Shown here: one piece after another, positions 1 through 64,000 of the stretch
Layout: every line of letters starts with the position of its first letter
Position numbering within the stretch: the stretch's first letter is position 1
Assembly: GCA_028704295.1 (NCBI GenBank)
Contig: JAQVLF010000001.1
Location: 2,537 to 66,536 of the forward strand
Source of the DNA: Minisyncoccota bacterium
GTDB lineage: Bacteria > Patescibacteriota > Minisyncoccia > Minisyncoccales > Minisyncoccaceae
DNA: 64,000 bases
Direction of reading: 5' to 3'
The notes under the pieces: generated by a model
The model's database searches: none
What the model saw: the letters and a program-made list of their open reading frames with translations, nothing else
Told to the model about the DNA's origin: nothing
Program-made: the position numbers and the translations under genes

Positions 1-266
1 TTGCATTTTCTGTAAAATTCTGGATTATTCATAACAATCTGATATTTGTACTCATTCCAAACATTTAGATTAATCCTTTTAAGACTTTCCATATCCCCCT
101 TTTCTATTAGTTTAATATTATTTTTTAACTCATTGGTAGCAATCTCTGTTATATTTGTATTTATCTTATCCCGTTGTAATTTTTCACAATAAGGTATAAA
201 AAGAGCAACCAATACCGCTAAAAATGTAGCCATTGCCGAAACGGCCTCCCAACAGATCTCACTCAT
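1..266 (-). CDS. hypothetical small membrane protein, truncated by the window edge
   Basis: The ATG at 266..264 overlaps the stop of ORF 259..441 by 8 nt, and the frame stays open to position 1. The N-terminus MSEICWEAVSAMATFLAVLVALFIPY contains one hydrophobic helix. It is absent from the ORF track because it is truncated. Confidence 0.3.
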   Translation of the reverse strand, partial: MSEICWEAVSAMATFLAVLVALFIPYCEKLQRDKINTNITEIATNELKNNIKLIEKGDMESLKRINLNVWNEYKYQIVMNNPEFYRKC

Positions 267-441
267 ATTTTTTAAATTTAATATTTTTATTACTCATCTT
301 ATTCTTTATTAATGATCCATATATAATATCTACTAATCTCAACAATTCAGTTATTCCCCTCAACGCTTCTTGATCAGATATCTCTTTATTAAACTCCTTT
401 CTATATATTAACTTAAATTTCTCTAATTGTTTTAATATCAT
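259..441 (-). CDS. hypothetical protein (60 aa) in the RT-linked gene string
   Basis: ORF-track entry. It overlaps the upstream ORF by 4 nt and the downstream ORF by 8 nt, which suggests translational coupling. I recognise no motif. Confidence 0.35.
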   Translation of the reverse strand: MILKQLEKFKLIYRKEFNKEISDQEALRGITELLRLVDIIYGSLIKNKMSNKNIKFKKYE

Positions 442-719
442 TTTTCCTTTTTCCCTATATAATAATTCCCTCCATTATTGGCTATCCATTCTCTCAATCT
501 CTGCCCTCTTTCTGAATCTTTCCTACCAATCCTATGAATAAAACTAATTGTTTTACTAGGACTACCAAAACCAAATTCATTTTCTGTTTCTTTTCTATAT
601 TCTAACTCTATATAATACAAACCCTTAATCAAATATTCAATATTATCTAAAGATAATTTAGAAAAATCAAAATTTGAAAACAATAATTCTTGACCTGTTA
701 AACTAGGAAAGTTTGGCAA
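438..719 (-). CDS. hypothetical protein (93 aa) in the RT-linked gene string
   Basis: ORF-track entry on the same strand and tightly packed with its neighbours. I recognise no motif. Confidence 0.4.
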   Translation of the reverse strand: MPNFPSLTGQELLFSNFDFSKLSLDNIEYLIKGLYYIELEYRKETENEFGFGSPSKTISFIHRIGRKDSERGQRLREWIANNGGNYYIGKKEK

Positions 720-794
720 AAAATAATATAAATTATCTATTCAACAAATTCCATTTTTGCCAATTTCTATATTTTATTTATTTCTTTTTCGTGT

Positions 795-1499
795 TTATTT
801 GTCATTTTTAATAATCTTATTTTTATTTTGTCCATCCATAAAAGCATACATATCTACAATCTTTGCTTTTGTGTAAACAATACCTTCTATCTCCTTTTCA
901 CTATTAAAATCATATGTATGAAAATTATAAGAATCAATTATTTTCTTATTATCTAAATAAAAATCATATATCTTTGATAAGGATTTTTTATTCAATGAAT
1001 TAACTTTCATGCTCTTTTTAAAATATCTATCAAAAGCAGGCACATTCGCAAAAACACCGAGCATTATCTTTGTAATCAATGTATCGCTTGGACTATTTTC
1101 TTTACCCAATGCATCTTTTATTTTTTCTTTTATATCTAATAAGATATAAATATTTTTATCGATACTATAAGACGGAACATCTATTTCCCAAAGAATACGA
1201 TCTTGTTCTGAGATAACTCTTATAAGATTAGAAAAATTCTTAACACTTTTCTGGAGCAAAAAAGAACCACCCCTCATCATACCCCAACTTGCTAAATAAA
1301 ATCCCAACTGCAAACAACTCATTTGCATATTTTCTTTGTTAGAGATTTCATGAATTTTATCTTTTTTATAAAAAGAATAAAAATAATTATAACAAAAGTC
1401 AAAAGAGCAATATCTTTCATTGGGATATCTTCCATTATTTTTTCCCTTTCCTTTTAAAAAATAATCTATTTGCTTTTCTATATTTATTTTTTTATTCAT
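795..1499 (-). CDS. hypothetical protein (234 aa) in the RT-linked gene string
   Basis: A long ORF that overlaps the upstream ORF by 8 nt. It contains the block LGFYLASWGMMRGGSFLL, but I see no catalytic motif (no P-loop, HNH or TIR-like signature). Confidence 0.5.
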   Translation of the reverse strand: MNKKINIEKQIDYFLKGKGKNNGRYPNERYCSFDFCYNYFYSFYKKDKIHEISNKENMQMSCLQLGFYLASWGMMRGGSFLLQKSVKNFSNLIRVISEQDRILWEIDVPSYSIDKNIYILLDIKEKIKDALGKENSPSDTLITKIMLGVFANVPAFDRYFKKSMKVNSLNKKSLSKIYDFYLDNKKIIDSYNFHTYDFNSEKEIEGIVYTKAKIVDMYAFMDGQNKNKIIKNDK

Positions 1500-1710
1500 T
1501 ACTTTTGATCACTCTAACTACTGTTCCCATAATTAAATAATTAAGATATTGTAAATCTTTCTCGTCTAATATAATTGGACTTATCTTTAATAATGACTCC
1601 GATAATAATCTTATCTCACCATCCTTCCTTAAAATCTCTTCTGTATAAAAAGCATCTCTCTTTACCGGATGAAATATCCTCTTAACTTCTATGCCCTTTT
1701 TTTCATTCAT
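1492..1710 (-). CDS. hypothetical protein (72 aa) in the RT-linked gene string
   Basis: ORF-track entry that overlaps the next ORF by 8 nt. Confidence 0.4.
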   Translation of the reverse strand: MNEKKGIEVKRIFHPVKRDAFYTEEILRKDGEIRLLSESLLKISPIILDEKDLQYLNYLIMGTVVRVIKSNE

Positions 1711-1820
1711 TATAATTAAAATTATTAATTATTTATCTCCATAACTTGTTCATATTTATCATTGTTTTCTTCAATAATAACTCTATCTGTACAAATTGTA
1801 ACTTTTTTAATTTTAGCCTT

Positions 1821-2390
1821 TTAAAAATTATCTAAAGAATATTTCTTTTGCAATCCCTTTATTAATATATTTTTTATTTCTTCATGCTTATCAGCTTCTT
1901 TTATAATCACAAAAGCCGTGTCCGAAATAAAAAGATCGAACATTTTTCCATTAAAAATATATTTAAATTCTTTTTCATCTTTTCCATTATCACATTTAAT
2001 GGGCTCACTGTGTGAATTAACAAACATATTCTCATAATTTAATATTTCTTCGTTGTGCTCTGAATTACTAATTTCTATTCTATTAAAACAATTTATATTA
2101 TTCCCTTCGAATTGTTCTTCAGTTTGTTCCTTAATAAATTCTTTTATTGTTTTAGCAATTTCTTTAAAATCATCATAGGTTTGCAATGGATCATTGGGAA
2201 TTTTTATTAAAAGTTGGCAGATTTCTTCTCCTTCATATTTTCCATTCTCTCTATTCATTAAAAAATCTATAACCATTGAAGATATACCCCTACTATCAAC
2301 TCCTAAAAAAGATATTGTTAATAGTTCAATTCCTATTTCATTTTTATTCCAAAATTCTTCTATATTATTTTGTGCTTTGAATGCCATCAT
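1821..2390 (-). CDS. hypothetical acidic protein (189 aa) directly downstream of the RT
   Basis: The ORF starts 29 nt after the RT stop on the same strand. I recognise no motif. Confidence 0.5.
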   Translation of the reverse strand: MMAFKAQNNIEEFWNKNEIGIELLTISFLGVDSRGISSMVIDFLMNRENGKYEGEEICQLLIKIPNDPLQTYDDFKEIAKTIKEFIKEQTEEQFEGNNINCFNRIEISNSEHNEEILNYENMFVNSHSEPIKCDNGKDEKEFKYIFNGKMFDLFISDTAFVIIKEADKHEEIKNILIKGLQKKYSLDNF

Positions 2391-2418
2391 AACTTTTTTA
2401 TATTTTTTACTCTCAATA

Positions 2419-3456
2419 TCATAATTTTAAATTCATAATATTAATATCTTCACTCCTCACCTCTTTTTGCAATTGTTTTTCTCTTTCAATAATTGGAAAA
2501 TATTTCCTTGCTAAAAAAGGCTCTACGGAATTTAAATAATTACACCACCCCTCTAACCAAATTAAATAAGTATGTAATGGTTTCGATGTTTGATAAAAAT
2601 TCGAAGAATATTCATCTTCTCCCAATTTATCTAAAAAATAAAAATGCATTCTTAATAACTTTTTAATTTTCTTAGGAATTCTTGGCATCTCGTGATCAGA
2701 AACAGACAAACCAGTTACTATTTGACTTCTTCCCCTTTTCATGAATTTTGTTTTATTGTCATTCAAAACAAATCCATTTTTTCTTATTATACTACAAATA
2801 AAACCTAAATCTATATTATCGTTTGATGAAAATGTCATATCGTCCCCATAACGAGTATATGTATATATTTTTTCTTTTGAATGTTTAGAAAGTTCTTTAT
2901 CGATATTCATAAAAACCATATTTGATAAAATAGGGCTAGTATAAAAACCTTGAGGAAGAAAGTTTTCTATTGTTGATATTTTTGCCAATCCAGAAGCTAT
3001 GTCTTCATTCGCCCCTAACATTAAAAATACTTCTTTTACCTGATTAATTTTTATTGATTCAAAAAAATTCTTAACGTCTAAATTAATTACTATTTTTTTT
3101 CCGATATGATTCAATGCATTTGTTCTTATTCCCTTTCCTTTTACAAATCCATGGACACATTCTAATGGATTATAGTTATTCTCTAAAAATTTTCGTATAC
3201 TTTGCAAAGCAGTTTTAGAGCCTTGATTTATAGTTTCATATATCTTCCTTTTTTTTCCTTTTTTTGTATACAAATAAAAATATGCAAAATCTACAAAAGG
3301 ATTATCTTTATTCTCATCATCCAACGACTTTTTTTCCACGCAAACCTTCTCTTCTTTTAATAAATGATCTAGATACTTTAATGAAATACCCAAAAATTCT
3401 GCTAACTGGTCATTGTTTTTTAACCCTTTTATTTCTTTTAAATTTTGCATAGGCAA
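2419..3456 (-). CDS. retron-type reverse transcriptase
   Basis: The RT motifs are readable: NALNH followed by VINLDVKNFFESI, then LPQGFYTSPILSN, then YTRYGDDMTFSS (the YxDD box), then RSQIVTGLSV (the VTG motif characteristic of retron RTs). The 345-aa length is typical of retron RTs. The track start at 3456 is a TTG, and the first ATG is at 3450. Confidence 0.85.
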   Translation of the reverse strand: MPMQNLKEIKGLKNNDQLAEFLGISLKYLDHLLKEEKVCVEKKSLDDENKDNPFVDFAYFYLYTKKGKKRKIYETINQGSKTALQSIRKFLENNYNPLECVHGFVKGKGIRTNALNHIGKKIVINLDVKNFFESIKINQVKEVFLMLGANEDIASGLAKISTIENFLPQGFYTSPILSNMVFMNIDKELSKHSKEKIYTYTRYGDDMTFSSNDNIDLGFICSIIRKNGFVLNDNKTKFMKRGRSQIVTGLSVSDHEMPRIPKKIKKLLRMHFYFLDKLGEDEYSSNFYQTSKPLHTYLIWLEGWCNYLNSVEPFLARKYFPIIEREKQLQKEVRSEDINIMNLKL

Positions 3457-3475
3457 TAAAATACGAACATATTTT

Positions 3476-3552
3476 AATCCTTGGTAAGGATACGAATTAT
3501 GGTTAATATAGCTAACGAGTACGAACTCATACTCTCTAAATTACCAAGGATT
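3476..3552 (-). ncRNA. candidate RT-associated structured RNA element: a 12-bp perfect inverted repeat enclosing 53 nt
   Basis: aatccttggtaa (3476..3487) is the exact reverse complement of ttaccaaggatt (3541..3552). An inner hairpin gagt-acga-actc lies at 3517..3528. The element fills the gap between the DUF3800-like ORF and the RT start, and no U-run follows it on the minus strand. Confidence 0.35.
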
Positions 3553-4252
3553 AAAAAATAATCGAATTATTATCCTCCCCTATCATTAATTCATTTTTAC
3601 TATTATAATAAATTCCCTTATCTATATCATATATCATTCCAATCTTAGATTTAATTAATTTGTAATTTAAAACCCTACAAGGCTTAATCTTCACTCTATA
3701 TGCTTTTAAAAATATATGATTAACATAGTCAGTAATGGCCAATAATTTCTCTTTCTTCTTACAAATATTAACATTAAAATTAATTGTTTTTCCAATTTTT
3801 TTTGATACTCTTACCAACTCTTCCTTAAATACCTTTTTAGATATACTATTTTTAAAAATTCCATTTTCTTCAAAAAAAATACTAATATTATTATTTTTAT
3901 GTTGTAAAAATAAATTCTTAAAAAGTGCTCCTACCATCTTAATATAAATTTTTTCCTTGTCTTCTATAGTATTTTTACTAACCTTAATAAAAACCAAATA
4001 AGACCTGAAGGGTGCTTCTCTTAATAAACGGACAAATTCAGAATAAATATCTGGGTGATCCTCTGAGGCATGGAAACCTTTAAAATTTGGATTATTAAAT
4101 TGAAGTTTATTCCTTATATAATTCTCCTTGTTGATAATTTCTAATCTAAGGCTTTTAACATCTTGCACTATCGAGCAACCTAAAACAAAAATTTCACAAT
4201 TACTATCCACACTCAAACTTCCTCCTTCGTCAACGTAAAAACTTATCTCCAT
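3551..4252 (-). CDS. DUF3800-like protein
   Basis: The N-terminus FYVDEGGSLS...IFVLGCSIV resembles the yiDESG start of DUF3800. It also has a mid-protein FHASE and a C-terminal LLAITDYVNHIF, which resembles the qlADxva motif. It lies immediately upstream of the RT on the same strand. Confidence 0.55.
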   Translation of the reverse strand: MEISFYVDEGGSLSVDSNCEIFVLGCSIVQDVKSLRLEIINKENYIRNKLQFNNPNFKGFHASEDHPDIYSEFVRLLREAPFRSYLVFIKVSKNTIEDKEKIYIKMVGALFKNLFLQHKNNNISIFFEENGIFKNSISKKVFKEELVRVSKKIGKTINFNVNICKKKEKLLAITDYVNHIFLKAYRVKIKPCRVLNYKLIKSKIGMIYDIDKGIYYNSKNELMIGEDNNSIIF

Positions 4253-4320
4253 ATTTTCCTATAATTTTTTATTGCAATTTCTAATATATCCATAATATTC
4301 ATATTAAAATTAAAAAACAC

Positions 4321-4346
4321 CCAAATTAAAGGGTGTTCCCGTCGTA
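4321..4346 (-). terminator. intrinsic terminator downstream of tRNA-Gln
   Basis: On the minus strand the stem is aacaccc/gggtgtt (4325..4331 pairs with 4340..4346), followed by a U6 run (the plus-strand A-run at 4321..4326). Confidence 0.5.
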
Positions 4347-4425
4347 ATTAATTATTAATAATTTACTTAATATCTTAATCATATAAGTTTGTTTAATTTT
4401 AACGCATCTCGTACCGCGCTCAACT

Positions 4426-4499
4426 TGGCTGTGGGACTAGGATTCGAACCTAGATTAATGGGACCAAAACCCATCGTCCTACCGTTAGACGATCCCACA
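4426..4499 (-). tRNA. tRNA-Gln (anticodon UUG) with encoded CCA
   Basis: The reverse complement reads TGTGGGA TC GTCT AACGGTA GGAC G ATGGG TTTTGGT CCCAT TAAT CTAGG TTCGAAT CCTAG TCCCACA G CCA. It folds as a full cloverleaf with a TTCGAAT T-loop, and the anticodon loop TT-TTG-GT gives UUG. Confidence 0.9.
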
Positions 4500-4546
4500 A
4501 TATTTGTTTTTCAACGAATTTATCTTAATGTATTTTATTAAAAAAA

Positions 4547-5650
4547 TCAACTTTTTTTAGCTTGATAGAAATAATCTATCAAAGCTAATTCCATTGGAAG
4601 CTGAGGAATAGAAGAAAACTTCCTTTTATTCTCTGCTTCTAAAAGTAAATTAAGAATCAACTTCAAGTCTTCTCCAGTAAATCTCTCTGACTGACTTACC
4701 ATTCTCTCTTTTGTCTCTTTAGTCTCTCCAACAATAATATCATTTATCAAATCCTTATTAATCTTTAGAATAAGTAGCTTCCTTAAAAAATTAGTAATAG
4801 TTTTACTAAATTCTTCAATGTTTAATCCTCTCTCAATATTTTCATTCAAGTACTTTATTGCTAAAGGAATATTCTTATCAATTAAAAACTCTGTAAAGTC
4901 AAAAGCTAAACTTAAATCAACTAAACCAAGCATGTCTTGTATATCCTCAACCTTTATTTCTTTTTTAGAAGTAAAGTTTAGAATCTGATCAAATATTCCT
5001 TCTGCGTCACGCAAAGCTCCATCAGCTGAAGCAGCAATCAATTCTAAAGCTTCTTTCTCTACTATTACCCCTTCTTTTTGAGCAATCTCTTCTAATTTAG
5101 AAACAATTTCTTTAATAGTTAATTTGTAAAAATCAAATCTTTGACATCTTGATGCAATGGTAGAAATCATCTTATGAGCTTCAGTTGTAGCTAAAATAAA
5201 TACAACGTATTCTGGCGGTTCTTCTAATATTTTTAAAAGCGCATTGGCAGCATCTTTTGATAATTGATGAGCCTCATCTAATATTAGCACCTTATACTTT
5301 AATAAATTAGGCTTGTACCTAATAGAATCCCTGAGTGATCTAATATCATCAATTCCTCTATTTGAAGCTGCATCTATTTCAATTAAATCAACAGCACTTC
5401 CTTTATTAATTTCTTGGCACGCAACACATTCATTACAAGGTTCAAACCCTTTTCTGTTCTGGCAGTTTATAGCTTTAGCAAAAAGCCTTGCCATAGATGT
5501 CTTTCCAGTACCTCTATGCCCTGAAAACAAATAAGCATGAGCAATTGAATTTAACTCAATCTCATTTTTAAGAGTCTGTATTACATGGTTTTGAGCAGTA
5601 AAGTCTTTAAACTGCTGTGGACGATATTTTCTGTATAAAACTTGCTTCAT
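4547..5650 (-). CDS. dnaX: DNA polymerase III subunit gamma/tau
   Basis: The N-terminus YRKYRPQQFKDF is followed by the Walker A GHRGTGKTS, the zinc-module cysteines CQNRKGFEPCNECVAC, DEAH, and a sensor region SRCQRF. Confidence 0.9.
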   Translation of the reverse strand: MKQVLYRKYRPQQFKDFTAQNHVIQTLKNEIELNSIAHAYLFSGHRGTGKTSMARLFAKAINCQNRKGFEPCNECVACQEINKGSAVDLIEIDAASNRGIDDIRSLRDSIRYKPNLLKYKVLILDEAHQLSKDAANALLKILEEPPEYVVFILATTEAHKMISTIASRCQRFDFYKLTIKEIVSKLEEIAQKEGVIVEKEALELIAASADGALRDAEGIFDQILNFTSKKEIKVEDIQDMLGLVDLSLAFDFTEFLIDKNIPLAIKYLNENIERGLNIEEFSKTITNFLRKLLILKINKDLINDIIVGETKETKERMVSQSERFTGEDLKLILNLLLEAENKRKFSSIPQLPMELALIDYFYQAKKS

Positions 5651-5689
5651 ATTAAACTTATTCTACTACTTTAAAAAGTAAAAATCAAT

Positions 5690-5785
5690 AAAAAAATAGA
5701 GCTGCTTTGCATTATATATTAGGACGTGCGGTAACACCCAAAGCAGCCGCCCCTCCTCTTTTGTGCCCTAAGAGGAAGGGACTAC
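5690..5785 (-). ncRNA. candidate small structured RNA or leader upstream of dnaX (identity unassigned)
   Basis: This is a GC-elevated island with two hairpins. On the plus strand, gctgctttg (5701..5709) pairs with caaagcagc (5739..5747), and cctctt (5755..5760) pairs with aagagg (5770..5775). On the minus strand the first hairpin is followed by a U-run (the plus-strand A-run ending at 5696). Confidence 0.25.
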
Positions 5786-5822
5786 TTTAAGAATATCATA
5801 GAAAAAAGATAAGTCAATCAAT

Positions 5823-5877
5823 AAAAAAAAGGCATAGGAGGTAATCAGACTTTCGGAGTAAGTCTGGGCCTTATGCC
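5823..5877 (-). terminator. strong hairpin plus U8 on the minus strand: a terminator or tiny sRNA with no upstream ORF
   Basis: ggcata (5831..5836) pairs with tatgcc (5872..5877), and cagact (5846..5851) pairs with agtctg (5861..5866). The plus-strand A8 run at 5823..5830 gives a U8 tail on the minus strand. Confidence 0.4.
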
Positions 5878-5917
5878 AAAAAAAGGGCCACCCGTATAAT
5901 ATTACAAATAAATACAT

Positions 5918-5946
5918 TTGACAAGTTTAAAAAACAAATATATCAT
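5918..5946 (+). promoter_or_regulatory. sigma70-like promoter for the cysK-like/cysS operon
   Basis: TTGACA (5918..5923), a 17-nt spacer, then TATCAT (5941..5946), about 120 nt upstream of the ATG at 6068. A minus-strand TTGTCA-17-TATTAT overlaps the same site. Such matches are common in AT-rich DNA. Confidence 0.35.
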
Positions 5947-6067
5947 AGTCTTAATGAATTACAAAATAAGCACAACTTGTTGCTGTTCAAACTCTTTTTA
6001 AAGAGGTTGGTTTTGTTAAATAATAAATAGTAATAACCCGCCTCTTAATAAGAGGTTTTTTAATAAT

Positions 6068-6904
6068 ATGAAACAATTACTAGACTTAATAGGAAATACG
6101 CCATTGCTTGAAATTGAACCAAACATTTTTGCTAAAATGGAAGGTTTTAATTTAACAGGATCAATAAAAGATAGGACTGCTTTATCTATGATCGAAGATG
6201 CAGAAAAGAAAGGGAGATTAAAACCAGGCGTTAGTATAGTTGAGCCAACTTCTGGAAATACTGGAATAGCCTTAGCCATGATATCCGCTATTAAGGGATA
6301 TGAATTATCAGTTGTTATTCCTCAAAGCACAAGTGAAGAAAAAAAGAAAATGATTTTAACTTATGGAGGAAGAATCATATCTATTCCGGACGAACGATTT
6401 AGAGAACCAGTTATTAAAGAATTAAAAGAAAAAGAAAAATTAGGTGAGATTGTTTTTTTAAATCAATATGAAAACGAAAACAATGTAAAAGTACATTACG
6501 AAAAAACTGGTGAAGAAATAGTAAAGCAAATGGAAGGAAAACAGATTGACTATTTTGTAGCAGGTTTAGGAACAGGAGGAACCATTACAGGAGTCTCAAA
6601 AAAATTAAAGGAGCATTTTCCCAATATCAAAATAATTGGAGTAGAACCAAAAAAAGGAGAAAAAATCGAAGGATTAAAGTCTTTAAAAGATGGATACACT
6701 CCTCCTATTCTTAATCTAAACCAAATTGATGAAATCATTGATTTAAGTGCAGAAGATTCTGTTAAAGGAAGAAATTATTTAGCTAAAAAAGGAATACTTG
6801 TAGGATTATCTTCTGGAGCAGTGTTCCAAACAATTAAAAACCTTAACTTAAAAGGAAACGTCGTAACAATCTTCCCTGACAGGGGTGAAAGATATTTAAA
6901 ATAA
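6068..6904 (+). CDS. cysK: PLP-dependent cysteine synthase family protein (CysK/CysM-like, short form)
   Basis: GNTPLLEI, the PLP-lysine block NLTGSIKDRTA, and the substrate loop EPTSGNTGIALA. Confidence 0.75.
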   Translation: MKQLLDLIGNTPLLEIEPNIFAKMEGFNLTGSIKDRTALSMIEDAEKKGRLKPGVSIVEPTSGNTGIALAMISAIKGYELSVVIPQSTSEEKKKMILTYGGRIISIPDERFREPVIKELKEKEKLGEIVFLNQYENENNVKVHYEKTGEEIVKQMEGKQIDYFVAGLGTGGTITGVSKKLKEHFPNIKIIGVEPKKGEKIEGLKSLKDGYTPPILNLNQIDEIIDLSAEDSVKGRNYLAKKGILVGLSSGAVFQTIKNLNLKGNVVTIFPDRGERYLK

Positions 6905-6929
6905 TTAAGATGTGTAATATAATAAAACT

Positions 6930-8297
6930 ATGATTAAACTATATAATACTCTTACACGTAAAGTAGAAGAATTTAAGCCGATTAATGATAAAGAAGTTAG
7001 ATTATACACTTGTGGACCAACAGTCTATTCTTTTGCTCATATAGGAAATTTAAAAACATATATTTTTGAAGATGTTTTAAAAAGAGTTTTAGAGTACAAT
7101 GGATATAATGTAAAACATATCATGAATATAACAGATGTCGGACACTTAACATCTGATGAGGACGAAGGAGAAGATAAATTAGAAAAAAGTGCAGCAAAAG
7201 AAAAAAAGACAGTTTTAGATATTGTGGAATTTTACACAAAACACTTTAAAGAAGATTTAGAAAAATTAAATATTGAATTCCCAGACAGATTTATAAAAGC
7301 AACTGAAACAATAGAAGATCAAATAGAATTAATTAAAACTTTAGAAGAAAAAGGATACACTTATAAAACATCTGATGGAATATATTTTGATACATCAAAG
7401 CTTCCTTCTTATGGTGTATTATGGGGAGAAAAAGAACAAACTGATTTAATATCTAGAATTGAAGAAAACAAAGAAAAGAAACATCCTCAAGATTTTGCTT
7501 TATGGAAGTTTTCTCCAAAAGACAAGAAAAGACAAATGGAATGGGCATCTCCTTGGGGAATTGGTTTTCCTGGATGGCATACAGAATGTGTGGTCATTGC
7601 AGCAAAAGCTTTAGGCGTTCCTTTTGATATTCATTGCGGAGGTATAGATCATATTTCAGTGCATCATACAAATGAAATTGCACAAGCTGAGGCAGCATAT
7701 AATAGTAGATTAGCAAATTTCTGGATGCACGGAGAATTTCTTGTTGCAAAAGATGATGTTAAAATGGGTAAGTCAAAAGGAAATATCATTACCTTGAGCG
7801 ATATAGAAGATCCTTTATCTTATAGATACTTAAATCTAACTGCCCACTATAAATCTAAATTAGCTTTCTCAAAAGAAAGCATAGAAGGAGCAAGAATAAG
7901 CTTAAATAAATTAAGAGAAAAAATTAATGAACTTGATATTAATTCAGAACCTAAAAGCCCTGAATTAAAAAAGAAATATCAAAATCAATTTTTAGATTTT
8001 ATTAATAACGATTTAGACATGCCAAAGGCCCTTGCATTAACTTGGGAGTTATTAAAAGATGACAATCTTTCTGATATTGAAAAGTACGAATTAATTCAAG
8101 ATTTTGATAAAGTGTTTGGGCTTAAATTAAAAAAAGAAGAAATTAAAATTCCAGAAGAAATCATTAATCTCGCAAACGAAAGAGAAAAAGCAAGGCAAGA
8201 AAAAAACTTTAAAAAAGCTGATGAACTCCGAAAGCTTATAGAAGAAAAGGGATACTCTATCAAAGACGAAGAAACCGGCTTTGTAATTAAAAAATGA
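6930..8297 (+). CDS. cysS: cysteine--tRNA ligase
   Basis: A class I HIGH motif (AHIGN) and a KMSKS motif (KMGKSKGN), with the CGPTVY start typical of CysRS and the WHTEC zinc site. Confidence 0.92.
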
Positions 8298-8308
8298 GTA
8301 TATAATAC

Positions 8309-8497
8309 TCATAATGCACAGTATAAAATCATTTTTCCACCCTGCTTTGTAGGAAGGATCACCGTTCTATAGCTGTCCCAGAATTGGTTTTTTTCAAGAC
8401 CTTCTTTGCAAAACAGCAATTTCGATTTTAGCTCCTTACTGATGTGCTCAATTGCCATAACATCTTCGCCAAAAATCTTTGATTTCATATAAATCAC
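8309..8497 (-). CDS. hypothetical small protein (62 aa), doubtful
   Basis: Only an ORF-track entry. It has no motif and is convergent with cysS. Confidence 0.2.
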   Translation of the reverse strand: MIYMKSKIFGEDVMAIEHISKELKSKLLFCKEGLEKNQFWDSYRTVILPTKQGGKMILYCAL

Positions 8498-8569
8498 CTC
8501 TATTTAAAAAGTAATATTATTTGTATTTTTAGTCAAGTAGTTCTTCTATTTAACAAAATGTTATAAGGA

Positions 8570-8990
8570 CTTAGTATTTAACTAGGCGATGAGATGATCC
8601 CGAAGACGCTAAACACGTTGATGAACTCTGTGTAGTATAGGACTCATGAAAACGGGAATTCCTATCAAAAAAAGGCAGTTACTGCCAGGACAACGAGCCT
8701 AGGATTAGAGCTTCTCGAATAGCTTTTTCCTATCGATTTTTTTGTATCAAAAAAAGAGGACTCTTCCATCTCGTAATATAACGGACGATTTCTCCGCCAA
8801 ACGGTAGAGGACTCTTCTACACCTCACAGTTAATCGGTACACGATCAAGTCCCTGTAAGGAAATAATCTCTTCCATGCCCTCCCTTCACTTTTTCGATAC
8901 TCTGTTCTCCAGATAGTAAATAATATATCATCCTCTCCGATGATAGGCACTGGTGTATTCATGCTAAATCTGAGCTTATTTTAAAAAAAT
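8570..8990. ncRNA. GC-elevated non-coding island of about 420 nt: candidate structured RNA or decayed foreign DNA (unassigned)
   Basis: No credible ORF is present; the only track ORF, 8747..8962, is Arg-rich and atypical for this proteome. There are many local hairpins: ggcag-tta-ctgcc at 8672..8684, atcatc-ctctcc-gatgat at 8926..8943, and a T7/A7 hairpin near 8737..8755. The 13-mer agaggactcttc plus one base occurs twice, at about 8754 and about 8806. A long-range pairing ctaggc (8581) / gcctag (8695) is possible. Confidence 0.3.
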
Positions 8991-9033
8991 AGTCAACCAA
9001 CCCCGCCCTAAAGGACGGGGCTTGCGGCAAAGG

Positions 9034-10170
9034 TTAGTCAATCTTCTTTTTACAAATATTATAAAATTCTAAAACTTGATCGGCAATTTTCTCCCAAGAA
9101 TAATTCTTGGCAGTCTCATACCCCCACTCACCCATTTCTTTTCTCAATTTTTCATCTTCAATCAAACTCTCTAATATTAAAGCTAATTTAGTAGAATCTC
9201 TGGGCGGAGCTAAGAACTTTTCTCCTTTTGTATTTTGCAAAAGCTCTTTGTAGCCTAAATTACTAAAACCGCAAACTGGTTTTTTGCACGCCATAGCTTC
9301 TAATAGAACTATTCCAAAACTTTCTCCAAAAATTGCAGGACTACAAAATATATCACAAGTATTAAAATATCTTGCAATACATTTTCCTGATTTTTGTCCT
9401 TCAAAAACAACGTCCTTAAGGTCGTTAAATCTAACAAACCTTTCACAATCTTTTCTCAATATTCCATCTCCAACAATAATTAGTCTCAAATTATTATGTT
9501 TTTCCTGAAGCAGCTTGTATGCCTCTAAAAGATAAATCAAACCTTTTCTTTCTTCTATTCTTCCTAAAAAAAGAATATTAATCTTACCATCTTTAAATTT
9601 AGAATATCCCTCAATATTAGGATTAAATTCATTTGTATCAATTCCATTAGGAATTACTTTCATTGGATTTTTGTACCCCTTAAACATTCTTAAAATTAGA
9701 TCTGCTACTCCAATTACACCATCCATTCTTTCATTTAAATTTTTAATAAACAATTTAGAAAAGTAAGGCATTCTTCTAAAAATAGGCATACTGTCTAAAT
9801 TGGCATGAAAAGTTAATATATTGCATGTATTCTGTTTGATTCCCTTCTGTGTTTCTAAAATTTGCCATGCTGAAGGCACGACAAAATTGTGAAAATGTAA
9901 AACATCGAACTTTTCTTTTTTCAAAACCTTTTTAATGGAAAAAGGATTCAAATTCATACAAAAATCTCCTTGAGTTCCACCAATGTTAAAAGGCAGAGAC
10001 ATCCCCATAATAATTACATTCTTTCCGTACTTTTCCCCAAACTTCCTTCTGGGAATAATAATTTTTGTTTCTATCCCCCTTTTCTCAAATTCTTTTGACA
10101 AGCCTAGGATATGATTTTTAACTCCCCCTGGATTAACAAAAGAATGGAAACATATAAAGCCTACTTTCAT
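9034..10170 (-). CDS. glycosyltransferase family 4 (GT-B, group 1)
   Basis: MKVGFICFHSFVNPGGVKNHI at the N-terminus and the E-x7-E region FGESFGIVLLEAMACKKPV. The start is placed at the MKV Met (10170) because the longer track ORF would overlap the dnaB start. Confidence 0.8.
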   Translation of the reverse strand: MKVGFICFHSFVNPGGVKNHILGLSKEFEKRGIETKIIIPRRKFGEKYGKNVIIMGMSLPFNIGGTQGDFCMNLNPFSIKKVLKKEKFDVLHFHNFVVPSAWQILETQKGIKQNTCNILTFHANLDSMPIFRRMPYFSKLFIKNLNERMDGVIGVADLILRMFKGYKNPMKVIPNGIDTNEFNPNIEGYSKFKDGKINILFLGRIEERKGLIYLLEAYKLLQEKHNNLRLIIVGDGILRKDCERFVRFNDLKDVVFEGQKSGKCIARYFNTCDIFCSPAIFGESFGIVLLEAMACKKPVCGFSNLGYKELLQNTKGEKFLAPPRDSTKLALILESLIEDEKLRKEMGEWGYETAKNYSWEKIADQVLEFYNICKKKID

Positions 10171-10210
10171 TTTATTGAAAAAAAATAATATTATGCTATC
10201 ATTATAATCA

Positions 10211-11623
10211 ATGTCAAACGAAATTGCAAACAAAATTCCCCCTCACGATTTAGAGGCTGAAATGAGCGTTTTAGGTTCTCTTATGCTAGATAAAGACGCT
10301 ATTATTAAAGTGGCTGATTTTTTAAGAGGAGAAGACTTTTATTACAAAAAGCACGAAAATATTTACAAAGTCCTAGAGGAACTATTTTCTAATGGAGAGC
10401 CAATAGATATCATTTCCGTTTCTTCTAAATTAAAAGAAAGGGATTTGATGGATAAGATTGGAGGACCCGCATATTTAACCGAACTCATAAACACTGTGCC
10501 AACAGCAAGCCATGTAATTACTTATGGCAAGATTGTACAAAAGAAAAGAATTTTAAGAGATTTGATTTCTACCGGTCAAGATATTGCTTTATCAGGTTAT
10601 GAAGAAGAAAAAGAGTCAGAAGAACTTTTAGACAATGCTGAGAGAAAAATATTTGAAATAACCCAAAAAAGCATGACTCAAGCTTTTACCTCTATTAAAC
10701 CGTGCTTAAAAGAAGCTTTTGAGAGAATGGAAAGAATATCAAATAAAGAAGGAAGATTAAGGGGCGTTTCAACAGGTTTTAATGATCTAGATAATTATTT
10801 ATCAGGGCTTCAAAAATCAGACTTAGTGATTTTGGCAGCAAGGCCTTCTATGGGTAAATCTAGTTTAGCACTGGACATTGCAAAAAGCGTTGCCTTAAAA
10901 GAACAAATGCCCGTAGGATTCTTTTCTCTTGAGATGTCTAATGATCAATTAGTAGATAGAATGATAAGCTCTGAAGCAAATGTTGACGCATGGAAAATCA
11001 GGCAAGGAACATTGTCCTCTCAAGGAGAAGATAATGATTTTCTCAAAATACAAAACGCTTTAGGCACCTTGTCAGATGCCCCAATATTTATAAATGATAC
11101 ATCGTCTATAACTGTACTGCAAATGAGAGCGATGGCTAGAAGATTAAAATCACAGCACGGTTTAGGACTAATTGTAATTGATTATTTGCAATTAATTGAA
11201 CCAAGTAATAAAAACATTGGCGCTGTACAGCAGATAACAGAAATCTCAAGGCAATTAAAAGGCCTTGCAAGGGAATTAGATGTTCCAGTCTTAGCTTTAT
11301 CCCAATTATCAAGAGCAGTTGAGCAAAGAACCCCTAGTATACCTAAACTATCAGATTTAAGAGATTCAGGTTCTATTGAGCAGGATGCTGACGTAGTGCT
11401 CTTTATTTATAGGGAAGAAGTTTATAGAAAAGAAACTCCAAGAAGAGGCATTGCAGATATAATTATCGCTAAGCATAGAAACGGCCCAATAGGAAAAGTT
11501 GAGCTATTCTTTGACAGCTCCAAATCAAGTTTTAGAAACTTAGAAAAAACAGGCATGGACTACAATGAAAGTTTTGGCAGCGACAATCCTCCTCAACCAA
11601 ATCCTATTGACATTGAATTTTAA
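10211..11623 (+). CDS. dnaB: replicative DNA helicase DnaB
   Basis: PPHDLEAEMSVLGSLM at the N-terminus, the Walker A ARPSMGKSS, IDYLQL, and SQLSRAVEQR. Confidence 0.93.
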   Translation: MSNEIANKIPPHDLEAEMSVLGSLMLDKDAIIKVADFLRGEDFYYKKHENIYKVLEELFSNGEPIDIISVSSKLKERDLMDKIGGPAYLTELINTVPTASHVITYGKIVQKKRILRDLISTGQDIALSGYEEEKESEELLDNAERKIFEITQKSMTQAFTSIKPCLKEAFERMERISNKEGRLRGVSTGFNDLDNYLSGLQKSDLVILAARPSMGKSSLALDIAKSVALKEQMPVGFFSLEMSNDQLVDRMISSEANVDAWKIRQGTLSSQGEDNDFLKIQNALGTLSDAPIFINDTSSITVLQMRAMARRLKSQHGLGLIVIDYLQLIEPSNKNIGAVQQITEISRQLKGLARELDVPVLALSQLSRAVEQRTPSIPKLSDLRDSGSIEQDADVVLFIYREEVYRKETPRRGIADIIIAKHRNGPIGKVELFFDSSKSSFRNLEKTGMDYNESFGSDNPPQPNPIDIEF

Positions 11624-11645
11624 AACCTCTCAATTTTGAGAGGTT
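11624..11645. terminator. bidirectional hairpin between the convergent genes dnaB and rplU
   Basis: aacctctc (11624..11631) pairs with gagaggtt (11638..11645) around the loop aatttt. A/T runs flank both sides. Confidence 0.55.
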
Positions 11646-11651
11646 TATTAT

Positions 11652-11966
11652 TTACTTTGAAACAATTTCAGATATTTCTACTTCAGTGAATGGCTGCCTG
11701 TGTCCTTTTTTAACTTTGTATCTCTTTTTAGGCTTCTTTTTAAATATAATGACTTTTTCACTTCTATCCTGTTTTAAAACCTTGCCTGAAACGCTGGCTC
11801 CCTTAATAGTAGGTTCTCCAATAATAGTTTTCCCTTCATTATTAATCAACAAAACCTCTTCAAAAGTTACACTTTTGCCTTCTTCAATATCTATTTTTTC
11901 AACTTTAATTTTCTTTCCTGGGCTAACAATGTATTGCTTGCCTCCTGTTTTAATCACGGCTAACAT
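11652..11966 (-). CDS. rplU: 50S ribosomal protein L21
   Basis: MLAVIKTGGKQYIVSPG is the canonical L21 N-terminus, so the start is taken at the internal Met at 11966. Confidence 0.88.
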   Translation of the reverse strand: MLAVIKTGGKQYIVSPGKKIKVEKIDIEEGKSVTFEEVLLINNEGKTIIGEPTIKGASVSGKVLKQDRSEKVIIFKKKPKKRYKVKKGHRQPFTEVEISEIVSK

Positions 11967-12028
11967 AATATTTTCTTTTGATTTTAAATTAAATAACAAC
12001 GATATATTAACAATTTTTTAAGTATTCG

Positions 12029-13048
12029 TCAATATTCAGAAACTATTTTTATAATCTTCTCCGAAAGTTCTTTAAATTCTTTCCTTGCCTTATCAATATT
12101 TTCTTTAGTGCCTTGATGAATATCTTCTATTAAATCCTCTGGCAAATCAAAAATTGCCATGCCTACTTCCTGACATTTAAAAGGGATTCTCCCATAATCC
12201 TGTATTTTTTCCAAAGGTTCTTTCCAACTCTTCTCAACAAGCCCATTCCTGCAATGTTTTTCGGATAAATATTCTTTTACTTTCATTGGAATTTCTTCTA
12301 TCCAATGACGATGATCTTTGATTGGATTTTTTGCATATACATTGTAAGAATTTACTATGTATCCAATAAACAGCCCTTCTCCAGAAAGCACAAATTTGTT
12401 TTCAGTATTTCCTGAAAGTGCCTTTCCAGTTATTTTCCAGTTATTCTTCCATTTTTCAAACATGCTTCCTAGATTCTCAATTCCCTGCACACTGAAAGCA
12501 TCAGGCATCATCGGCACCACAAAATAGTCTGATCCAAGAAAAATAATCTGATTCAGAAGTGAAAGGCTTGGGGAAGTATCAATGACAAAGATATCTACCT
12601 CCTCCATAAGACCCTTTTCTCTTAGAAATCTATCTATAGCGCTTGTTTGAAAGTATCCTAATTGCTGCCCTGATGCCGCCAATCCATAAGCTGTAGTCAA
12701 TAAATTTTCATATAATGATAAATTGACGCTGCCCTTAAGTAAAAAAAGTTTTTCATTAATGCTTGAAATAGGGATAAAAGGTACTTTTAAATCAACATCT
12801 GAACCTCCTTCAACTATTCCTTTAAGTACATCATAAATATCTTTTTCGACAGAAGAAAAGAGGGTCTTTTCATATTGATTGTCACCTATAGCCAAACGCG
12901 AAAGATTGCATTGAGGATCTAAATCAATTAGGACTGTTTTATACCCTTTTCTTGCAAAAGATACGGCACAGTTAAAAGCTAGGGTTGTCTTTCCAACCCC
13001 GCCTTTATTATTCGCGAACAATAATTTCTTATATCTAGAAAACTTCAT
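12029..13048 (-). CDS. ParA/MinD-family P-loop ATPase with a long C-terminal extension
   Basis: The deviant Walker A NNKGGVGKTT is followed by LIDLDPQCN and VIDTSPS. No parB-like gene is adjacent. Confidence 0.65.
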   Translation of the reverse strand: MKFSRYKKLLFANNKGGVGKTTLAFNCAVSFARKGYKTVLIDLDPQCNLSRLAIGDNQYEKTLFSSVEKDIYDVLKGIVEGGSDVDLKVPFIPISSINEKLFLLKGSVNLSLYENLLTTAYGLAASGQQLGYFQTSAIDRFLREKGLMEEVDIFVIDTSPSLSLLNQIIFLGSDYFVVPMMPDAFSVQGIENLGSMFEKWKNNWKITGKALSGNTENKFVLSGEGLFIGYIVNSYNVYAKNPIKDHRHWIEEIPMKVKEYLSEKHCRNGLVEKSWKEPLEKIQDYGRIPFKCQEVGMAIFDLPEDLIEDIHQGTKENIDKARKEFKELSEKIIKIVSEY

Positions 13049-13090
13049 CTTTATTCAAATGATAACTTAGTTATATCTTCAATGTCAATA

Positions 13091-14062
13091 TTAAAGACTA
13101 ACAATAATTTCCATTATTATAAAAATCACATAAAGGCTAACCAAAAACAGGGCCTCTCCTTTTGTGATTTTTTTGTCAGTTCTACCAAATATCAAAAACA
13201 TAATACATGCAATTAAAAGAATAGCTCGAGCAATAGCAAAATTACTAAATCCACTAATTGGAATAGGATGAATTAAGGACACTATTCCAAGTACAAGGGT
13301 TGCAGGCACAATAACGCACCCCATAATGTTTCCTAAAACCATGTAATTATTCTGCTTTTGAGAAGATTTTATCGTAAAATAAAGTTCTGGAGCTGCATTT
13401 CCAAAGCCTACAATAAAAATTCCAACTAAGATAACTGGCATACTCAATCCTTCTGCCAAACCTTCAGCAGACCACACAATTCCTTGTGCTGCAATTACTA
13501 TTAAAAATATACCTAAAATCGTTTTTCCAAGATTTTCTAAAAATATAATAAAAGCTTTTCCTAAATCATTATGAAGCCCTTCTTCATCATAAGGCCTCGT
13601 GAATCTTTCTTTTTTGGCAAAAAGCCAAAATATGTAAGTGAAATAGAAGAATATAAGAATTACGCCATCTGCTCTAGATAAAAAATTATCAAGGCAAAGC
13701 ATTAAAGGCAAAACGGTAGCTCCTAAAGTAAAAAATAAGGTCGTATTTATTGTCCTACTATCCGTTACTATAGCCCTTCCTGTTAAAAGAATGGGAAGCG
13801 CTAATACAAGTGTTAAGTCAATAATATTTCCGCTTATAACTTCCCCTAAGGAAAGCTCTGGAATTCCTTGCAAGGCTGATGAAATTCCAACAAATAAATT
13901 AGGAAGAGATCCAAAAAGACCCATAACTAAAAAAGATAAAACAAATTCCCTCCATCCTAAATATCTTGCAACATTCATAACCCCATCAACAACCCATTCT
14001 CCTGCAAAATATATAATAAGGCAAGAAACTATAAATACTGCAATTAATATAATAAAAGACAT
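13091..14062 (-). CDS. Ca2+/Na+ antiporter family (CaCA/YrbG-like) membrane protein
   Basis: About 10 predicted TM helices with two alpha-repeat-like blocks (GSLPNLFVGISS and GNAAPELYFTI). Confidence 0.6.
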   Translation of the reverse strand: MSFIILIAVFIVSCLIIYFAGEWVVDGVMNVARYLGWREFVLSFLVMGLFGSLPNLFVGISSALQGIPELSLGEVISGNIIDLTLVLALPILLTGRAIVTDSRTINTTLFFTLGATVLPLMLCLDNFLSRADGVILIFFYFTYIFWLFAKKERFTRPYDEEGLHNDLGKAFIIFLENLGKTILGIFLIVIAAQGIVWSAEGLAEGLSMPVILVGIFIVGFGNAAPELYFTIKSSQKQNNYMVLGNIMGCVIVPATLVLGIVSLIHPIPISGFSNFAIARAILLIACIMFLIFGRTDKKITKGEALFLVSLYVIFIIMEIIVSL

Positions 14063-14064
14063 AT

Positions 14065-15159
14065 CTATTTATTAAAAAATGTGATTATTTCGTAAAGCAT
14101 ACCCAGCACAAATAAAAGAAAAAGTGGATAAGTTAATACTTTTATTTTTCTATTAATTCTACCATAAATTAAAAGGATTAAAATACCATCTATCGCAAAC
14201 AAAAGTCCTCCAACAAAAGATATTACTCCTAGAAAACTATTTATACCTAGAAGAAAAAGGGTAATAGGAACTCCGCAAGTTATTATTGTGGAAGTATTCT
14301 TCTTTAATCCTAAATCAAACCAAAGTATTTTTTGAAGCGTTAAGCCAATTGTTATAAAGGAAGTAAACGTTGTTAAAATTCCAAAAGCCATTAATGCAAA
14401 CCCTATATCTCCCCCTATAATTGATTGCAAGCAATTCAATGATTCCTCGGAAACTCCAGTTCCGCAAACAGAAAGCACAAGAGCGGTAAAAAATGCATAA
14501 ACAATAAAGCAGATTATAAATGAAGCAATAACTATTTTTTTCAAATCTTTTCTCTCTTTTAAAAGCAGTTCTTCTGCTTCTGGAACAATTGAAATTCCCC
14601 ATAATGAAAACAAAACAGGTCCATATGGAAGAAATAAATATTCTGGATTGAATGCAATGTTTAAGTTGGAAATATCTATAAAATTTATTGATTTTAAAAA
14701 TATTAAAATTAAAAATACGAAGAATAAAATAACTCCATAAAACTCAACCTTAGAAATAATCTTTATTCCAAAAATTATCAAAATCGCTCCTAAAGCAAAG
14801 TAAATTAAGGTTGCGTAAAAAGGATCAATGTTTAAAATATTAGACAAAAATTCCCCTCCGATAATTAAATAAGCTAAAATAGTTCCAATTATTCCAAAAA
14901 TATTAGAAAAAAATGCAGCTTTTTCTCCCTTCTTACCTAAATACATTTTGGCAAAACCAGGAAGCCTCTTATTGTCCGGAGACTTTAGTGCAATCTCTGC
15001 AACCATTAAATGGATAAGCATGGCTAATAGCCCCAAAAACAATAGATAAAAAAGCATGGGTAATGTTCCTGACTTTGATACAGTATATGGCAAGGAAAAT
15101 ATTCCTGCCCCAATAATTGATCCTGCTAAAATTGCAATCGCGTAAATTTGTTTGCTCAT
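14065..15159 (-). CDS. amino-acid permease/transporter family membrane protein
   Basis: The N-terminus AGSIIGAGIFSLPYTVSKSG is typical of the Trp/Tyr-permease and Aa_trans families. The protein is polytopic. Confidence 0.55.
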   Translation of the reverse strand: MSKQIYAIAILAGSIIGAGIFSLPYTVSKSGTLPMLFYLLFLGLLAMLIHLMVAEIALKSPDNKRLPGFAKMYLGKKGEKAAFFSNIFGIIGTILAYLIIGGEFLSNILNIDPFYATLIYFALGAILIIFGIKIISKVEFYGVILFFVFLILIFLKSINFIDISNLNIAFNPEYLFLPYGPVLFSLWGISIVPEAEELLLKERKDLKKIVIASFIICFIVYAFFTALVLSVCGTGVSEESLNCLQSIIGGDIGFALMAFGILTTFTSFITIGLTLQKILWFDLGLKKNTSTIITCGVPITLFLLGINSFLGVISFVGGLLFAIDGILILLIYGRINRKIKVLTYPLFLLFVLGMLYEIITFFNK

Positions 15160-15782
15160 AGTATAAGTTTTCCTTGAGTTATTAAATCAGCCAAATAAAC
15201 TGTTAGATAAAAAAGATAATCTAAAACAGGAGTTAAAAATAGAACAAAAATTAAAATCAAAAATCCAAATTGAGACAATACGGCTTTTAATTGATAATTA
15301 TTTCTTAAAAAGGAGAACAATACATGGGAACCATCCAGTGGTGGAATAGGAATTAAGTTAAACAAAGCTAGAACAATATTATAAATGATGGCTAAAGATA
15401 AAATCATTGTTAAAGTTTCTGGAAGCTCAAAAAATCTTACCAAAAGACCACACACGATTCCAACTAAAATATTTGATAATGGCCCTGCAAGCGCAACTTT
15501 AAGCTCTCCCCATTTTTTATCAATTAGATTATTAAAATTAACTGGGACTGGCTTTGCCCATCCAATTACAATTGGAGAATTAATAAATACAAGCATTAAA
15601 GGAAGCAAAATTGTTCCCACTAAATCAATATGCTTTACAGGGTTTAAAGATAATCTTCCCTCTCTTTTAGCAGTTTCGTCTCCTAATTGGTGGGCCATGC
15701 TTCCATGAGAAACCTCGTGAATAACAATTGAAAATATTAAGACAACAAAACTTGCTATTGTTAATGGATTTAAAATATTCAT
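15156..15782 (-). CDS. site-2 protease family (M50) zinc metalloprotease
   Basis: An HEVSHG (HExxH) motif lies in the first TM helix and LNLIPIPPLDGSH in a later helix. Confidence 0.75.
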   Translation of the reverse strand: MNILNPLTIASFVVLIFSIVIHEVSHGSMAHQLGDETAKREGRLSLNPVKHIDLVGTILLPLMLVFINSPIVIGWAKPVPVNFNNLIDKKWGELKVALAGPLSNILVGIVCGLLVRFFELPETLTMILSLAIIYNIVLALFNLIPIPPLDGSHVLFSFLRNNYQLKAVLSQFGFLILIFVLFLTPVLDYLFYLTVYLADLITQGKLIL

Positions 15783-15842
15783 ACTAAAATATTACCACGT
15801 TTAAAAGGGACTTGCAATTATTTTAATTTTTGCTATATATAA

Positions 15843-16070
15843 TTGTATATGGCAAAAGTATGTAAAATTTGTGAAAAGAAATCAGCAATGGGCAGACAAT
15901 ACAAAAAGTTGATTTCTAAATATAATCCTAGTCCAAAGAAAAGAAAATATCCTAATTTACAATGGGTTTCTGTTCCAGAAGACACAATAAAAGAAGCTTA
16001 CAAGCAATACGCTGGCAAGAAAATTTTAGCTTGCACTAAATGTATTAAAGCTTTGAGCAAGGAAAAATAA
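15843..16070 (+). CDS. rpmB: 50S ribosomal protein L28 (probable)
   Basis: MAKVCKICEKK...G start and a PNLQ motif. The protein is small and basic. The start may be the Met at 15849. Confidence 0.6.
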   Translation: MYMAKVCKICEKKSAMGRQYKKLISKYNPSPKKRKYPNLQWVSVPEDTIKEAYKQYAGKKILACTKCIKALSKEK

Positions 16071-16086
16071 TATTTAATAGAAAATG

Positions 16087-16110
16087 CCTCCTTTATTAGG
16101 AGGTTTTTGT
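16087..16110 (+). terminator. intrinsic terminator after rpmB
   Basis: cctcct (16087..16092) pairs with aggagg (16098..16103), followed by a T-run. Confidence 0.65.
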
Positions 16111-16142
16111 TTTTTAGAGAAAATAAAAACCGGGTGAAAGTA

Positions 16143-16262
16143 TCAGGCTTTTGTTCTGAGTACCTCTTCCCGGGAGGGAACGTCTTTTTGTTCTGCGTAC
16201 TTTGCAAGCACGTCGATTGTTTCCTGGGCCCTTCTAAGCCACGTGGGATCATCCTCTTTCAT
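16143..16262 (-). CDS. candidate 39-aa ORF in a GC-elevated island (it could instead be an RNA)
   Basis: ATG at 16262, TGA at 16145..16143. It translates as MKEDDPTWLRRAQETIDVLAKYAEQKDVPSREEVLRTKA. A minus-strand hairpin ccggg...cccgg plus a U5 run near 16128..16175 overlaps the 3' end of this ORF, with its U-run just downstream of the stop. It is too short for the ORF track. Confidence 0.2.
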   Translation of the reverse strand: MKEDDPTWLRRAQETIDVLAKYAEQKDVPSREEVLRTKA

Positions 16263-16537
16263 GACTACCACAGCAATAATAACATAAATCATAAAAAAGT
16301 CTAGACTAAAACTAAATTCTTAATAAAAATACCCATCAAACTGATAGGTATCTTTATATTGCCCTGCTCCGATTAAAAGAAATTCTGTAAGTGCTCTAGT
16401 GGGTTTCGTACTTAAATCGCCATGACAATTTAAGAATCAGAATCCCTAGAAAAAAGCGTTCAGAAAACTTTTAAAGAGCTGGGCATGCTAAGTATACTAT
16501 CATTCATTTTATTTATCAATATTTTATAACAGTAAAA

Positions 16538-16562
16538 CCCCTGATGCGCAGGGGCTTTTTTC
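16538..16562. terminator. bidirectional terminator hairpin downstream of the cupin gene
   Basis: cccctg (16538..16543) pairs with cagggg (16549..16554). An A-run lies on one side and a T-run on the other. Confidence 0.6.
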
Positions 16563-16563
16563 T

Positions 16564-16971
16564 TTATTCTTCTTCCTTAGTCTCTCCTTCATAAACATCA
16601 TTATCATCATTCATCGCATCCTCTTTTGTTGTATGAGTTGTACCATCGCGATGTTCTGGTGGAGAATAAATAGTATAAAGCTTCATTTTATCTGTGTCTG
16701 AGGAATTTACGATATTATGCTTAGTTCCAGCAGGGACAACAATTGCAAAACCATCCATAATATCGTGCTCTTGATCGTTCAAAATTACTTTACCACTTCC
16801 AGCCTCAACTCTAATAAATTGATCCAAATCTTCGTGTGTCTCTTCTCCAATTTCTTCTCCTGGATTAAGAGACATTAGAACTAATTGAGAATTTTCAGCT
16901 GTATAGACAACTTTTCGAAAATTTTCATTCTCTTTAGTGTCTTTTTCAATATTTGTAACATAACCGTTCAT
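16564..16971 (-). CDS. cupin domain protein
   Basis: GEEIGEETHEDLDQFIRVEAGSG and VVPAGTKHNIVN are the two cupin motifs. Confidence 0.75.
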   Translation of the reverse strand: MNGYVTNIEKDTKENENFRKVVYTAENSQLVLMSLNPGEEIGEETHEDLDQFIRVEAGSGKVILNDQEHDIMDGFAIVVPAGTKHNIVNSSDTDKMKLYTIYSPPEHRDGTTHTTKEDAMNDDNDVYEGETKEEE

Positions 16972-17049
16972 ATTTTTAAAATTTAACTTATTATATTTTA
17001 ATGACCTTTATTTAATTATACCATTTATTGTTAAGAGGCGTCAAAACGA

Positions 17050-17877
17050 CTATTTCTTTAAAAATATGTTCTGTTTATCTGAATAAAAAATTACGTCTCC
17101 CTCAGTATCAGTTCTTAAAATTTTTACATTATTTTCGTTAAAAAGTTCAATAACACTTTTATCAGGGTGACCATAACTATTTTTCCCAACCTGAATTACG
17201 GCACAATTAGGAGAAACCTCGTTTAAAAATTCTTGTCCTGTTGAATACTTAGATCCATGGTGCCCAACTTTTAATACGTCACTCCTTAAATTAAACTTTT
17301 GAATTAAATCATCTTCAAAATTAATAGATAAATCCCCCATTAGAAGAAAACTCGAATCACCGTAGATTAATTTCATGACAATAGAAGTATCGTTCAAATC
17401 ACCTATATTATTAACATCTATAATTGGATTATATACTTCAAATTCAGCGTCTCCTACCAAGATTTTATCGTAAACATCTACCGTAATGACTTTTTCATCT
17501 TTAATCAAATTTTCAAATTCGCTAAACAATTGAGATTCGCTTTGAGCGCCTGTATGAATTACAGCATCAACATCGTAGGTCTTTAAAACAGAAATCAATC
17601 CCCCCAAATGATCTTTATCCGGATGAGTTAAAATAATTAAATCAATTTCTTTATCAAAAGGATTCATAAATTTTTCAAGATTGTTCAAGATAGATTTATC
17701 AGGGCCTCCATCAACTAAAATTTGATGGCCCTCCTTTGTTTCAATAAAGATTGAATCTCCTTGTCCGACATTAAAAAAGATAACCTTCAAATTGTCATCT
17801 TTTTTTAAAACTAAACTCCAAGCTATAAAATTAAATATTATTAAGGAAATTAAAATAAATAATACTTTCTTATTCAT
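17050..17877 (-). CDS. MBL-fold metallo-hydrolase, resembling the ComEC C-terminal domain
   Basis: An N-terminal TM anchor, then VGQGDS, LTHPDKDHLGGL and KVGHHGS. Confidence 0.65.
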   Translation of the reverse strand: MNKKVLFILISLIIFNFIAWSLVLKKDDNLKVIFFNVGQGDSIFIETKEGHQILVDGGPDKSILNNLEKFMNPFDKEIDLIILTHPDKDHLGGLISVLKTYDVDAVIHTGAQSESQLFSEFENLIKDEKVITVDVYDKILVGDAEFEVYNPIIDVNNIGDLNDTSIVMKLIYGDSSFLLMGDLSINFEDDLIQKFNLRSDVLKVGHHGSKYSTGQEFLNEVSPNCAVIQVGKNSYGHPDKSVIELFNENNVKILRTDTEGDVIFYSDKQNIFLKK

Positions 17878-18850
17878 AGATAATTCCTCCGCCTATAAGT
17901 TTTTTATTCTTGTAAAATACAATTGATTGCCCTTGAGTTACTGCGCTTTGAAAATCTTTGAATATAGCTTTATTCTTATAAATCATACATGGAGTTTCTT
18001 TTGCCCTGTACCTAATTTTTGCAGAAGCCTCTATTGGAAAATCTTTTTCTACAAAGAAATTTGAACTTTTAAACTTAACTTCTTTTTTAAGAAGCAATTC
18101 TTCGTTTTTGGTAATATACAGTACATTATTTTTCAAATCTTTTTTAAAAACAAAATATGGCCCATTAGGAAGATCTAATCCTTTTCTCTGCCCTATTGTA
18201 TAAAACCAAACACCTTCATGTTCTCCCAAAATATTTTTATTCTCATCTAATATTTTTCCTTTTTTTACCTTGATCTTTTTTTTCAGAAAATCAACTAAAT
18301 CTCCTTCTATAAAACATATCTCCTGAGATTCTTTTAAAGTTTCGATCTTTTCTTTCTTAATTATTTTTTTAACGTCTTCTTTTTTTAAATCGCCTAAGGG
18401 AAATAAGGAACTTTCAATTTGTTTTTTTGATAACTGCCACAAAAAATATGATTGATCTTTTGTTTCGTCTTCTGCTTTATATAAAAACTCTCCTCTTTTT
18501 TTAACATAATGCCCAGTTGCAATATAATCTGCCCCAAGCTTTTTTGCCTCGTTGAAAAACAAACCAAACTTCATTTCTCTATTGCAATAGACGCAAGGAT
18601 TTGGAGTAATTCCTTTTTTAAAATCATCGATAAATGAATCTATAATAACTTTTTTAAATTGAGTTCTAAAATCAAATATGAGGAAAGGTATATTAAAAAA
18701 AGCAGCAATACTTTTTGCTTTTTTTTCTGCTAAGGGATTTTCATGAAGCCTCATAAAAACGCCTGTCACATCAAATCCCTTTTCTTTTAAAATTTTAACT
18801 GCCATAGTTGAATCAACCCCTCCGGATAATCCAACAAAAACTTTTTTCAT
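17870..18850 (-). CDS. mnmA: tRNA 2-thiouridine(34) synthase
   Basis: The PP-loop GLSGGVDS, the catalytic Cys region NPCVYCN, TGHY, and DQSYFL. Confidence 0.9.
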   Translation of the reverse strand: MKKVFVGLSGGVDSTMAVKILKEKGFDVTGVFMRLHENPLAEKKAKSIAAFFNIPFLIFDFRTQFKKVIIDSFIDDFKKGITPNPCVYCNREMKFGLFFNEAKKLGADYIATGHYVKKRGEFLYKAEDETKDQSYFLWQLSKKQIESSLFPLGDLKKEDVKKIIKKEKIETLKESQEICFIEGDLVDFLKKKIKVKKGKILDENKNILGEHEGVWFYTIGQRKGLDLPNGPYFVFKKDLKNNVLYITKNEELLLKKEVKFKSSNFFVEKDFPIEASAKIRYRAKETPCMIYKNKAIFKDFQSAVTQGQSIVFYKNKKLIGGGIIYE

Positions 18851-19677
18851 GAATTTAAAAAGCTTTTAATAATTAATTCCGTAGCCTTTTTTTCTGTTAA
18901 TCCCCTCATTCTTAAATACATTAGCTTCTCCTCTGAAATTCTTCCAATAGATGCCTCATGAGTTAATTCTGCTTTGCTGCTATTGCATATGATTCCAGGA
19001 ATCGATGTTATTGTAGAGCTATTGTCAGCAATTAATCCAGAACACTCTAAGTGCCCTTTTACTTCATCTTCACCGTGCATATAACTTTGAGAAAAGAATG
19101 TTCCTCCATTCTCTCCAATCATCTTAATTCTTACGTCAGCAGAAGACTTTTTCCCTAAAAGATAAACATCTTCCCTTGTAGTAATGCTTGAGCCTTGTCC
19201 TAAATTTGTAATCGTTGTTTTAAGCTTAGCATTTTTATCTAATATAAATTCATAATCTGCTTTAAATTCATCTTTATCTCCCCATGCGTTCCTTTGCACA
19301 AAATCAAGGCTGCTATTATCTTTAATAACAATTTTAGCTTTTGCAAAATGCTTTCCTTTTACTCTTTTTATGGATCTACAAAAAGAAGATAATTTAATAT
19401 TAAGACCTTTCTCAACAACAATTAAATTATTCATTTTCTGAAAAATATTCTTTGAAGCGATTTCGACTAACGTATTTAATCTTTCTTCTTGTGACTTCTT
19501 GATCCATAAGAAAAATCCGTTAGATGGCTTTTTTTCAAAATAATCTTTTGTCCAATCAAATTTTTTCCATGCTAAACTTGCAGGCATTAAAATTACCCCT
19601 TCTGCTTCCCCTATGCTCCTAATCTCATTATCTACCTGGTAAAAATTTGGTGCATTTTCTGCACTTTTCATAATCAT
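18847..19677 (-). CDS. SufB/SufD-family Fe-S cluster assembly protein (short)
   Basis: The C-terminal block AELTHEASIGRISEEKLMYLRMRGL is typical of SufB/D. It lies downstream of sufC. The real start may be internal, because the track ORF overlaps sufC by 50 nt. Confidence 0.7.
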   Translation of the reverse strand: MIMKSAENAPNFYQVDNEIRSIGEAEGVILMPASLAWKKFDWTKDYFEKKPSNGFFLWIKKSQEERLNTLVEIASKNIFQKMNNLIVVEKGLNIKLSSFCRSIKRVKGKHFAKAKIVIKDNSSLDFVQRNAWGDKDEFKADYEFILDKNAKLKTTITNLGQGSSITTREDVYLLGKKSSADVRIKMIGENGGTFFSQSYMHGEDEVKGHLECSGLIADNSSTITSIPGIICNSSKAELTHEASIGRISEEKLMYLRMRGLTEKKATELIIKSFLNS

Positions 19678-20338
19678 ATTTTTTAATTGTTTTCAAAACA
19701 TTTCTATAATCTTCATCTCTTCCCACAATTTTTCCATCAATAATAATGCTCGCTCTATTTGGCTTTAATATATCTAGAATATCCCCATGATGAGTAATAA
19801 TTAAAACTGCAACTCCATTTTCTATAAAATATTTTTTGATGATCTCTCCTACTTCGCCTATTTTCTTAATATCAAGCCCAGAATCAATTTCATCTAGAAT
19901 AACAAGTTTCAAATTAAGCGATGTTAATTGCATTAATTCTCCTAATTTCTTTTCTCCTCCAGAAAATCCTTTATTAACATCTCTATTTAATAACTTTTCT
20001 TCTTTAAAATAGTCTTCTTTCTCTTCTATACTTTTTAAGAAATCTATCATTTTAAGCCCTTCTATTTGAGGAGGATTTTGAAAAGCTAAAGCAATTCCTT
20101 TTTTTACTCTATTTTCAGGAGATATTTTAGATATATTCTCTTTAGCAAATATAATTTCTCCTGATTTTAATTTATACCCCAAATCTCCTGCAATTATTTT
20201 TGCAAGCGTACTTTTACCGCTTCCATTAGGTCCTAAAAGAGCAACCACTTCACCTTTCTCAATATCAAAATCAAGTCCATCCAAGACCTTCTTTCCCTCA
20301 ATTTCTACGGTTAAGTTTTTAATTTGAAGTAAATTCAT
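19628..20338 (-). CDS. sufC: Fe-S cluster assembly ATPase SufC
   Basis: The Walker A GPNGSGKST, the signature FSGGEKK and the Walker B LVILDEIDSGLD. Confidence 0.88.
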   Translation of the reverse strand: MNLLQIKNLTVEIEGKKVLDGLDFDIEKGEVVALLGPNGSGKSTLAKIIAGDLGYKLKSGEIIFAKENISKISPENRVKKGIALAFQNPPQIEGLKMIDFLKSIEEKEDYFKEEKLLNRDVNKGFSGGEKKLGELMQLTSLNLKLVILDEIDSGLDIKKIGEVGEIIKKYFIENGVAVLIITHHGDILDILKPNRASIIIDGKIVGRDEDYRNVLKTIKKYDYEKCRKCTKFLPGR

Positions 20339-20339
20339 T

Positions 20340-20567
20340 TTAATAAGAAAGGTCTTCTTCTCCTTCCTCTTCTCCTAAAATAATATCTTCCTCATCTTCT
20401 TCCATAACTAAAGCTCCATAAGGACAAACTTCTATTCCCCCTGCTTTTTGTAGCTCCTCTTCATCAATAATATTTGCTTTGTTATCCGCCCCAATAGTAA
20501 TTCCATTTGGACAAGTGATGGTGCATCCACCACAGCCCAAGCATTTATCTTTATCTACTTTGTACAT
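20340..20567 (-). CDS. 4Fe-4S ferredoxin with an acidic tail
   Basis: A CLGCGGCTITCP cluster motif with a second Cys-Pro (CPYG). The protein is 75 aa. Confidence 0.75.
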   Translation of the reverse strand: MYKVDKDKCLGCGGCTITCPNGITIGADNKANIIDEEELQKAGGIEVCPYGALVMEEDEEDIILGEEEGEEDLSY

Positions 20568-20572
20568 AATTT

Positions 20573-21058
20573 TTATTTATTAAAATTGCTTATTGTTTTT
20601 TCAACTTCTTTGATAGCTTCTTCAGCTCCAACAAACTCCTTTACCTTTACCCATTTGTTAGGCTCCATTCTTTTATAAATTTCAAAAAACTCTTTAATAC
20701 AATTTCTATCATGTTCAGTCAATTGAAAAATATCGTCAATGTGAGCATAGCAAGGATTAATTTTAGCTGCTGGAACAGCAACAACCTTGTTATCAATTCC
20801 TTTTTCGTCCTCCATAATTAACATTCCAATAATTCTTGACTTGACTATACATCCTGGAAAAGTCGCTTCATTTGTGATAATCAAAGCATCGAGAGGGTCT
20901 CCATCATCAGCCAAAGTATGTTCTATGTGTCCGTATTCAAAAGGAAAAGAAACTGGCCCATAGATAGTTCTGTCTAGTTCTATTCTTCCTGTCTCTTCAT
21001 TTAACTCATACTTTTGACGGCTTCCTTTTGGGATTTCTACAAATATTTTAATTTCCAT
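20573..21058 (-). CDS. ppa: inorganic pyrophosphatase (family I)
   Basis: EIPKGSRQKYE, DGDPLDAL, and the DNKVVAV motifs. Confidence 0.9.
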   Translation of the reverse strand: MEIKIFVEIPKGSRQKYELNEETGRIELDRTIYGPVSFPFEYGHIEHTLADDGDPLDALIITNEATFPGCIVKSRIIGMLIMEDEKGIDNKVVAVPAAKINPCYAHIDDIFQLTEHDRNCIKEFFEIYKRMEPNKWVKVKEFVGAEEAIKEVEKTISNFNK

Positions 21059-21246
21059 ACAAATACAAAATTAACTTTATTATATTTACCTTATACCAAA
21101 ATAAAGACTGACTGTCGAGTTATTTCAAAATATTCTCAATAGTCATTACAATGCCTATTACAAAAAGAATGAAAATAATAACACCTATGAATACATCTCT
21201 TTTAAGCATACTTATATTATACTAGATTTTCAAAAATAATCTATAA

Positions 21247-22233
21247 TTATTCTCCTTTTTTTGTTCTTGTCATGAGGTCTAGTAGTGCCTTCTTCGGATC
21301 TTTATTGTGGTACAAAATCATGTAAACTTGATTTGTGATTGGCATGTCTACATTATATTTCTTGCTTAAATTATAGGCAGCTTCGGTTGTTGTAGCTCCT
21401 TCAATAATACTACTAGTAGAATTAACAATATCTTCAAATTTTTCTCCTTTTCCAATCTTTTCTCCAAATGTTCTATTCCTGCTTTCAGGAGAAATACAAG
21501 TTGTTGCCAAATCTCCTAATCCAGCTATTCCATAAAAAGTCTTTTTCTTAGCTTTCATTGCTTGTCCCAATCTCGCTATTTCAACAATTCCGCGTGAAAG
21601 TATGGCTGCCTTAGCATTCGCTCCAAAACCTAATCCATCAGATATTCCTGCCACAATTGCGATTACGTTTTTAAGCGCTCCGCAAAGTTCAACTCCTAAT
21701 GGATCGCTATTTGTGTATACTCTAAAACTTTCATTGAAAAATGTTTCTTGCACTATTTTTGAAACATTAAAATCATTTGATGCGGAAACGGCTACTGCAG
21801 GCATTTGATTTGCAACTTCCAGTGCAATTGTCGGCCCTGATAAAACACATGTCTTAACTTTTCCCAATTCTTCATGGATAATTTCTGTCATTCTTCTTAA
21901 TGTTTTTTGCTCAATTCCTTTTGAAACATTAACAAATATTTTATGAGAAACATCTGCTTTTATTTCCTTTAAAACACTTCTATAAAACTTAGATGGAATT
22001 GCATCAACAATAATCTCGCTTTTTGAAATAGCTACGTTTATGTCTTTTTCAAATTCAATATCATTTGGTATTCTAAAATCAGGAAGATACTTAGTATTGA
22101 TTCTTTTTATCTTAAGCTCATCTAAATACTCTTTAAAGGCACTCCACATTGTCACTTTGTGCCCATTTTTATTTAATACCAATGCAAGAGTTGTAGCCCA
22201 TGCACCATCTCCTAAAATTGTGATATTTTTCAT
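21247..22233 (-). CDS. gpsA: NAD(P)H-dependent glycerol-3-phosphate dehydrogenase
   Basis: The Rossmann fold ILGDGAWATTLA, SKGIE, GALKNVIAI and NRTFGE. Confidence 0.9.
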   Translation of the reverse strand: MKNITILGDGAWATTLALVLNKNGHKVTMWSAFKEYLDELKIKRINTKYLPDFRIPNDIEFEKDINVAISKSEIIVDAIPSKFYRSVLKEIKADVSHKIFVNVSKGIEQKTLRRMTEIIHEELGKVKTCVLSGPTIALEVANQMPAVAVSASNDFNVSKIVQETFFNESFRVYTNSDPLGVELCGALKNVIAIVAGISDGLGFGANAKAAILSRGIVEIARLGQAMKAKKKTFYGIAGLGDLATTCISPESRNRTFGEKIGKGEKFEDIVNSTSSIIEGATTTEAAYNLSKKYNVDMPITNQVYMILYHNKDPKKALLDLMTRTKKGE

Positions 22234-22237
22234 ATTT

Positions 22238-25200
22238 TTAAAATTTCCTATGAGGACAAATATTTTTATAATCGCAATACTCGCAATGCCAACCAGCTGT
22301 CGGCTTAAATTTGCTCCTCTTAATCTTCTCTATTATATTTAACACCTTTTCTTCTGTTTTTTCAATGTCTTTTTCCTTTGGTTCAAATGAAGAATAAATT
22401 CCTTCTTCCATGTAATAATAGGTCATTTTCTTAGGTTTCAAATTAAATACTTTGTTTGCTGCCAAGTTATAAATTTGAAGCTGAAATTTATCATCAGTTG
22501 ATAGGGTCTTTTTAGACGTTCCAGTCTTGTAATCTATTAATTCTATCCCATCTTCATTCTTATCGATTCTATCAATCGCTCCTACAAATTTGTATCCATT
22601 TAATTTAAGGCCGAATGTCTTTTCAAGCGCAGGCTCATTTTCTAAAAACAAAACATTGAAGTCTTTGCTCAAAAAATCTTTGTAAAAATTATTCAATATT
22701 TCTTTTCCCTTTTTCCTGTATTCTTCTTTATGATTTTCAGTATCAAACCAAGCATCTATCCATTCTTCAGTGTATATCTTCATTAGATCTTCTAATCCTA
22801 AATTAATTTTTTTCCTTTCCACTTCAATTTCTTGAAATAGATCGATCTGCAGAGACTGCATCATTCTCGCATTTAAGTTAACAAATCTGTGAAGCGTATT
22901 ATGGATCGTTTTTCCAAATGAGAAACTAGGCTTCCCTTTTGTAGGGATTTTTAAAATATGCCCGTATTTATACTGCAAAGGGCATTTTTCAAATGCAGCT
23001 AACTGAGAAAAAGAAAAATGAGACGGCAATAAATTATCATGACTTAAATTCAATGTCTCAATTGATTCTTTTTTGAATCCATTGAATGCTTTTGAAAAAT
23101 TAAAAGATTTCTTTAATGTTTTTTGTTTTTTTGCCTCTTCCTCATTTATTAATCCGCTTTCAATTAAAAATCTTGAAGGTTTTTTTAATTGCTTTCCACC
23201 ATAATCATTTGCCCATGTTAGAAACAAACCTTTTTTTGCTCTTGTCAAAGCTACGTAAAACAATCTTCTTTCTTCTTCAATATGAAAGTCTCCTTCAGGC
23301 AATACTTCTTTAATCAAATCTTTAGGAAGTTCGATTTGAGCTTTTCTTTTGTCTGTTGGAAATTTTCTATGAACTAAATTAACAACAAATACATATTTAA
23401 ATTCAAGTCCTTTGGCAGAGTGAATTGTCATTATCTTAACTGAATCACTATCATCAATTTGATTATTTAAATCTCCTTCTTCGCCTGAATCTAATTCCAT
23501 TTGAATTTGATCCATAAAAGCAATTAATTTTGCGTCGCAAGAAGTGCTTTCAAAGCTTTTTGTTTTTTGAAAAAATTGATATATTATTTCCCAATTTTTT
23601 AAATTTTCCTCAGTATGATCTTTTAAAAATTTAGCATAATGCAGGTCATTTATCATTCTAATGAAGATTTCGCTTGTATTTTTCTCTTTAGATAGATTGA
23701 AATGCTCTTTTAAGGAATGGATCAAATTCTCTATCTTTAATCTTGCTTCTTCGTCAAATTGATTTAAAAGGTCTGGCCTTTTCAAAGCATCAAACAATGG
23801 TATGCTCTTCTCTTCAGAAAACCATCCAATTTTAGCTACTTCCTCAGGAGTAAAATCAAAAGGCAAAGACCTCAAAACTCTATATAGGCTAGGAGAATCA
23901 TAAAAATCTAAAACTACTTTGAAATATGCAATTATGTCTATTATAACAGGATGGGAATAAAGTCCTTTTGAAGATATGAAAAAGCATGGAATAGACGCTC
24001 TTTCAAATCCTCTTAAAAAATAGTTAGCTGAATCATTTGTTCTAACTAAAATACAAAAGTCTGAAAATTTTACATCTTTATCTATTTCTTTTATCTCCCA
24101 TATTTTATCAATAATTCCCAAAACTTCGTCTTCAACTGTTTCAAAAGATAAAAGCTCTAAATGCCCTTCTTTGCCCGAGTTGCTTTTCAACTTTTTGCTA
24201 AATTTTTTAAAATTGGAAATATCAACTCCTTTTTCTTCCGCATCTTTACTAATTTCTTTTTCTTTATTTAATTCATACTCAAGCCTATTAGGATTATTTA
24301 ATTGTATAAAATTATATGCTAAATCAAGCACATCTTGAGGAGACCTATAATTCTCTGTTAGTACAATATCTTTTGATTCTGGATAGTCATTTTTAAACCT
24401 TAAGACATTGTTAAACGAAGCGCCACAAAAAGAAAACACATTTTGATCATCGTCTCCTACGACAGTTAAATTATTTTTTGGATGAGCTATTTTTTTAATA
24501 AGTTCATATTCTACAAAATTTGTATCCTGAAATTCGTCGATCATTACATACTTAAACTGCTCTCTAAATTTATTTAACACCTTGGGTCTTTTTTGAAAAA
24601 GTTTTATAGTATAGTTTATTAAATCTCCAAAATCCAAATAATTATTATCTAATAATAATTTTTGGTAAGTATGATATGCTTCAGCAACTTCATTTACTTG
24701 CAGATATTCCAAATCATCATTAATAATCAAATCCTTCTTTAAAGAATCAGCGTACTCTAAATAATCTTCTGGATAAATTCCTTCGTTCTTACAAACATGA
24801 AAATGATCAATTAAAGCATGAATAAACTTAGTAGGATTTCCAAGCGGCCTATACTCTTTTAAAAAAGAAAACTTGTCAAAATTTCTTTTAATCAAAATCC
24901 AAGCTGCTGTATTATCAACTAGCTTATAATTTGTAGGAAGACCTATTTCAAGCCCATAACTTTTCAAAACTCTATCGCAAAAAGAATGAAAGGTAGAAAT
25001 CCAAAAATCATAGTATCCATAATCTAAAAGCTTTTCTACTCTTTCTTCCATTTCAGCGGCTGCTTTTTCAGTAAAAGTCAGAGCCAATATTTCATTTGGC
25101 TTTATTCCTTTAGATATTAGATAAGCAATTCTTTTTGTTAAAACAGTTGTTTTGCCAGTTCCTGCTCCCGCAACAATTAAAAGAGGACCTTCTCCATGCT

Positions 25201-25246
25201 CAACTGCCTCCTTCTGCTCCTTATTTAACCCATCTAGTAAATTCAT
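22238..25246 (-). CDS. UvrD/PcrA-type helicase fused to a C-terminal PD-(D/E)xK, Cas4/AddB-like nuclease with a Cys cluster
   Basis: The Walker A AGAGTGKTT, DEFQDT, TIHSAKGLEF and VALTRAK define the helicase core. The C-terminus has FSFSQLAAFEKCP ... DRID ... LIDYKTG ... GWHCEYCDYKNIC, which is a nuclease motif plus a C...CxxC...C arrangement. Confidence 0.8.
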   Translation of the reverse strand: MNLLDGLNKEQKEAVEHGEGPLLIVAGAGTGKTTVLTKRIAYLISKGIKPNEILALTFTEKAAAEMEERVEKLLDYGYYDFWISTFHSFCDRVLKSYGLEIGLPTNYKLVDNTAAWILIKRNFDKFSFLKEYRPLGNPTKFIHALIDHFHVCKNEGIYPEDYLEYADSLKKDLIINDDLEYLQVNEVAEAYHTYQKLLLDNNYLDFGDLINYTIKLFQKRPKVLNKFREQFKYVMIDEFQDTNFVEYELIKKIAHPKNNLTVVGDDDQNVFSFCGASFNNVLRFKNDYPESKDIVLTENYRSPQDVLDLAYNFIQLNNPNRLEYELNKEKEISKDAEEKGVDISNFKKFSKKLKSNSGKEGHLELLSFETVEDEVLGIIDKIWEIKEIDKDVKFSDFCILVRTNDSANYFLRGFERASIPCFFISSKGLYSHPVIIDIIAYFKVVLDFYDSPSLYRVLRSLPFDFTPEEVAKIGWFSEEKSIPLFDALKRPDLLNQFDEEARLKIENLIHSLKEHFNLSKEKNTSEIFIRMINDLHYAKFLKDHTEENLKNWEIIYQFFQKTKSFESTSCDAKLIAFMDQIQMELDSGEEGDLNNQIDDSDSVKIMTIHSAKGLEFKYVFVVNLVHRKFPTDKRKAQIELPKDLIKEVLPEGDFHIEEERRLFYVALTRAKKGLFLTWANDYGGKQLKKPSRFLIESGLINEEEAKKQKTLKKSFNFSKAFNGFKKESIETLNLSHDNLLPSHFSFSQLAAFEKCPLQYKYGHILKIPTKGKPSFSFGKTIHNTLHRFVNLNARMMQSLQIDLFQEIEVERKKINLGLEDLMKIYTEEWIDAWFDTENHKEEYRKKGKEILNNFYKDFLSKDFNVLFLENEPALEKTFGLKLNGYKFVGAIDRIDKNEDGIELIDYKTGTSKKTLSTDDKFQLQIYNLAANKVFNLKPKKMTYYYMEEGIYSSFEPKEKDIEKTEEKVLNIIEKIKRSKFKPTAGWHCEYCDYKNICPHRKF

Positions 25247-25317
25247 ATGTGTATTATATATAAAAAAAGAGCTTTTAAAAAGTCTTTTTTATTTTAGAAA
25301 ATATGTTTTAACTTTGA

Positions 25318-26203
25318 TTAATTTTGACTTAAAGATTCTATTCTCTGATTATATTCTTCTTTAGAAATTCCTCCTTTAGCTAAAAGAGAATTTAATCCTG
25401 CGATATAATTTTGTTTTATTTGAGCATCTGACAATGCTTTCTTGTACAATCTAATCTCGTCTAAAAATCCATTCAAATTTTCCCCAGATGTTCCATTTCT
25501 TCCTAACGTCAAAGCGTAATCATTACTTGTATTAGAAGGAGCATTTGTTACGTTTTTAACTAAGGCGCCATTTCTATAAATACTTAAAATGCTATTTTTT
25601 TGCATATAGACAATATGCACCCATTCATTTATCTTTGGTACGCCGTAACAATCTTCTACTTGACTTTTACCAAATTGAAATCCTCCACCCGAGCAAGTCT
25701 CGAAACTAGCATCAAAATGAATACCTAAAGTTGAACTGGAACTTGCTAAACCTTTTACAAAGACCCCCCTATTACTAGAGATATCTTTTAATTTCACCCA
25801 TAATTCGACTGTATAATTATCCAAAATATTATCTAAAGAACTTGAATCCGAAACTTGAACATAAGAATCATTATCATTTTCTATACATTTTCCTTTTACG
25901 CAATCATTCCCTCCTCTTACGTAAACATTCCCTGAGCGAGAACCATTATTTAGACCATAATTATCTTCAAGATCTGTAGATGACGCTAAACTTCCAGTAG
26001 CGCCCCCCCCCTTCGTCAAACGTCCACTCAGAAACTGAATTCAAAAGCATTGAGTTTTGCACGTTTGAAGAAAAAGCTTTAGCGCGAGCAAATGTTGCAT
26101 TAGAAACAGAAGAAGAAACGGTTACCATGATGACTCCTGCTATAACTCCAATGATAACAATAACTACAAGTAATTCAATTAATGTAAAAGATTTGTTTTT
26201 CAT
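25318..26203 (-). pseudogene. type IV pilin-like protein with a LamG/concanavalin-like lectin domain, split by a frameshift at a G9 tract
   Basis: The N-terminal ORF (25967..26203) has the prepilin motif KSFTLIELLVVIVIIGVIAG. The second ORF (25318..26019) carries LamG-like blocks (YTVELWVKL, LNGFLDEIRLY). The two frames meet at C9 on the plus strand (26003..26011). Removing one G joins ...WTFDEGGG to ATGSLASS.... Confidence 0.7.
26003..26011 (-). repeat. homopolymeric G9 tract (C9 on the plus strand) inside the pilin-LamG coding sequence
   Basis: Read directly: cg-ccccccccc-ttcg. This is striking in such an AT-rich genome. Confidence 0.9.
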
Positions 26204-26878
26204 TTTTCTTATTTAAGAAATATTTTCTTTTATCTTCTTCTAACCTTTCTATGGCATATCTTAATGCCGTTCTATGGATATTATAATACTCTTTTTCTAA
26301 AAATGCAATTAAAACTTTTTCATCCTTTTTCCCAACCTCCCTTAGCATCCACCCAACTGCTTTATGAATTAAATCATGCTTGTCATTTAAAAGTATTTTT
26401 GAAATTTTAAAGTATTTTTGAAATCATTTTCTTTAATAAAATACATTGTTGAAACAATGGCAATTCTTTTCTCGAAAAGATTGTCTGACCTAGCTAATTT
26501 GTAAAGCAAACTTCTATCTTTATCAAATAAATACTTCCCTACAATTCTAGGACAAGATAAATCTACTAAATCCCAGTTATTAATATTCTTTAAATTCTTT
26601 AAATAAAAATTAAAAACTTTCTCCTCTTCTTTTTTAAACTTCTCTACTAAAATTAAAAGTGCTGTTAATCGATACTCATGAATTTGACTATTTAATAATT
26701 TTTGAAGTTCATGAAAAGAAGCATTTAAATTCTTTTTAGCAACAATTCTTTGATCAGGAACTTTAATTCCCAAGAACATATCTCCCTCTCCATATTCTCC
26801 TTTTCCTGTTTTAAAAAACCTGCAAAGTATTTTTGCTTTTCCCTTATCTTCTAATTTTTTTAAATCAGCTTCTATCAT
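26175..26878 (-). pseudogene. AlkD-like DNA alkylation repair (HEAT-repeat glycosylase) gene with a 1-nt frameshift
   Basis: The track ORF 26387..26911 ends ...ENDFKNTLKFQKYF*. A second frame continues (K)ISKILLNDKHDLIHKAVGWMLREVGKKDE...YAIERL, ending at the stop at 26177..26175. Adding one A/T to the T4 run at 26405..26408 restores DFKNTLKISKILLNDKHD. The combined length is about 235 aa. Confidence 0.6.
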
Positions 26879-27615
26879 ATTAAATATTCGATAATTGCAC
26901 TTAAAATGCACAAAATTCCAAACGCAAAAGTAAATGACGAAAAATTAATTTTCTTTACTAAATTAAGTAATAATTTCAAGGTTAAAATTCCAAAAATAAA
27001 TGCAAAGACCAAGGCTATAATTCCATTTTGAGAAACAATATCAGGGTTTTTTAAATAAAGATATAGATTTGATCCAAAAACAACTGGAGCCGACAATAAA
27101 TACGAAGTCTTTAAAACTTTCAAAGGATCATTTTCAAATAATGACAATCCAAATATGGTAGATCCTGATCTTGATACTCCGGGAATAACAGAAAACCCTT
27201 GCAGAATTCCCACTATATATGGAGAATAATTTTCATTTAATTTAAAGTCAATTTTCTTTTTCTGAAAGTATGATGTTAATAAAAGTCCAGCTCCCATCAA
27301 GGCTAAAAGCCCTCCACCCATCACAATTTCTTTAGAGAAATCGTAGAGGAAAAATCCAATAGCGCCTGAAATGATCGTAGTGATAATAAAAAATTTAAAA
27401 AATTGAAGATCCTTAAATTTTAATAAATCCAACCAATCTTTCCAAAAATAGATTAAGACTGCTAAAAGTGTTCCTAAATGAAGGAAAATAGCAACATCAA
27501 TTGCATTTAAATCCTTGATAAAATAATTTGAAAAAAGAGCCACAATCCCTTCTGAAGAAACTGGGATCCACTCAAATATTCCCTGTAAGATTCCCAATAT
27601 GATATATTCAAACAT
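26875..27615 (-). CDS. uppP: undecaprenyl-diphosphate phosphatase
   Basis: GILQGIFEWIPVSSEG at the N-terminus and PGVSRSGSTI; the protein is polytopic. Confidence 0.88.
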   Translation of the reverse strand: MFEYIILGILQGIFEWIPVSSEGIVALFSNYFIKDLNAIDVAIFLHLGTLLAVLIYFWKDWLDLLKFKDLQFFKFFIITTIISGAIGFFLYDFSKEIVMGGGLLALMGAGLLLTSYFQKKKIDFKLNENYSPYIVGILQGFSVIPGVSRSGSTIFGLSLFENDPLKVLKTSYLLSAPVVFGSNLYLYLKNPDIVSQNGIIALVFAFIFGILTLKLLLNLVKKINFSSFTFAFGILCILSAIIEYLI

Positions 27616-28240
27616 ATATTTTTACAAACCTATATTTATTAAATTGATCTTTATGAAATTCATATTTTGAATATGGATTTTTTAAAATTAATTCTTCTAT
27701 TTCTTTTTTTTGATCTTCATCATGTTCAATAACTAAAAGTCCATTTATATTTAAATAATTAAAACCTTCATTAATTATTTTTGTAATTGCATCCATTCCA
27801 TTTTCTCCTGAAAATAGCGCTACACGAGGTTCATACTCTAAAACATCTTCCCCAACCTCATTTATTCTTTTTTCTGCTACATAAGGAGGATTAGCTAAGA
27901 TATAGTCGTATTTACCCTCAATATTTGAAAAAACATCGGTTTTAATTATATTATACCTATTTTCATCAATTCCTTCTAAATTTACTTTTATCTGCTCAAT
28001 AAATTTATCTTCAATTTCTCCAAAATCACAATAAGAATTTTTAATTGCTTTTAAAATTGAAAGTCCTATGCAGCCAGATCCAGAAAATAAGTCTAGACAT
28101 TTTGAACCTTCTTTTATTTCTTTTAAGATTAAAGAAACCCAATACTCAGTTTCTTCTCTTGGAATCAAAGGCTTTAGGGACAAATCAATCTTATTTCCTA
28201 AAAAGTACTTGTATCCTTTTTCGTATTCTTCGGGAATCAT
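27608..28240 (-). CDS. prmC: N5-glutamine (release factor) methyltransferase, short form
   Basis: The SAM motif LDLFSGSGCIG and the catalytic ILANPPYV (NPPY). The start is taken at the internal Met (28240), which abuts the upstream stop. Confidence 0.7.
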   Translation of the reverse strand: MIPEEYEKGYKYFLGNKIDLSLKPLIPREETEYWVSLILKEIKEGSKCLDLFSGSGCIGLSILKAIKNSYCDFGEIEDKFIEQIKVNLEGIDENRYNIIKTDVFSNIEGKYDYILANPPYVAEKRINEVGEDVLEYEPRVALFSGENGMDAITKIINEGFNYLNINGLLVIEHDEDQKKEIEELILKNPYSKYEFHKDQFNKYRFVKIYV

Positions 28241-28689
28241 AGTAAAACAATTAAACCTACTAAAATTCCCAAAATACATCCTGCTGAAATCTCAACCCAG
28301 CTATGTCCTAAAACTTCTCTTAAAGGCTCCATTCCTTTTAAATTAATAAACTCTATTAAATCATTTAATGATTGAGCTTGCTTTTGGGCAGCGCGCCTTA
28401 AAACAGAGGCATCATACAAAACAAAGACTGTAAAAGCAATTGAAACTGCGAAAATAGGAGAATTAAAGCCTGCTTCAAATCCAATTACGGTTGATAAAGC
28501 TGACACTGACGCGCTATGAGAAGAAGGGAACCCTCCCGGAATAAAATATGAAAGAGGGCTAAACTTTTTTTTCTTAATAGAAACAAAAATTACCTTCATT
28601 GTCTGCGCAATGAACCAAGCTGTCAAAGTAGCTATGATTGCCTCATTCTCAAGAATGTTTATAAATATTTCGTTACTCATTGATTTCAA
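28237..28689 (-). CDS. divergent PAP2 / acid-phosphatase-like membrane protein (DUF212, YuiD-like)
   Basis: GGFPSSHSASVSAL is the family hallmark. There are about 4 TM helices. Confidence 0.7.
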   Translation of the reverse strand: MKSMSNEIFINILENEAIIATLTAWFIAQTMKVIFVSIKKKKFSPLSYFIPGGFPSSHSASVSALSTVIGFEAGFNSPIFAVSIAFTVFVLYDASVLRRAAQKQAQSLNDLIEFINLKGMEPLREVLGHSWVEISAGCILGILVGLIVLL

Positions 28690-28894
28690 AAATTTTACTA
28701 GGGCTTCTTGCCCCTTTTATTAACCTTATCTTGTTTTCTTTAATGTTAAAATATTTAGCTAAAATTTCAAAAACTTTTTTATTGGCTTCTCCTCTTTCTC
28801 TTTTTTCTTTGAAAAAAATCTCAAAAGAATTTTCATCCTTTTTTAAAATTAATTCTTTTTTTGACTCTGGATGACACTTAACCTTTATTAACAT
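28673..28894 (-). CDS. DUF167 (YggU-like) protein
   Basis: ERGEANKKVFEILAKYFNIKENKIRLIKGARSPSKIFEI matches the DUF167 pattern (eGkAN...G.tsr.K). Confidence 0.65.
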   Translation of the reverse strand: MLIKVKCHPESKKELILKKDENSFEIFFKEKRERGEANKKVFEILAKYFNIKENKIRLIKGARSPSKIFEINE

Positions 28895-29084
28895 TATTTT
28901 TGTCTATAAATAGAAGGTAAATAATAGGAAGAAGTCCCGCTGTATTTAAAACAAACATGGCGATATACCAAGGCTTGCTTCCTTTTTTTGCTGCTTTCCA
29001 TAAAGCAAACGCTTTCAATATCCCTTCGAAAATAGAAATAATAATTATTAATGTGACTACGTTTTGTGGCAATTCTTCCATCAT
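28878..29084 (-). CDS. small two-TM membrane protein
   Basis: A 68-aa ORF with two hydrophobic helices, tightly packed in the operon. Confidence 0.4.
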   Translation of the reverse strand: MMEELPQNVVTLIIIISIFEGILKAFALWKAAKKGSKPWYIAMFVLNTAGLLPIIYLLFIDKNNVNKG

Positions 29085-29089
29085 ATTTT

Positions 29090-29638
29090 TTACTTTAAAC
29101 TATTTATTATTTTTTTAATATCTTTTTTTAATATATCTAATTTTTTATTGTCATATATTGCTGCTGCAGGATGATACATTGGAATAATTATTAAATCATT
29201 TATTTTAAAAACTTTTCCATGAACTTCTCCAATTTCATAACTTTCACTTAAGTACTTATTTAAAATGTACTTGCTTGAAAATCTTCCTAAAGGGCAAATC
29301 ACTTTTGGCTTAATCATTTCTAGCTGCTTATCTAGATATTCTTTACACTTTTTAATCTCTCCCTCTTCTGGATCCCTATTCTTAGGAGGCCTGCACTTAA
29401 TAATATTTGTAATATAGACTTCCTCTCTTTTCAAATTAATGCTCTCTAAAAGCTCGTCTAATATATTGCCTGCTCTTCCACAAAAAGGAACTCCTGTTTC
29501 ATCTTCATTTTTGCCTGGAGCTTCGCCAATAAAAACAATCTTGCTTTTTGTATTTCCACAATAAATTGTGGGTAAATTTCTTGTCATGTGCAAACTGCAT
29601 TTCTTGCACTCCTTAATTTCTTCTAATAATTTATTCAT
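29090..29638 (-). CDS. uracil-DNA glycosylase, family 4
   Basis: CKKCSLH, GEAPGKNEDETGVPFCGRAG, and HPAA near the C-terminus. Confidence 0.88.
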   Translation of the reverse strand: MNKLLEEIKECKKCSLHMTRNLPTIYCGNTKSKIVFIGEAPGKNEDETGVPFCGRAGNILDELLESINLKREEVYITNIIKCRPPKNRDPEEGEIKKCKEYLDKQLEMIKPKVICPLGRFSSKYILNKYLSESYEIGEVHGKVFKINDLIIIPMYHPAAAIYDNKKLDILKKDIKKIINSLK

Positions 29639-29723
29639 TTAAGCAATACTCTAATAAATAAAACTATCAAAGTAATAGTTAATATTATTAAGAGCATGTA
29701 CATTGTTGTTTTTCTTAATATCA

Positions 29724-30932
29724 TCATATTGATCCTAAAACTTCAGGAAAGAATATTATAATAATGCCTAGCAAAATTAATATTACGCCGGAAATGAATT
29801 TAGCAAGCTTCACATATCTTTCTGACTCATTTGCTAAATTAAAAGTAAACACTGCTATCAAAAATATTATAAAATCATCTAGCATATAAAATATATCATA
29901 TATTAAAAGATAAAAATAGTAAGCAGACAATGATATATTGTATGATGTTAATATCTTTGTAAAAGCAACTGGAAGACCAAACGAACAAATAAGCTCTATT
30001 GAATTAACTCCAGCAGCGACAAAAATAACTCCTCCCAATATTAAAAATATATTTTTTTCTGAACTCACAATCTCTCTTATCTTTAATAATAGTTTTTGCT
30101 GATTTTCAGAAAACCAACTTTTTTTATTTGGATCAATTTCGCAAAGCTTACAAATAACGCCGTCAAAATATTCTTTCAAAACATAGACTCCCAAAATTAT
30201 CATTAAAGCTCCGATTGCATATGTGATTAAATCTATATGCGGAAGGATTAAGAATATATTAAACCACGCTCCAATAAAAAGATAATAGATTATTCCTGAA
30301 ACTAAAATAAAGACTCCTCCTATTAAAATTAATTTTCTTCTGTCTCCTAATCCGATTAAAATAGCCAACAAAAATGCAAGTGCTGCCATTGCGCAAGCAT
30401 TAAATCCGTCAAGAAATCCAAATAAGATTGAAAAAATTAAAGGAGATGCGCTGCTTAAATCAATTTTTCCAATTAAAGGTAATTCTATTTGCTTTAATTC
30501 ATTCATTGAAGAAACTTCGCCAACTACGTAAGAATCATTATTCTTTAGCCCGTTGCTCAAATTGAAGTTATTGATGGCAGCTGATATTTTATCTTCTGAT
30601 ACACCTTTTTGAAAACCAATAAAATAATAGTTTTCTATAAAAATCACAGGGACTCCTCCCCTATGACTTTCATCCACACTGTACGTGTCGTAATATGAAT
30701 TAAGCAAGCTAACAGACTCTTTTTTACTTATTTCAAATTTTTCTATTTGAATATTACTGTTCTCAAGCGAGATATCTTTTAAAAATTCATTTGCATCACT
30801 GCAATGAGGACAAGTTTTGCTATAGAAAAAATCTATATCTACTTTATCATCATTAAGATTAATTTGTGCGTTTGTAAAATTACAAAAAGAAAATAATCCT
30901 AAAAATAATGTTAGAAAAATCTTTTTCATCAT
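29724..30932 (-). CDS. thioredoxin-fold (CPHC) domain fused to a DsbD-like polytopic membrane domain
   Basis: A signal peptide, then FYSKTCPHCSDA, then 6-8 TM helices that include FLDGFNACAMAAL. Confidence 0.6.
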   Translation of the reverse strand: MMKKIFLTLFLGLFSFCNFTNAQINLNDDKVDIDFFYSKTCPHCSDANEFLKDISLENSNIQIEKFEISKKESVSLLNSYYDTYSVDESHRGGVPVIFIENYYFIGFQKGVSEDKISAAINNFNLSNGLKNNDSYVVGEVSSMNELKQIELPLIGKIDLSSASPLIFSILFGFLDGFNACAMAALAFLLAILIGLGDRRKLILIGGVFILVSGIIYYLFIGAWFNIFLILPHIDLITYAIGALMIILGVYVLKEYFDGVICKLCEIDPNKKSWFSENQQKLLLKIREIVSSEKNIFLILGGVIFVAAGVNSIELICSFGLPVAFTKILTSYNISLSAYYFYLLIYDIFYMLDDFIIFLIAVFTFNLANESERYVKLAKFISGVILILLGIIIIFFPEVLGSI

Positions 30933-31408
30933 TTGATTTCTAAAAGCTCAACTTCAAAAGTTAAATTGCTTTTAGGAGGAATAGTGCCATATCCATTTTC
31001 TCCGTAAGCAAGCTCGTATGGAATAAACAATTTTCTTTTTTCTCCCACTTTCATATTAAGCATGCCTTCTTCCCATCCTTTAATAACTGAATGGCGTCCT
31101 AAGGTAAACTCAAATGGAATTCCTCTATCTAAGCTAGAATCAAACTTTTCTCCATTCTCAAATGTTCCTGTATAATGAACAGATAAAGTATCTCCTACCT
31201 TTGAAGACTCTCCTTCGCCTTCTTTTAAAACTTCTATATCAACTTTTTTTTCATTTATTTGCATATCGTCTATTGTAATATTTACAGTTTCTCCTTCTTC
31301 ATTGTTGTTAACTTCTTCTTTTCTTGTAAAAGATTGGAAGACAAAATACATCAAAACAATAAATAAGACTATTAATAATATATTTTTAATTAGATTTTGT
31401 CTGTTCAT
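30929..31408 (-). CDS. FKBP-type peptidyl-prolyl isomerase, membrane anchored
   Basis: VHYTGTFENGEKFDSS, VIKGWEEG and LTFEVELL. Confidence 0.88.
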   Translation of the reverse strand: MNRQNLIKNILLIVLFIVLMYFVFQSFTRKEEVNNNEEGETVNITIDDMQINEKKVDIEVLKEGEGESSKVGDTLSVHYTGTFENGEKFDSSLDRGIPFEFTLGRHSVIKGWEEGMLNMKVGEKRKLFIPYELAYGENGYGTIPPKSNLTFEVELLEIK

Positions 31409-32229
31409 TTTATTGAATATGTCACATATACGTTAACTGTAATCGCATTCTGTCCTGCTGCTATTGGTTCCCCTGCTTCCATAGTTTTTACACCATAAAT
31501 TATTCCATAATCATTATCAGAATAACTAACTGGACTGCCTAATGACAAGTTTAAGCCCTGTGCAATACTTTCTGCTTTTTCTCCAGCTTTTTTAATTGCT
31601 AAGTCTCTTGCCTCCTTGACATAAGCATCTTTATTACCCACTTCAAAGGTTAAATCGCTTACAGTATTTGCTCCTGCATTGAGAGCTGAACTAATAATGC
31701 TTTCTATATTATCAACATCCATTTTTATCTCAATCACCTCTTTAACCTTGTAAGATGAAATTGTAATTCCTTTCGCCTGTTTCTGGTATTGAGGTTCGAT
31801 TGAAAATTCTACTGTTTTAATATTTTCAGATAAGACGCCCTCCCCCTGAGCAAAATTAATAATATTTGTTGCTTTTCTTAAACTTTCTGCAGTTGCTTCT
31901 TTTAGAGAAGTTCCTGTTGTTTCTATTCCAACATTAACTATTGCAATATCAGGAGTTGCATAAACCGTAGAGCTTGCACTAACTGTAATATTTCCTTTTT
32001 CTTGATTTGTGACGACTTCGCCCTGGCCTTGAGTTTTTGAAATAAGGCTATAAATGGTAGAAAATGATAAAATTACTAAGAATATGCTGAAAATAATAGC
32101 TGCTAATTTAAGACTACCATCCAAATTATTTTCTTTCCTATAAACCGGCTTAATAGGCATTTGAGGCTGCGTTCTAGGCACGCTATTTATTGGATCTGGA
32201 CTAATTGGTCGATTAAAATTTTCTTCCAT
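31405..32229 (-). CDS. SIMPL (DUF541) domain protein
   Basis: A TM anchor, then DIAIVNVGIET...A.....A and a C-terminal ITVNVYVTYSI pattern. It is a paralog of 44751..45473 and 61285..62043. Confidence 0.65.
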   Translation of the reverse strand: MEENFNRPISPDPINSVPRTQPQMPIKPVYRKENNLDGSLKLAAIIFSIFLVILSFSTIYSLISKTQGQGEVVTNQEKGNITVSASSTVYATPDIAIVNVGIETTGTSLKEATAESLRKATNIINFAQGEGVLSENIKTVEFSIEPQYQKQAKGITISSYKVKEVIEIKMDVDNIESIISSALNAGANTVSDLTFEVGNKDAYVKEARDLAIKKAGEKAESIAQGLNLSLGSPVSYSDNDYGIIYGVKTMEAGEPIAAGQNAITVNVYVTYSIK

Positions 32230-32239
32230 AAAATTATTA

Positions 32240-32566
32240 TTAACTTATTATTGATCCAGGGGCGACTTTATCCTCTGGTTTTAGAATTATTGGCTTGTCT
32301 TCATCCTTTACAAAAAGAATCATACCTTGACTTTCAATTCCAAAAATTGTTCTTGGCTCTAAATTTGTAATTATTACAACTTGGCTGCCTATTAAATAAG
32401 AAGGCTCATAGTATTCAGCTACTCCCGAAACAACCGTTCTTTTCTCTTCTCCTAAATCAACTTCTAACTTTAATAGCTTATGAGAATCCTCTACTTTTTC
32501 TGCTGACAAAATCTCAGCGATTCTAAGGTCCATTTTTTTGAACTCCTCAAATGAAATATTTTCCAT
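32240..32566 (-). CDS. tRNA-binding domain protein (CsaA / MetRS C-terminal-like)
   Basis: F.K.DLRIAEILSAEKVEDSHKLLKLEVDLGEEKRTVVSG is the canonical OB-fold tRNA-binding domain. Confidence 0.82.
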   Translation of the reverse strand: MENISFEEFKKMDLRIAEILSAEKVEDSHKLLKLEVDLGEEKRTVVSGVAEYYEPSYLIGSQVVIITNLEPRTIFGIESQGMILFVKDEDKPIILKPEDKVAPGSIIS

Positions 32567-32609
32567 AATGATTATATTATATTATCTTAAATTATTTTTT
32601 TCAAGCTAC

Positions 32610-33170
32610 TTATCTTAACTTGAAACTTCTATAAGTTTCCTCAAATATCGGTTTTGTAGTTTCCCAATTTGATTCAAGACTATTCAAACTGACAACGAAA
32701 TATGTATCGCTTACCCCCTTTCTTAATGCCATTGCTATTATATATTCATTTTCATTTTCAAATACTTTAGCAATGATAATATGAAAAGATCCTTCGTCTT
32801 TTTCTTCTAAAATTTCCACGTTTTCAGATGATTCTTTGACTTTTGCTTTTATGTAATCAAAATATTGCTTTGGGCTTCTTCCCTTCAGTTCTTCACTTAT
32901 AAGAAATACATATGACTTAAATGGATTATCTCCATTATTCTCACTTACATTTAAAAAGGCTATAGGTCCTAATTCATTTGTTTCTTGCCATCCTTCTGGA
33001 ATCTTAAAGGAATATCCTTGCATAGCGTAATATCCCTCTTTAACATCTAATTTATCAATGCTCTTCCCATAAAAAAAGCATAACACTCCAAATATTAAAA
33101 TTAATGCCATCAATATTGTTTTCTTTATCATAGCTTGTTTATTATATTTATCTTTACTATAATATAACAA
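32610..33170 (-). CDS. hypothetical membrane-anchored protein
   Basis: ORF with an N-terminal TM helix and no recognisable motif. Confidence 0.4.
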   Translation of the reverse strand: MLYYSKDKYNKQAMIKKTILMALILIFGVLCFFYGKSIDKLDVKEGYYAMQGYSFKIPEGWQETNELGPIAFLNVSENNGDNPFKSYVFLISEELKGRSPKQYFDYIKAKVKESSENVEILEEKDEGSFHIIIAKVFENENEYIIAMALRKGVSDTYFVVSLNSLESNWETTKPIFEETYRSFKLR

Positions 33171-33193
33171 TAAATAGTTTAATATTCAATCTC

Positions 33194-34327
33194 ATGAGTA
33201 AAAGAAATTTAATTTTAACCATAATTGTAGGAATTGTTATTATAGCTAGTATAATGATATTAGTAAATAAAAAAGAGGTTAATTCTGTCTCCCTAGATGA
33301 AAAAATTGGACAAATGCTTATATTGGGATTTAGAGGACTAGAAGTTAATGAGTCTTCTAAAATAATTAATGATATCAACAAATACAATATAGGCGGGGTA
33401 ATACTTTTTGATTATGATGTCCCATCAAAAACATGGAATAGAAATATTGAGAGCCCAAATCAAACTAAAAAATTAATTGAGGATATAAGAAATTTAACAA
33501 GGGGTGATTTGGTCGTAGCAGTTGATGCAGAGGGAGGATACGTAAATAGATTAAAATCCAAATATGGCTTCGCTCAAATAGACAGCGCCCAAAAAATGGG
33601 AGAAGGAGAAAAAGAACAAACCTTCTTGAAAGCTTCCCCCTTAGGGTTAGAATTAAATTATTTAGGATTTAATCTCAATTTTGCCCCAGTAGTTGATGTT
33701 AATATAAATCCTGATAATCCAGCAATTGGATATTTAGAAAGATCGTTTAATAATGATCCCGAAAAAGTTTATGAACATGCAGATGCTTTTATTGATACAA
33801 TGCATGAATATAATATTGCAACTGCAATCAAGCATTTCCCAGGTCATGGAAGCTCAAAAGATGACAGCCACTTAGGACTAGTTGATGTCACTAATACATA
33901 TGACAAAGAAAAAGAACTTTTACCTTATAAAAAATTAATTGAGGATAATAAATTGGATATGATCATGACTGCACATGTTATGAATCAAAACATTGATAGT
34001 GAAAATCCTGCAACATTATCCCCTATTTTCCTTGAGGATATTTTAAGAAATGAATTAGGATATAATGGAATTATTGTATCAGATGATATGCAGATGGGTG
34101 CTATTATTGATAACTTTGGCTTTGATGAAGCGATTATAAAGGCAATTAATGCAGGATGCAATCTTTTAATATTTTCAAATAACAATAATAGAGAATATGA
34201 CGAAGACATAGCTCAAAAAGCAGTTAATGTAATTAAAAAAGCCGCTCAAAACGGACAAATATCTGAAGAAACTATAAACGATTCATATAATAAAATTCAA
34301 GCATTGAAACAAAAATACGGAATTTAA
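33194..34327 (+). CDS. nagZ: glycoside hydrolase family 3 beta-N-acetylhexosaminidase (NagZ-like)
   Basis: KIGQMLILGF, KHFPGHG, and VSDDMQM. Confidence 0.82.
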   Translation: MSKRNLILTIIVGIVIIASIMILVNKKEVNSVSLDEKIGQMLILGFRGLEVNESSKIINDINKYNIGGVILFDYDVPSKTWNRNIESPNQTKKLIEDIRNLTRGDLVVAVDAEGGYVNRLKSKYGFAQIDSAQKMGEGEKEQTFLKASPLGLELNYLGFNLNFAPVVDVNINPDNPAIGYLERSFNNDPEKVYEHADAFIDTMHEYNIATAIKHFPGHGSSKDDSHLGLVDVTNTYDKEKELLPYKKLIEDNKLDMIMTAHVMNQNIDSENPATLSPIFLEDILRNELGYNGIIVSDDMQMGAIIDNFGFDEAIIKAINAGCNLLIFSNNNNREYDEDIAQKAVNVIKKAAQNGQISEETINDSYNKIQALKQKYGI

Positions 34328-34464
34328 AAAGAGGAATGCTTTTAAAATTTTCCTCCTAATATTATAACAATTGTCAGCACTATTGCCGCTACCAAACAGA
34401 ATAAGTCTTCCGCATCCATTCTAGTCACTATTTTTAATATAGCAACCCTATCTTTTTTAGTCAA

Positions 34465-35286
34465 TTATAATTTGTAAATTCCAGAAATTTCTTCTTCTAT
34501 TCCTACTGACTTTTTAATTGCACTTAATCTTTCTTTAGTAGATCTTTCTCCTTCCTCGATAGCATCAAACGTCTTGCCTTGGAATATTTTATGAATTCCT
34601 AAAATGCCATAATCTTCAAAATATGGATCAATCAAAACATCGCATTCTTTTAATTCATATTCTGATAAGCGATGCTGCATGATTGCAAAAGATCTTTCTG
34701 TCATCGAGTATATATTCTTTTTTTTTGTATTCATTACTTTATCTTCTATTCTTACTCCAATAACAACATCTGCTCCCATTTCTTTTAACGCCTTAATTGG
34801 TACTGGAGAAGATAGACCTCCATCACAAAGTTCTCTTTTGCCGCAATCAACAAGCTCAAACACAAAAGGAACAGCCATGCTTGCTCTAACCGCGAGAGCG
34901 ATATTCCCATTTTTTATCCTCACTTCTTCTCCCGTATTATAATCAGTGGCGATAACACACATTGGAATACTAAGATCTTTAAATCTTTTATCTTCAAATT
35001 TATTTTCGAAAAAATTAATTATTTTTTTTCCTTTAATCAATCCTCCTTTCAAAGATATATCAAGAAGCGATCTAATCTTATGAAAATCAGTCAAAGTCTC
35101 TTCTACTTTTTTAGTATCCTTATATAAAGAATAAAGAGACCCTACAACTGCTCCAGCCGAAGATCCTGCAATAAAATCAATAGGAATATTATTTTCCTCG
35201 AGCACCTTTAAAACTCCAATATGAGCATAACCTTTTGCCCCACCAGAACCTAAGGCTATACCAACTTTTTTTCTTTTTGTTTCCAT
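34465..35286 (-). CDS. patatin-like phospholipase
   Basis: The oxyanion GSGGAKG, the nucleophile elbow GSSAG, and the DGG catalytic Asp (CDGGL). Confidence 0.85.
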   Translation of the reverse strand: METKRKKVGIALGSGGAKGYAHIGVLKVLEENNIPIDFIAGSSAGAVVGSLYSLYKDTKKVEETLTDFHKIRSLLDISLKGGLIKGKKIINFFENKFEDKRFKDLSIPMCVIATDYNTGEEVRIKNGNIALAVRASMAVPFVFELVDCGKRELCDGGLSSPVPIKALKEMGADVVIGVRIEDKVMNTKKKNIYSMTERSFAIMQHRLSEYELKECDVLIDPYFEDYGILGIHKIFQGKTFDAIEEGERSTKERLSAIKKSVGIEEEISGIYKL

Positions 35287-35315
35287 TGACTTTAATTATA
35301 TCAGAATCGAATGTA

Positions 35316-35362
35316 TAAAAAAAGAGACCTGTGTAACTTTACGTCTCACATTATTTGGTCTC
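35316..35362 (-). terminator. terminator-like hairpin plus U-run downstream of ORF 35450..35947
   Basis: gagacc (35324..35329) pairs with ggtctc (35357..35362). The plus-strand A-run at 35316..35323 gives the U-run on the minus strand. Confidence 0.45.
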
Positions 35363-35449
35363 GGACGAATATTAGCGTCGCCCTTTAGGAGGCTCCCACT
35401 GTTCCGTGTGCATTAATGATTTGAAAGAACGAATTAGCTCTTATAAGTC

Positions 35450-35947
35450 TTATCTGAATATATTTTGTAGGGGGAGGAAGATATTCTCAAGCCCCTCCCG
35501 GTTCATCCTCTCGGCATAATCGGATAAGGTCTCGATTTGAGTCAAATATCTTCCTTCTTGGCCTTTGATAAAAGTTATTATGACTCCTCCCTCCTTGCAT
35601 TGTCTTGGAAGCGAGTTAAAAATTTCTTTAGAACCAACTTTGAAAATATTTCCAAGTTCTTTCACGTCTTCCTCTATAAAGTGCCACCACACTTTATTAA
35701 AAACGTCCTTGTCACTTTTAGGTAGCCGCATAAATATTTCAACTTTGTAAGTTCCCTGATCGTAATATCTTGTTCCCTTATAAATAGGTTTTCCTCGTCT
35801 AATAAAAACAATAAGTATGTACCCTATAAGAGAAAGAAGAACTAATGTACATAAATCATTGTGAAGGTACTCTCCCATAACAGTTAATATAACTGCCACA
35901 ATAAACCAAATTAATCCAACTCTGAGCGCGCTCATATAATCATTCAC
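35450..35947 (-). CDS. hypothetical two-TM protein with a soluble C-terminal domain
   Basis: ORF-track entry. The 3' part is noticeably GC-richer than its surroundings. Confidence 0.4.
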   Translation of the reverse strand: MNDYMSALRVGLIWFIVAVILTVMGEYLHNDLCTLVLLSLIGYILIVFIRRGKPIYKGTRYYDQGTYKVEIFMRLPKSDKDVFNKVWWHFIEEDVKELGNIFKVGSKEIFNSLPRQCKEGGVIITFIKGQEGRYLTQIETLSDYAERMNREGLENIFLPLQNIFR

Positions 35948-35974
35948 TCCAAATATATAATCGACAAATTAGTC

Positions 35975-37201
35975 TTAATTGTCAATATTTTGCCCCATTA
36001 CTGCTCCAGTTGTAAAACACATTTGAAGATTAAAGCCCCCTGTTTCTCCATTCAAGTCAATAACCTCTCCTGCAAAATATAAATTATGAATAATTTTAGA
36101 TTTCATTGTTTTAGAATCAATTTCTTTTAGAGAAACTCCTCCTTTTGTTACCATTGCTTTTTCAAAACCTAAAAGACCAACAACATTTAATTCTATCTTT
36201 TTTAGATTATTTATAAGTTTTCTTCTTCCTTCTTTTGTAATATTTCTGCAAATAGTTTCTTTTTGAATATCCGAAAAATTCAAAATAATTAGGAGCAGCT
36301 TGGAAGGAATAATTTTTTCCAAAGTATTATAAATTGTTTTTTTGTAATTTTCCTCGATTGAATTCACAATATTTTTTTCTAATTCTTCAATATTTTTTAA
36401 TGGAAATAAATCTAAATATATTTTATCTTTAGATTTTATTCTTTCGCTTAAATTTAATATTATGGGACCACTTATGCCAAAATGAGTAAATAATACGTCT
36501 CCAATAATTTGTTTTTCGTTATTTAGTTTAATCCCTGCGTTATACAAAGTTAGTCCTTTCAAAAGACTTACCCATTTTTCTTTTATCTCGATCGGTGTTA
36601 AGGCAGGTTTCAATTCAGTAATAGTATGACCCATTTTTTGAGCAAATAAATATCCATCGCCAGTAGAGCCAGTCATTGGATACGATTTTCCTCCGGTTGA
36701 AATTAAGTAATTTTGAGCAGATATTTCTGAACTATTTTTGAGTACAATACTTTTTATTATTTTATCTTCTAATATAAAATTAGAAACTTCTCTATTTAAT
36801 ATAATTTTAACATCGTACTTATTTAATTCTTTTCTAAAAAAACTCAAAACATCTTTTGATTTTTCTGATTTAGGATAAACTTTATTATCTTCAATTTTTA
36901 AATCTAACCCATTCTCGCTAAAAAAATCCATCGTTTCTTTCACTCCAAAAGATGATAAAGGAGATAATAGAAAGTCTCCTTGTTTACCAAATTTTAAAGC
37001 AAACTCTCTATTGGTTAAATTAGTATGAGTCAGATTGCATCTTCCTCCACCAGTTAAAAGCAGCTTGCTGCCAAGCTCTTTATTCTTTTCAAGCAAAATG
37101 ACTTTCTTTCCATTTTTAGCAGCCATTATTCCTGCCATCATTCCCGCAGGACCTCCTCCAATAATGCATAGATCATACTTAGGCATTGCTTTTAATTTCA
37201 A
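35975..37201 (-). CDS. HI0933-like FAD-dependent oxidoreductase (aminoacetone-oxidase family)
   Basis: The FAD motif IIGGGPAGMMAG, GGGRCNLTH, and the C-terminal FAGEVID..G.TGG.NLQ. Confidence 0.8.
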   Translation of the reverse strand: MKLKAMPKYDLCIIGGGPAGMMAGIMAAKNGKKVILLEKNKELGSKLLLTGGGRCNLTHTNLTNREFALKFGKQGDFLLSPLSSFGVKETMDFFSENGLDLKIEDNKVYPKSEKSKDVLSFFRKELNKYDVKIILNREVSNFILEDKIIKSIVLKNSSEISAQNYLISTGGKSYPMTGSTGDGYLFAQKMGHTITELKPALTPIEIKEKWVSLLKGLTLYNAGIKLNNEKQIIGDVLFTHFGISGPIILNLSERIKSKDKIYLDLFPLKNIEELEKNIVNSIEENYKKTIYNTLEKIIPSKLLLIILNFSDIQKETICRNITKEGRRKLINNLKKIELNVVGLLGFEKAMVTKGGVSLKEIDSKTMKSKIIHNLYFAGEVIDLNGETGGFNLQMCFTTGAVMGQNIDN

Positions 37202-38252
37202 TTACATCTCCATCTTGAACAACATATTCTTTTCCCTCTGTCCTAATTAAACCTTTTGCCCTTGCTAGAGCAAAAGTTTTGGAATCATATAAATCCTTCC
37301 AGCTAACTACCTCTGCTTTAATGAATTTTTCTTTAAAGTCAGTATGAATTACTCCTCCTGCATCAGGAGCTAAGCTGCCTTCTTCTAAAGTCCATGCTCT
37401 TGTTTCGTCTTCTCCTGTGGTTAAAAAAGTAATTAAGCCTAAGACTTCGTAACTTTTTTTAATGAGAAGATCTAATTTGGAATTTCCTAATCCAAGCTCC
37501 TTTCTTTCTTCATTATTTAACCCTTCTAAATCTAATTCTTCTTTGATATTGATTACGATGTAATCCCAATTATTCTTATTAAAAATATTCATAACGTCCG
37601 AAGGTATTTCGTCTTCCTCCCCGTTTAAAAGATAAACTCTTTTTTTCAAAGTTAAGAGCTGATATTGTTTTAATATATCTATATCCTCCAAAGAAAAATT
37701 CTGATCAATTAAAACTTTTCCCTCTTCAAGAAAGATTCGCGCTCTCTTAAGCAATTCTAATTCTTTCTCATCTTCTTTTCTTGCACCGGCTCTCATTTTC
37801 TTTTGGACAGCCTCTATTCTCTTATCAACAGTGTTCAAATCTTTCAAAGCCATTTCCATATCCAAAATCTCCTTATCTTCAAAAGGATTAATATAGGGCC
37901 TTGTGTTGATAACATTATTGTCTTTAAAACATCTCAAAACATAGAGGATAGCATCAACTTCTCTGATATTGGCTAAAAATTGATTGCCTAGTCCCTCTCC
38001 TTTATTAGCTCCTTCAACAAGCCCTGCAATATCAACAAACTCTATTGTTGTATAAATTTTCTTCTTGGATTTCATTAAGTCTCCCAACATATCAACTCGT
38101 TCATCAGGAACAGCTGTTACTCCAACATTTGGATCAATTGTACAAAAAGGATAATTAGCACAATCAACCTGTTTTTTTGTAATAGCTCTGAAAAGAGTAG
38201 ATTTGCCGACATTCGGAAATCCAACAATTCCAATATGCAATGACATAGGCAA
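37179..38252 (-). CDS. ychF: ribosome-binding ATPase YchF
   Basis: The G1 motif GFPNVGKST, FVDIAGLV, and the C-terminal TGS-like block (VQDGDVIE). Confidence 0.9.
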   Translation of the reverse strand: MPMSLHIGIVGFPNVGKSTLFRAITKKQVDCANYPFCTIDPNVGVTAVPDERVDMLGDLMKSKKKIYTTIEFVDIAGLVEGANKGEGLGNQFLANIREVDAILYVLRCFKDNNVINTRPYINPFEDKEILDMEMALKDLNTVDKRIEAVQKKMRAGARKEDEKELELLKRARIFLEEGKVLIDQNFSLEDIDILKQYQLLTLKKRVYLLNGEEDEIPSDVMNIFNKNNWDYIVINIKEELDLEGLNNEERKELGLGNSKLDLLIKKSYEVLGLITFLTTGEDETRAWTLEEGSLAPDAGGVIHTDFKEKFIKAEVVSWKDLYDSKTFALARAKGLIRTEGKEYVVQDGDVIEIKSNA

Positions 38253-38277
38253 ATATTATCTTTAATGGGGAGAAAAG

Positions 38278-39084
38278 TCAATTAATCAAAAGCTTTGCCT
38301 CCTCTTTCAATGCTTTTAAATAATCATCTTTTATTTTATATTTTTTAAGCGATCTAACTTTGTCTAAATTTTTAATTAAAAGTAGATCCTCCTTCACAAA
38401 AATATCGATATAATTTTTGTTAAAGGAAGGCAAAATTGTAATTGGATAAAGCTTTCTTTCATCTATTATGCTTTCAAGTCCATGCTCAACCGGATATTTC
38501 CAACCTAAAAGTTTTATTTTTTTACATTTGGCATATCTAACAGCATTTTCTGTGAATTTTTCGTTTGTGACGACCATAGCTTCTACATTTTTATTTAATG
38601 AATTGTTCCTAAGATCATCTAAAACTGCAAAGCTTTTTAAAATAACATTCACATCTACCCTATCTCCTGTCGCATTCCTATATTTACATTCCCCTATATA
38701 TTCAACCTCGTTATTTTTTGCTATAAAATCTATTTCATAAACAATGCATCTCCCTTTAACCATTTTATTATTAATTACTCTAAACCCCAATTCTTCAAAA
38801 ATTCTTTTTATATATTTTTCAAAGACAAAACCTTCCGGTCCTATTCTTTTAATCGCATACTTTAAATCAAATCTTAAGGCAGAGGCTTTTTCTTCCTTAT
38901 TTAATTTTTGTTTAACCAGCTTATAAATATCGAAAGTGGAAATATTCGAGTATATTTCTTTTTTTATCTCCTTAGTAATTTTATGAGCTACATCTAAATC
39001 AGCTCCGCTTTTAACAAGAGAATTATATATTTTTTTAGAAGAAAACGGTTCTTTTTCACCCAAAGAATTGATAATATTTACCAT
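38278..39084 (-). CDS. ATP-cone domain fused to a Mrr-like (PD-(D/E)xK) restriction endonuclease domain
   Basis: The N-terminus GEKEPFSSKKIYNSLVKSG...ISTFDIY follows the ATP-cone pattern. The middle FEKYIKRIFEELGF...YEIDFIA...IGECKY follows the Mrr_cat-like D/E-x-K pattern. Confidence 0.65.
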   Translation of the reverse strand: MVNIINSLGEKEPFSSKKIYNSLVKSGADLDVAHKITKEIKKEIYSNISTFDIYKLVKQKLNKEEKASALRFDLKYAIKRIGPEGFVFEKYIKRIFEELGFRVINNKMVKGRCIVYEIDFIAKNNEVEYIGECKYRNATGDRVDVNVILKSFAVLDDLRNNSLNKNVEAMVVTNEKFTENAVRYAKCKKIKLLGWKYPVEHGLESIIDERKLYPITILPSFNKNYIDIFVKEDLLLIKNLDKVRSLKKYKIKDDYLKALKEEAKLLIN

Positions 39085-39089
39085 AAAAA

Positions 39090-39419
39090 TTATCTATTAT
39101 CGCCATCGCCATGAATTTGATTTCTTTCCATTCTTGAAAAAAGCTTTTCAATATTTCCTTCTGCAACATCATCAAATTCAATGCCTAGCTCTTTTGATAA
39201 ATTAGCAATGTACCAAAGTACGTCTCCTAATTCTTTTTTTATCTCCTCCTTTTTTTCAGGAGAAACTACTCCATTATTATCTCTTAGAACTTTCTTTATT
39301 TTTTCTGCCACTTCCCCTGCTTCCCCAACAAGTCCCAAAGTGGGATATATGAAATTATTATTTATATTTGGATAAACCGCAGTTTGTCTTGATTTCTCTT
39401 GATATTCATTAAATGTCAT
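39090..39419 (-). CDS. MazG-like nucleoside triphosphate pyrophosphohydrolase
   Basis: From the internal Met: MTFNEYQEKSRQTA...GLVGEAGEVAEK...ELGDVLWY, which is the EExxE/D metal motif layout. Confidence 0.8.
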   Translation of the reverse strand: MTFNEYQEKSRQTAVYPNINNNFIYPTLGLVGEAGEVAEKIKKVLRDNNGVVSPEKKEEIKKELGDVLWYIANLSKELGIEFDDVAEGNIEKLFSRMERNQIHGDGDNR

Positions 39420-40815
39420 ACAATTTATTTTTATTATTTTTCTTACTATTTTTACGAGACTTTTTCTTCTTTTTATTTCCATTATTCTTCCATTTAGTTA
39501 GAAGGATATAAAAAGCTAATACAGCTAAAATAGCTAATCCAGAAAGCACCAAAAATTGAGCTGCTATATTTACAGCCATTTTTTTATCAATAATCAGAAT
39601 CGCTTTTTTATTTTTAACGCTTACACCGTCATCTCCGATCGTCATTAAGTACAAACTATATAAGCCTGGATCAAGCTTATCTATAGCGTACACAAATTTC
39701 CCATCATTAGAAACATTTGATATTTTTTCTATATTAGATTCCTGTCCCAATATAGAGGCATAAACTTTCGAATTAGGATCATCAACATAGCCTGATATAA
39801 ACAATTCATCTCTTCCTAATATGATACCAGAAAAATGAGGAGAATTAATCTCTTTGACTTTAATATTTTCTTCCTTTTCTAAATAATTTGAAGCTTTATC
39901 ATACGCTCTTAATTTAACTTCATAGTTTCCTTTTTTAATTGGATTCAAATTAAAAGTATTTTCTGTTGTATAATATTTCTCATTTAAACAAGGAATTTCT
40001 ATTTCATAAAAATCAATCGAGGATAAATCATCAACTGCATTAAGTTCGATTATACCATCCACTATGTTTGCATCAAAGCTTTGAGGATTTTTAGTGTCAA
40101 TCATTATCTTTCTATGTTCAATAGAGCTCCATTTTCCATCTAAAAAACACCTTATATGAAAATACCAAATTCCATCATCAAGCTTAATCTCTTTTTCATA
40201 TATAGGTTCATTATAATCTACGCTTGGATAAGAATCTGGCTTATTATCTATTAGAAGCTTAACTCTTTCGGTTCCTTTGGGAAGCTGCCAAGATAACTTT
40301 ACATCTTGATTTGAGTAAAAGCTGTTTGGATCAGGATGAGTAGAAGAGGATATATTAAAAAGGCTTATTTTTTCCTCTCTTAATAATGAATCTACTTTGT
40401 TAAGTTCATTATCTGCTGTCAATGTTGTTCCAGATGCAATACTAAGCTTGAGATCATTGCTTTCTCCTATCTTTTTAAAGAATAAACTAAAAAGATTGTT
40501 GCCATTTATTTCAGAATTAAAAATACCATTAAAAAATAAAGCACCATCTTCACTTAGATGCGGCTCTATTCCCCATTTTTCTAATATGGAATCATTACTT
40601 TTTTGAACATTTAAAAGCTCAAACTCGTTTGGATCAAAATTTATTACTCCTTCAATGGCTTTTAAAATTAAGCTATCTGAATCAACGCTGATTTGAGCTT
40701 CCAAAATACCGTTGTTCTCAAAAACATTGTAATGTAAAGAAGCTGCGTCAGCTTTTATTATAGGGATAAATATGCTTAATAATATTAATAGAAGAAAAGA
40801 GGTTGCTTTTTTCAT
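39409..40815 (-). CDS. secreted, C-terminally anchored surface protein
   Basis: A signal peptide, a beta-rich body (the N-terminal region resembles a cohesin fold), a C-terminal TM helix and a Lys-rich tail. Confidence 0.5.
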   Translation of the reverse strand: MKKATSFLLLILLSIFIPIIKADAASLHYNVFENNGILEAQISVDSDSLILKAIEGVINFDPNEFELLNVQKSNDSILEKWGIEPHLSEDGALFFNGIFNSEINGNNLFSLFFKKIGESNDLKLSIASGTTLTADNELNKVDSLLREEKISLFNISSSTHPDPNSFYSNQDVKLSWQLPKGTERVKLLIDNKPDSYPSVDYNEPIYEKEIKLDDGIWYFHIRCFLDGKWSSIEHRKIMIDTKNPQSFDANIVDGIIELNAVDDLSSIDFYEIEIPCLNEKYYTTENTFNLNPIKKGNYEVKLRAYDKASNYLEKEENIKVKEINSPHFSGIILGRDELFISGYVDDPNSKVYASILGQESNIEKISNVSNDGKFVYAIDKLDPGLYSLYLMTIGDDGVSVKNKKAILIIDKKMAVNIAAQFLVLSGLAILAVLAFYILLTKWKNNGNKKKKKSRKNSKKNNKNKLYDI

Positions 40816-40826
40816 ATTGGTTTTTC

Positions 40827-42002
40827 TTATTTAAGTTTAAAATAATTTAATTTTCCTATTTTTAATACTGAACCTTGTTTTATTTTACCAATTTTTAAAT
40901 TAATATCAAATACCTTTTCTCCATCTATTGAAACAGCTCCTCCTTCAAACAATCGCCTTATATCATTTTTAGATTTTCCTAAAAGCTCATAAATCAAATC
41001 TAAAAGATTTTTTTCTTTATTAAGGCTATCAAAATCTATATCAATGTAATCAATATCCTCTAACTTTCTTTTTTGGAACTTGTTCTCAAAATCATTTTGA
41101 GCCTTTTCTGCATCTTCCTTTGAATGATACTGTTCAACAATGTTAAAAGCAATTTTCTTTTTAATATTTAAAGGATTTTCTCCTTCTTCAAGTTGTTTTT
41201 TGATCGCTTTTTTCTCTTCTTTTGAAAAAGAGGTTGTTAGATTAAGATATTCTTCTATTAATGCATCGGGAATTGACATTGTTTTTCCATACATATCATT
41301 AGGATTATCTATAAGTCCGATATAATTTTTAAGAGACTTGCTCATTTTTTGAACTCCGTCTATCCCCCTTAAGAGCGGCATGCAAACAATGGTCTGCGGC
41401 TCCTCATTATATTTTTCTTGCAAATACCTTCCAACTAGTAAATTAAACAATTGATCTTGTCCTCCAAGCTCTACATCAGCATTTATCGTAATAGAGTCAT
41501 ATCCTTGAATCAACGGATACACAATTTCGTGCATTGAAATTGGGTTACTTTTTTCAAACCTTTCTCTAAAATCATTCCTTTCCATAATCTGCTGTACGGT
41601 ATACTTTGAGAGCAATGAAATAAGCTCATTTAATCGCATTTTAGACAGCCATTCTGAATTTCGCCTAACTTCAATCTTGGAAACATCTAAAATTCTGCTT
41701 AATTGATTAATATATGTTTCCGAGTTCTTTTCAATCTCTTCTTCTGATAATTGAGGCCTTGTCTTATCTTTTCCTGAAGGATCACCAATTCTTGCTGTAA
41801 AATCCCCTATAATAACAATGATTTTGTGCCCTAAATCTTGGAAATCTTTTAATTTTTTAATTGCAACAGCATGCCCTAAATGCAAATCAGGAGATGTTGG
41901 ATCAAAACCCATTTTAACATTTAAAACCTTTCCACTTTCAAGCTTCTTTTTAAGCTCTCCATTGGGAAGGTTAATTTCAATGTTTTCCAATATATTTTTC
42001 AT
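40827..42002 (-). CDS. tyrS: tyrosine--tRNA ligase
   Basis: GFDPTSPDLHLGH (the HIGH motif), KMSKS, and a C-terminal S4-like domain. Confidence 0.9.
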   Translation of the reverse strand: MKNILENIEINLPNGELKKKLESGKVLNVKMGFDPTSPDLHLGHAVAIKKLKDFQDLGHKIIVIIGDFTARIGDPSGKDKTRPQLSEEEIEKNSETYINQLSRILDVSKIEVRRNSEWLSKMRLNELISLLSKYTVQQIMERNDFRERFEKSNPISMHEIVYPLIQGYDSITINADVELGGQDQLFNLLVGRYLQEKYNEEPQTIVCMPLLRGIDGVQKMSKSLKNYIGLIDNPNDMYGKTMSIPDALIEEYLNLTTSFSKEEKKAIKKQLEEGENPLNIKKKIAFNIVEQYHSKEDAEKAQNDFENKFQKRKLEDIDYIDIDFDSLNKEKNLLDLIYELLGKSKNDIRRLFEGGAVSIDGEKVFDINLKIGKIKQGSVLKIGKLNYFKLK

Positions 42003-42054
42003 GAGTTCAATTTTAGCATAAAAATTTAATTTATTAAAGATTGAATTTTAAGAC

Positions 42055-42516
42055 TTAAAGAGCGCAGTCGATTTTTACATCTACATTGATGGCTTCGTCA
42101 TCCGCACTTATTTTATAGCCATCTTTGACAATGCAATACATTCTATTTTTCCTATAGCCTCTAAGTCCTCCCTCTGGGCTGTCCGCTATATTATACACAT
42201 CTAATTCAAAGCCATTGTCTTCAAAAAAATCATCTATTTTTTGAGAATCGCTCTCAGAAATTCCCTGAACAAGGGCTTCTTTACTCAACTTCTTAACAAT
42301 CGCAACATCATTATTTTCATCAATAACCCTCCATTCCATTTGAGAATCGCTTATACTTGAAAAATCAATGCCTGTACCTTCCTCCATTAGCTCAAAAAAG
42401 AAGGTTATATTATCTTTTTCTTCAATAACATTGCTGTTTTTGAATTTAATAATTAGTCCAATAGCAATTAGAAATAGGCAAATTATTAAAATTAAAGTAT
42501 ATCTTCTTTTCATCAT
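42055..42516 (-). CDS. hypothetical membrane-anchored protein
   Basis: ORF with an N-terminal TM helix. Confidence 0.4.
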   Translation of the reverse strand: MMKRRYTLILIICLFLIAIGLIIKFKNSNVIEEKDNITFFFELMEEGTGIDFSSISDSQMEWRVIDENNDVAIVKKLSKEALVQGISESDSQKIDDFFEDNGFELDVYNIADSPEGGLRGYRKNRMYCIVKDGYKISADDEAINVDVKIDCAL

Positions 42517-42521
42517 AATGC

Positions 42522-43808
42522 TTATGTTTCAATTTTTAATGCTTTTTCCATCCTCCTAATATCTGCTAAAAGTTTTGATCTTTCTTCATTGAAAAATACC
42601 ATTACGCAAACTGCTCGTCCACCATTTTTGGCAAACTTGCACATATCTCCTACTTTTTTATCAACTTTTAATTCTACGCAAGACTCCAACTCTTTAACTT
42701 TTTTTAATCCCTTAATGCTTTTTAATTTTCCTTCTTTCTTGGCAAATATCTTTAAGAATGCACTGTGCCCTTTTACTTTTTTAGGAATAATAGGCTTTTG
42801 AGGAATTCTATTTAAAACATCGTTTAAAGAATGATTGATGCCAAAAGATAATTTATATAAATAGTCTCTCCAGCCTCCCAATCTAGGACCTACTTCTATC
42901 ACTTTCCATCCATCTTCTGTCCTCATCAATTCAACGTGGGCAGAATTGCTTCTTAGCCCCAATGCGTGCACTGCCTTTCTTGCAACCTCTTCTGCTTCTA
43001 GAACAGCGCTCGTCTTTAATTTTGCTGGAGTCATTTGCTGATAGCCGAAAAAGTCATCAAAGCCAATCTGCTTTCCTGTCTTTACTTTAACAAGCGGGCA
43101 AAAACGCATGCCTCCTCTAGAGTTTACATAAGCATCTATTGAATACATGTCCCCCTCCATGAATTGCTCTACTAAAAGATGAGGCTCTTTTTGCCTATCG
43201 TTTTCTTCGTACACCCTATTGATTTTTCTAAAGCAAGCTTTAAGCGTATCTCTCAGTTCTTCTTCATAAAAACAAACGCTGACCATTAGGCTTGCTGCTA
43301 AATTAGAAGGTTTCACCATTAAGGGAAAACCTACCTTTTCTTTTATCTTTTCTAAAGTTTCTTTTGAACAATCCTTAATTAACAAATATCTTGGAGTAAT
43401 CTTTTTATCGTAGCTATTAAACCTTCTTCTCATCATGTATTTCTCGACTGACCATTCAAGAGATTTTGATGTAGGAGTTTTAAGATAAGGAACATTTGGT
43501 ATAATTTTTGCGAAATCAGGAATATTTTTCTCCTGCCTGCAAGTAATAGCTAAGAATTCCTCTTTATATGGCAGAAGCGCCTTCATTATCTTAACAGGAT
43601 CATCAAAATCGCAAGGAATTATAAGATCAATTGGCTCCTCGCTATTAGTCAATTTTGACTCTTCCACTCCTTTATCCTTAATAATGGCTACCTTCAAATC
43701 CTTTTTTATCTTCTTTCCGTATTCCCTTATTTCCTTAATAGCTGTATCAGGAACATAATTAACAAAGAGAATAATGTTTTTTTCTTTTTTTTCCATATAA
43801 AATATCAA
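42522..43808 (-). CDS. ATP-grasp domain ligase
   Basis: GFPLMVKPSN, LVEQFMEGDMYSIDAY and VIEVGPRLGG are typical ATP-grasp blocks. Confidence 0.7.
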   Translation of the reverse strand: MIFYMEKKEKNIILFVNYVPDTAIKEIREYGKKIKKDLKVAIIKDKGVEESKLTNSEEPIDLIIPCDFDDPVKIMKALLPYKEEFLAITCRQEKNIPDFAKIIPNVPYLKTPTSKSLEWSVEKYMMRRRFNSYDKKITPRYLLIKDCSKETLEKIKEKVGFPLMVKPSNLAASLMVSVCFYEEELRDTLKACFRKINRVYEENDRQKEPHLLVEQFMEGDMYSIDAYVNSRGGMRFCPLVKVKTGKQIGFDDFFGYQQMTPAKLKTSAVLEAEEVARKAVHALGLRSNSAHVELMRTEDGWKVIEVGPRLGGWRDYLYKLSFGINHSLNDVLNRIPQKPIIPKKVKGHSAFLKIFAKKEGKLKSIKGLKKVKELESCVELKVDKKVGDMCKFAKNGGRAVCVMVFFNEERSKLLADIRRMEKALKIET

Positions 43809-43828
43809 AAATAAATTGAAAATAATAC

Positions 43829-44692
43829 TTATCGACTCAACCTATTAGACTTATCTATTAAGAAATTCAACATGCTTTCCTCTATTTCAATATCATTTTG
43901 CTTCGCAAGCTCTCTGGCAATTTTAAGAGAGCAGGGAAAATTGACTTCTGCCAAATATGGCTTTCCTGTTTTTTTCTCTATCAAAATATCTACGCCTCCG
44001 AATTCGACATTCATATTTTTAACTGAATTTATTGCAATATTTTTAATTTCTTCTGATACTTGAGTGACCTCTTTCGTAGTCTTTTTAGAATTAGTTCTAA
44101 AATCATCTTCTTCCCTGATTCTTGAATAATTAAACAAAATATTATCTCCTAGAACAATTGCTCTTATCTGCTTATCATGTTCGATAAATTCTCTTAAAAT
44201 TATTCCTTTATTAATAACGTCTTCCTTAAAATAATCGATAATTGAGAACAATGATTCGAAAGATTCTATTTTCATGACGCCAAATCCCTTGCTTCCTCCT
44301 AAAACTTTTAAAATTATAGGGAAGCCTCCTAAAAAATCAACATATTCTTTCAGCGTTTCTTTATTTTCAGTTATTACATTAATTGTTTTAGGAGAAGGCA
44401 ATTCCTGATTTTTGAAATATGCCAAAAGTCCGCCCTCTAAAAGACACTCTTCTGAAGGGCATCTATAAAAACCAATTGCGCCTTTATACAAGACTTCTTT
44501 TTCTATAAAATTAGCAGCCTTATTATTTGGAGCTATACGATAAACTAAATCTCCTTTTTGGACATTTAAACTCAAAAGATTTGTATCAAGCGGATTAAGA
44601 GTTACAAATTCTATGCCCTTTTTGTCACAGATATTTTTAAATGCAAGATAGCTAACATCTTGATCATCTGAATTGACGCAATAAAATTTCAT
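43829..44692 (-). CDS. RimK-like ATP-grasp ligase
   Basis: GGFPIILKVLGGSKGFGV, ILREFIE, and GGVDILIEKKTGKPYLAEVN. Confidence 0.7.
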   Translation of the reverse strand: MKFYCVNSDDQDVSYLAFKNICDKKGIEFVTLNPLDTNLLSLNVQKGDLVYRIAPNNKAANFIEKEVLYKGAIGFYRCPSEECLLEGGLLAYFKNQELPSPKTINVITENKETLKEYVDFLGGFPIILKVLGGSKGFGVMKIESFESLFSIIDYFKEDVINKGIILREFIEHDKQIRAIVLGDNILFNYSRIREEDDFRTNSKKTTKEVTQVSEEIKNIAINSVKNMNVEFGGVDILIEKKTGKPYLAEVNFPCSLKIARELAKQNDIEIEESMLNFLIDKSNRLSR

Positions 44693-44750
44693 ATTTATAT
44701 TTTATTTTTAATACTCGGTTAGATTATCACAGTCGAAATAAAAAATCAAT

Positions 44751-45473
44751 CTATTTCAATATGAAATTTGCCCTTACTGTTATCATTATTTCTTTTTCAA
44801 TTGTGCTTGTATCATACATTCCATAACTTGCTATATCCGTTGAATTTGGCTGCAATACTTGGACAACTCCCATATCAGCGCTCTTTAAAGTTCCAACTCT
44901 TCTGTCAGTGCTTTCGGCAATTGCTTCTGCTCTTTTTTGAGCATCAGCTACAGCTTCTGGCAAAAGTCCAATTCTATCTTCTGGAAGTCTTGTATAATAA
45001 TATTCTGGAGCATTAGTTTGATAAACCACATCCATGTTAATTATGTCATTTGTCTTAGAAGACAAGCTTTTTACTTTTTCAATGTCATTTGAAGTAATTA
45101 CAATTTGCTGAGATAAATGATATCTTGATTCCTCATAAGCGCTTTTTTCGTAAGAATATTGTTCATACATAGAAACAGGATATATCTCGTATTCATCTTC
45201 AGTAATTCCATTGTTCTTTAAAAAGCTGATAACTTTTTCTTCGTCAGCCTTCATCATTTCGTGTCCCTTTTTTAATTGAGATTCAAAGACTGTCCTTGAA
45301 AAACTTGATCTTAACTTTGCCAAATCAGACTCCACTGTTTTTGTAGCTGAACCAGTCACAACAAGCGTATTGTCCAAATTCTGTATTTTAAACAAATAGT
45401 TAGAATAAATTAATACAGAGATTATGAATGACCCTGCTAGTATTAATGATGCGATTACTATTGATTTTTTCAT
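44751..45473 (-). CDS. SIMPL (DUF541) domain protein
   Basis: A TM anchor, VVTGSATKTVESDLA, QKRAEAIAEST, and a C-terminal ITVRANF. Confidence 0.65.
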   Translation of the reverse strand: MKKSIVIASLILAGSFIISVLIYSNYLFKIQNLDNTLVVTGSATKTVESDLAKLRSSFSRTVFESQLKKGHEMMKADEEKVISFLKNNGITEDEYEIYPVSMYEQYSYEKSAYEESRYHLSQQIVITSNDIEKVKSLSSKTNDIINMDVVYQTNAPEYYYTRLPEDRIGLLPEAVADAQKRAEAIAESTDRRVGTLKSADMGVVQVLQPNSTDIASYGMYDTSTIEKEIMITVRANFILK

Positions 45474-45540
45474 TTTTTCTTAATTTACTTATTATCCGCC
45501 TTTATTTTATCAAAGCTCTTCTTTTTATTCAAGTACTATA

Positions 45541-45753
45541 ATTGCTAATCGTATTTATACTTCTGCTGGAAATTTAATATATAGACAAATAAAGCCTGCA
45601 CTTATATTTGACTACGTACTCAAAGAATATAAAGACTATCATTACAAAATAGCTGAAATGGAAAAAGCTGTTCTTGATTATCTTTATCTTAATGCATGTA
45701 TTAAGAATAAAAAAGATTTTGAAGGGATACGCTTCAACGCAATTGCAAAATAG
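45541..45753 (+). pseudogene. start-less gene fragment, possibly the C-terminus of an AbiEi-like antitoxin
   Basis: The open frame 45484..45753 has no start codon until Met 45658. It ends ...YKIAEMEKAVLDYLYLNACIKNKKDFEGIRFNAIAK. The EKAxLDxLY block is reminiscent of AbiEi-type proteins, but that is from memory only. Confidence 0.25.
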
Positions 45754-45803
45754 AACATTAAAAAAAGAGTTAATAAATTCTTAAAATATATAGGACATGC
45801 TTA

Positions 45804-46835
45804 TTATACCAACTTAATCTTTTGATAAATTATTAAAAATAAAATAAAACATATCTTTGTAAAAATGCTTTTCTTTAAAAAATAGGATTGTGTTTTTCTT
45901 GCATAGGCCCTCCATGTATTAAAGGCTTCTTTAAACGTTCTCTTCTTAATCTTCTTTATCATTTTCAAAACTGTCTTCTTTCTCGGCAAAGTATATTTTT
46001 CAAAAATGACGTATCCTAAAAAGTCTATTCCATTTAAAACAGGAAAAATGCTTGTTGCTTTTTCTTTATACTTTAAGTCTAGCTTACAATTTAAAAATAT
46101 CTCTAATTTGTCTTTGGTTCTCCTTAACTCTTTTTTCTCTTTTTTGAAAATCACAAAATCATCCATGTACCTAAAAAAACATTTAGACTTTAAACCTCTT
46201 TTAACGAATTGATCCATTTCATTTAAATAGATATTGGCAAACAATTGAGAAGTTAAGTTTCCAATAGGAATTCCTTTTTCATTGCTTTTAATAATTGTAT
46301 CAATTAAATTCAAGGCCTTTTTATCTTTAACTTTTCGTTTGATTATTTTAAATAACAAGCTGTTGCTTATGCTGTCGAAATACTTCGAAATATCTGCCTT
46401 GAAGCAAAAAAAATCACCTTTGTTTTTTAATTTTCTCTTAAAATCATTGACTGCCCTATGATTTCCTTTTCCTTTTCTGCAGGCATATGAATAATGATAG
46501 AAAGTATTGTCAAAAATTGGAGTAATGAAATTGCATAAAGCATGATGGACTAATCTATCTTTAACCTGAGGAGCTTTTATCTCTCTTTTTTTAGAATCCC
46601 TTACAATAAACTTTTTATAGCCTCCGTGAATATATGTTTCTTCTTTTAAATCTTTTTGAATTTTAAATAAGTTTTCTTCCAAATTAAAAGAGAACTCTAA
46701 TATTTCTCTTTTATATCTTTTATTCTTTCTAACTTTTAAATATGAATGATGTAAATTGTTAAAAGAATGAATTTGACTATAAAAATTGCCTTTTCTCTTC
46801 ATAAAATTTAAATTTAAACAAATTAAAAGGCCCAT
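45804..46835 (-). CDS. DGR reverse transcriptase
   Basis: IGNLTSQLFANIYLNEMD is the DGR-specific [I/L]GxxxSQ motif, and YMDDFVIF is the catalytic box. The protein is about 330 aa. The probable start is MKRKGNF at 46802. Confidence 0.9.
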   Translation of the reverse strand: MGLLICLNLNFMKRKGNFYSQIHSFNNLHHSYLKVRKNKRYKREILEFSFNLEENLFKIQKDLKEETYIHGGYKKFIVRDSKKREIKAPQVKDRLVHHALCNFITPIFDNTFYHYSYACRKGKGNHRAVNDFKRKLKNKGDFFCFKADISKYFDSISNSLLFKIIKRKVKDKKALNLIDTIIKSNEKGIPIGNLTSQLFANIYLNEMDQFVKRGLKSKCFFRYMDDFVIFKKEKKELRRTKDKLEIFLNCKLDLKYKEKATSIFPVLNGIDFLGYVIFEKYTLPRKKTVLKMIKKIKKRTFKEAFNTWRAYARKTQSYFLKKSIFTKICFILFLIIYQKIKLV

Positions 46836-46998
46836 TTAAGTTAATTAGGATGTTCGAATATTTCTACTAAAACCAATTAAAGATACGGGCCCAATATTTT
46901 CCCTTTTGATTAGTTAATCTACTCGGAAAGGAATAAAGCCAGTATTTTGTAATGGCTCTGTCAGCAATCCTTAGATTAGCTGATTCCGGCCGTGAAAC

Positions 46999-47114
46999 TA
47001 CCGGGCACACCGAAACCCAATGTTGTTGTTCCGATTCTCGGGCGAATTGTTCAGATTCAAAGCAAACACCCCGGCGTTGGAAGTGTTGTTCCAATTCCCG
47101 CCGCGTAGAAACGC
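46999..47114 (-). repeat. DGR template repeat (TR)
   Basis: This 116-nt stretch matches VR 47589..47704 at 106/116 positions. In the target frame it encodes AFLRGGNWNNTSNAGVFALNLNNSPENRNNNIGFRCAR, rich in AAC/AAT codons. It lies between avd and the RT. Confidence 0.9.
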
Positions 47115-47150
47115 AGACCTATTTGTGCGGCTCTATCCCTTTGAAATAGA

Positions 47151-47495
47151 CTAGATTAATACTTGTTGGAAGCCTCCCAAAAGCCGTCCTAATTCAACAA
47201 CTTTCTCTTCGAGACTCTCATATTTCTTCATATTAATGAAGGTAAAATCTTTTGAAAGCCTGATGAAAATTTTTAATTTTTGAAGTTCTATATCTAATTT
47301 TTTAAAATAATTTGGCGTTGCTTTTCCTAAATTTATCACAATTACTAATTCTAAAATTGTGATCAATGTATTTTCTATTTTTTGACCTAATATGAATCTC
47401 TGATTTTTCGGAAATTTTGCAATCGCCGGATGGATTTCTAGAATCAAGTCATATGTCTTTTGAAATAATATTAATTTCTCATGATTCATATTCAA
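47151..47495 (-). CDS. avd: DGR accessory variability determinant (Avd, four-helix-bundle protein)
   Basis: 114 aa with LFQKTYDLILEIHPAIAKFPKNQRFILGQKIENT, typical of the four-helix-bundle / 23S-IVS protein family used by DGRs. Its position between target and TR also fits. Confidence 0.8.
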   Translation of the reverse strand: MNMNHEKLILFQKTYDLILEIHPAIAKFPKNQRFILGQKIENTLITILELVIVINLGKATPNYFKKLDIELQKLKIFIRLSKDFTFINMKKYESLEEKVVELGRLLGGFQQVLI

Positions 47496-47544
47496 TTTTT
47501 AAAAATCAGTTTTATCTTAATGCTTTTTTCCTTTAAAATGCGGG

Positions 47545-47567
47545 GCATTTTTCTAAAAGAAAAATGC
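47545..47567 (-). promoter_or_regulatory. 9-bp hairpin 20 nt downstream of the VR and the target stop codon
   Basis: gcatttttc (47545..47553) pairs with gaaaaatgc (47559..47567) around the loop taaaa. It may be a terminator or the VR-flanking hairpin reported to aid DGR homing. Confidence 0.4.
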
Positions 47568-47587
47568 ACTTTCAGATTATCAGACGA

Positions 47588-48796
47588 TTACCGGGCACAC
47601 CGAAACCCAACGTTGTAGTTCCGATTCTCGGGCGAAGTGTCCAGAATCAAAGCAAACACCCCGGCGTAGGAAGTGTAGTCCCAATACCCGCCGCGTCGAA
47701 ACGCGTGAGTTGGAGAACAGTCTGTTCCTGTGCTAGAACAATACGCATTATTATTATCAGTATAAATTTGTCCAACTCTATTTACAGATGTTAAAGCTCT
47801 ATTTGCTGGTCCAACTTCCGAATAGGGCAGATTGCTTGTATAGTTTATCGCATTAAATTCTCTCCAAGTACTCGAATAATTAGGAAGCTCACTTGTTTGC
47901 TTTGTCTCATCTACCCACTCCCACATATTTCCTGACAAATCCCATATTTCTTCTCCATTTGAAAGAATTAATTTAGCTTTTTCATTTCTTGATGTTCCAT
48001 AATCTGGATCTAAGGCTGAGTTATATGCTCCCGAAGTATCCTCTCCTGTATTCCCTGTCTTAAGATAGCCAACCCCTTTTCCACCTATCCAATTTGAATC
48101 CACATCTGCTATATCCCTTGCAAGCGCCATCCATTCCGCGTTAGTCATTAGATGAGCTCCTATGTTTTGACAAGCTTCTTTTGCTTCATCTTGAGTTACA
48201 TATCTCCATGGAATTCCATCTGCTTGAGAAACAGCCGTATGAGAAGATGTCGAACATCCTGTGGCTGGACAAGTGATTATGCTTGAACCGCTTTTGGCTT
48301 TTGCTTCATACTGCATTATGCACCTATTTCCAAAAGGTATCCAGCCTGATTCGCAAGATGTTTTAATGTCTTGTGTCTTCATATACCTTGATTCTTGGAT
48401 TAGATAACCTTTGTTTCCAGGGGCAGGTGTTCTTATGGAATAGTTTTGTCCATCCGAAAAGTATAGGAGACAATTGTTTGTTCCTGTTATTGTTTGATTT
48501 CCTGCTGTTAATCCATCATAGCTTGGATTAGATGGTACTGTTTGTAATCCATAATATGAGAGAAAGTTTGAATTGTTATTATTATCTTCTAAACAGAGAT
48601 TGCCTTGATGGTAGGTTCCATAAGTTTCTAAGGCAGTGCCTAGGCTGGATAATTGTGCAACCATCTTAGTGTTTTGGGATGTTGCTACAAAAGAAGAAAC
48701 TCCTATTGTGATTAAGCCTGCTATAACTCCGATGATGACAATTACTACAAGAAGCTCGATCAAGGTGAAGGATTCATTTTTTTTATAATTTGACAT
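47588..48796 (-). CDS. DGR target: type IV pilin-like N-terminus fused to an FGE-sulfatase / C-type-lectin-fold domain
   Basis: The N-terminus ESFTLIELLVVIVIIGVIAG is the prepilin cleavage/methylation motif. LSGNMWEWV and the C-terminus RGGYW...GFRCAR are hallmarks of the FGE/CLec fold used by DGR variable proteins. Confidence 0.85.
   Translation of the reverse strand: MSNYKKNESFTLIELLVVIVIIGVIAGLITIGVSSFVATSQNTKMVAQLSSLGTALETYGTYHQGNLCLEDNNNNSNFLSYYGLQTVPSNPSYDGLTAGNQTITGTNNCLLYFSDGQNYSIRTPAPGNKGYLIQESRYMKTQDIKTSCESGWIPFGNRCIMQYEAKAKSGSSIITCPATGCSTSSHTAVSQADGIPWRYVTQDEAKEACQNIGAHLMTNAEWMALARDIADVDSNWIGGKGVGYLKTGNTGEDTSGAYNSALDPDYGTSRNEKAKLILSNGEEIWDLSGNMWEWVDETKQTSELPNYSSTWREFNAINYTSNLPYSEVGPANRALTSVNRVGQIYTDNNNAYCSSTGTDCSPTHAFRRGGYWDYTSYAGVFALILDTSPENRNYNVGFRCAR
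47589..47704 (-). repeat. DGR variable repeat (VR) at the 3' end of the target gene
   Basis: It differs from the TR at 9 positions that are all A in the TR on the coding strand (plus-strand coordinates 47611, 47617, 47637, 47641, 47646, 47668, 47677, 47680, 47686), plus one non-A difference at 47697. Confidence 0.9.
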
Positions 48797-48863
48797 AAGT
48801 ATAGATTAGTTTTAGTTTATTATTTACCGTTATTATATCAGAAATGTAAAATTGTGCAAACTA

Positions 48864-50183
48864 TTATAATTCGTAACTATTTTTCATTTGAGGAACAACA
48901 ACATCTTTAATATCTTTTTCTAATTTCTTTTTTAAAGCTAATGATTCTTCCTCATCCCCATGATTAATAAAAACTTTTTGAGGATTCATTTTTAAAACCC
49001 ATTCTGTTAATTTTAATGAATCCGCATGAGAAGAAAAAGAATCAATTTTCTTAACTTTAGCCTTAATAATAATTTCCTTGTCGTTAATAAATATTCTCTC
49101 CCTATTTTCTAATTTTTTGCCCAAGGTTCCTTCTGCTTGATAAGAATTTAATAAAATGACGTTGTTTCTGTCTTTCCCGAAGCGAGCAATGTATGAAGGC
49201 ATTCTTCCGCCAGAACACATGCCCGATCCAGCAATAATTATTTTAGCTCCATGATTTTTTAAAATCTCCTTTGAATCTTTTATCTTTTTAGTTTTTTTAA
49301 ATCCTTTAAAGTCAAAAATATTATCTCCTGAATTAATCAATGTGATAGCTTCGTTATCAAAAATGTTTTTGTAATTTTCATAAATTTCTGTTGCCTTTAT
49401 GGCAAGAGGACTGTCTAAAAAAATATTAATAAATGGAATTTCTTTATTCTCTACAAACTTATTTATTTCAAACAATATTTCTTGTGTCCGCTCTATACTA
49501 AAGCTAGGAATTAGAAGAACTGAATCTTTTTGAATAACTTCCTTAATAGTATTTAAAAGCTCTAGAACTCCCTTTTCCCTTTTTTCATGTATTTTTCCTC
49601 CATAAGTAGATTCAGTAAAAACAATGTCTCCAGAATCTATAAATTCCGTATCTCTAACAATAGGCGCATTATGGTTTCCGAGGTCTCCAGAAAAAACTAG
49701 TTTCTTTCCCTCTAAAAAAACTTCAAAAATTGTAGAGCCTAAGATATGTCCAGCATCTTTTAGTTTAATCTTGATGTTCTTAAAAGCAATTTCGTCTTCA
49801 TAATTAAAACATTGAAATAGCTCCATTGTTTTTAAAACGTCAGCAAAATTAAAAAGAGGAATCCTTAAGTCCTTTTCAAAAATATTAGCAGAGTCCTTTA
49901 AAATAATCTCTGTTAGATCTCGTGTTGCTTTTGTACTATAGATTTTTCCGTTAAATCCGTTCTTTAAAAGCTTGGGAAGCCTTCCTGAATGATCCAAATG
50001 CGCATGAGTCAATAATACAAAATCAATTTCTTTTGGATCAAATCCAAAGTCTTCTAGATTTTTTTCATACGAATTCAACCCTTGAAACATTCCTGAATCT
50101 ATTAAAAACTTTGCTTCTTGAGACTCTATTAATATGCAGGAGCCCGTGACTTCTCTTGCTGCTCCATAAAAAGATACTTTCAT
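48864..50183 (-). CDS. MBL-fold beta-CASP family ribonuclease/hydrolase
   Basis: GAAREVTGSC, LLTHAHLDHSG, and later beta-CASP blocks (ESTYG, the SSHAD region). Confidence 0.8.
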   Translation of the reverse strand: MKVSFYGAAREVTGSCILIESQEAKFLIDSGMFQGLNSYEKNLEDFGFDPKEIDFVLLTHAHLDHSGRLPKLLKNGFNGKIYSTKATRDLTEIILKDSANIFEKDLRIPLFNFADVLKTMELFQCFNYEDEIAFKNIKIKLKDAGHILGSTIFEVFLEGKKLVFSGDLGNHNAPIVRDTEFIDSGDIVFTESTYGGKIHEKREKGVLELLNTIKEVIQKDSVLLIPSFSIERTQEILFEINKFVENKEIPFINIFLDSPLAIKATEIYENYKNIFDNEAITLINSGDNIFDFKGFKKTKKIKDSKEILKNHGAKIIIAGSGMCSGGRMPSYIARFGKDRNNVILLNSYQAEGTLGKKLENRERIFINDKEIIIKAKVKKIDSFSSHADSLKLTEWVLKMNPQKVFINHGDEEESLALKKKLEKDIKDVVVPQMKNSYEL

Positions 50184-50189
50184 GAATAG

Positions 50190-50217
50190 ATTATACCATT
50201 TGACAAAACAATTGCAA
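50190..50217 (-). promoter_or_regulatory. sigma70-like promoter abutting the ATG (candidate leaderless mRNA)
   Basis: On the minus strand: TTGCAA (50217..50212), a 16-nt spacer ending in TGG, TATAAT (50195..50190), then only 6 nt (CTATTC) before the ATG at 50183. There is no Shine-Dalgarno sequence. Confidence 0.4.
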
Positions 50218-50376
50218 TCAATAGTCTTACAACATTAATAAGATCTGTCGTAAAAAAGTAAGTACTTGAAAAAAGTCAGATTTTTGCAGTTCGTTATCCT
50301 GAATTAACCTTGAGTAAATTAATCTCATTATATTCTTTCTAAAGCATTGTCAAACTTTTCAGATTCAAAATCTAAA

Positions 50377-50649
50377 TTAAAAAATTTCCGAATGTGAACC
50401 GATTCTTAAAAGTAATATAATAGACTCTTCTTTTTTAATTTTATAAATTAAAAGTACATCTGGCTTTATATGACATTCGAAACATCCCTTAAATTCTCCT
50501 GATAAGCTATGATTAGAATTTTTAAAGGGCAATCGTCCTCCATCAGTTAAAATATTCAAAATTGTCTCTAACTCTTTAATAATATTACTATTATATTCGT
50601 AATGCTTTAAGTTTTTTTTGAATTTATTAGAATATTTTATTTTAAGCAT
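50377..50649 (-). CDS. yafQ: type II toxin, YafQ/RelE family mRNA interferase
   Basis: HSLSGEFKGCFECHIKPDVLLIY matches the YafQ H.L.G....ECHI.PD.LLIY signature. Confidence 0.8.
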   Translation of the reverse strand: MLKIKYSNKFKKNLKHYEYNSNIIKELETILNILTDGGRLPFKNSNHSLSGEFKGCFECHIKPDVLLIYKIKKEESIILLLRIGSHSEIF

Positions 50650-50650
50650 G

Positions 50651-50932
50651 TCAGTCTTTTAAAACATCACGAATAAGGTCTGCTCCATTTGTAAAAGATT
50701 TTTCGCTATTTTCTGCCTCTATAATTGCTTCACGTAAAATTTCGGCATTGCGTAAAGTCATACCATTACTGTCTCTTAATTCACAAGGAAAACTTTTTGT
50801 ATTTATTACTTGTCTAAAAAAGATTTTAATAGCGGAACTCATATCCATTCCCAAATTCTCTAAAATTTTCTTTGCTTCTTTTTTTGTTTTAGAATCTATA
50901 CGAATTTGAATTTGTGTATTTTTATTAGTCAT
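50651..50932 (-). CDS. dinJ: type II antitoxin, DinJ/RelB family
   Basis: From the internal Met: MTNKNTQIQIRIDSKTKKEAKKILENLGMDMSSAIKIF is the ribbon-helix-helix DinJ pattern. There is a 1-nt gap to the toxin gene. Confidence 0.7.
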   Translation of the reverse strand: MTNKNTQIQIRIDSKTKKEAKKILENLGMDMSSAIKIFFRQVINTKSFPCELRDSNGMTLRNAEILREAIIEAENSEKSFTNGADLIRDVLKD

Positions 50933-51054
50933 ATTTATATTGTATTGAATTTGTATGCATTTGTCAATATATTTTCTTTTACTACTTATTTTGATGAAAT
51001 CCATAATCACGTAAGTATTGTCAAACAATGATTTAAAAGATATTATATTTATAT

Positions 51055-51873
51055 ATGAAACTATTTATCTTGCCTTTTGACCATAGGACATCTTTTTTAA
51101 AAATATTAGAAAAGAAAAGCAAAAAGAAAGTTGAAGAATTAAAACAAATAATTTTTGATGGCTTTCTTGATGTTTATAATAATTACAAAAAGAAAAATGA
51201 GCTTGCTATTTTAGTTGATGAAAAATACGGAAGCAAAATAATAGCATATGCTAAGGAACACAATATTTCTTTATGCCTTCCAATTGAAAAAAGCGGGAAA
51301 GAAATTTTGGAATTGGAATATAAAGATTTAGATGAAGTTAAAAAAATTAACCCAGACTATGTTAAAGTTCTTTTGCGATACAATCCCTTTAATATCAAAA
51401 TAAACAAGAGGCAGATTAAAGTCTTAAAGAGAATCAATGATTTTATAACTAAAAATAACTATAAATTAATTTTAGAATTATTAGTTCCAATGGCTAAAGA
51501 AGATATTAAATTGACTAAGGATTATGATAAATATTTAAGGCTTTATAGGACTCTTCAAGCCATCGAAGAAATTCAAGAAAATATAAAAGTAGATGTATGG
51601 AAGCTTGAAGGATTCAATAAAAAAGAATGGAAGGAAATTATAAAAATAACAGAATCTAAAATAATTTTCTTAGGAAGAGGAGAATCAAAAGAAAAGGTAA
51701 AAAAATGGCTTAAAGCAGCCAAGCAAGAAAAGAATATTATAGGATTTGCAATAGGAAGAACAATATTTATGGATTCTATTAAAAAATATAATGAAGGATT
51801 AATTTCCAAAGAAAAAGCAAAAAAAGAAATTTCTAAAAACTTTAAGTATTTTATTGATCTTTGGAATAAATAA
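51055..51873 (+). CDS. DUF2090-type aldolase-like TIM-barrel protein
   Basis: LPFDHRTSF, VKVLLRYNP, DVWKLEG and IGFAIGRTIF match my recollection of the DUF2090 (IolC-associated) pattern. Confidence 0.5.
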   Translation: MKLFILPFDHRTSFLKILEKKSKKKVEELKQIIFDGFLDVYNNYKKKNELAILVDEKYGSKIIAYAKEHNISLCLPIEKSGKEILELEYKDLDEVKKINPDYVKVLLRYNPFNIKINKRQIKVLKRINDFITKNNYKLILELLVPMAKEDIKLTKDYDKYLRLYRTLQAIEEIQENIKVDVWKLEGFNKKEWKEIIKITESKIIFLGRGESKEKVKKWLKAAKQEKNIIGFAIGRTIFMDSIKKYNEGLISKEKAKKEISKNFKYFIDLWNK

Positions 51874-52843
51874 TTATTTCTCCATTTTCAATTTCTTCTT
51901 TTAATTCAGGCATAGATATTGAAAATAAAAAATTTAAAACCTCTCTATTATCTTGAAGCACTTCAGGCTGAGCTTTGTTTTCTTCAATTATAGAAATACT
52001 ATAAATTTGTTTTTTATCATATAAATCTAAATTAATCATTAAGCCTTGCTGAGTTTCTTTTGAAAAATATTGGTCGAATATAAAATTGCCTAAAGAATAA
52101 AAAATTAGTTTATTCTTATACTTCTCAATATTTTGAATAACGTGTGGATGCCCTCCAATAATTAAATCTGCTCCTGAATCAATCATTAGATGAGCTAAAT
52201 TAATTTGATTCTCTCTAGCCTCGTGAACATATTCTTCTCCCCAGTGAATTAAAACTATTAAAAATTTATCATTATTATCTTCTTTAATCTTTTTAATATT
52301 TAAAGCAATTTCCTCATTAGTACAATTAAAATCAAATGTCTTATTAACAGCGTAAAAAATAATATTGTCTTTAGCAGCAATGTCATCAATCGAACAATAG
52401 GTTGGATCTCCAACATAATCAATATTGTTTAAAGATAAAAAGCTTTTAGTCTCCTCTAAGCCTTTACGTTCCATATTCATTGTATGGTTGTTGGCAAGAG
52501 ACAAAACATTAAAATTATTGTTTTTCAAAACCTCTGCAATTCTTTTATCAAAAGAAAAAATCATTGAATGATCCGAAATATATTTAGTTTGATTAACGAT
52601 CGGGCCTTCTAGATTTCCAACAACAATATCCCCTTCCAAATTTATTTTCTTAAATGGATAATCGAAATCATTTTTGAATAATAAATATTCAACACCTCTA
52701 TCAAACATCATATCTCCTACAAACAAAATTTTAAGAGGCTTTTCTTCCTCAATTGTATATTCAATAGGAACTTCAAAGGTAAGTGCATTTGCCAAAAATA
52801 AAAAAGCAATAATTATTGAAAAAAACATTATTTTTTTAAACAT
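51851..52843 (-). CDS. CapA-family (PGA_cap) metallophosphatase-like protein
   Basis: ILFVGDMMFDRGV, GNLEGP, LANNH, HWGEEY and GGHPHV. Confidence 0.8.
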   Translation of the reverse strand: MFKKIMFFSIIIAFLFLANALTFEVPIEYTIEEEKPLKILFVGDMMFDRGVEYLLFKNDFDYPFKKINLEGDIVVGNLEGPIVNQTKYISDHSMIFSFDKRIAEVLKNNNFNVLSLANNHTMNMERKGLEETKSFLSLNNIDYVGDPTYCSIDDIAAKDNIIFYAVNKTFDFNCTNEEIALNIKKIKEDNNDKFLIVLIHWGEEYVHEARENQINLAHLMIDSGADLIIGGHPHVIQNIEKYKNKLIFYSLGNFIFDQYFSKETQQGLMINLDLYDKKQIYSISIIEENKAQPEVLQDNREVLNFLFSISMPELKEEIENGEIIIYSKDQ

Positions 52844-53370
52844 ATCTTTCCTCTTAATATTTCGAGTTCATTTTTGTTTTTTATATTAACTAAAATGGAA
52901 GGTTCACTTAAACATTCTTTCGAGTCGATATAAAAATCAATTTCTTCTCCAAAGTATTTTTTTGCCTCATCAATATTTTTAGCAGGCTCATCTCCTTCTT
53001 TATTAACTGATGTTGCAACAATTGGGCCAACCTCTTTAATCAAATCCACTAATTCTTTTTTATCTGGAACTCTAAAAGCAATTGAATTTAAGCCTCTGTG
53101 TAGATGAGGAAATTCATTGCATGGAAGTATGACGCTTGTCTTGCCTGGCCAAAATTCTTTTAAAATATCAAAATACTCAATATCTATTTTAAAAATACTT
53201 TTCAAATCTTCTATTGATGATATAAGCACGATAAATGGTTTTTGAGGATTTCTATTCTTTATTTTATAAATCCTTTGAACCACATTTTCATCAAGCGCTA
53301 ATCCCACAATACCATAAATGGTATCGGTTAAGATTACTCCTATTTTTTTATTTAATAATTCTTTTTTCAT
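52828..53370 (-). CDS. tsaC: L-threonylcarbamoyladenylate synthase (TsaC/YrdC)
   Basis: LTDTIYGIVGLA, KNRNPQKPFIVL and SIAFRVP. Confidence 0.82.
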   Translation of the reverse strand: MKKELLNKKIGVILTDTIYGIVGLALDENVVQRIYKIKNRNPQKPFIVLISSIEDLKSIFKIDIEYFDILKEFWPGKTSVILPCNEFPHLHRGLNSIAFRVPDKKELVDLIKEVGPIVATSVNKEGDEPAKNIDEAKKYFGEEIDFYIDSKECLSEPSILVNIKNKNELEILRGKICLKK

Positions 53371-53731
53371 TATGTAAAATAATAGCAAAAAAACATTGTT
53401 TGATCAAACTAAAAAAACAAAATCTTTTAAAAGCAATAAAAAACTAAAAATAATGTTCAAAAGAAAATTTCTTTTACGAATATATCAAATATTATAAACG
53501 ATCTTTCAAAAACATTAAAAAATGATTATTCTAACAAAAAAATAAAGGAATCCATGAAGGCGTAAAAAGACTTCGAAAGTTTATCTCATCCATATATATT
53601 CTCCAATTGTCACTCTAAATATTTTTGGTAAATGTTTGTGAATATGGTAATACCTTTTGTATATCACAAGAAAATCATGAAAAATCTTTGGATGTGGAAA
53701 TTTTGACATTTTTTTAAATTAAAAAGTGTGC

Positions 53732-54406
53732 CTAGCGAACGCAACGAAACCAACTAAATGTATTATGGTCGAGTTGGTTGCCGTGAAAGTAGATGGAGCT
53801 GTTAACCTCCTGCCTAGAAAAACTGTTGCAAGATGCGCCATTTAGTACAGTAATACTCCATTGACTTCCTCCAGGAGTACTTGTAAACTCCCATCTAGCA
53901 TCTAAAGAATTATTAAATGATGTCATTCCATTGCCATTTGGTCCGCCTAAAGCTGTGCAAGCAGCTTGAATTTCCTCTGTTGTTGGAATTCTTGCTCCAA
54001 TATCTGCGCATTGTCTTAATGCTTGAGCATATGGCCATTCACCTGTGTCAAATCCTCCAGCAAATCTTGGATAAGCATCAATGTGAAGAGTTTTGCCATT
54101 ATAAACAAACTCCAACCCCCCGCCCTCTTTGCATAAATTAGCATAGTTATCAGGGCATGAATAGCCTGTTCCAGTTTGTGCGAGTAATTCACTTGAATCA
54201 TAATTATCCAATAAATCAGCATTTAGATTCTTTATTTTCCCTTTATCTTTATGCACTTCTTGCTCAACTGAAGAAGTATTTAAAGGAGCTGTGTATTCGC
54301 TTGGCATTGAACCAGATGGCTCAGACCAAGAAAATGCTGAATAAGATATTCCAATAGCAAATATTGCTACTAAAAACATAACAAGTATTTTATTTTTTTT
54401 ATCCAT
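53732..54406 (-). CDS. secreted DUF1566/C-type-lectin-fold-like protein
   Basis: A signal/TM anchor, then CADIGARIPTTEEIQAAC, with the C-terminus FSWFRCVR typical of DUF1566/CLec-fold proteins. Confidence 0.55.
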   Translation of the reverse strand: MDKKNKILVMFLVAIFAIGISYSAFSWSEPSGSMPSEYTAPLNTSSVEQEVHKDKGKIKNLNADLLDNYDSSELLAQTGTGYSCPDNYANLCKEGGGLEFVYNGKTLHIDAYPRFAGGFDTGEWPYAQALRQCADIGARIPTTEEIQAACTALGGPNGNGMTSFNNSLDARWEFTSTPGGSQWSITVLNGASCNSFSRQEVNSSIYFHGNQLDHNTFSWFRCVR

Positions 54407-54411
54407 GTTTT

Positions 54412-54993
54412 TTATTTATTAATTATTACTCTTCCTACTATTTGTTGGTTTGAAATAAAGCTAAATTTCCTTGAATCAAAGGTCGATGGATCTGTATTAT
54501 CTCCTAAAACCAAATAACTATTTTTTGAAATTACATTATCTTCTAATGGTATTGATAACATTTTTTGCTGAGGTTGATTAATTCTATGCTTTTCACCGAG
54601 AGAATTTACTGCAAACTCTCCATTGATTTTAATAAACCCATCCTCAAACTCTAAAGTATCTCCTTCCATAGCCATTACTTTCTTAATGTAGTCTCCTTCC
54701 CTTGTCTTGAAATTAAAAATTATTATGTCTCCTTTCTTAATTTCATTACAATCATAGTAATTTTCGTAAGTTGTCACTGTTTCTCCATTTTTGATAAACG
54801 GAGACATTGAAGTGCCATCAACTGTTCTTGTTTTCTTTTCAAAACAAGACTTATCAATTATTACATTACCACTGTCTTGTTTTAAAAAAGCAAAGTGTAT
54901 AAAAAAAGCAATTGCAATAATTGCTAAAAACATGAGAATAAGCTTTCTTTTGCTAATATTGTCTTGGTTTTCCTTTATTTCTACCGGTGGCAT
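54412..54993 (-). CDS. lepB: signal peptidase I
   Basis: DGTSMSPFI carries the catalytic Ser, KKVMAMEGD is the Lys box, and GDNTDPSTFDSRKF is the GDN..S.DSR box. Confidence 0.88.
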   Translation of the reverse strand: MPPVEIKENQDNISKRKLILMFLAIIAIAFFIHFAFLKQDSGNVIIDKSCFEKKTRTVDGTSMSPFIKNGETVTTYENYYDCNEIKKGDIIIFNFKTREGDYIKKVMAMEGDTLEFEDGFIKINGEFAVNSLGEKHRINQPQQKMLSIPLEDNVISKNSYLVLGDNTDPSTFDSRKFSFISNQQIVGRVIINK

Positions 54994-55193
54994 ATTTTAC
55001 TCAAATTCTTAAACAATTAAAATATACCATATATATATATAACGCAAGTCAACACGCACACATGCAACAACGTACATAGCCTATGATATTATGCAATTGT
55101 AAAAGCAAAATACATTTTGGAGCCGATTTTAAATTTATTTAAACATTATTGCTGGCTTTATTAAATCCAAAAATGAATTCATCTTGCTAGATT

Positions 55194-55460
55194 TTACTTT
55201 GAGCATCCTCCGCAGCCTCCGCAAGATCCTGAGCATCCTTTTGGAGGATTCTTAAAAATCTCTTTAAGCTCATCTTCACTTAAGACAGATCCTGAATAAG
55301 CAATTATATTATTTACTACAACTAAAGGAAGATCATAAAAATCTGTTTCTTCAAAGACAAATTCAACTTCAATGTCTTTAAAATCTAGAGAAGCATTTTG
55401 AGCTTTTTTAAAAAGCTCCTCAGATTCTTTACTATTATTTCCTACAATTAATATTTTCAT
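55194..55460 (-). CDS. small thioredoxin-fold-like protein that lacks the N-terminal CxxC and carries a Cys/Gly-rich C-terminal tail
   Basis: MKILIVGNNSK... follows the layout of MTH895-type glutaredoxin-like proteins, but NNSK sits where GCxxC normally lies. The tail is GCSGSCGGCGGCSK. Confidence 0.45.
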   Translation of the reverse strand: MKILIVGNNSKESEELFKKAQNASLDFKDIEVEFVFEETDFYDLPLVVVNNIIAYSGSVLSEDELKEIFKNPPKGCSGSCGGCGGCSK

Positions 55461-55478
55461 ACTTTTAATATACTAAAA

Positions 55479-56672
55479 CTATTTGAGTCTCGCAAGTTTC
55501 CTCTGATAGCTTATTGCAAAACGATGAGCTTCATTTCTTACATTTATAAATAATTTTTTATTATTTTCTATAAAGCTGATTATATCTTTATTTTTACTTC
55601 CATATACAAATTCATCTTTCTTCCTGTCTTTTCCTTTTGCAATTCCAAAAACAAAAATATCCTTAAACGTTTTTTTGGCTAAATTAACTTGCGATTTTCC
55701 TCCATCAACTAAAATAATCTGAGGAGATTCCCATTCACTATGCTTTAATCTCCTTTCAAAAACTTCTCTTAAGCAATCAATGTCGCTTTGCTTTTGAACA
55801 GTTCTAATTTTAAATCTTTTATATTCTTTTTTAACAGAACCTTCTAAATTGAAAACCACCATGCTTCCAACTTTATAATCCTTTCCAAAATTAGAAATAT
55901 CGTATCCTTCTATTCTTTTAATATTTAATTTTTCTTTGAAATCATCTTCTACAAAACTTTTGCTAATAAGGGACGCATCCTGTATTTTTTGAAGCCTTTT
56001 TAATTGAAATTTTACTCTATTTGCTTCTTCAAATTTTTCTTCTTTAGCAAATTTCTTCATCTGTCTTTCTAAATTTTTAATAACAGCTTTTTTATTTCCA
56101 TTTAAAAATTGAATGAGTGGCTTTATCACCCTCTTATTATATTCATCCTTATTTATTTTATTAATGCAAACTCCCAGGCATTTTTTGATTTGGTAATCAA
56201 AGCATGGACGCTTCTGATTTGGCTCACATTTTGAAACAAAAAAAAGCGAATGCAATATCCTAAGCATCTCAGATGTTTTAATATTTGGATAAGGCCCGAA
56301 CAGTTTTTTAACTTTCTTTTTATCAAAATCTTTTAATTCGTGCTCCCTTATTGTTTTTAATTTAGGAAAATCCTCTTTTATTAAATAAAGATAAATCCAA
56401 CTCTTGTCATCCTTTCCAATTACATTATATCTTGGTCTCATTTTCTTAATATATTTAGCCTCTAAAATTGCAGCCTCTATAACTGAATCTGTTTCAATGG
56501 TTTTGATTTGAGTGACTTCTTTAATCAAAAGCTCTATTGGCCTTCCAGTCTTAGGGTGAGAGAAATAGCTCTTTACTCTATTTTTAAGAGAAGTTGCTTT
56601 TCCCACATATATGAGCTCATTATCTTTATAAAAAAGATAAATTCCTGGAACATCTTTTAAATTTTTTATCAT
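55479..56672 (-). CDS. uvrC: excinuclease ABC subunit C, short form
   Basis: The GIY-YIG motif (PGIYLFY...LIYVGKA...L..R), a UVR domain (FEEANRVKFQLKRLQ), and the endonuclease domain start IEGYDISN. At 397 aa it ends without an (HhH)2 domain. Confidence 0.82.
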   Translation of the reverse strand: MIKNLKDVPGIYLFYKDNELIYVGKATSLKNRVKSYFSHPKTGRPIELLIKEVTQIKTIETDSVIEAAILEAKYIKKMRPRYNVIGKDDKSWIYLYLIKEDFPKLKTIREHELKDFDKKKVKKLFGPYPNIKTSEMLRILHSLFFVSKCEPNQKRPCFDYQIKKCLGVCINKINKDEYNKRVIKPLIQFLNGNKKAVIKNLERQMKKFAKEEKFEEANRVKFQLKRLQKIQDASLISKSFVEDDFKEKLNIKRIEGYDISNFGKDYKVGSMVVFNLEGSVKKEYKRFKIRTVQKQSDIDCLREVFERRLKHSEWESPQIILVDGGKSQVNLAKKTFKDIFVFGIAKGKDRKKDEFVYGSKNKDIISFIENNKKLFINVRNEAHRFAISYQRKLARLK

Positions 56673-59200
56673 AAAAATTTCTTTAAATATTTTCCTGTAT
56701 ATGAAATTGTGCTCTTTCTTGCAATTTCTTCTGGCGTGCCCTCTGCTATAACCTCGCCCCCAAGGTCTCCCCCTAGAGGACCTAAATCAATAATCCAATC
56801 AGCTGTTTTAATAAAATCCAAATTGTGTTCAATTACAAGAACCGTATTGCCTTGGGATACTAATCTTTGAATAACATCTATTAACTTTTTAACGTCTTCG
56901 TAATGAAGTCCTGTGGTAGGCTCGTCTAATAAATACAAAGTTTTTGTAGTGCTTCTTTTTGCAAGCTCTTTGCTTAACTTAACTCTTTGCGCTTCTCCTC
57001 CAGACAGCGTTGTAGCAGACTGCCCTAATCTTAAATATCCGAGCCCAACTTCATTTAAGACTTTTAATTTATCATATATTTGAGGAACATCTTTGAAAAA
57101 CTCTACTGCATCTTCCATTGTCATATCTAAAACCTCTGCAATATTTTTTCCCTTATAATGCACTTCTAAAGTATCTCTATTAAATCTTCTTCCTTTGCAA
57201 ACATCGCAAACAACTTCGACATTTGGAAGAAAATGCATTTCAATTTCAATTAATCCCCTTCCTTCGCAATGCTCGCATCTTCCTTGAGGCATATTAAAAC
57301 TAAATCTTCCTGATTTAAATCCTTTTATTCTAGCTTCAGGGGTTGCAGCAAATAACTCCCTTATATAATCAAAAACTTTTGTATAGGTTGCGGGATTAGA
57401 TCTCGGAGTCCTTCCAATTGGAGATTGGTCTATCTTTATTACTTTATCAATGTAGTCTAAATTCTTAATCTCCCTTACTTTCTTGTCAAAATTTTCCAAT
57501 CTTAATTTTCTATTTACAGTATAATTGTAAATAACATCGTTCATTAAAGTTGATTTTCCTGAACCAGAAACTCCTGTAAAGCATACAAATCTTTGAAGCG
57601 GAATCTTCACATCAATATGTTTTAAATTGTTTCCATATGCATCTTTAACTTCGAGCATTGGATGCATTTTATCTACAGGCCTTCTTATCTTAGGCACTTC
57701 TATCTCAATTTCTTTTCTTAAATATTTTCCTGTTAAACTTTCCTTAGGATCACCGATTAGCTTTAAGTCTGTTTCAGGCTTCTTTAAAAAAAGCATGTAT
57801 TCTAATGGGCCAGAAAACACAATCTCTCCCCCATGTTCTCCTGCAAACGGACCAAAATCAACAATCCAATCAGACCTTAATATAGTATCTTCATCATGTT
57901 CAACTACAACTATGGTATTTCCAATGTCGCACAAATTTCTAAGAGTGCTTACAAGCTTTTCATTGTCTCTTTGATGAAGTCCGATTGTCGGCTCATCTAA
58001 TACATAAAGTGCTCCTACAATTTTTGTTCCAACTTGAGAAGCTAGTCTGATTCTTTGAGCTTCGCCGCCTGACAATGTTCCTGCACGCCTATTTAGGTCA
58101 ATATAATTTAAACCTACATCGAGCATGAACTTAAGGCGATTTTTAACTTCATTTAAAATAGTTTCTGCTATTTCTAATTCTTTTTCACTCAATTTTAAAT
58201 TATTAATAAAACTAAATGCTTCATCGATATTTAAACTTGTAATATCCCATATATTTTTAGAATTAATCTTTACGCTAAGCGCATTTTTATTCAATCTTTT
58301 TCCCATACATACAGGACATAATTCATCAGAAAAAACATTTTCAGTCCCAATGCCTTTACAATATTCGCAGTACCCATAAGGACTATTAAAACTAAAAAGT
58401 CTTGGTTCTATTTCAGGAAAACTGTATCCGCATTTAGGGCAAGAATAGCTTGTGCTAAAAACATGCTCTTCTCCATCAATTAAAAGCAAACACAAACCAT
58501 CAGACAAATCGATTGCAGTTTCAACTGCTTCGCTTAATCTGAAATAGAAATCTTTATCAAATTCAATATCTTTAAATTTATCTATTACAACTTCTATTGT
58601 GTGTTTTTTGCCTTTTTCAACAATAATTCTTTCGTTTAATTTTTTAAATTCATTATCAAGTCTAACTTCTAAAAAACCTGATTCGTATAAGTCCTGAATT
58701 AATTGATAATATTCCCCTCTCCTTCCTCTAATAACAGGAGATAAGATTATAATTTCTTTTTTCCCGTCTATTATTTTTTTAATATTATCTACAATTTCAT
58801 CTACTGCCATTTTTTCAATTCGCGTTCCGCATTCTGGGCAGTATGGTTTTCCAATTCTTGCAAACAAAACTCTTAAGTAGTCATATATTTCTGTAATAGT
58901 TGCAACCGTTGATCTTGGATTAGCATTATGAGCTTTTTGACTTATAGCTATTGCAGGAGATAGACCCTCGATTTCATCAACGTTAGGCTTTTGCATTCCT
59001 CCCAAAAACTGCCTTGCATAGGCTGATAAAGATTCTAAATATCTTCTTTGTCCTTCTGCAAAAATTGTATCAAAAGCTAAGCTAGATTTTCCAGATCCAG
59101 ATAGTCCTGTAAAAACAATCATCTTATCCCTTGGAAGCTCAAGCGAAACATTTTTTAAGTTATGTTCCCTGGCTCCTTTTATAATAATCTTATTTTGCAT
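56669..59200 (-). CDS. uvrA: excinuclease ABC subunit A, without the insertion domain
   Basis: Two ABC modules (GLSGSGKSS and GVSGSGKST; LSGGEAQR occurs twice) and zinc modules. Only 9 residues separate CEYCKGIG from CPVCMGKRL. Confidence 0.9.
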   Translation of the reverse strand: MQNKIIIKGAREHNLKNVSLELPRDKMIVFTGLSGSGKSSLAFDTIFAEGQRRYLESLSAYARQFLGGMQKPNVDEIEGLSPAIAISQKAHNANPRSTVATITEIYDYLRVLFARIGKPYCPECGTRIEKMAVDEIVDNIKKIIDGKKEIIILSPVIRGRRGEYYQLIQDLYESGFLEVRLDNEFKKLNERIIVEKGKKHTIEVVIDKFKDIEFDKDFYFRLSEAVETAIDLSDGLCLLLIDGEEHVFSTSYSCPKCGYSFPEIEPRLFSFNSPYGYCEYCKGIGTENVFSDELCPVCMGKRLNKNALSVKINSKNIWDITSLNIDEAFSFINNLKLSEKELEIAETILNEVKNRLKFMLDVGLNYIDLNRRAGTLSGGEAQRIRLASQVGTKIVGALYVLDEPTIGLHQRDNEKLVSTLRNLCDIGNTIVVVEHDEDTILRSDWIVDFGPFAGEHGGEIVFSGPLEYMLFLKKPETDLKLIGDPKESLTGKYLRKEIEIEVPKIRRPVDKMHPMLEVKDAYGNNLKHIDVKIPLQRFVCFTGVSGSGKSTLMNDVIYNYTVNRKLRLENFDKKVREIKNLDYIDKVIKIDQSPIGRTPRSNPATYTKVFDYIRELFAATPEARIKGFKSGRFSFNMPQGRCEHCEGRGLIEIEMHFLPNVEVVCDVCKGRRFNRDTLEVHYKGKNIAEVLDMTMEDAVEFFKDVPQIYDKLKVLNEVGLGYLRLGQSATTLSGGEAQRVKLSKELAKRSTTKTLYLLDEPTTGLHYEDVKKLIDVIQRLVSQGNTVLVIEHNLDFIKTADWIIDLGPLGGDLGGEVIAEGTPEEIARKSTISYTGKYLKKFL

Positions 59201-61199
59201 TTTTCTTAAGTTCTTTTTCTAATTCTCTAACTTCGTCTCTTAAGATTGCAGCTAGTTCAAATTCGAGCTTTTCTGCCGCTTCATCCATTTGAAGCTTCTT
59301 TGCTTTGATAATTTCTTTTATACTTCTATCGTCTCCTAAAAGATCTAATTTAACAAGCTGTTTTTTCTCCCTACTTGGAGAAAGTCCAAATTGATCTAAA
59401 ATATTTTTAATATTCTTTTTAATCGTTGTTGGCGTAATATTATGCTTTTTATTATACATGAGTTGAAGTTCTCTTCTTCTTTTAGTCTCGCTAACTGCTT
59501 TTTTTATTGATTCAGTCATTTCATCAGCATATAGAATAACTCTTCCATTTTCATTTCTAGCAGCTCTTCCAATTGTCTGAATTAAACTTGTTTCGTTTCT
59601 TAAAAATCCTTCCTTGTCCGCATCTAAAATTGCAACAAGCGATACTTCTGGAATATCCAAGCCTTCTCTTAAAAGATTTACTCCCACAATTGCATCGATT
59701 AATCCCTTTCTTAAATCAGTAATAATTTCTATTCTCTCTAACGTCTTAATATCTGAATGAAGATATTTAACTTTTATCTTTTTGTCTTCTAAAAAAGAGG
59801 TAAGATCTTCTGCCATTCTTTTTGTTAGAGTGGTCACTAAGGTTCTCTCTCCCTTTCCTGCCTGTTTTTCAATTTCAGAAATAAGATCATCTATTTGAGA
59901 TAAGTTATCTTGAGATGAAACAACCGGCCTTATATCAATTTCTGGATCAACGAGTCCTGTTGGTCTTACAATCTGCTCTACCACATTTTGGCTAATAGAA
60001 ATCTCTTCTTTAGAAGGAGTTGCTGAAACATAAATAATATTTTTAGCGCGTTCATTGAATTCAGAATATTTAAGTGGCCTATTGTCAAAAGCTGAAGGCA
60101 ATCTAAATCCATGCTCTATTAAAGCTGTCTTCCTTGCCTTGTCCCCATTATACATTGCTCTTAGCTGAGGCAAACTAACATGCGATTCATCAATAATAAT
60201 TAAAAAGTCTTTTTCCGCTTCTTTAAAATAGTCTAAAAGCGTAAATGGAGGCTCTCCTCTTTTCCTCTTGTCAAAGTGAGCCGAATAATTTTCAATGCCT
60301 TGGCAATATCCAATGTTTTCAATCATTTCAAGATCATAGTTTACTCTTCTTTTTAATCTTTCGTACTCTACAATCTTTCCTTGTTTTTCAAAATACTTTA
60401 ATCTTTGATTAAGTTCTTTTCTTATGCTATCTATGGCTGACTGTTTCTCATTTTCATTGATTATATAATGGGTTGCTGGAAAAATATTAACAGAGTCTAA
60501 TTCCTTAATAAGCTCTTTTGTTAAATAATCGATGAACTCTATTTTTTCTATTTTATCACTTATAATAAATCTATAAATTGCTTTTTCATTTACAGGCATA
60601 ACTTCCAAAACTTGTCCTCTTAAACGGAACTTTCCCCTTTCTAATTCTCCCAAAGTTCTTTCAAAATTAATTTCAATCAATTTCCTTGCAAGTTCGCTAT
60701 GTTTAATCATCTGCCCTTTTTCAAAAGAAAAAATTATTCTTTCATATTCTTTTGGAGAGCCTAATCCATAAATAGCTGAAACCGAAGAAACAATGATTAC
60801 ATCTTTTCTTGTTAAAAGCGCTTGTGTAGACGCATGACGCAACCTATCAATTTCATCATTTATCTGAGCCTCCTTTTCTATATATGTATCAGTTTTTGGA
60901 AGATAGCTTTCTGGTTGATAGTAATCATAATAGCTTACAAAATACTCAACTGCATTAGCAGGGAAAAATTCCCTAAATTCATTGCATAATTGAGCTGCCA
61001 AAGTTTTATTATGAGATATTACAAGCGTCGGCTTATTGATCTTTTCAATTACATTGGCTGCTGTAAAAGTCTTTCCAGATCCAGTTACTCCTAAAAGAGT
61101 TTGCCTATTAAATCCTTTTTCAAGGCCACATAAAAGCCCCCTAATTGCTTTAGGTTGATCACCTTTTGGTTTAATTTTTGTTTTAAGCTTAAAATTCAT
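59190..61199 (-). CDS. uvrB: excinuclease ABC subunit B
   Basis: GDQPKAI, GVTGSGKT, the DESH box, and the C-terminal UVR domain (ELAAILRDEVRELE). Confidence 0.92.
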   Translation of the reverse strand: MNFKLKTKIKPKGDQPKAIRGLLCGLEKGFNRQTLLGVTGSGKTFTAANVIEKINKPTLVISHNKTLAAQLCNEFREFFPANAVEYFVSYYDYYQPESYLPKTDTYIEKEAQINDEIDRLRHASTQALLTRKDVIIVSSVSAIYGLGSPKEYERIIFSFEKGQMIKHSELARKLIEINFERTLGELERGKFRLRGQVLEVMPVNEKAIYRFIISDKIEKIEFIDYLTKELIKELDSVNIFPATHYIINENEKQSAIDSIRKELNQRLKYFEKQGKIVEYERLKRRVNYDLEMIENIGYCQGIENYSAHFDKRKRGEPPFTLLDYFKEAEKDFLIIIDESHVSLPQLRAMYNGDKARKTALIEHGFRLPSAFDNRPLKYSEFNERAKNIIYVSATPSKEEISISQNVVEQIVRPTGLVDPEIDIRPVVSSQDNLSQIDDLISEIEKQAGKGERTLVTTLTKRMAEDLTSFLEDKKIKVKYLHSDIKTLERIEIITDLRKGLIDAIVGVNLLREGLDIPEVSLVAILDADKEGFLRNETSLIQTIGRAARNENGRVILYADEMTESIKKAVSETKRRRELQLMYNKKHNITPTTIKKNIKNILDQFGLSPSREKKQLVKLDLLGDDRSIKEIIKAKKLQMDEAAEKLEFELAAILRDEVRELEKELKKNAK

Positions 61200-61284
61200 G
61201 GCAAACAAAATTTACCAGAAAAGAAATTATAAATCAATAGAAAATATGAGGCATAAAGCCTCATACCTTACTATGCTATAATCT

Positions 61285-62043
61285 TTATTTTACTTTATAT
61301 ATAATGGTTACATTAGAAGTAATGGTGTTCTCTCCTGTCTCAATGGATGGAGAAACACTATCTGCCGCTCCTCCCATGCCAAGCATCTTATATGAAGAAG
61401 TTGCTTCATAATATACTGGGTTATAAGTATTTTCATAAAAGCCGATAATTTCTTTCAAAGACACTCCTAAATCCTTTTCTAATTTTAAAGCTTTGTCTTT
61501 AGCGTCAGTAATAGCCTGCTCCTTTGCCTGTTCTTTCAATAACTCATCATTATCGATAATAAAGCTCAACCCTGAAACATCATTAGCTCCTCTTGATGTT
61601 GCTCCAGAGATAATGTCGCCAACCATATTCAAATCTCTAATTTTAATAATCAAACTCTGAGTGACATCATATCCTGCCAAGTATCTATTCCTATAATCCT
61701 CTCCATACTCATATCTTGGATTAATATTATATGTGCTTGTCTTTATATCCTTATCTTCTATATTTTTTTCTTTAAGAAAAGAAATAATGTCATTGATCTT
61801 TATATTGTTCTCTTCGGTAGCCAAGCCTAAATCTTTGTTTCCAGTTATAACAGTTAGGTTAATTTGAGCTACATCAGGCTTCGCATTAATTTCAGCAGAC
61901 CCTGTAACTGAAATTGTATTAATGGTTTCCTTGTCTTCTCTTGAATTTAGAATGGAGAAAACGAAGAAAATAATTAAAATTATTAAAAATAATTTTACTA
62001 AACCTTTGAAACCGTTATCATTAAATAAATCTTCTTTTTCCAT
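61285..62043 (-). CDS. SIMPL (DUF541) domain protein
   Basis: A TM anchor, TISVTGSAEINAKPDVAQINLTV, and the C-terminal ITSNVTIIYKV. Confidence 0.65.
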   Translation of the reverse strand: MEKEDLFNDNGFKGLVKLFLIILIIFFVFSILNSREDKETINTISVTGSAEINAKPDVAQINLTVITGNKDLGLATEENNIKINDIISFLKEKNIEDKDIKTSTYNINPRYEYGEDYRNRYLAGYDVTQSLIIKIRDLNMVGDIISGATSRGANDVSGLSFIIDNDELLKEQAKEQAITDAKDKALKLEKDLGVSLKEIIGFYENTYNPVYYEATSSYKMLGMGGAADSVSPSIETGENTITSNVTIIYKVK

Positions 62044-62048
62044 ATCTT

Positions 62049-62921
62049 TTAATTATTAATATTAAATTCTGATAAGTCGCTATATGGACCATAGACCTTG
62101 TTTTTTAAATTTACATAATATGCATTATTCTTGACATATGAAAATCCCAAGTCTTCTCCATAAAATTCAATGCTTGGCTCCCCCTCATATGGTCCAGTTG
62201 CTTTCCCATTGATATTAACATACCATTTTTGCTTGTAATTGCATAAAATCCCCCAATCATTTTCATCATATGTAATATATGATTCGCTATATGGGCCATA
62301 TTCTTTTCCATTAATAACAATGGTTTCTTCTCCTGAATTATTGTTTTTATACTTTTTAATATTTGTGCTGCCTACGTTAATATCCTTTTCTAATGCTAAA
62401 ACTTCAGCCTTCTCTTCTTCAACCACTTGAGTTTCTTGTTCTTCTTCGGGCATAATGATTTCCATTGGCTCATCTTCTTGTTCAATTATTTCTATTACGC
62501 AAGTATAATTATCTTCCCTGCAGTTAGGAACATCAACACTACCCAAGAATTCATTGTCTACACAGAAATTGCTTCCATTATAATTTAATGAAAGGCAGTA
62601 CTTTTCATTTTCAGGATCAATGTTACTAATAATATTTGAGGCTCCTGCTGTTTTTAATTCCACGATTTTATCTAAAAATTGCTGATTATTATACAGATGT
62701 CTATAAGTTAATTCATTAGTCTTATCTTCTTCTATTATTATCTTTATACTATTTACCTCTGAACTTATATCAAAAACTTGCTCTTCCTGATTTGTTTCTT
62801 CGCTTTCTTGTTGAGCTTCTTTTACAGAGGATTCTTTTGGAATCATAGAACTCACAAGAAATATAATTCCAATTAAAGAAAAAAGAACGATTGATAAAAC
62901 TATTGCTATTTTTTTATCCAT
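62049..62921 (-). CDS. hypothetical membrane-anchored protein with a repeated NGK/NK-x-x-GPY motif
   Basis: A TM anchor and an acidic linker. Three C-terminal repeats are INGKEYGPYSE, INGKATGPYEG and LKNKVYGPYSD. Confidence 0.45.
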   Translation of the reverse strand: MDKKIAIVLSIVLFSLIGIIFLVSSMIPKESSVKEAQQESEETNQEEQVFDISSEVNSIKIIIEEDKTNELTYRHLYNNQQFLDKIVELKTAGASNIISNIDPENEKYCLSLNYNGSNFCVDNEFLGSVDVPNCREDNYTCVIEIIEQEDEPMEIIMPEEEQETQVVEEEKAEVLALEKDINVGSTNIKKYKNNNSGEETIVINGKEYGPYSESYITYDENDWGILCNYKQKWYVNINGKATGPYEGEPSIEFYGEDLGFSYVKNNAYYVNLKNKVYGPYSDLSEFNINN

Positions 62922-62926
62922 AAAAT

Positions 62927-63793
62927 TTAATAAATTACCTTATTATAAATATCAACTTCTTTTTCAATGCACTGATAGCCTTTATCGTGCTTCCAATTAT
63001 TGTCACTATAAGTTTTTATTTTCTCTAAATTGGAAGACATAAACTCTGCACATAGCTTGTATTTCTTATCGCCAGTAATTTCATATTCATAATCAAGGCT
63101 TCCATTATAGGGCTTGATAATTTTTGATTCTACATCATTTAGATTTTGAGGAAGTTTTTCATTCTCATTATAATAATTATCAATTGCAAACTTAATAGTG
63201 TTAAAATCACTTAAAATTTTATCATCTAATTTCCTATTCCTTGATTCTTGCGGAGAATCTATTAAAAAGAAAGATGATATAAAAGCAGCTGAAATCAATG
63301 CAAGCGAAATATAAAAGAAAATTGCATTAATCTTATAATCTTTAAAATCTCCTCTTTTAATATCATAAAAATAGAATCCAAAGATTAGAGCTGCAATAAA
63401 TAAAACTGTTAGAATTTTCAAAACAGAATTAACTGTAAGCGCTCCATCCAAAAAATTGTTCAGAATAGCAATCAAGGAGCCAATAACAACTACACTTGAG
63501 ACAAATAATATAAAATAAGTAAGCCACCTTCTAACCGAAGAATCTTTTTTTAATTCTCCGGACTTAAGACTTTTGTAAATTTTATTCATCACAAAATAAA
63601 AGATAGGCGTTGCAATTAAAATTCCTGAAATTGCACCTTTGATAGGAGAATCGCTATAATAGTAAATTGTTTTTGCTATATCTGGAAAAAATTTATTGAT
63701 CATTTCAAATAAAATATTTCCAAAAGACAAAGATATTATAATCAATGTCACTAAAGATAGCATGTAATAAAATGCAAATTTTGCTGAATTCAT
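62927..63793 (-). CDS. polytopic membrane protein with a soluble C-terminal domain
   Basis: ORF with about 6 TM helices. It may be DUF5671-like. Confidence 0.4.
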   Translation of the reverse strand: MNSAKFAFYYMLSLVTLIIISLSFGNILFEMINKFFPDIAKTIYYYSDSPIKGAISGILIATPIFYFVMNKIYKSLKSGELKKDSSVRRWLTYFILFVSSVVVIGSLIAILNNFLDGALTVNSVLKILTVLFIAALIFGFYFYDIKRGDFKDYKINAIFFYISLALISAAFISSFFLIDSPQESRNRKLDDKILSDFNTIKFAIDNYYNENEKLPQNLNDVESKIIKPYNGSLDYEYEITGDKKYKLCAEFMSSNLEKIKTYSDNNWKHDKGYQCIEKEVDIYNKVIY

Positions 63794-63823
63794 ACTATAA
63801 TAATATCATATGGAAAAAAACAA

Positions 63824-64000
63824 TCAAGAAGGATTTTTGTAGATTTCCATTTGACATTCCTTACAGTTGAATTCCAACAAAAACTTTTGCCCTCTTTCAT
63901 TAATTAAATAAAGAGGTTCTTTTAATCCCTGCTTTTTGCAAAAGCCTAAATAATATTTAAGGCAATGCTTAGTTGTCATTAATTTATCGCCCTCTTTTAT
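63824..64000 (-). CDS. C-terminal fragment of a gene that runs off the window, possibly a U32-family peptidase
   Basis: The frame is open from the window edge to the TGA at 63826..63824. It translates as ...MTTKHCLKYYLGFCKKQGLKEPLYLINERGQKFLLEFNCKECQMEIYKNPS. The Cys pattern resembles U32 peptidase C-termini, but that is from memory only. Confidence 0.3.
   Translation of the reverse strand: MKEGDKLMTTKHCLKYYLGFCKKQGLKEPLYLINERGQKFLLEFNCKECQMEIYKNPS

Follow-up and report, generated by a model that had tools for sequence, protein, structure and literature searches.

Type VII, with its subtype VII-A2, was described as a retron type by Mestre et al. (2020, NAR 48:12632); VII-A2 combines a reverse transcriptase (RT) of clade 4 with a DUF3800 protein of cluster 2165. 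The non-coding RNA (ncRNA) of type VII is listed in that study as 'nd', an entry repeated in a 2026 preprint, and the literature searched contains no experiment on a retron of type VII. The authors of the 2020 study may have noticed conservation near clade 4-6 RTs without defining a structure. Clade-4 retrons yielded almost no RT-DNA in E. coli (Khan et al.), and the authors of a large experimental census guessed that the clade-4 RNA might be non-canonical. The ncRNA of the type VI retron Retron-Sen3 was likewise 'not determined' in 2020; a later comparative covariance analysis established it, and it includes a small conserved stem-loop that is essential for defence (bioRxiv 10.64898/2026.04.27.721009).

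We examined a 64,000-nt stretch of DNA (the window) in which the minus strand at 2426..4267 very probably carries a complete three-part type VII-A2 retron, made up of a DUF3800 gene, an RNA and an RT gene, with the six open reading frames (ORFs) downstream of it as bystanders (Table 1). As a putative defence system, the locus is a routine case of a catalogued retron type. An earlier, sequence-only reading had called eight minus-strand ORFs here, and we found all of them where it had placed them.

Table 1. Features of the type VII-A2 retron locus and its surroundings, in window coordinates
Feature	Position	Strand	Basis
Conserved retron cassette: DUF3800 + RNA + RT	2426..4267	-	blastn against L002
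DUF3800 effector gene, type VII family, 233 aa	3551..4252	-	PADLOC DUF3800_VII
Retron reverse transcriptase, clade 4 / type VII-A2, 343 aa	2419..3450	-	PADLOC, Pfam RVT_1
Candidate retron ncRNA core, 81 nt	3474..3554	-	Fold, covariance models R1/R2, covariation, RNAalifold
P1 5' arm	3554-3541	-	
Linker after P1 5' arm	3540-3535	-	
P2 hairpin, GAGUAUG-AGUU-CGUACUC	3534-3517	-	
Invariant G following P2	3516	-	
Variable segment, last nt the invariant C 3488	3515-3488	-	
P1 3' arm	3487-3474	-	
Extended closing stem P1, 28-nt arms, 86% complementary	3460..3568	-	Inverted repeat I2, MFE structure
orf189, 189 codons, acidic orphan, not a conserved retron part	1821..2390	-	Protein searches
Module copy, 5'-truncated, separate and mobile, outside the retron	1..1640	-	Nucleotide identity to L179, L180, L181
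orf72; C-terminal part (1492..1640) an S24 peptidase remnant	1492..1710	-	Match to S24 peptidase C-terminus
orf234	795..1499	-	Module member
orf93	438..719	-	Module member
orf60	259..441	-	Module member
Start of a 131-aa gene (partial)	1..266	-	Module member
tRNA-Gln(UUG), flanks the island, outside the system	4426..4499	-	ARAGORN; Rfam tRNA, 62 bits

The RT was assigned to VII-A2 by profile-model score. Among the 70 RT models of PADLOC, RT_VII-A2 scored highest (274 bits, E 3.9e-82), followed by VII-A1 with 211 bits, and all remaining models scored 208 bits or less. The ORF at 2419..3456 encodes 345 aa when read from a TTG; the NCBI call is the 343-aa product that begins at the ATG at 3450, and the protein is identical to that of an NCBI 'Candidatus Pacebacteria bacterium' metagenome-assembled genome (MAG). 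The same RT is also present on a 2.8-kb Logan contig. The motifs that the sequence-only reading had picked out, TNALNH (NAxxH), RYGDDM (YGDD) and RSQIVTGLSV (VTG), are borne out: N111, A112, H115, Y201, D203, D204, V245, T246 and G247 are invariant across 24 homologues.

The gene directly upstream on the same strand encodes the RT's partner, as had been proposed; its product matches DUF3800_VII of PADLOC unambiguously (102 bits, E 6.7e-30), and every VII-A2 relative has a DUF3800 gene immediately preceding the RT. Because PADLOC types the RT as RT_VII-A2 and this gene as DUF3800_VII, the sequence-only reading was right to name DUF3800 as an effector family associated with type VII. The Pfam DUF3800 match is below the Pfam threshold (19.1 versus 21 bits). 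Type VII DUF3800 proteins have been described as having an N-terminal DE motif and a DEED set and as lacking the Q of QxxD (Mestre et al. 2020). In the protein considered here, the acidic, RNase-H-like DEED set consists of D8, E9, E128 and D175, all invariant in our alignment (A6), and the other motif reads AITD, with the Q absent. The RNase-H2-like fold predicted for DUF3800 comes from the modelling of Mestre et al. (2020); our single-sequence AF2 model has a pLDDT of 42.7, too low to use, and a profile of the protein had no match among PDB sequences.

The extent of the cassette is given by its closest relative, L002, which aligns by blastn at 78% nucleotide identity across exactly the cassette interval; blastn found no similarity to L002 beyond the RT stop, so the homology ends there. 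The gene order of DUF3800, a gap of 87-128 nt and RT is present in six distinct relatives with RT identities of 37-75%, and the same synteny was found in genome and metagenome loci of Flavobacterium, Ferruginibacter, Deltaproteobacteria and others. Both proteins belong to their assigned families, and they strictly co-occur, in the same order, across phyla. Neighbours of the relatives include type I R-M, KilA-N, M78/DUF4411, SocA/Panacea, KAP NTPase and SLFN/AlbA genes. In the window, the retron and the downstream ORFs form a small low-GC island adjoining tRNA-Gln, and no att-site repeat of the 3' end of this tRNA was found within the window.

The spacer between DUF3800 and RT is 94 nt long. 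The sequence-only reading had overlooked the structured RNA that it holds, the core of which folds with a dG of -33.6 (z -5.6). The 5' arm of the extended closing stem runs across the stop codon of DUF3800 (3553-3551), and the 3' arm ends 10 nt ahead of the RT ATG. Across loci, a long closing stem encloses a hairpin of 7 bp whose loop reads AGU(U), followed by an invariant G and a variable segment of 22-40 nt; the terminal inverted repeats and P2 lie beside the RT on its strand and end 10-24 nt short of the RT ATG. The P2 hairpin has the invariant pattern G...G-A...G...C-G, with invariant Gs at P2 positions 23, 29 and 35 and another at position 41. Per-column conservation identified three invariant unpaired nucleotides, G3516, A3503 and C3488, together with an invariant hairpin loop. 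In many copies the UUAC of the 3' arm recurs internally as part of an AUUAC; that it could permit alternative pairing or template repositioning is pure speculation. A sigma-70-like site with a 10/12 match lies at 3630..3602, but because such sites are no commoner than in shuffled sequence (26 found versus 32.8 expected), we make no claim of a promoter for the RNA.

All seven spacers compared fold alike. A covariance model (R1) trained on six sequences recovered the held-out locus L012 and 11 further loci, with every match immediately 5' of the RT and on its strand; about 150 other retron loci gave no match. A second model (R2) found no antisense matches. The covariance models match exclusively next to RTs of type VII, whether VII-A2 or fused VII-A1, and the matched loci include cultured Flavobacterium strains (F. 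frigoris PS1 and F. gillisiae DSM 22376). When type VII retrons were sought on plasmids, the best matches were type I-C and type XI/XII-like retrons, which we used as negative controls; these non-type-VII plasmid retrons were negative with the model filters off. Rfam had no match to the spacer RNA at E<=10 in positions 1..6000 (only the tRNA and two chance matches elsewhere), nor at gathering scores across the whole window, and the exact hairpin pattern was not found in viral_contigs.

Compensatory changes are present in 16 of the 21 pairs in alignment A5, in which 90.8% of the cells at paired positions can pair, versus 34-44% in slid controls, and none of 500 shuffles reached the observed values for pairing or covariation. 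The model had itself aligned A5 to the structure; as a check, we used a MAFFT-only alignment (A4), which gave the same picture with 88.1% paired, and RNAalifold recovered both helices independently. Paired positions contain 34 G.U and 7 A.C combinations, and the RNA strand is therefore the sense strand; these counts and the lack of antisense model matches rule out antisense transcription of the element. In GC-rich versions the structure is kept and the sequence is different. The inner four pairs of P1 (GUAA/UUAC) are only putative because they are conserved in sequence and hardly covary. In other words, the spacer holds a short sense-strand RNA element that is shared across phyla and whose structure is maintained through compensatory changes, and it is found only beside type VII RTs.

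Being conserved and covarying, this RNA has a strong claim to be the RNA component of type VII retrons. In the canonical msr-msd anatomy, a branching G marks where a1 ends and the msd forms a long stem-loop. The element departs from this: by per-column conservation, a conserved G is seen neither right where the 5' arm of the closing stem ends nor in the linker after P1, and no conserved long hairpin follows P2. On balance, we favour the P1/P2 element as the missing, non-canonical cognate RNA of clade-4 retrons (VII-A1/VII-A2, possibly VIII), with a very short or trigger-only cDNA. Specifically, the length of about 80-110 nt, the lack of an msd stem-loop and the lack of an a1-adjacent branching G suggest a cDNA of about 30 nt or less, or one made only upon a trigger.

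By analogy with characterised retrons, the RT would recognise the conserved P2 hairpin, and part of the RNA would serve as template for a short cDNA; the most plausible template would be the variable stretch that ends at C3488 beside the closing stem. Synthesis of cDNA is putative because clade-4 retrons gave so little RT-DNA in E. coli, and it may be conditional or need host factors. The complex of RT and RNA, perhaps with cDNA, would restrain the DUF3800 nuclease until phage infection disturbs it, upon which the released nuclease would degrade nucleic acid and the infection would be aborted. If the favoured reading is true, a very short or trigger-only cDNA would explain why RT-DNA of clade 4 was nearly absent in census experiments. 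With its defined coordinates, the spacer element offers a directly testable hypothesis on the type VII ncRNA, and its covariance model could improve retron annotation.

The same structure might instead be a regulatory RNA and not a template for reverse transcription, for example an RNase III processing site, an attenuator or translational coupler acting between the DUF3800 and RT genes, or an autoregulatory operator bound by the RT. The near absence of RT-DNA from clade-4 retrons in E. coli would fit such a role, as would the missing branching-G context and msd stem-loop and the position of the closing stem, across the DUF3800 stop and just before the RT start. We nevertheless consider it unlikely. 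The element also precedes genes in which RT and DUF3800 are fused, so that no preceding gene is available for coupling, and no U-tract terminator lies downstream of the stem. The invariant unpaired nucleotides and the invariant loop point to specific recognition and not to a generic hairpin, and all characterised retron RTs depend on a cognate RNA adjoining their own gene.

The retron could extend beyond these three parts if orf189 were a lineage-specific fourth component, such as an acidic regulator or an antitoxin-like partner. This ORF begins 28 nt past the RT stop on the same strand, its product is acidic (pI 4.7), and an ORF of this length would arise by chance in DNA of 24% GC with a probability of roughly 3e-8 (a rough estimate). 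The retron is on one side of it and the breakpoint at about 1640 on the other, and neither of the homologous blocks includes it. However, two large protein searches (1.84 billion representative proteins) returned only self-matches, no counterpart of the ORF follows the RT in L003-L013, and the 130 nt after the RT in L002, whose RT is 75% identical, show no similarity to it. A role for orf189 in the retron is therefore doubtful, and the three-part cassette is preferred.

The sequence-only reading had gone further and joined the RT, DUF3800 and all six downstream ORFs into one non-canonical defence operon. Its core stands, in that a retron RT with a DUF3800 partner is present; the long downstream effector module does not, since the unit ends at the RT stop. 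The observations behind it were largely sound: the six ORFs are co-oriented, share a low GC content and are closely spaced as described, apart from two larger gaps, one of 28 nt that follows the RT and one of 110 nt that separates 1710 from 1821, and none has a recognisable domain, with no significant match in Pfam, PADLOC, PHROG or NCBIfam. The expectation that they accompany the RT in related genomes failed, with 0 of the 6 ORFs matched in 173 retron-RT neighbourhoods. Instead, the genes downstream of related RTs differ from locus to locus (KAP NTPase, M78/DUF4411, a methyltransferase, an opposite-strand SLFN/AlbA gene), and the nucleotide homology to L002 ends at the RT stop.

The interval 1..1640 is a copy, with 94.9-95.3% nucleotide identity to L179 and L180 and 89-95% to L181, of a module of S24 peptidase, orf234, small genes and HNH that occurs on unrelated contigs without any RT. 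The copy begins mid-gene in a truncated S24 peptidase; residues 28-72 of orf72 match the C-terminus of the 216-aa S24 peptidase. Operon membership is refuted for five of the ORFs, and the extended operon as a whole is very improbable. The six downstream ORFs are bystanders, five from a truncated, independently mobile module and one an orphan. Within the module, orf234 has a confident AF2 model (pLDDT 86.7) with no significant fold match in PDB or BFVD and no sequence match in PDB; an assignment as an HhH-GPD glycosylase was rejected, as the top fold matches were weak (E~1, TM 0.26-0.28).

That the RT belongs to a group II intron, a DGR or an Abi/UG (DRT) system and not to a retron can be dismissed, since its weak cross-matches fall far below the cut-offs (group II 35.5 versus 300 bits, Drt3a 41 versus 200, Drt2 34 versus 390, Drt4 23 versus 450) and below the 150-274 bits of retron models, its homologues invariably carry the retron-specific NAxxH and VTG motifs, and Rfam scans showed no intron RNA domain.

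Among known systems, type VI (Retron-Sen3) differs in having an RT of another clade (3), SP toxin and HTH effectors, and a much larger RNA (SL1-SL6, with an SL3 of about 166 nt) that shows no sequence or model similarity to the element described here. With the canonical msr-msd of Retron-Eco1/Ec86 the element shares terminal inverted repeats (P1 resembling a1/a2) around internal hairpins and a position directly 5' of the RT on its own strand, and its small conserved hairpin could fill the role of the msr in RT recognition. Unlike Retron-Eco1/Ec86, the element is much shorter, lacks a long msd stem-loop, has neither a conserved G nor an opposing G pair where a1/a2 end on the inner side, and matches no Rfam family.

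Type VII-A1 has the same RT clade and effector domain, and the P1/P2 RNA lies immediately upstream of the RT (L105, L114). It differs in that RT and DUF3800 are fused as a single gene, and the RNA therefore precedes the whole ORF and does not lie between genes; owing to sequence divergence, the RNA models score it weakly (21-24 bits). The closest match is type VII-A2, the top-scoring model for the RT, which likewise has a separate, adjacent and co-oriented DUF3800 gene with the N-terminal DE motif, the DEED set and no Q of QxxD. No difference was seen in the proteins. The host here is a Candidatus Pacebacteria (CPR) MAG, and where the published ncRNA entry reads 'nd', the spacer of this locus supplies a specific and conserved candidate RNA.

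All open reading frames (ORFs) of the sequence-only reading were reproduced by our ORF listing, every one on the minus strand and including the partial ORF at the window edge. The reverse transcriptase (RT) carries the motifs TNALNH, YGDD and QIVTGL, as that reading had stated, and their positions are invariant in an alignment of 24 homologues. Of the PADLOC models, RT_VII-A2 fits the RT best (274 bits, E 3.9e-82), followed by the fused RT-DUF3800_VII-A1 (211 bits); the gene upstream of it matches DUF3800_VII (E 6.7e-30) and falls just below the threshold of the generic Pfam DUF3800 model. A group II intron RT or a DRT can be dismissed, the NCBIfam model scores being far under the cut-offs. 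Seven DUF3800 proteins from related loci share D8, E9, E128 and D175 without exception and have AITD as the C-terminal motif. Type VII retrons, as described by Mestre et al. (2020), combine a clade-4 RT with a DUF3800 domain, which is fused to the RT in VII-A1 and separate in VII-A2; in this domain a DE motif lies at the N-terminus, the acidic set is DEED, the QxxD motif lacks its Q, and the modelled fold is RNase H2-like. The PADLOC models, the invariant residues and the published description bear out the earlier assignment of DUF3800 to retron type VII, and the locus belongs to this type. A protein identical to the RT is encoded in a Candidatus Pacebacteria metagenome-assembled genome (MAG), and the retron is a further example of a catalogued type, in a CPR bacterium.

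The earlier reading had also proposed the six ORFs downstream of the RT as candidate retron partners, forming a non-canonical system with an extended operon. The closest RT relatives are 75, 52, 42, 41, 39 and 37.5% identical, and on all of their contigs a DUF3800 gene of 228-258 aa is followed by a gap of 87-128 nt and then by the RT. The genes after the RT differ from relative to relative: a KAP NTPase, an unknown 235-aa protein with an M78 peptidase/DUF4411, a methyltransferase, or an opposite-strand SLFN/AlbA gene. By tblastn, none of the six downstream ORFs has a match in these loci or in any of the 173 RT neighbourhoods that we collected from genomes and metagenomes, throughout which DUF3800 recurs. 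By blastn, window 4267..2426 aligns at 78% identity to L002, the contig of the closest relative, and the alignment ends at the RT stop codon. The six ORFs are therefore not partners of the retron, and no such extended system exists. VII-A2 relatives sit in defence islands (L004 1302..13015; L008 145..2520; L003 3295..4713; L012 2782..4275) that contain type I R-M (HsdR/HsdM-S), KilA-N, M78 peptidase+DUF4411, an HTH-SocA/Panacea antitoxin-like gene, a KAP NTPase (weak PADLOC PDC-S20 match) and SLFN/AlbA.

Coordinates of the features discussed; positions without a locus label refer to the window
Feature	Position	Strand	Remark
tRNA-Gln	4426..4499		directly upstream of the retron
DUF3800 gene	3551..4252	-	
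Spacer RNA, core	3474..3554	-	
RT	2419..3456	-	from TTG; 343 aa from ATG 3450, NCBI's own annotation
orf189	1821..2390	-	
orf72	1492..1710	-	
orf234	795..1499	-	
orf93	438..719	-	
orf60	259..441	-	
Edge ORF	1..266	-	partial
orf234 module, examples	L179 477..3137; L181 896..4135; L174 5358..9239		
Internal AUUAC of the RNA	columns 58-62 of A5		A5, structure-fitted alignment; e.g. L015 5877..5955, L010 7912..7989

Most of the downstream ORFs belong to a different module, built around orf234. This gene is one of a very large and unusually conserved family of ~218-aa proteins (more than 2,260 matches at 60-96% identity) spread over Patescibacteria, Bacilli, Methanobacterium and Woese-/Nanoarchaeota, with no match in Pfam, PADLOC, PHROG or NCBIfam. 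Its AF2 model is confident (pLDDT 86.7) and mostly alpha-helical, and finds no significant fold match in PDB or BFVD. Around its closest relatives we find an overlapping S24 peptidase gene (216 aa), the orf234 homologue, a 120- or 132-aa gene and, in some cases, a 52-aa gene, followed by a 131-aa gene and an HNH_5 gene or, in other contigs, by a CBASS pair (SAVED+SMODS). In this module, which is absent from PADLOC, the head is conserved and the defence-like cargo varies. More distant orf234 relatives are solitary, with GmrSD/Lon or with a methylase and BrxC beside them, and no RT lies near orf234 relatives in any context examined. The gene gives the impression of a defence- or mobile-island gene that has been transferred widely.

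Window 1..1640 is 94.9-95.3% identical at the nucleotide level to L179 and L180, an identity that would imply either very recent horizontal transfer or problems of MAG binning or labelling. The matching contigs come from other assemblies, GCA_046128195.1 and GCA_028684255.1, the latter labelled 'Bacilli bacterium'. The homology begins inside orf72, with a breakpoint at ~1640. This ORF is a chimera: its residues 28-72 match the last 45 residues of the 216-aa S24 peptidase at 93-100% identity, and residues 1-27 are unique. It is therefore a truncation remnant, and marks a truncation or rearrangement junction. Counterparts of the module's small genes are found in orf93, orf60 and the edge ORF, and the module may be decaying in the window. 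In the stretch 438..806 (minus strand), orf93 (TTG start) lacks the first ~29 codons of the 120-aa gene of L179-L181; ~126 extra nt in the window (322..449, minus strand) create orf60, and the arrangement of the two is nearer to the 132+52-aa version in L174/L175.

Between the retron and this truncated module, and part of neither homologous block, lies orf189, an acidic protein (pI 4.7; 36 D+E against 22 K+R) without a homologue beyond self-matches, either in an index of 5.8 billion proteins or when 1.84 billion representatives were scanned exhaustively with phmmer. Since orf72 is a remnant, the small ORFs are module genes and orf189 is an orphan, the island is a juxtaposition of tRNA-Gln, the retron, an orphan gene and a 5'-truncated second module. 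It starts immediately after tRNA-Gln and is low in GC (22-27% in 1..4270, compared with 29-34% in the neighbouring dnaX, cysK and cysS); the window has no repeat of the tRNA-Gln 3' end. Between tRNA-Gln and the DUF3800 start, in the stretch 4253..4425, is a hairpin that resembles a terminator, GGGAACACCC...GGGTGTTTTT (4313..4340, minus strand).

The 94-nt spacer from the DUF3800 stop to the RT start contains a 28-nt inverted repeat, and folds into a 16-bp closing stem (P1) enclosing a 7-bp hairpin (P2), with a dG of -33.6 kcal/mol (z -5.6). Equivalent spacers fold alike in six of six distinct relatives, with visibly compensatory differences. We built a covariance model, R1, from six sequences with L012 held out; it recovered L012 and found one site each in L014-L018, the five closest RTs of the genome scan, and in L094-L096, L098, L102 and L103. 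All R1 sites lie directly in front of the RT and on its strand, and no RT-strand match was found in ~150 loci of other retron types. Three DUF3800-bearing loci that R1 missed (L097, L099 and L100) have the same architecture by eye in GC-rich sequence, with P2 examples such as GGGCGCG-AGU-CGCGUUC and GAAGGCG-AGU-CGCCUUC. A second model from 17 sequences (R2) gave zero antisense matches, and added L101 and weak matches upstream of L105, L106 and L114. Rfam holds no family that matches the spacer RNA.

In the 20-sequence model alignment, 90.8% of cells hold standard pairs, compared with 34-44% when the partners are slid by 1-3 columns, and both sides have changed in 16 of 21 pairs; shuffling lowers the covariation score from 0.624 to 0.235, and none of 500 shuffles reaches the observed values. 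A MAFFT-only alignment, which is not fitted to the structure, gives 88.1% paired against 35-43%, with 14 of 21 pairs changed on both sides, and RNAalifold independently arrives at both helices. The count of 34 G.U cells against seven A.C cells places the RNA on the gene-sense strand. No variation is seen at the first and last P2 pairs, at the loop A (A3527 in the window), at the unpaired G that directly follows P2 (G3516), at one A of the variable segment or at the C that directly precedes the 3' arm. In many copies an AUUAC also occurs inside the element, 6-27 nt ahead of the UUAC(C) in the P1 3' arm; the window copy has only AUUAAC. With this AUUAC, the conserved GGUAA in the 5' arm would have a possible second partner, which would allow an alternative pairing.

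Because the same two-helix element folds just upstream of the fused genes of L105 and L114 (RT-DUF3800_VII-A1, 508-527 bits), the RNA belongs with the RT clade rather than being tied to the 3' end of a stand-alone DUF3800 gene. On a 1.5-kb contig, L101, the R2 match (123..202; 34.7 bits, E 9e-4) precedes a partial RT that scores best with the PADLOC model RT_VIII (245 bits, compared with 235 bits for VII-A1). Type VIII, a further clade-4 type reported to have no ncRNA, may therefore share the element. Two plasmid retrons of other types gave no match to the RNA model even with filters off.

What is conserved, then, is the linkage of three parts: DUF3800, RNA and RT. By analogy with characterised retrons, the RT would bind the spacer RNA, with P2 as the likely recognition hairpin, and copy part of it; the resulting complex would restrain the putative DUF3800 nuclease, and phage infection would release or activate it, leading to abortive infection. 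Counting against this mechanism is the census of Khan et al., in which clade-4 retrons expressed in E. coli gave almost no RT-DNA. A single-sequence structure model of DUF3800_VII was unusable. Two cultured isolates, Flavobacterium frigoris PS1 (L015, cassette at about 5160..6960; RT_VII-A2 440 bits) and F. gillisiae DSM 22376 (L017), have a VII-A2 retron that includes the RNA element (79.7 bits in both), and offer practical hosts for experiments.

Mestre et al. (2020) detected no consensus ncRNA in clades 4, 5 and 6 and gave that of VII-A1 and VII-A2 as 'nd', and a 2026 preprint still places both among the types without an identified msr-msd. We found no paper on a type VII RNA or a type VII experiment in the literature searched. 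The element addresses this acknowledged gap: a retron type that lacks an RNA gains a defined candidate that is open to testing. It resembles retron ncRNAs in its terminal inverted repeats, its internal hairpin, and its position and strand, but unlike in a canonical msr-msd the 5' arm has no G at its inner end, and a long msd stem-loop is missing; we therefore regard it as a candidate cognate RNA of type VII retrons, and not as a canonical msr-msd.

Follow-up and report, generated by a model that had tools for sequence, protein, structure and literature searches.

Cellular diversity-generating retroelements (DGRs) of the Candidate Phyla Radiation (CPR) have reportedly been described by Paul et al. 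in 2017, and DGRs are common in CPR bacteria. According to the largest DGR survey, the targets of CPR elements usually lack a recognisable membrane domain or other domain, and their surface location was left open (PMC8144416). The RNA of the Bordetella phage DGR contains an avd:Sp duplex, named 'cPRT Stop', and stem-loops that bind Avd and the reverse transcriptase (RT), and these elements are reported to be conserved in CPR DGRs (bioRxiv 10.1101/2023.10.23.563531). Phage BPP-1 also provides a precedent for a hairpin downstream of the variable repeat (VR) (PMC3240598). Type IV pili are the organelle by which cultivated relatives within the CPR attach to their hosts (PMC13293708), and modular type IV pilins are known from Streptococcus sanguinis, in which PilB carries a vWA module and PilC a lectin module (PMC8179133).

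Here we describe a locus, from an ultra-small bacterium (CPR/Paceibacteria), that is very probably a complete DGR acting on a prepilin-type protein with a C-type-lectin-fold (CLec) domain. As a DGR it is ordinary and canonical, of a well-known kind; less familiar is the presence on its target of a prepilin signal and helix, a feature that bears on the role of the DGR targets in CPR bacteria.

Results

The cassette and its repeat pair

The window, i.e. the whole 64-kb stretch of DNA that was analysed, is assigned to 'Candidatus Pacebacteria' by the source annotation, and the setting of the DGR is chromosomal and cellular, not phage-borne. The window also contains a pilin-LamG gene of PilC-type architecture. 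The ORF list agrees with the earlier note in placing target(VR), avd, template repeat (TR) and RT in this order on a single strand:

47588..48796, minus strand: DGR target gene (ORF, 402 aa), encoding a prepilin-type modular protein with a C-terminal CLec/FGE-like domain
47589..47704, minus strand: VR, the last 38 codons (hence the last 38 residues) of the target; ends inside the stop codon TAA
47151..47495, minus strand: avd (accessory variability determinant), with the ATG at 47489 as its probable start codon
46999..47114, minus strand: TR, non-coding, between avd and the RT gene (repeat search and base comparison)
45804..46802, minus strand: DGR reverse transcriptase, 332 aa (RVT_1 and homologues)

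The repeat search returned one direct repeat of 116 nt (46999-47114 and 47589-47704; spacing 590, identity 91%), and comparing the copies anew base by base gave the 106 identical positions out of 116 that had been reported before. All ten mismatches listed in the earlier note were reproduced exactly. Nine fall on a plus-strand T of the TR (47021, 47027, 47047, 47051, 47056, 47078, 47087, 47090 and 47096), i.e. on adenines of the minus, coding strand, and the tenth falls on a plus-strand A of the TR (47107). The adenine bias was thus kept on re-alignment; with 27 A per 116 positions, the hypergeometric probability of at least nine out of ten mismatches on A is 5.2e-6. The homology between TR and VR ends abruptly at either edge of the 116 nt.

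The TR and VR translations quoted in the earlier note were obtained again. Its statement that Asn codons have been recoded to Y, D, I and T is correct for eight AAY codons, but is incomplete in that two other changes went unmentioned: Ile to Val, by A to G, and the non-adenine change of Leu (CTA) to Arg (CGA), by T to G. The latter mismatch was found again at the same codon in independent relatives. As a secondary reading, this DGR clade may have a specific U-to-G misincorporation mode besides adenine mutagenesis. The TR has 27 adenines and, in the target frame, 11 AAY codons; none of its codons can mutate into a stop codon. Both repeats form GC islands (0.44-0.48) in a genome of 30% GC. No further VR-like copy exists in the 64-kb window: scanned on the non-A positions, it yields the VR (88/89) and the TR itself and nothing else. 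The last 22 nt are the same in both repeats, so that no distinct IMH/IMH* pair is recognisable.

Reverse transcriptase and Avd

Position 46802 (MKRKGNF..., which fits the consensus of the homologues) is a likelier start of the RT than 46835, the first ATG of the ORF. The earlier note had assigned it to the DGR type from the motifs IGNLTSQ and YMDD, an assignment that is borne out: PIGNLTSQ and RYMDDF are invariant across 33 homologues, and the best match among solved structures is the RT of PDB entry 8ub7 (328 aa; E = 4e-53, 184 bits). We take the aligned 8ub7 sequence to be the Bordetella phage bRT, the deposit itself being named 'Reverse transcriptase' only. The identity with the annotated brt of BPP-1 is 38% (E = 8e-48), phrog_1423 is matched with E = 1.5e-105, and the closest homologues are nearly all from Paceibacteria/CPR. 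The adjacent Avd, likewise noted earlier, scores 91.5 bits against NCBIfam NF033474 DivGenRetAVD (curated cut-off 80) and 67.3 against Pfam PF22296 bAvd (cut-off 40), and matches phrog_3206, 'Avd protein of DGR', with 5e-23.

One could argue that the repeat arose as an assembly duplication or an ordinary gene-conversion tract, and that the RT belongs to an unrelated retron, group II or defence type. All that speaks for this is that a repeat and an RT are present, and that the RT matches the NCBIfam group II and retron models below threshold (156 bits for group II, cut-off 300). Several observations argue against this. Firstly, the mismatch spectrum is adenine-specific. Secondly, one copy lies in frame at the 3' end of a gene, whereas the other is non-coding and lies beside Avd and RT. 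Thirdly, a like layout occurs on many independent contigs. Finally, against the 184 bits for the 8ub7 RT, solved group II and retron-type RTs reach at most 88 bits (88 for the best group II RT, 84 for the retron type), and judged by sequence the RT is far nearer to BPP-1 Brt than to either. We therefore regard an assembly duplication with an unrelated RT as refuted by the mismatches, the independent contigs and the RT scores, and its probability as negligible.

RNA and DNA structure elements around TR and VR

The following elements surround the TR and VR of this DGR:

47545..47567, minus strand: perfect 10-bp hairpin GCATTTTTCT-TTT-AGAAAAATGC, 22 nt 3' of the VR (fold of the 70 nt downstream, z = -3.1)
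47129..47139, minus strand: upstream strand of a TR-bracketing duplex, GGGAUAGAGCC, counterpart of the 'cPRT Stop' avd:Sp duplex
46954..46991, minus strand: stem-loop just 3' of the TR, candidate Avd-binding, CAGC-U-AAUC / UAAG loop / GAUUGCUG, with an outer GGC/GCC stem
46942..46948, minus strand: conserved AAAAUAC, a potential pairing partner of GUAGUUU at the 3' edge of the TR (judged by eye)
46930..46940, minus strand: spacer strand of the TR-bracketing duplex, GGCUUUAUUCC (RNAduplex and single-sequence fold)
46899..46929, minus strand: short UUUCC...GGGAA stem-loop with an A-rich run behind it, like the stem-loop and adenosines of cPRT Stop
46829..46892, minus strand: long interrupted stem around conserved UUUAGUAG...CGAA, candidate RT-binding stem-loop (helices 3 and 4 of the alignment below)

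The spacer from TR to RT is 196 nt long and contains RNA elements of the Bordetella phage DGR type, as seen by covariation across 12 related loci. In our alignment A4, which comprises 21 pairs in four helices, compensatory changes occur at 16 of the 21 pairs. Paired cells amount to 94%, versus 77% in shuffles (none of 500 reaches 94%) and 33-56% when the partners are slid. The TR-bracketing duplex is formed in all 12 related loci (RNAduplex; 11-14 bp, with compensatory changes) and appears also in the single-sequence MFE fold (z = -3.4). Helix 1, the candidate Avd-binding stem-loop, has compensatory changes at 5/5 pairs, and most relatives have a UACG (UNCG) tetraloop there. Helix 2, the UUUCC...GGGAA stem, is 96.7% paired; in more distant relatives its sequence is different and the pairing is retained. 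Helices 3 and 4 have 95-97% of their cells paired and show compensatory changes at 10 of 11 pairs.

By analogy with Sp A56 of BPP-1, AAAAUAC:GUAGUUU, a pairing drawn by eye, may be the template:primer duplex, with the putative priming adenosine in the conserved UAC. The 10-bp hairpin 3' of the VR is a candidate target-recognition hairpin or cruciform, or alternatively a weak terminator; hairpins are found at an equal distance from the VR in related loci L089, L087, L102, L101 and L123.

A modular target resembling type IV pilins

The earlier note had recognised the DGR at this locus, but had overlooked the prepilin-type nature of its target as well as the recurrence of the T-to-G change. At the 5' end of the target gene we find:

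48832..48860, minus strand: promoter-like site 5' of the gene, TTTGCA, 17 nt, TG-TATAAT (10/12 matches; a consensus match only, and promoter-like sites in the region are no more numerous than in shuffles)
48623..48796, minus strand: residues 1-58, comprising a class III (prepilin) signal peptide and the hydrophobic helix alpha-1 (Pfam/NCBIfam matches at residues 5-29)

The target exceeds the cut-offs of Pfam N_methyl (PF07963; 29.1 bits, cut-off 21.2) and NCBIfam TIGR02532 (20.9, cut-off 16.3), and its residues 5-64 match solved pilins (phmmer). The prepilin motif is KNES/FTLIELLVVIVIIG, with Glu at +5, and its F, T, I, E, L, V and G are invariant in 50 homologues; at the cleavage site, residue -1 is Ser instead of the usual Gly. 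In the AF2 model of the full-length protein (pLDDT 87.4) a predicted helix (residues 12-58) is followed by strands (65-135; pLDDT 81-92, lower in one loop). Modelled in isolation, the pilin module gave a weak model (pLDDT 56.7) and no significant Foldseek match. For the full-length model, the top Foldseek matches are the DGR variable proteins TaqVP (5vf4; 1.7e-8), Mtd (1yu4) and TvpA (2y3c).

The NCBI source annotation names the target a SUMF1/EgtB/PvdO family protein, i.e. a formylglycine-generating enzyme rather than a binding protein. In line with that name, FGE structures are also among the fold matches, and Pfam FGE-sulfatase is matched with 33.7 bits (cut-off 23.3). However, this match is partial (target residues 183-304), covering only profile positions 77-199 of the full-length model of 255, and in the fold search FGE ranks below the DGR variable proteins. 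Moreover, the target bears a prepilin signal, and the C-terminal segment of its relatives is hypervariable and therefore incompatible with a conserved active site; in FGE, the equivalent segment would carry the catalytic cysteines. An enzymatic function is thus very improbable.

The target is thus built like a modular type IV pilin: a prepilin signal with a long helix is followed by a small beta head and, behind that, a CLec domain. Export of the variable domain is therefore most likely, with display either on a type IV pilus or pseudopilus or at the tip of one. For display on a pilus specifically, we consider the chances to be even. It is less probable, though a serious alternative, that the target is not a pilus subunit and that its prepilin-like N-terminus acts only as a membrane anchor or export signal (pseudopilin, Com-type), with the variable domain being surface-borne or a receptor. 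With 402 aa, the protein is far above the size of a major pilin; this, the Ser at -1 and the poor result for the isolated module would fit such a role, as would the absence of type IV pilus machinery genes among the approximately 30 ORFs of the window, mostly of at least 120 aa, that were scanned against Pfam. On the other hand, the curated prepilin models are passed, and the predicted N-terminal helix of 47 residues and the small beta head behind it are arranged as in a pilin. Furthermore, bulky modular pilins are documented and thought to be located at the pilus tip (PMC8179133), and type IV pili, which mediate host attachment, are a hallmark of the phylum (PMC13293708).

Related loci and the activity of the cassette

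Cassettes with the order target(VR)-avd-TR-RT and mismatches that are exclusively or predominantly on A are present at L086 (21/21), L087 (13/13) and L088 (10/12), and at about 30 loci beyond these. At L169/L085, two pilin-type targets 11 kb apart, one of them remote, share a single TR. The prepilin-type target family comprises more than 200 Paceibacteria proteins. In two family clusters at 90% identity, the variable columns are concentrated in the last 45 residues (0.29-0.31 per column, versus 0.02-0.06 elsewhere), whereas variation in the paralogue clusters P0038 and P0031 has no VR focus. In natural populations, some relatives vary within the VR alone.

The earlier note called the system recently active. 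Since the 90% cluster of the target consists of one member, without variants, recent activity is something that we infer; we consider it fairly probable that the DGR is currently active. The cassette could instead be intact in sequence and no longer mobilising; the target would then now evolve in the ordinary way, and the VR differences would stem from one or a few old homing events. The lack of variants in the target cluster, the two family clusters without VR-focused variation, and differences at only 9 of the 27 TR adenines are compatible with such a loss. Against it, every ORF is open, the catalytic motifs of the RT and the Avd are intact, and all RNA elements are there with correct pairing. 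In addition, there is a single non-A difference in 116 nt, and therefore little ordinary drift since the last homing event, and close relatives vary in nature. A cassette that has ceased to mobilise thus appears rather unlikely.

Discussion

If the DGR is active, the following course of events can be envisaged. The transcript would run from the avd-TR intergenic region through the TR into the 196-nt spacer, and would fold such that a long-range duplex brackets the TR and the spacer stem-loops bind Avd and RT. The RT-Avd complex would self-prime at a spacer adenosine close to the TR 3' end and copy the TR into cDNA, with misincorporation opposite template adenines. This cDNA would take the place of the VR at the target gene's 3' end, a step in which the invariant, GC-rich 3' part of the repeat and the hairpin 22 nt downstream would probably assist. 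Up to 15 codons, of which 11 are AAY, could be recoded, a stop being impossible, which would allow about 5e14 protein variants in the predicted ligand-binding face of a C-type-lectin-fold domain. The target would thereby be an adjustable adhesin for the recognition of a host or substrate by an episymbiotic cell.

The clear prepilin signal on the target, together with pilus-mediated host attachment, leads to the hypothesis, open to experimental test, that a lectin-like adhesin borne on a pilus is retuned by the DGR. More broadly, and with somewhat less than even confidence, we propose that the modular type IV pilins of Paceibacteria (more than 200, with several paralogues per genome, some served by a TR in trans) form a DGR-programmable repertoire of pilus-tip adhesins with which ultra-small episymbionts would find and switch hosts. 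If true, such a repertoire would answer what the DGR targets of CPR bacteria are and where they sit. One of the cassettes, L087, lies in an assembly labelled Candidatus Microsyncoccus archaeolyticus, a species that grows together with its methanogen host in enrichment culture (PMC10936435), so that experiments could track expression, processing and the dynamics of the VR.

Comparison with known systems

The locus shares with BPP-1 (mtd-avd-TR-brt) its gene order on one strand and the presence of Avd, an RT more than a third identical to Brt, an AAY-rich TR, and a variable protein of the CLec fold that has Mtd among its top fold matches. The likeness extends to the spacer RNA, with its candidate Avd-binding stem-loop, the TR-bracketing duplex, the subsequent stem-loop with adenosines and the long candidate RT-binding stem, and to the hairpin 3' of the VR. 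There are also differences. Whereas BPP-1 is phage-borne and diversifies the tip of a tail fibre, the element described here is chromosomal and its target is prepilin-type. The TR-bracketing duplex has its upstream strand between avd and TR, not inside avd; the hairpin starts about 22 nt past the repeat, not immediately after it; and, unlike in BPP-1, IMH and IMH* are not distinguishable.

In its CPR host lineage and chromosomal setting, the locus resembles the cellular CPR DGRs (clade 2, Roux et al. 2021, PMC8144416), which also have CLec targets, remote ones among them. Unlike in the usual CPR targets (PMC8144416), a prepilin N-terminus can be recognised in this target and in a family of more than 200 relatives. 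TaqVP (5vf4) and TvpA (2y3c) rank first or near the top among the structural matches of the target and share with it the motifs HLMTNAEW, GNxWEWV and RGGxW...AGxxAL...GxR; however, identity is about 16%, and their N-terminal parts differ and are without a pilin module. Diversification of the adhesive component of a pilus is also described for Bacteroides DGRs acting on type V pilus adhesins (bioRxiv 10.1101/2024.11.15.621889); those are pili of an unrelated class, type V (chaperone/strand-exchange) rather than type IV, in another phylum and another protein family.

Finally, the target resembles the modular type IV pilins, in which an N-terminal class III signal and pilin module are followed by a bulky ligand-binding module (PMC8179133). 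It differs from PilB and PilC of S. sanguinis in having Ser rather than Gly at position -1, and in that, going by sequence and model, the grafted module is CLec/FGE-like, with a binding face that would be rewritten by a retroelement.

A diversity-generating retroelement in the chromosome of a CPR bacterium

Several lines of evidence show that the window carries a member of the diversity-generating retroelement (DGR) family, belonging to the lineage found in the Candidate Phyla Radiation (CPR). All its genes lie on the minus strand, with the template repeat (TR) between avd and the reverse transcriptase (RT) gene, which bears out the single-strand gene order proposed in the earlier note. The components are the following.

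47588-48796, minus strand: target open reading frame (402 aa), whose last 38 codons, running into the stop codon, are the variable repeat (VR)
47589-47704, minus strand: VR
47151-47495, minus strand: avd (accessory variability determinant), with profile matches in NCBIfam, Pfam and PHROG
46999-47114, minus strand: TR, non-coding, starting 36 nt after avd
45804-46802, minus strand: RT, starting with MKRKGNF as in its homologues

Firstly, TR and VR form the single 116-nt direct repeat returned by a repeat search of the window (start-to-start distance 590, 91% identity), and a base-by-base comparison gave 106 identical positions out of 116, confirming the repeat pair described in the earlier note and reproducing all ten mismatches listed there. 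Read on the minus strand, nine of the ten mismatches are adenines in the TR; given 27 adenines among the 116 positions, nine or more of ten randomly placed mismatches would hit adenines with a probability of 5.2e-6, and the claimed adenine bias thus stands. The tenth mismatch, at 47107 (minus strand), is a T in the TR and a G in the VR. The homology stops abruptly at both ends, and both copies stand out as GC-rich (0.44-0.48) from a window of 30% GC; no further copy was detected when both strands of the 64 kb were scanned at the non-adenine TR positions only. In the frame of the target, adenines occur in 15 TR codons, of which 11 are AAY; no TR codon can mutate to a stop, and about 5.5e14 protein variants are possible.

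Secondly, the protein components are those of a DGR. The avd assignment made from the sequence alone is corroborated by scores above the curated cut-offs of NCBIfam DivGenRetAVD (91.5 bits versus 80) and Pfam bAvd (67.3 versus 40), together with a match to the PHROG family "Avd protein of DGR" (5e-23). The RT, likewise called DGR-type, has as its best solved-structure match the 328-aa RT of 8ub7 (E = 4e-53, 184 bits), whereas the best group II intron RT scores 88 bits and retron-type RTs 84. It shares 38% identity (E = 8e-48) with the annotated brt of Bordetella phage BPP-1, and the motifs PIGNLTSQ and RYMDDF are invariant among 33 RT homologues. Its scores fall far under all cut-offs of the NCBIfam group II, retron and Drt3a models, and in PADLOC a high RT score came from the generic RT model only, the defence RT classes scoring much lower. 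Apart from a distinction between IMH and IMH*, which is not visible at this DGR, every feature by which such an element can be tested was found, supporting the earlier reading of a complete DGR.

The neighbours are ordinary chromosomal genes, encoding UvrA, UvrB, UvrC, tyrosyl-tRNA synthetase, YchF, an AddA-like helicase-nuclease, a beta-CASP RNase, ATP-grasp ligases, signal peptidase I and a YafQ/RelB pair, and there was no sign of a prophage among the window genes scanned. This setting fits the clade of cellular DGRs described from CPR (PMC8144416). The YafQ-type toxin and RelB antitoxin genes (50377-51028, minus strand) lie about 1.6 kb upstream of the target gene, from which they are separated by a single gene, encoding the beta-CASP RNase (48864-50183). 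The window also contains two SIMPL/DUF541 genes (44751-45473 and 61285-62043), one of them directly downstream of the RT gene.

DGRs are already known to be enriched in the CPR lineage (PMC8144416); finding a textbook DGR in such a genome is expected. What this locus adds is a pilin-type target family, conserved DGR RNA elements and a recurrent T-to-G site.

The target is predicted to be a modular type IV pilin-like protein

Residues 5-29 of the target pass two curated prepilin models (PF07963, 29.1 versus 21.2; TIGR02532, 20.9 versus 16.3), and residues 5-64 can be aligned to the N-terminal helices of GspG and of pilins with solved structures. A confident AlphaFold2 model built with 50 homologues (pLDDT 87.4, pTM 0.87) begins with a helix of 47 residues (12-58), which is followed by a small beta head (65-135) and then a large domain (150-402). 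In PDB, the model is most similar to the DGR variable proteins TaqVP (1.7e-8) and Mtd, followed by formylglycine-generating enzymes and TvpA. Based on the prepilin models and on this predicted layout of helix, beta head and CLec-type domain, the target is probably a modular type IV pilin-like protein in the sense of Raynaud et al., that is, a pilin module onto which a binding module is grafted, and which is thought to be located at the pilus tip (PMC8179133). Its NCBI name, "SUMF1/EgtB/PvdO family nonheme iron enzyme", mirrors the shared fold only; we rejected it as a functional assignment because TaqVP and Mtd rank above the formylglycine-generating enzymes among the PDB matches.

The residue preceding the predicted prepilin cleavage site is a serine, not a glycine, and no pilus machinery gene was found among the window ORFs scanned. 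Modelled alone, the pilin module gave a poor model (pLDDT 56.7) with no significant structural match in Foldseek, and a phmmer search of PDB with the CLec domain alone returned marginal matches only. According to the largest DGR survey, CPR targets are typically without a recognisable domain (PMC8144416), and our literature search, which was incomplete for earlier work on CPR DGRs, returned no paper linking DGRs with prepilins or type IV pilins. The pilin nature of the target is not new in principle, but is barely documented.

The window also holds a second modular pilin-like gene (25318-26203, minus strand), whose prepilin N-terminus is nearly the same as in the DGR target and which carries a Laminin_G_3/LamG lectin module. 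It is split into ORFs of 78 and 233 aa by a G9 run (26003-26011), the sole G/C homopolymer of at least 7 nt in the window; a G8 or G11 run would give a 294-aa ORF passing both Pfam models. The split gene is either a phase-variable contingency locus or the result of a sequencing error.

Relatives of the element and activity in the family

The target protein and RT are identical to NCBI entries named Candidatus Pacebacteria bacterium. The target family comprises 207 hits at E <= 1e-5; among the matches listed, most have both Pfam domains of the target (N_methyl and FGE-sulfatase), and the named ones are mostly from Paceibacteria. Their C-terminal alignment gives the consensus HAFxRGGxWxxGxxAGVFALxLxxSPSxxxxxxGFRCAR, in which the x positions correspond to the adenine codons of the TR. 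Three homologues (loci L086, L087 and L088) lie in a cassette of the same target-avd-TR-RT layout, with 21/21, 13/13 and 10/12 mismatches, respectively, at template adenines; L087 is from assembly GCA_030154545.1, and its RT is named Candidatus Microsyncoccus archaeolyticus at NCBI. A metagenome scan with the RT alignment yielded 80 more loci, about 30 of which, those with enough flanking DNA, have adenine-dominated TR/VR pairs. The prepilin motif is present in 7 of 26 complete VR-bearing ORFs, in a rough census for which some reading frames were mis-chosen. A contig scan with the target alignment was dominated by the generic pilin N-terminus FTLIELLVV and gave two relevant loci only.

On JGI contig Ga0603661_0064, one TR (L169:6638-6762) has matches in two pilin-type targets, about 11 kb from each other, with VRs at L169:5882-6006 and L085:2135-2259. 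Within the repeat proper, template adenines account for 7 of 9 differences in the adjacent target and for all 12 in the remote one. A family member can thus be a remote target when no RT lies near it. For the closest target homologues (P0007, P0002, P0030 and P0022), neither avd nor an RT lies within 6 kb. We ruled out P0022 as a DGR-less paralogue, as a TR at a distance of 11 kb has it as a remote target, and hence the lack of a nearby RT is no evidence of independence.

Population-level evidence of activity comes from two clusters at 90% identity (around P0033 and P0019), in which the fraction of variable columns is 0.29-0.31 in the last 45 residues versus 0.02-0.06 elsewhere, and in which these columns fall exactly on the x positions of the consensus. 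This evidence concerns the family, the window locus itself lying outside these clusters. The clusters of P0038 and P0031, with a C-terminus of GFRCVK or GFRCVR, have no VR-focused variation among 7-13 near-identical members.

Loci L082 and L087 share a neighbourhood (ATP synthase operon, NIF3, radical SAM and methyltransferase genes); at the conserved site L087 has the target-avd-TR-RT cassette and L082 the target only, which suggests that the avd-TR-RT module was gained or lost there. A 202-kb Minisyncoccales contig carries at least three pilin-CLec paralogues. In L088 (3941-5473), a tRNA-rich region upstream of the target gene contains several repeats, direct as well as inverted, with lengths of 62-107 nt and identities of 96-100%.

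A recurrent T-to-G change

The T-to-G mismatch at 47107 replaces Leu (TR CTA) by Arg (VR CGA) in the codon that precedes the conserved Arg-Gly-Gly, and the identical second-position change is present in the same codon of L088, L101, L108 and L111. Arginine occupies this codon in 9 of 28 VRs and, where the template has an A at the site, the VR often has a G; strong selection for Arg may expose rare errors here. The repeat's 5' edge is 8 nt away from the site, and an older allele may have been retained in the 5' crossover zone. In the variable P0033 and P0019 clusters, where the template codon is ATA, the same residue varies among F, L, I, M, R and G, implying that only T or G occurs as the second codon base. 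Among 37 TR/VR pairs of this RT clade, T-to-G accounts for 19 of 39 non-adenine differences, a few being end-of-homology effects, and T-to-C for one. Clade-specific misincorporation at U may be a third explanation. This dominance of T-to-G differs from a general survey, in which thymine changed mostly to cytosine (PMC6642488).

Conserved elements around the repeats and their counterparts in Bordetella phage

A perfect 10-bp hairpin (47545-47567) begins 22 nt after the VR, and hairpins of differing sequence lie 20-24 nt past the repeat in L089, L087, L102, L101 and L123. A role as terminator is unconvincing, since no T-run follows the hairpin; a promoter/terminator scan gave no more sites than shuffled sequences. 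The hairpin is reminiscent of the hairpin/cruciform that BPP-1 requires for efficient homing (PMC3240598).

The 196 nt that separate the TR from the start of the RT gene are more than a simple spacer. Rfam contains no family matching them, the sole match in the window being one tRNA. RNAalifold, applied to an alignment of this region with 11 related loci (12 in total), predicted four helices with 21 pairs, 16 of which are kept through changes on both sides. In the alignment 94% of cells are paired versus 77% in column shuffles, none of 500 shuffles matched the observed values on any measure, and sliding the partners by 1-3 columns lowered pairing to 33-56%. Furthermore, a segment just upstream of the TR can form an 11-14-bp duplex with a spacer segment in all 12 loci, with covarying sequences. 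In the window its strands are as follows.

47129-47139, minus strand: upstream strand of the TR-bracketing duplex, GGGAUAGAGCC
46930-46940, minus strand: spacer strand of the TR-bracketing duplex, GGCUUUAUUCC

An unconstrained fold of 46803-47150 gave the same duplex and stem-loops (z = -3.4). Placed by eye and by analogy, the priming adenosine would be that of a conserved UAC at about 46943, and a template:primer pairing at the TR 3' end is likewise proposed by eye. These features correspond one-to-one to the elements of the Bordetella phage RT-Avd-RNA complex: a tetraloop-capped Avd-binding stem-loop just after the TR, the template:primer duplex, a long RT-binding stem-loop, and the "cPRT Stop", formed by an upstream/spacer RNA duplex followed by a short stem-loop and adenosines; similar RNA elements have been reported for CPR DGRs (bioRxiv 10.1101/2023.10.23.563531).

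What the first reader, a model, noticed from the sequence alone, without database searches (positions are those of the whole stretch)
47588..48796. The DGR diversifies a type IV pilin-like protein (a pilin N-terminus with an FGE/C-type-lectin ligand-binding tip)
The target begins MSNYKKNESFTLIELLVVIVIIGVIAG, the prepilin cleavage/methylation motif with a conserved Glu at +5. It ends in an FGE-sulfatase/CLec-fold domain (GNMWEWV ... RGGYW ... GFRCAR) whose last 38 codons are the VR. A hypervariable ligand-binding domain would therefore be displayed on a pilus-like fibre. For a reduced-genome organism that probably lives attached to other cells, a pilus tip adhesin that can be re-targeted is an attractive host- or surface-recognition device. 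Whether this exact fusion has already been described I cannot establish from the sequence.
Basis: partly seen in the sequence, partly recalled or inferred. Interest (0 to 1): 0.7.

Follow-up and report, generated by a model that had tools for sequence, protein, structure and literature searches.

The report
DGR-diversified type IV pilin adhesin
A tiny-genome (CPR/Paceibacteria) bacterium points its mutagenic retroelement at the sugar/ligand-binding head of a protein built like a type IV pilus subunit, so the cell could keep re-tuning what its pilus-type surface protein sticks to; the architecture recurs in many related genomes and varies in nature, but has not been explicitly described.

Summary
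ORF 47588-48796 (minus strand, 402 aa) has a prepilin-type N-terminus (Pfam N_methyl above cut-off) and a C-terminal FGE/C-type-lectin domain. Its last 38 codons are the VR of a complete DGR (target-Avd-TR-RT): 116 nt, 10 mismatches, 9 at TR adenines.

An AlphaFold model (pLDDT 88) shows a 47-residue alpha1 helix, a small beta-sheet head and a CLec domain. Its best PDB matches are DGR variable proteins (TaqVP, Mtd, TvpA).

The architecture is a large Patescibacteria family. At least nine further species genomes have a pilin-headed target next to Avd-RT with adenine-biased TR/VR pairs. In seven of ten near-identical protein clusters, differences pile up at discrete VR positions, so these pilins are being diversified in nature. 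Static paralogues coexist.

Caveats:
- The window has no pilus assembly genes.
- The cleavage-site residue is Ser, not the canonical Gly/Ala, although this is lineage-wide.
- Glu5 is retained, which argues against the capping tip subunit.
- Fold search of the pilin module alone was not significant.
- VR surface exposure was not computed.

The searchable literature lists the domain pair only in catalogues. DGR-diversified type V pilus adhesins are the closest precedent. Verdict: real, a new variant of a known kind.

The parts
47588..48796 (-). DGR target gene: 402-aa modular type IV pilin-like protein (pilin module + CLec/FGE-fold module). Present in NCBI as 'SUMF1/EgtB/PvdO family nonheme iron enzyme [Candidatus Pacebacteria bacterium]'.
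   Evidence: ORF. Pfam N_methyl + FGE-sulfatase above cut-offs. 100% identical database entry P0001. AF2 model pLDDT 88.2, pTM 0.88.
48770..48796 (-). [quoted passage not shown] The predicted cleavage site is after Ser9, which is non-canonical (Gly/Ala is usual).
   Evidence: Sequence. In alignment A1, position -1 is S in 52, A in 13 and G in 1 of 66 sequences; F+1 and E+5 are invariant. Position -1 co-varies with the other pilins of the same genome.
48623..48769 (-). alpha1 helix of the pilin module (residues 10-58), including hydrophobic alpha1N with Phe1 and Glu5 of the mature protein.
   Evidence: DSSP helix 12-58 in the full model and 12-57 in the module-only model. Profile matches to geopilin, GspG, PilA and PilE N-termini, E 1e-12 to 1e-5.
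48356..48622 (-). Predicted pilin head (residues 59-147): four short beta-strands, with conserved Cys68 and Cys109.
   Evidence: AF2 strands 65-68, 111-114, 119-124, 131-135. C68 and C109 are invariant in A2. Foldseek's top two hits are full-length pilins 3sok and 1oqw, but E is 0.4-0.6. A head-only profile finds no pilin in the PDB.
47591..48355 (-). C-type-lectin / FGE-fold ligand-binding module (residues 148-402).
   Evidence: Pfam FGE-sulfatase. Foldseek top hits are TaqVP 5vf4 (E 1e-8), FGEs, Mtd 1yu0-4 and TvpA 2y3c. There is no Cys or His between RGG (368-370) and GFRC (397-400), where FGE has its catalytic cysteines.
47589..47704 (-). Variable region (VR): codons 365-402. 15 codons correspond to adenine-bearing TR codons, 11 of them AAY.
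   Evidence: Adenine-templated columns have 2.91 bits of entropy across the family, against 0.85 for the other VR columns.
47521..47568 (-). Stem-loop about 20 nt downstream of the VR/stop codon. It could be a terminator or a DGR target-site hairpin; the role is undecided.
   Evidence: DNA fold -12.2 kcal/mol, z = -3.55, 0 of 200 shuffles as stable.
47151..47495 (-). avd, the DGR accessory variability determinant (114 aa).
   Evidence: Pfam bAvd 67.3 bits. NCBIfam DivGenRetAVD 91.5 bits against a cut-off of 80.
46999..47114 (-). Template repeat (TR): 116 nt, 27 adenines, 53% GC in a 30% GC genome.
45804..46835 (-). DGR reverse transcriptase (ORF of 343 aa; the conserved start is probably Met12 at 46802).
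   Evidence: Pfam RVT_1 66 bits. IGNLTSQ at 191 and YMDD at 223. Alignment A4 with 14 related DGR RTs, M12 invariant.
25318..26203 (-). Context: a second modular pilin gene (N_methyl-type N-terminus MKNKSFTLIELLVVIVIIGVIAG + Laminin_G_3 lectin module). It is interrupted by a frameshift at a G9 tract (26003-26011).

Best explanation
The locus is a complete diversity-generating retroelement. Its single target in this window is a modular type IV pilin: a pilin module (class III signal peptide, long alpha1 helix, small beta-sheet head) fused to a C-type-lectin/FGE-fold ligand-binding module.

Shown here:
- The cassette (target-Avd-TR-RT).
- The adenine-specific TR/VR differences.
- The domain architecture and its conservation.
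- Its recurrence next to DGRs in other Patescibacteria.
- VR-focused variation among near-identical relatives in public data.

Inferred from established DGR biology (Bordetella phage Mtd, Treponema TvpA, Thermus TaqVP):
- RT with Avd copies TR RNA into cDNA, misincorporating at adenines.
- The cDNA replaces the VR.
- This rewrites about 14 residues (371, 373-375, 377, 384, 386, 387, 390, 391, 393-396) in the CLec binding site while leaving the scaffold intact. The theoretical repertoire is about 5e14 proteins.

Inferred from type IV filament biology:
- The prepilin is inserted through Sec.
- Its 9-residue leader is removed by a prepilin peptidase, here after Ser.
- The alpha1N helix lets the subunit be extracted from the membrane and polymerised into a type IV filament, which displays the variable lectin head outside the cell.

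The likely use is adhesion to host-cell or other surface ligands that change, in an organism of a lineage that lives attached to other cells. Whether the subunit sits at the tip or along the fibre is open. Retention of Glu5 argues against it being the capping subunit.
For: DGR parts and adenine bias. 11 AAY codons in the TR.

Pilin N-terminus:
- Pfam N_methyl and NCBIfam TIGR02532 are above cut-off.
- F+1 and E+5 are invariant in 66 homologues.
- The profile matches solved pilins.
- AF2 gives helix 12-58 plus a 4-strand sheet.

CLec module: Foldseek's best hits are the DGR variable proteins TaqVP, Mtd and TvpA.

Family:
- 207 homologues at E<1e-5, most with N_methyl + FGE-sulfatase.
- 1,905 50%-identity representatives at E<=1e-30, with about 45 of the best 150 covering the full pilin+CLec profile.

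Recurrence with DGRs: pilin-headed targets lie next to Avd-RT with adenine-biased TR/VR in L001, L019, L023, L027, L035, L044, L048, L071 and L080.

Natural diversification: in 7 of 10 clusters at >=90% identity the variable columns concentrate in the last 40 residues. Cluster P0068 has 15/40 against 1/354 (Fisher p=1e-15), and P0019 has 13/40 against 7/386. Three clusters are static.

Pilus context:
- A second lectin-type modular pilin with the same N-terminus is in the window.
- A T2SSE ATPase gene lies within about 6 kb of family members in L004, L045 (cultivated Minisyncoccus archaeiphilus, where it is directly adjacent) and L051.
- Other pilins lie next to family members in many loci.
- The literature says nearly all of this phylum carry the core T4P genes and use them for host attachment (PMC13293708).
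Against: - None of the 60 window ORFs of >=90 aa is a recognisable pilus assembly gene (no T2SSE, T2SSF, Peptidase_A24 or PilMNO). About 48 ORFs were scanned with Pfam and the rest were judged from their N-terminal sequences. The other contigs of the MAG could not be examined.
- The residue before the predicted cleavage site is Ser, whereas the T4F review states that leaders invariably end in Gly or Ala (PMC10191384).
- Foldseek on the pilin module alone is not significant, and the head region without alpha1N finds no pilin by sequence.
- There is no population data for this exact locus. Its protein cluster has one member, so current activity here rests only on an intact cassette and 9 A-site differences.
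- In an RT-centred metagenome sample, 0 of 22 complete targets were pilin-headed, so this is a lineage-restricted solution and not a general one.
Confidence: 0.65

Rival explanations
1. Membrane-anchored receptor, not a fibre subunit. The pilin-like N-terminus serves only as a signal-anchor. The protein stays in the cytoplasmic membrane as a bitopic surface protein with the DGR-variable lectin head outside, and is never polymerised.
For: Ser at -1 departs from the canonical Gly/Ala cleavage site. There is no assembly machinery in the window. The pilin head fold is not significant by Foldseek or sequence. Most cellular DGR targets are described as membrane-anchored binders (PMC8144416).
Against: F+1 and E+5 are invariant across 66 homologues, which a mere anchor would not require. 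Ser(-1) is shared by the other pilins of the same genomes (9 S/S pairs), pointing to a lineage-specific peptidase site. The conserved ~90-residue head with an invariant Cys pair follows the helix as in pilins. T2SSE and other pilin genes lie beside family members.
Confidence: 0.2
2. Evasion rather than retargeting. The pilin is a receptor exploited by phages or by host defences, and the DGR varies its exposed head to escape recognition, not to acquire new ligands.
For: Roux et al. raise this possibility for cellular DGR targets (PMC8144416). Type IV pili are common phage receptors (established knowledge).
Against: The variable residues sit in the CLec site that is a ligand-binding surface in Mtd, TvpA and TaqVP. 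The AAY-codon design maximises chemical diversity, as in binding proteins. Static paralogues with the same fold coexist, which fits a set of fixed adhesins plus one tunable adhesin.
Confidence: 0.1
3. The protein is an enzyme of the SUMF1/EgtB/PvdO family, as its NCBI name says, with an N-terminal membrane anchor.
For: The Pfam FGE-sulfatase hit and the database name. FGE enzymes appear among the Foldseek hits.
Against: The segment that carries the two catalytic cysteines in FGE is replaced here by VR-encoded hypervariable residues, with no Cys or His between residues 368 and 400. The best structural matches are non-enzymatic DGR variable proteins. The segment is the target of adenine mutagenesis, which is incompatible with a fixed active site.
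Confidence: 0.02
4. Relic DGR. The cassette is no longer active, and the TR/VR differences are historical.
For: There is no population data for this locus. One non-adenine mismatch (T->G) is present. In a relative, the RT is frameshifted in two of three assemblies and the target is identical in all copies found.
Against: RT, Avd, TR and VR are all intact, with the catalytic and DGR-specific RT motifs present. 9 of 10 mismatches are at adenines. The closest DGR relatives show VR variation among samples (cluster P0003, which contains the L013 target whose RT is 76% identical).
Confidence: 0.15

Closest known systems
DGR-diversified type V pilus tip adhesins of Bacteroides (BfrT, BthT, BunT; bioRxiv 10.1101/2024.11.15.621889)
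   Same: A DGR with Avd rewrites a C-terminal CLec-fold head carried on a pilus-subunit N-terminal domain. The idea is a tunable adhesin on a fibre.
   Different: The filament class and assembly route differ: type V pili use a lipoprotein signal and strand exchange, whereas here there is a class III signal peptide and an alpha1 helix. The phylum and ecology differ: gut Bacteroides against CPR/Paceibacteria. That paper does not mention type IV pilins.
Modular type IV pilins (Streptococcus sanguinis PilB with a vWA module, PilC with a lectin module; Raynaud et al. 2021, PMC8179133)
   Same: A small pilin module has a functional binding module grafted on. CPR examples are prominent. The architecture IPR012902-IPR005532 (pilin motif + FGE/SUMF domain) is in their Dataset S1 with 8 proteins.
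   Different: No hypermutation is involved, the FGE/CLec module is not discussed there, and no DGR link is made. Here the grafted module is the substrate of a retroelement.
DGR variable proteins with a CLec fold: Mtd (Bordetella phage BPP-1), TvpA (Treponema denticola), TaqVP (Thermus aquaticus)
   Same: Same fold by Foldseek (5vf4 E 1e-8; 1yu0-4; 2y3c), a C-terminal VR, AAY-rich TR, and Avd + RT.
   Different: Those proteins are a phage tail-fibre tip, a lipoprotein and a soluble/prophage protein. None has a prepilin N-terminus.
CPR (DGR clade 2) targets as described by Roux et al. 2021 (PMC8144416)
   Same: Patescibacterial, cellular DGRs with CLec-type targets.
   Different: That survey states that CPR targets typically have no recognisable transmembrane or other conserved domain. 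In the target-centred genome sample here, 9-11 of about 20 DGR-linked relatives of this CLec family are pilin-headed.

Membership tests
Diversity-generating retroelement (DGR) | Reverse transcriptase of the DGR type ([LIV]GxxxSQ motif, YxDD) | tested here: met
   RVT_1 66 bits. IGNLTSQ at 191 and YMDD at 223. 44-56% identity to 14 RTs of TR/VR-bearing loci.
Diversity-generating retroelement (DGR) | TR/VR near-repeat with mismatches at TR adenines, and the VR at the 3' end of an ORF | tested here: met
   116 nt, 10 mismatches, 9 at adenines. The VR is the last 38 codons.
Diversity-generating retroelement (DGR) | Accessory protein Avd | tested here: met
   NCBIfam DivGenRetAVD 91.5 bits against a cut-off of 80. 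Pfam bAvd.
Diversity-generating retroelement (DGR) | Ongoing mutagenic retrohoming at this locus | not testable with these tools
   No reads and no near-identical copies are available (the cluster has one member). Relatives show VR-focused variation.
Type IV pilin (class III signal peptide, IPR012902) | N-terminal methylation/cleavage motif recognised by curated HMMs | tested here: met
   Pfam N_methyl 29.1 bits against 21.2. TIGR02532 20.9 bits against 16.3.
Type IV pilin (class III signal peptide, IPR012902) | Leader peptide ending in Gly or Ala (PMC10191384) | tested here: not met
   Ser9 precedes Phe10. In A1, position -1 is S in 52, A in 13 and G in 1. Ser is shared by the neighbouring pilins of the same genomes, so it is probably a lineage-specific variant of the site.
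Type IV pilin (class III signal peptide, IPR012902) | Hydrophobic alpha1N of 20-25 residues with Glu at +5, within a long alpha1 helix | tested here: met
   E14 (= +5) and F10 (= +1) are invariant. AF2 helix 12-58.
Type IV pilin (class III signal peptide, IPR012902) | Globular head with an antiparallel beta-sheet packed on alpha1C ('lollipop') | tested here: inconclusive
   AF2 predicts 4 strands after the helix. Foldseek's top two hits are full-length pilins, but E is 0.4-0.6. The head-only profile finds nothing in the PDB. There is a weak T2SSG hit in one DGR-linked relative only.
Type IV pilin (class III signal peptide, IPR012902) | Processing by a prepilin peptidase and polymerisation by a T4F machinery encoded in the same genome | not testable with these tools
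   None is present in the 64-kb window, and the rest of the MAG is unreachable. The literature says the core T4P genes are near-universal in the phylum.
DGR variable protein, C-type-lectin fold | CLec/FGE-like fold with the VR forming the C-terminal part of the domain | tested here: met
   Foldseek hits to TaqVP, Mtd and TvpA. Pfam FGE-sulfatase. VR = residues 365-402.
DGR variable protein, C-type-lectin fold | Variable residues clustered on a solvent-exposed binding face | not tested
Only the secondary-structure pattern is known (loop 370-378, strand 379-387, loop 388-395).
FGE / SUMF1 / EgtB / PvdO enzymes (current database name) | Catalytic residues (the FGE Cys pair in the C-terminal segment) | tested here: not met
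   There is no Cys or His between residues 368 and 400, and that segment is hypervariable and adenine-templated. The position of the FGE cysteines is from established knowledge of human FGE, not re-derived here.
Modular pilins (Raynaud et al. 2021) | [quoted passage not shown] | tested here: met
   N_methyl + FGE-sulfatase. The same pair is listed as IPR012902-IPR005532 in their Dataset S1.

The most novel reading that the evidence does not exclude
Episymbiotic CPR bacteria, and possibly DPANN archaea, use DGR-hypermutated type IV pilin subunits as programmable host-recognition adhesins. One tunable lectin-pilin sits beside several fixed lectin-pilins. Simple-repeat frameshift switches may act on the RT and on alternative pilins to turn diversification and adhesin choice on and off. 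Host range in these lineages would then be set and re-set by a retroelement acting on the pilus.
Probability: 0.3. Interest if true: 0.8.

Novelty: new variant of a known kind. Interest (0 to 1): 0.6.

Why it matters
DGRs are unusually abundant in CPR bacteria, but what their targets do has stayed vague. A major survey states that CPR targets usually show no recognisable membrane or other domain.

Type IV pili are the one surface structure shown experimentally to mediate host attachment in cultivated Patescibacteria. Linking the two gives a concrete, testable mechanism for how reduced-genome episymbionts could change or broaden the partners they bind.

It also corrects a misleading enzyme annotation carried by hundreds of database entries.

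It extends the recent finding of DGR-tuned type V pilus adhesins in gut Bacteroides to a second, unrelated filament class. That suggests convergent use of 'variable head on a fibre'.

Family members occur in the cultivated Minisyncoccus archaeiphilus next to a pilus ATPase gene, which offers an experimental entry point.

Tried and rejected
- Looking up the window's own protein in the contig index found nothing on record, so the rest of the MAG and its pilus genes could not be examined.
- Paul et al. 2017 (Nat Microbiol), the key CPR DGR paper, is not held by DOI or PMC id. I cannot exclude that it mentions pilin-type targets.
- Foldseek on the 150-residue pilin module ranked pilins first, but with E 0.4-0.6. 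It is not usable as proof.
- A profile of residues 30-147 (head without alpha1N) against the PDB found no pilin hit.
- A single-sequence search of the CLec module against the PDB gave no residue-level alignment of the VR to a solved variable protein.
- RT-centred metagenome sampling aimed to estimate the share of pilin-headed targets. The corrected pass gave 0 of 22. However, the RTs were mostly 37-48% identical and from mixed lineages, and the closest contigs were too short. This shows only that the feature is lineage-restricted.
- A search for further VRs in the window found none.
- ORF 53732-54406, which looks CLec-like by eye, was tested as a second target. It has no TR match, no Pfam/NCBIfam hit, and no meaningful hhalign match to the family.
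- The enzyme reading (the NCBI name) was rejected for lack of catalytic residues.
- A T2SS pseudopilin reading (some NCBI names in the family) was considered unlikely, since CPR cells are thought to lack an outer membrane. This rests on general knowledge and was not tested.
Full report
**1.

- The ORF at 47588..48796 is on the minus strand and encodes 402 aa. It starts MSNYKKNESFTLIELLVVIVIIGVIAG and ends ...RRGGYWDYTSYAGVFALILDTSPENRNYNVGFRCAR.
- Pfam reports N_methyl (residues 5-29, 29.1 bits, cut-off 21.2) and FGE-sulfatase (residues 183-304, 33.7 bits, cut-off 23.3). NCBIfam's prepilin domain model TIGR02532 also passes.
- Downstream on the same strand lie avd (47151-47495; DivGenRetAVD 91.5 bits against a cut-off of 80), a 116-nt TR (46999-47114) and an RT (45804-46835; RVT_1, IGNLTSQ, YMDD).
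- TR and VR (47589-47704) differ at 10 positions: 9 at TR adenines and one T->G.
- The VR is exactly codons 365-402. The TR has 27 adenines and 11 AAY codons. 15 codons are adenine-bearing, giving about 5e14 possible proteins.
- No other VR exists in the window.
- The window is 30% GC, whereas TR and VR are 53-57% GC.

**2. What the protein is**

- A family alignment of 66 full-length homologues (A1) gave an AlphaFold model with pLDDT 88.2 and pTM 0.88. It shows helix 12-58, four short strands between residues 65 and 135, then a large domain from about residue 150.
- Foldseek against the PDB puts DGR variable proteins first: TaqVP 5vf4 at E 1e-8, then FGE enzymes, Mtd and TvpA.
- The profile also matches solved type IV pilins and pseudopilins through its N-terminus: geopilin 1e-12, GspG 2e-8, PilA 3e-8.
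- F+1 and E+5 are invariant in all 66 sequences.
- The protein has ten cysteines, several of them invariant. This fits an extracytoplasmic protein.
- The stretch where FGE carries its catalytic cysteines is the hypervariable, adenine-templated segment here, and it has no Cys or His. The database name 'SUMF1/EgtB/PvdO family nonheme iron enzyme' is therefore misleading.

**3. Weak points of the pilin call**

- Modelled alone, the first 150 residues keep the same topology (pLDDT 74.5). Foldseek then ranks two full-length pilins first, but only at E 0.4-0.6.
- With alpha1N removed, the head finds no pilin by sequence.
- The residue before the predicted cleavage site is Ser. A current review says leaders invariably end in Gly or Ala (PMC10191384).
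- Against this being a defect: in A1 position -1 is S in 52, A in 13 and G in 1, and it co-varies with the other pilin genes of the same genome (9 S/S pairs and 11 G/G pairs). It therefore looks like a lineage-specific form of the site.
- The same review notes that the subunit capping the tip complex lacks Glu5. This protein keeps it, so 'tip' is not established and the very cap is unlikely.
- Scanning the ORFs with Pfam, plus a T2SSE tblastn, found no pilus assembly gene in the window. The rest of the MAG was unreachable.

**4. Context that supports a pilus role**

- The window holds a second modular pilin with a nearly identical N-terminus and a Laminin_G_3 lectin module.
- In relatives, family members sit beside other pilin genes.
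- A T2SSE ATPase gene lies close by in L004, L051 and the cultivated Minisyncoccus archaeiphilus PMX.108. In Minisyncoccus the two genes are divergent and adjacent.
- The literature states that nearly all members of this phylum carry the core T4P genes and that pili mediate host attachment in cultivated strains (PMC13293708).

**5. Generality**

- The protein search found 207 homologues at E<1e-5, mostly with both Pfam domains.
- The exhaustive profile search found 1,905 50%-identity representatives at E<=1e-30. About 45 of the best 150 cover the whole pilin+CLec profile. The same CLec module also occurs, often repeated, in giant proteins.
- In GTDB species representatives, more than 537 stretches encode relatives.
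- Of the 80 loci kept, about 45 are pilin-headed.
- Pilin-headed targets directly followed by Avd-TR-RT with adenine-dominated TR/VR mismatches occur in L019, L023, L027, L035, L044, L048, L071 and L080, and in L001, which was found through protein P0086.
- L013, whose RT is 76% identical to the window's, is cut at its 5' end but belongs to the pilin-headed cluster P0003. L020's N-terminus is masked, but its body is homologous to the pilin-headed clade.
- Eight other DGR-linked relatives carry long non-pilin N-terminal regions instead. Their RT identities to the window's RT overlap those of the pilin-headed loci, which suggests that display domains have been exchanged on one CLec/DGR cassette.
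- An RT-centred metagenome sample found no pilin-headed target among 22 complete targets. It was dominated by distant RTs. The feature is therefore lineage-restricted.

**6. Evidence of diversification in nature**

- Ten clusters of pilin-headed relatives at >=90% identity were expanded.
- In seven of them the variable columns concentrate at discrete positions in the last 40 residues. P0068 has 15/40 against 1/354 (p=1e-15), P0019 has 13/40 against 7/386, and P0065 has 18/40 against 16/396.
- Three clusters (P0038, P0031, P0043) have fixed C-termini.
- Members of one variable and two static clusters are each reported on a longest contig of the same length (202,438 bp), apparently the same contig. 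A genome can therefore carry one tunable lectin-pilin alongside several fixed ones.
- Across the family, adenine-templated columns are the most variable: 2.91 bits, against 0.85 for the other VR columns and 1.75 for the rest of the CLec domain.

**7. Comparison with what is known**

- DGRs in CPR and CLec-fold variable proteins are known.
- Modular pilins are known and common in CPR. Raynaud et al. list IPR012902-IPR005532 for 8 proteins in a supplementary table, without comment.
- A 2024 DGR survey mentions a 'GspG-type pilin' domain among scarce VR-holding domains (PMC11661182).
- Roux et al. state that CPR targets typically have no recognisable transmembrane or other domain.
- Searches combining DGR terms with pilin, prepilin, pseudopilin or T4P terms found no explicit description.
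- Paul et al. 2017 could not be read.
- I therefore rate this a new variant of a known kind: a known diversification system and a known display principle, joined on a filament class for which the link has not been described.

**8. Verdict**

- The architectural interpretation is supported.
- Fibre display, tip location and host retargeting are reasonable but untested.
- Confidence in the overall model is 0.65 and interest is 0.6.

Noticed in passing
window 25318-26203 (-), G9 tract at 26003-26011: A second modular pilin (N_methyl-type N-terminus + Laminin_G_3 lectin module) is split by a frameshift exactly at a G9 homopolymer. That tract is the only G/C run of 7 or more in the whole 30%-GC window. 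It is either a slipped-strand phase-variation switch (as in Neisseria pilC) or a sequencing/assembly error.
   Followed up: partly
L001 ~12630 vs L002 ~12630 and L003 ~4869 (DGR RT of the P0086 locus); also L025 4413 and L035 2973: The RT of a pilin-targeting DGR is intact in one assembly and frameshifted in two others. The only difference is (AG)8 against (AG)7 inside the RT ORF. G10 and G8 tracts lie inside the RT ORFs of two other CPR DGRs. This may be simple-repeat on/off switching of diversification. Three of about 21 distinct RTs carry such tracts, and the window's RT has none.
   Followed up: partly
window 2419-4252 (-), next to tRNA-Gln at 4426-4499: A second reverse transcriptase (PADLOC RT_VII-A2, 274 bits) sits with an adjacent DUF3800_VII protein (102 bits). 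Together they form a type VII-A2 retron-like defence module in a CPR genome. It is flanked by three ORFs with no family hit.
   Followed up: partly
L060 9617-10963 (DPANN archaeon, DGR-linked); L054 and L059: Archaeal relatives of the CLec module start with KAITPIVATILLVVVAV-type N-termini that resemble archaeal class III (type IV pilin) signal peptides. Pfam Pilin_N scores only 17.2 bits against a cut-off of 25.2. L060 has Avd-RT and an adenine-biased TR/VR pair, so archaea may use the same display idea.
   Followed up: partly
window 53732-54406 (-): A 224-aa ORF has an N-terminal hydrophobic segment and a C-terminus FSWFRCVR that looks CLec/DUF1566-like by eye. It has no Pfam or NCBIfam hit, no TR match and no meaningful profile match to the target family. 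Its function is unknown.
   Followed up: partly
window 47521-47568 (-): A stable stem-loop lies about 20 nt after the target's stop codon (z = -3.55 against shuffles). It could be a terminator or the hairpin that some DGRs need next to the VR. This is undecided.
   Followed up: partly
window 50377-51028 (-): A YafQ/ParE-type toxin with a RelB antitoxin pair lies about 1.6 kb from the DGR target.
   Followed up: no
L013 2194-3186: The RT closest to the window's (76% identity) has one in-frame stop codon in that assembly.
   Followed up: no
clusters P0019, P0083, P0003 (members P0123, P0169, P0171, P0172, P0197): Several database members of the variable clusters end in frameshifted or truncated sequence right inside the VR. 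This is probably assembly breakage caused by population heterogeneity at the VR.
   Followed up: no
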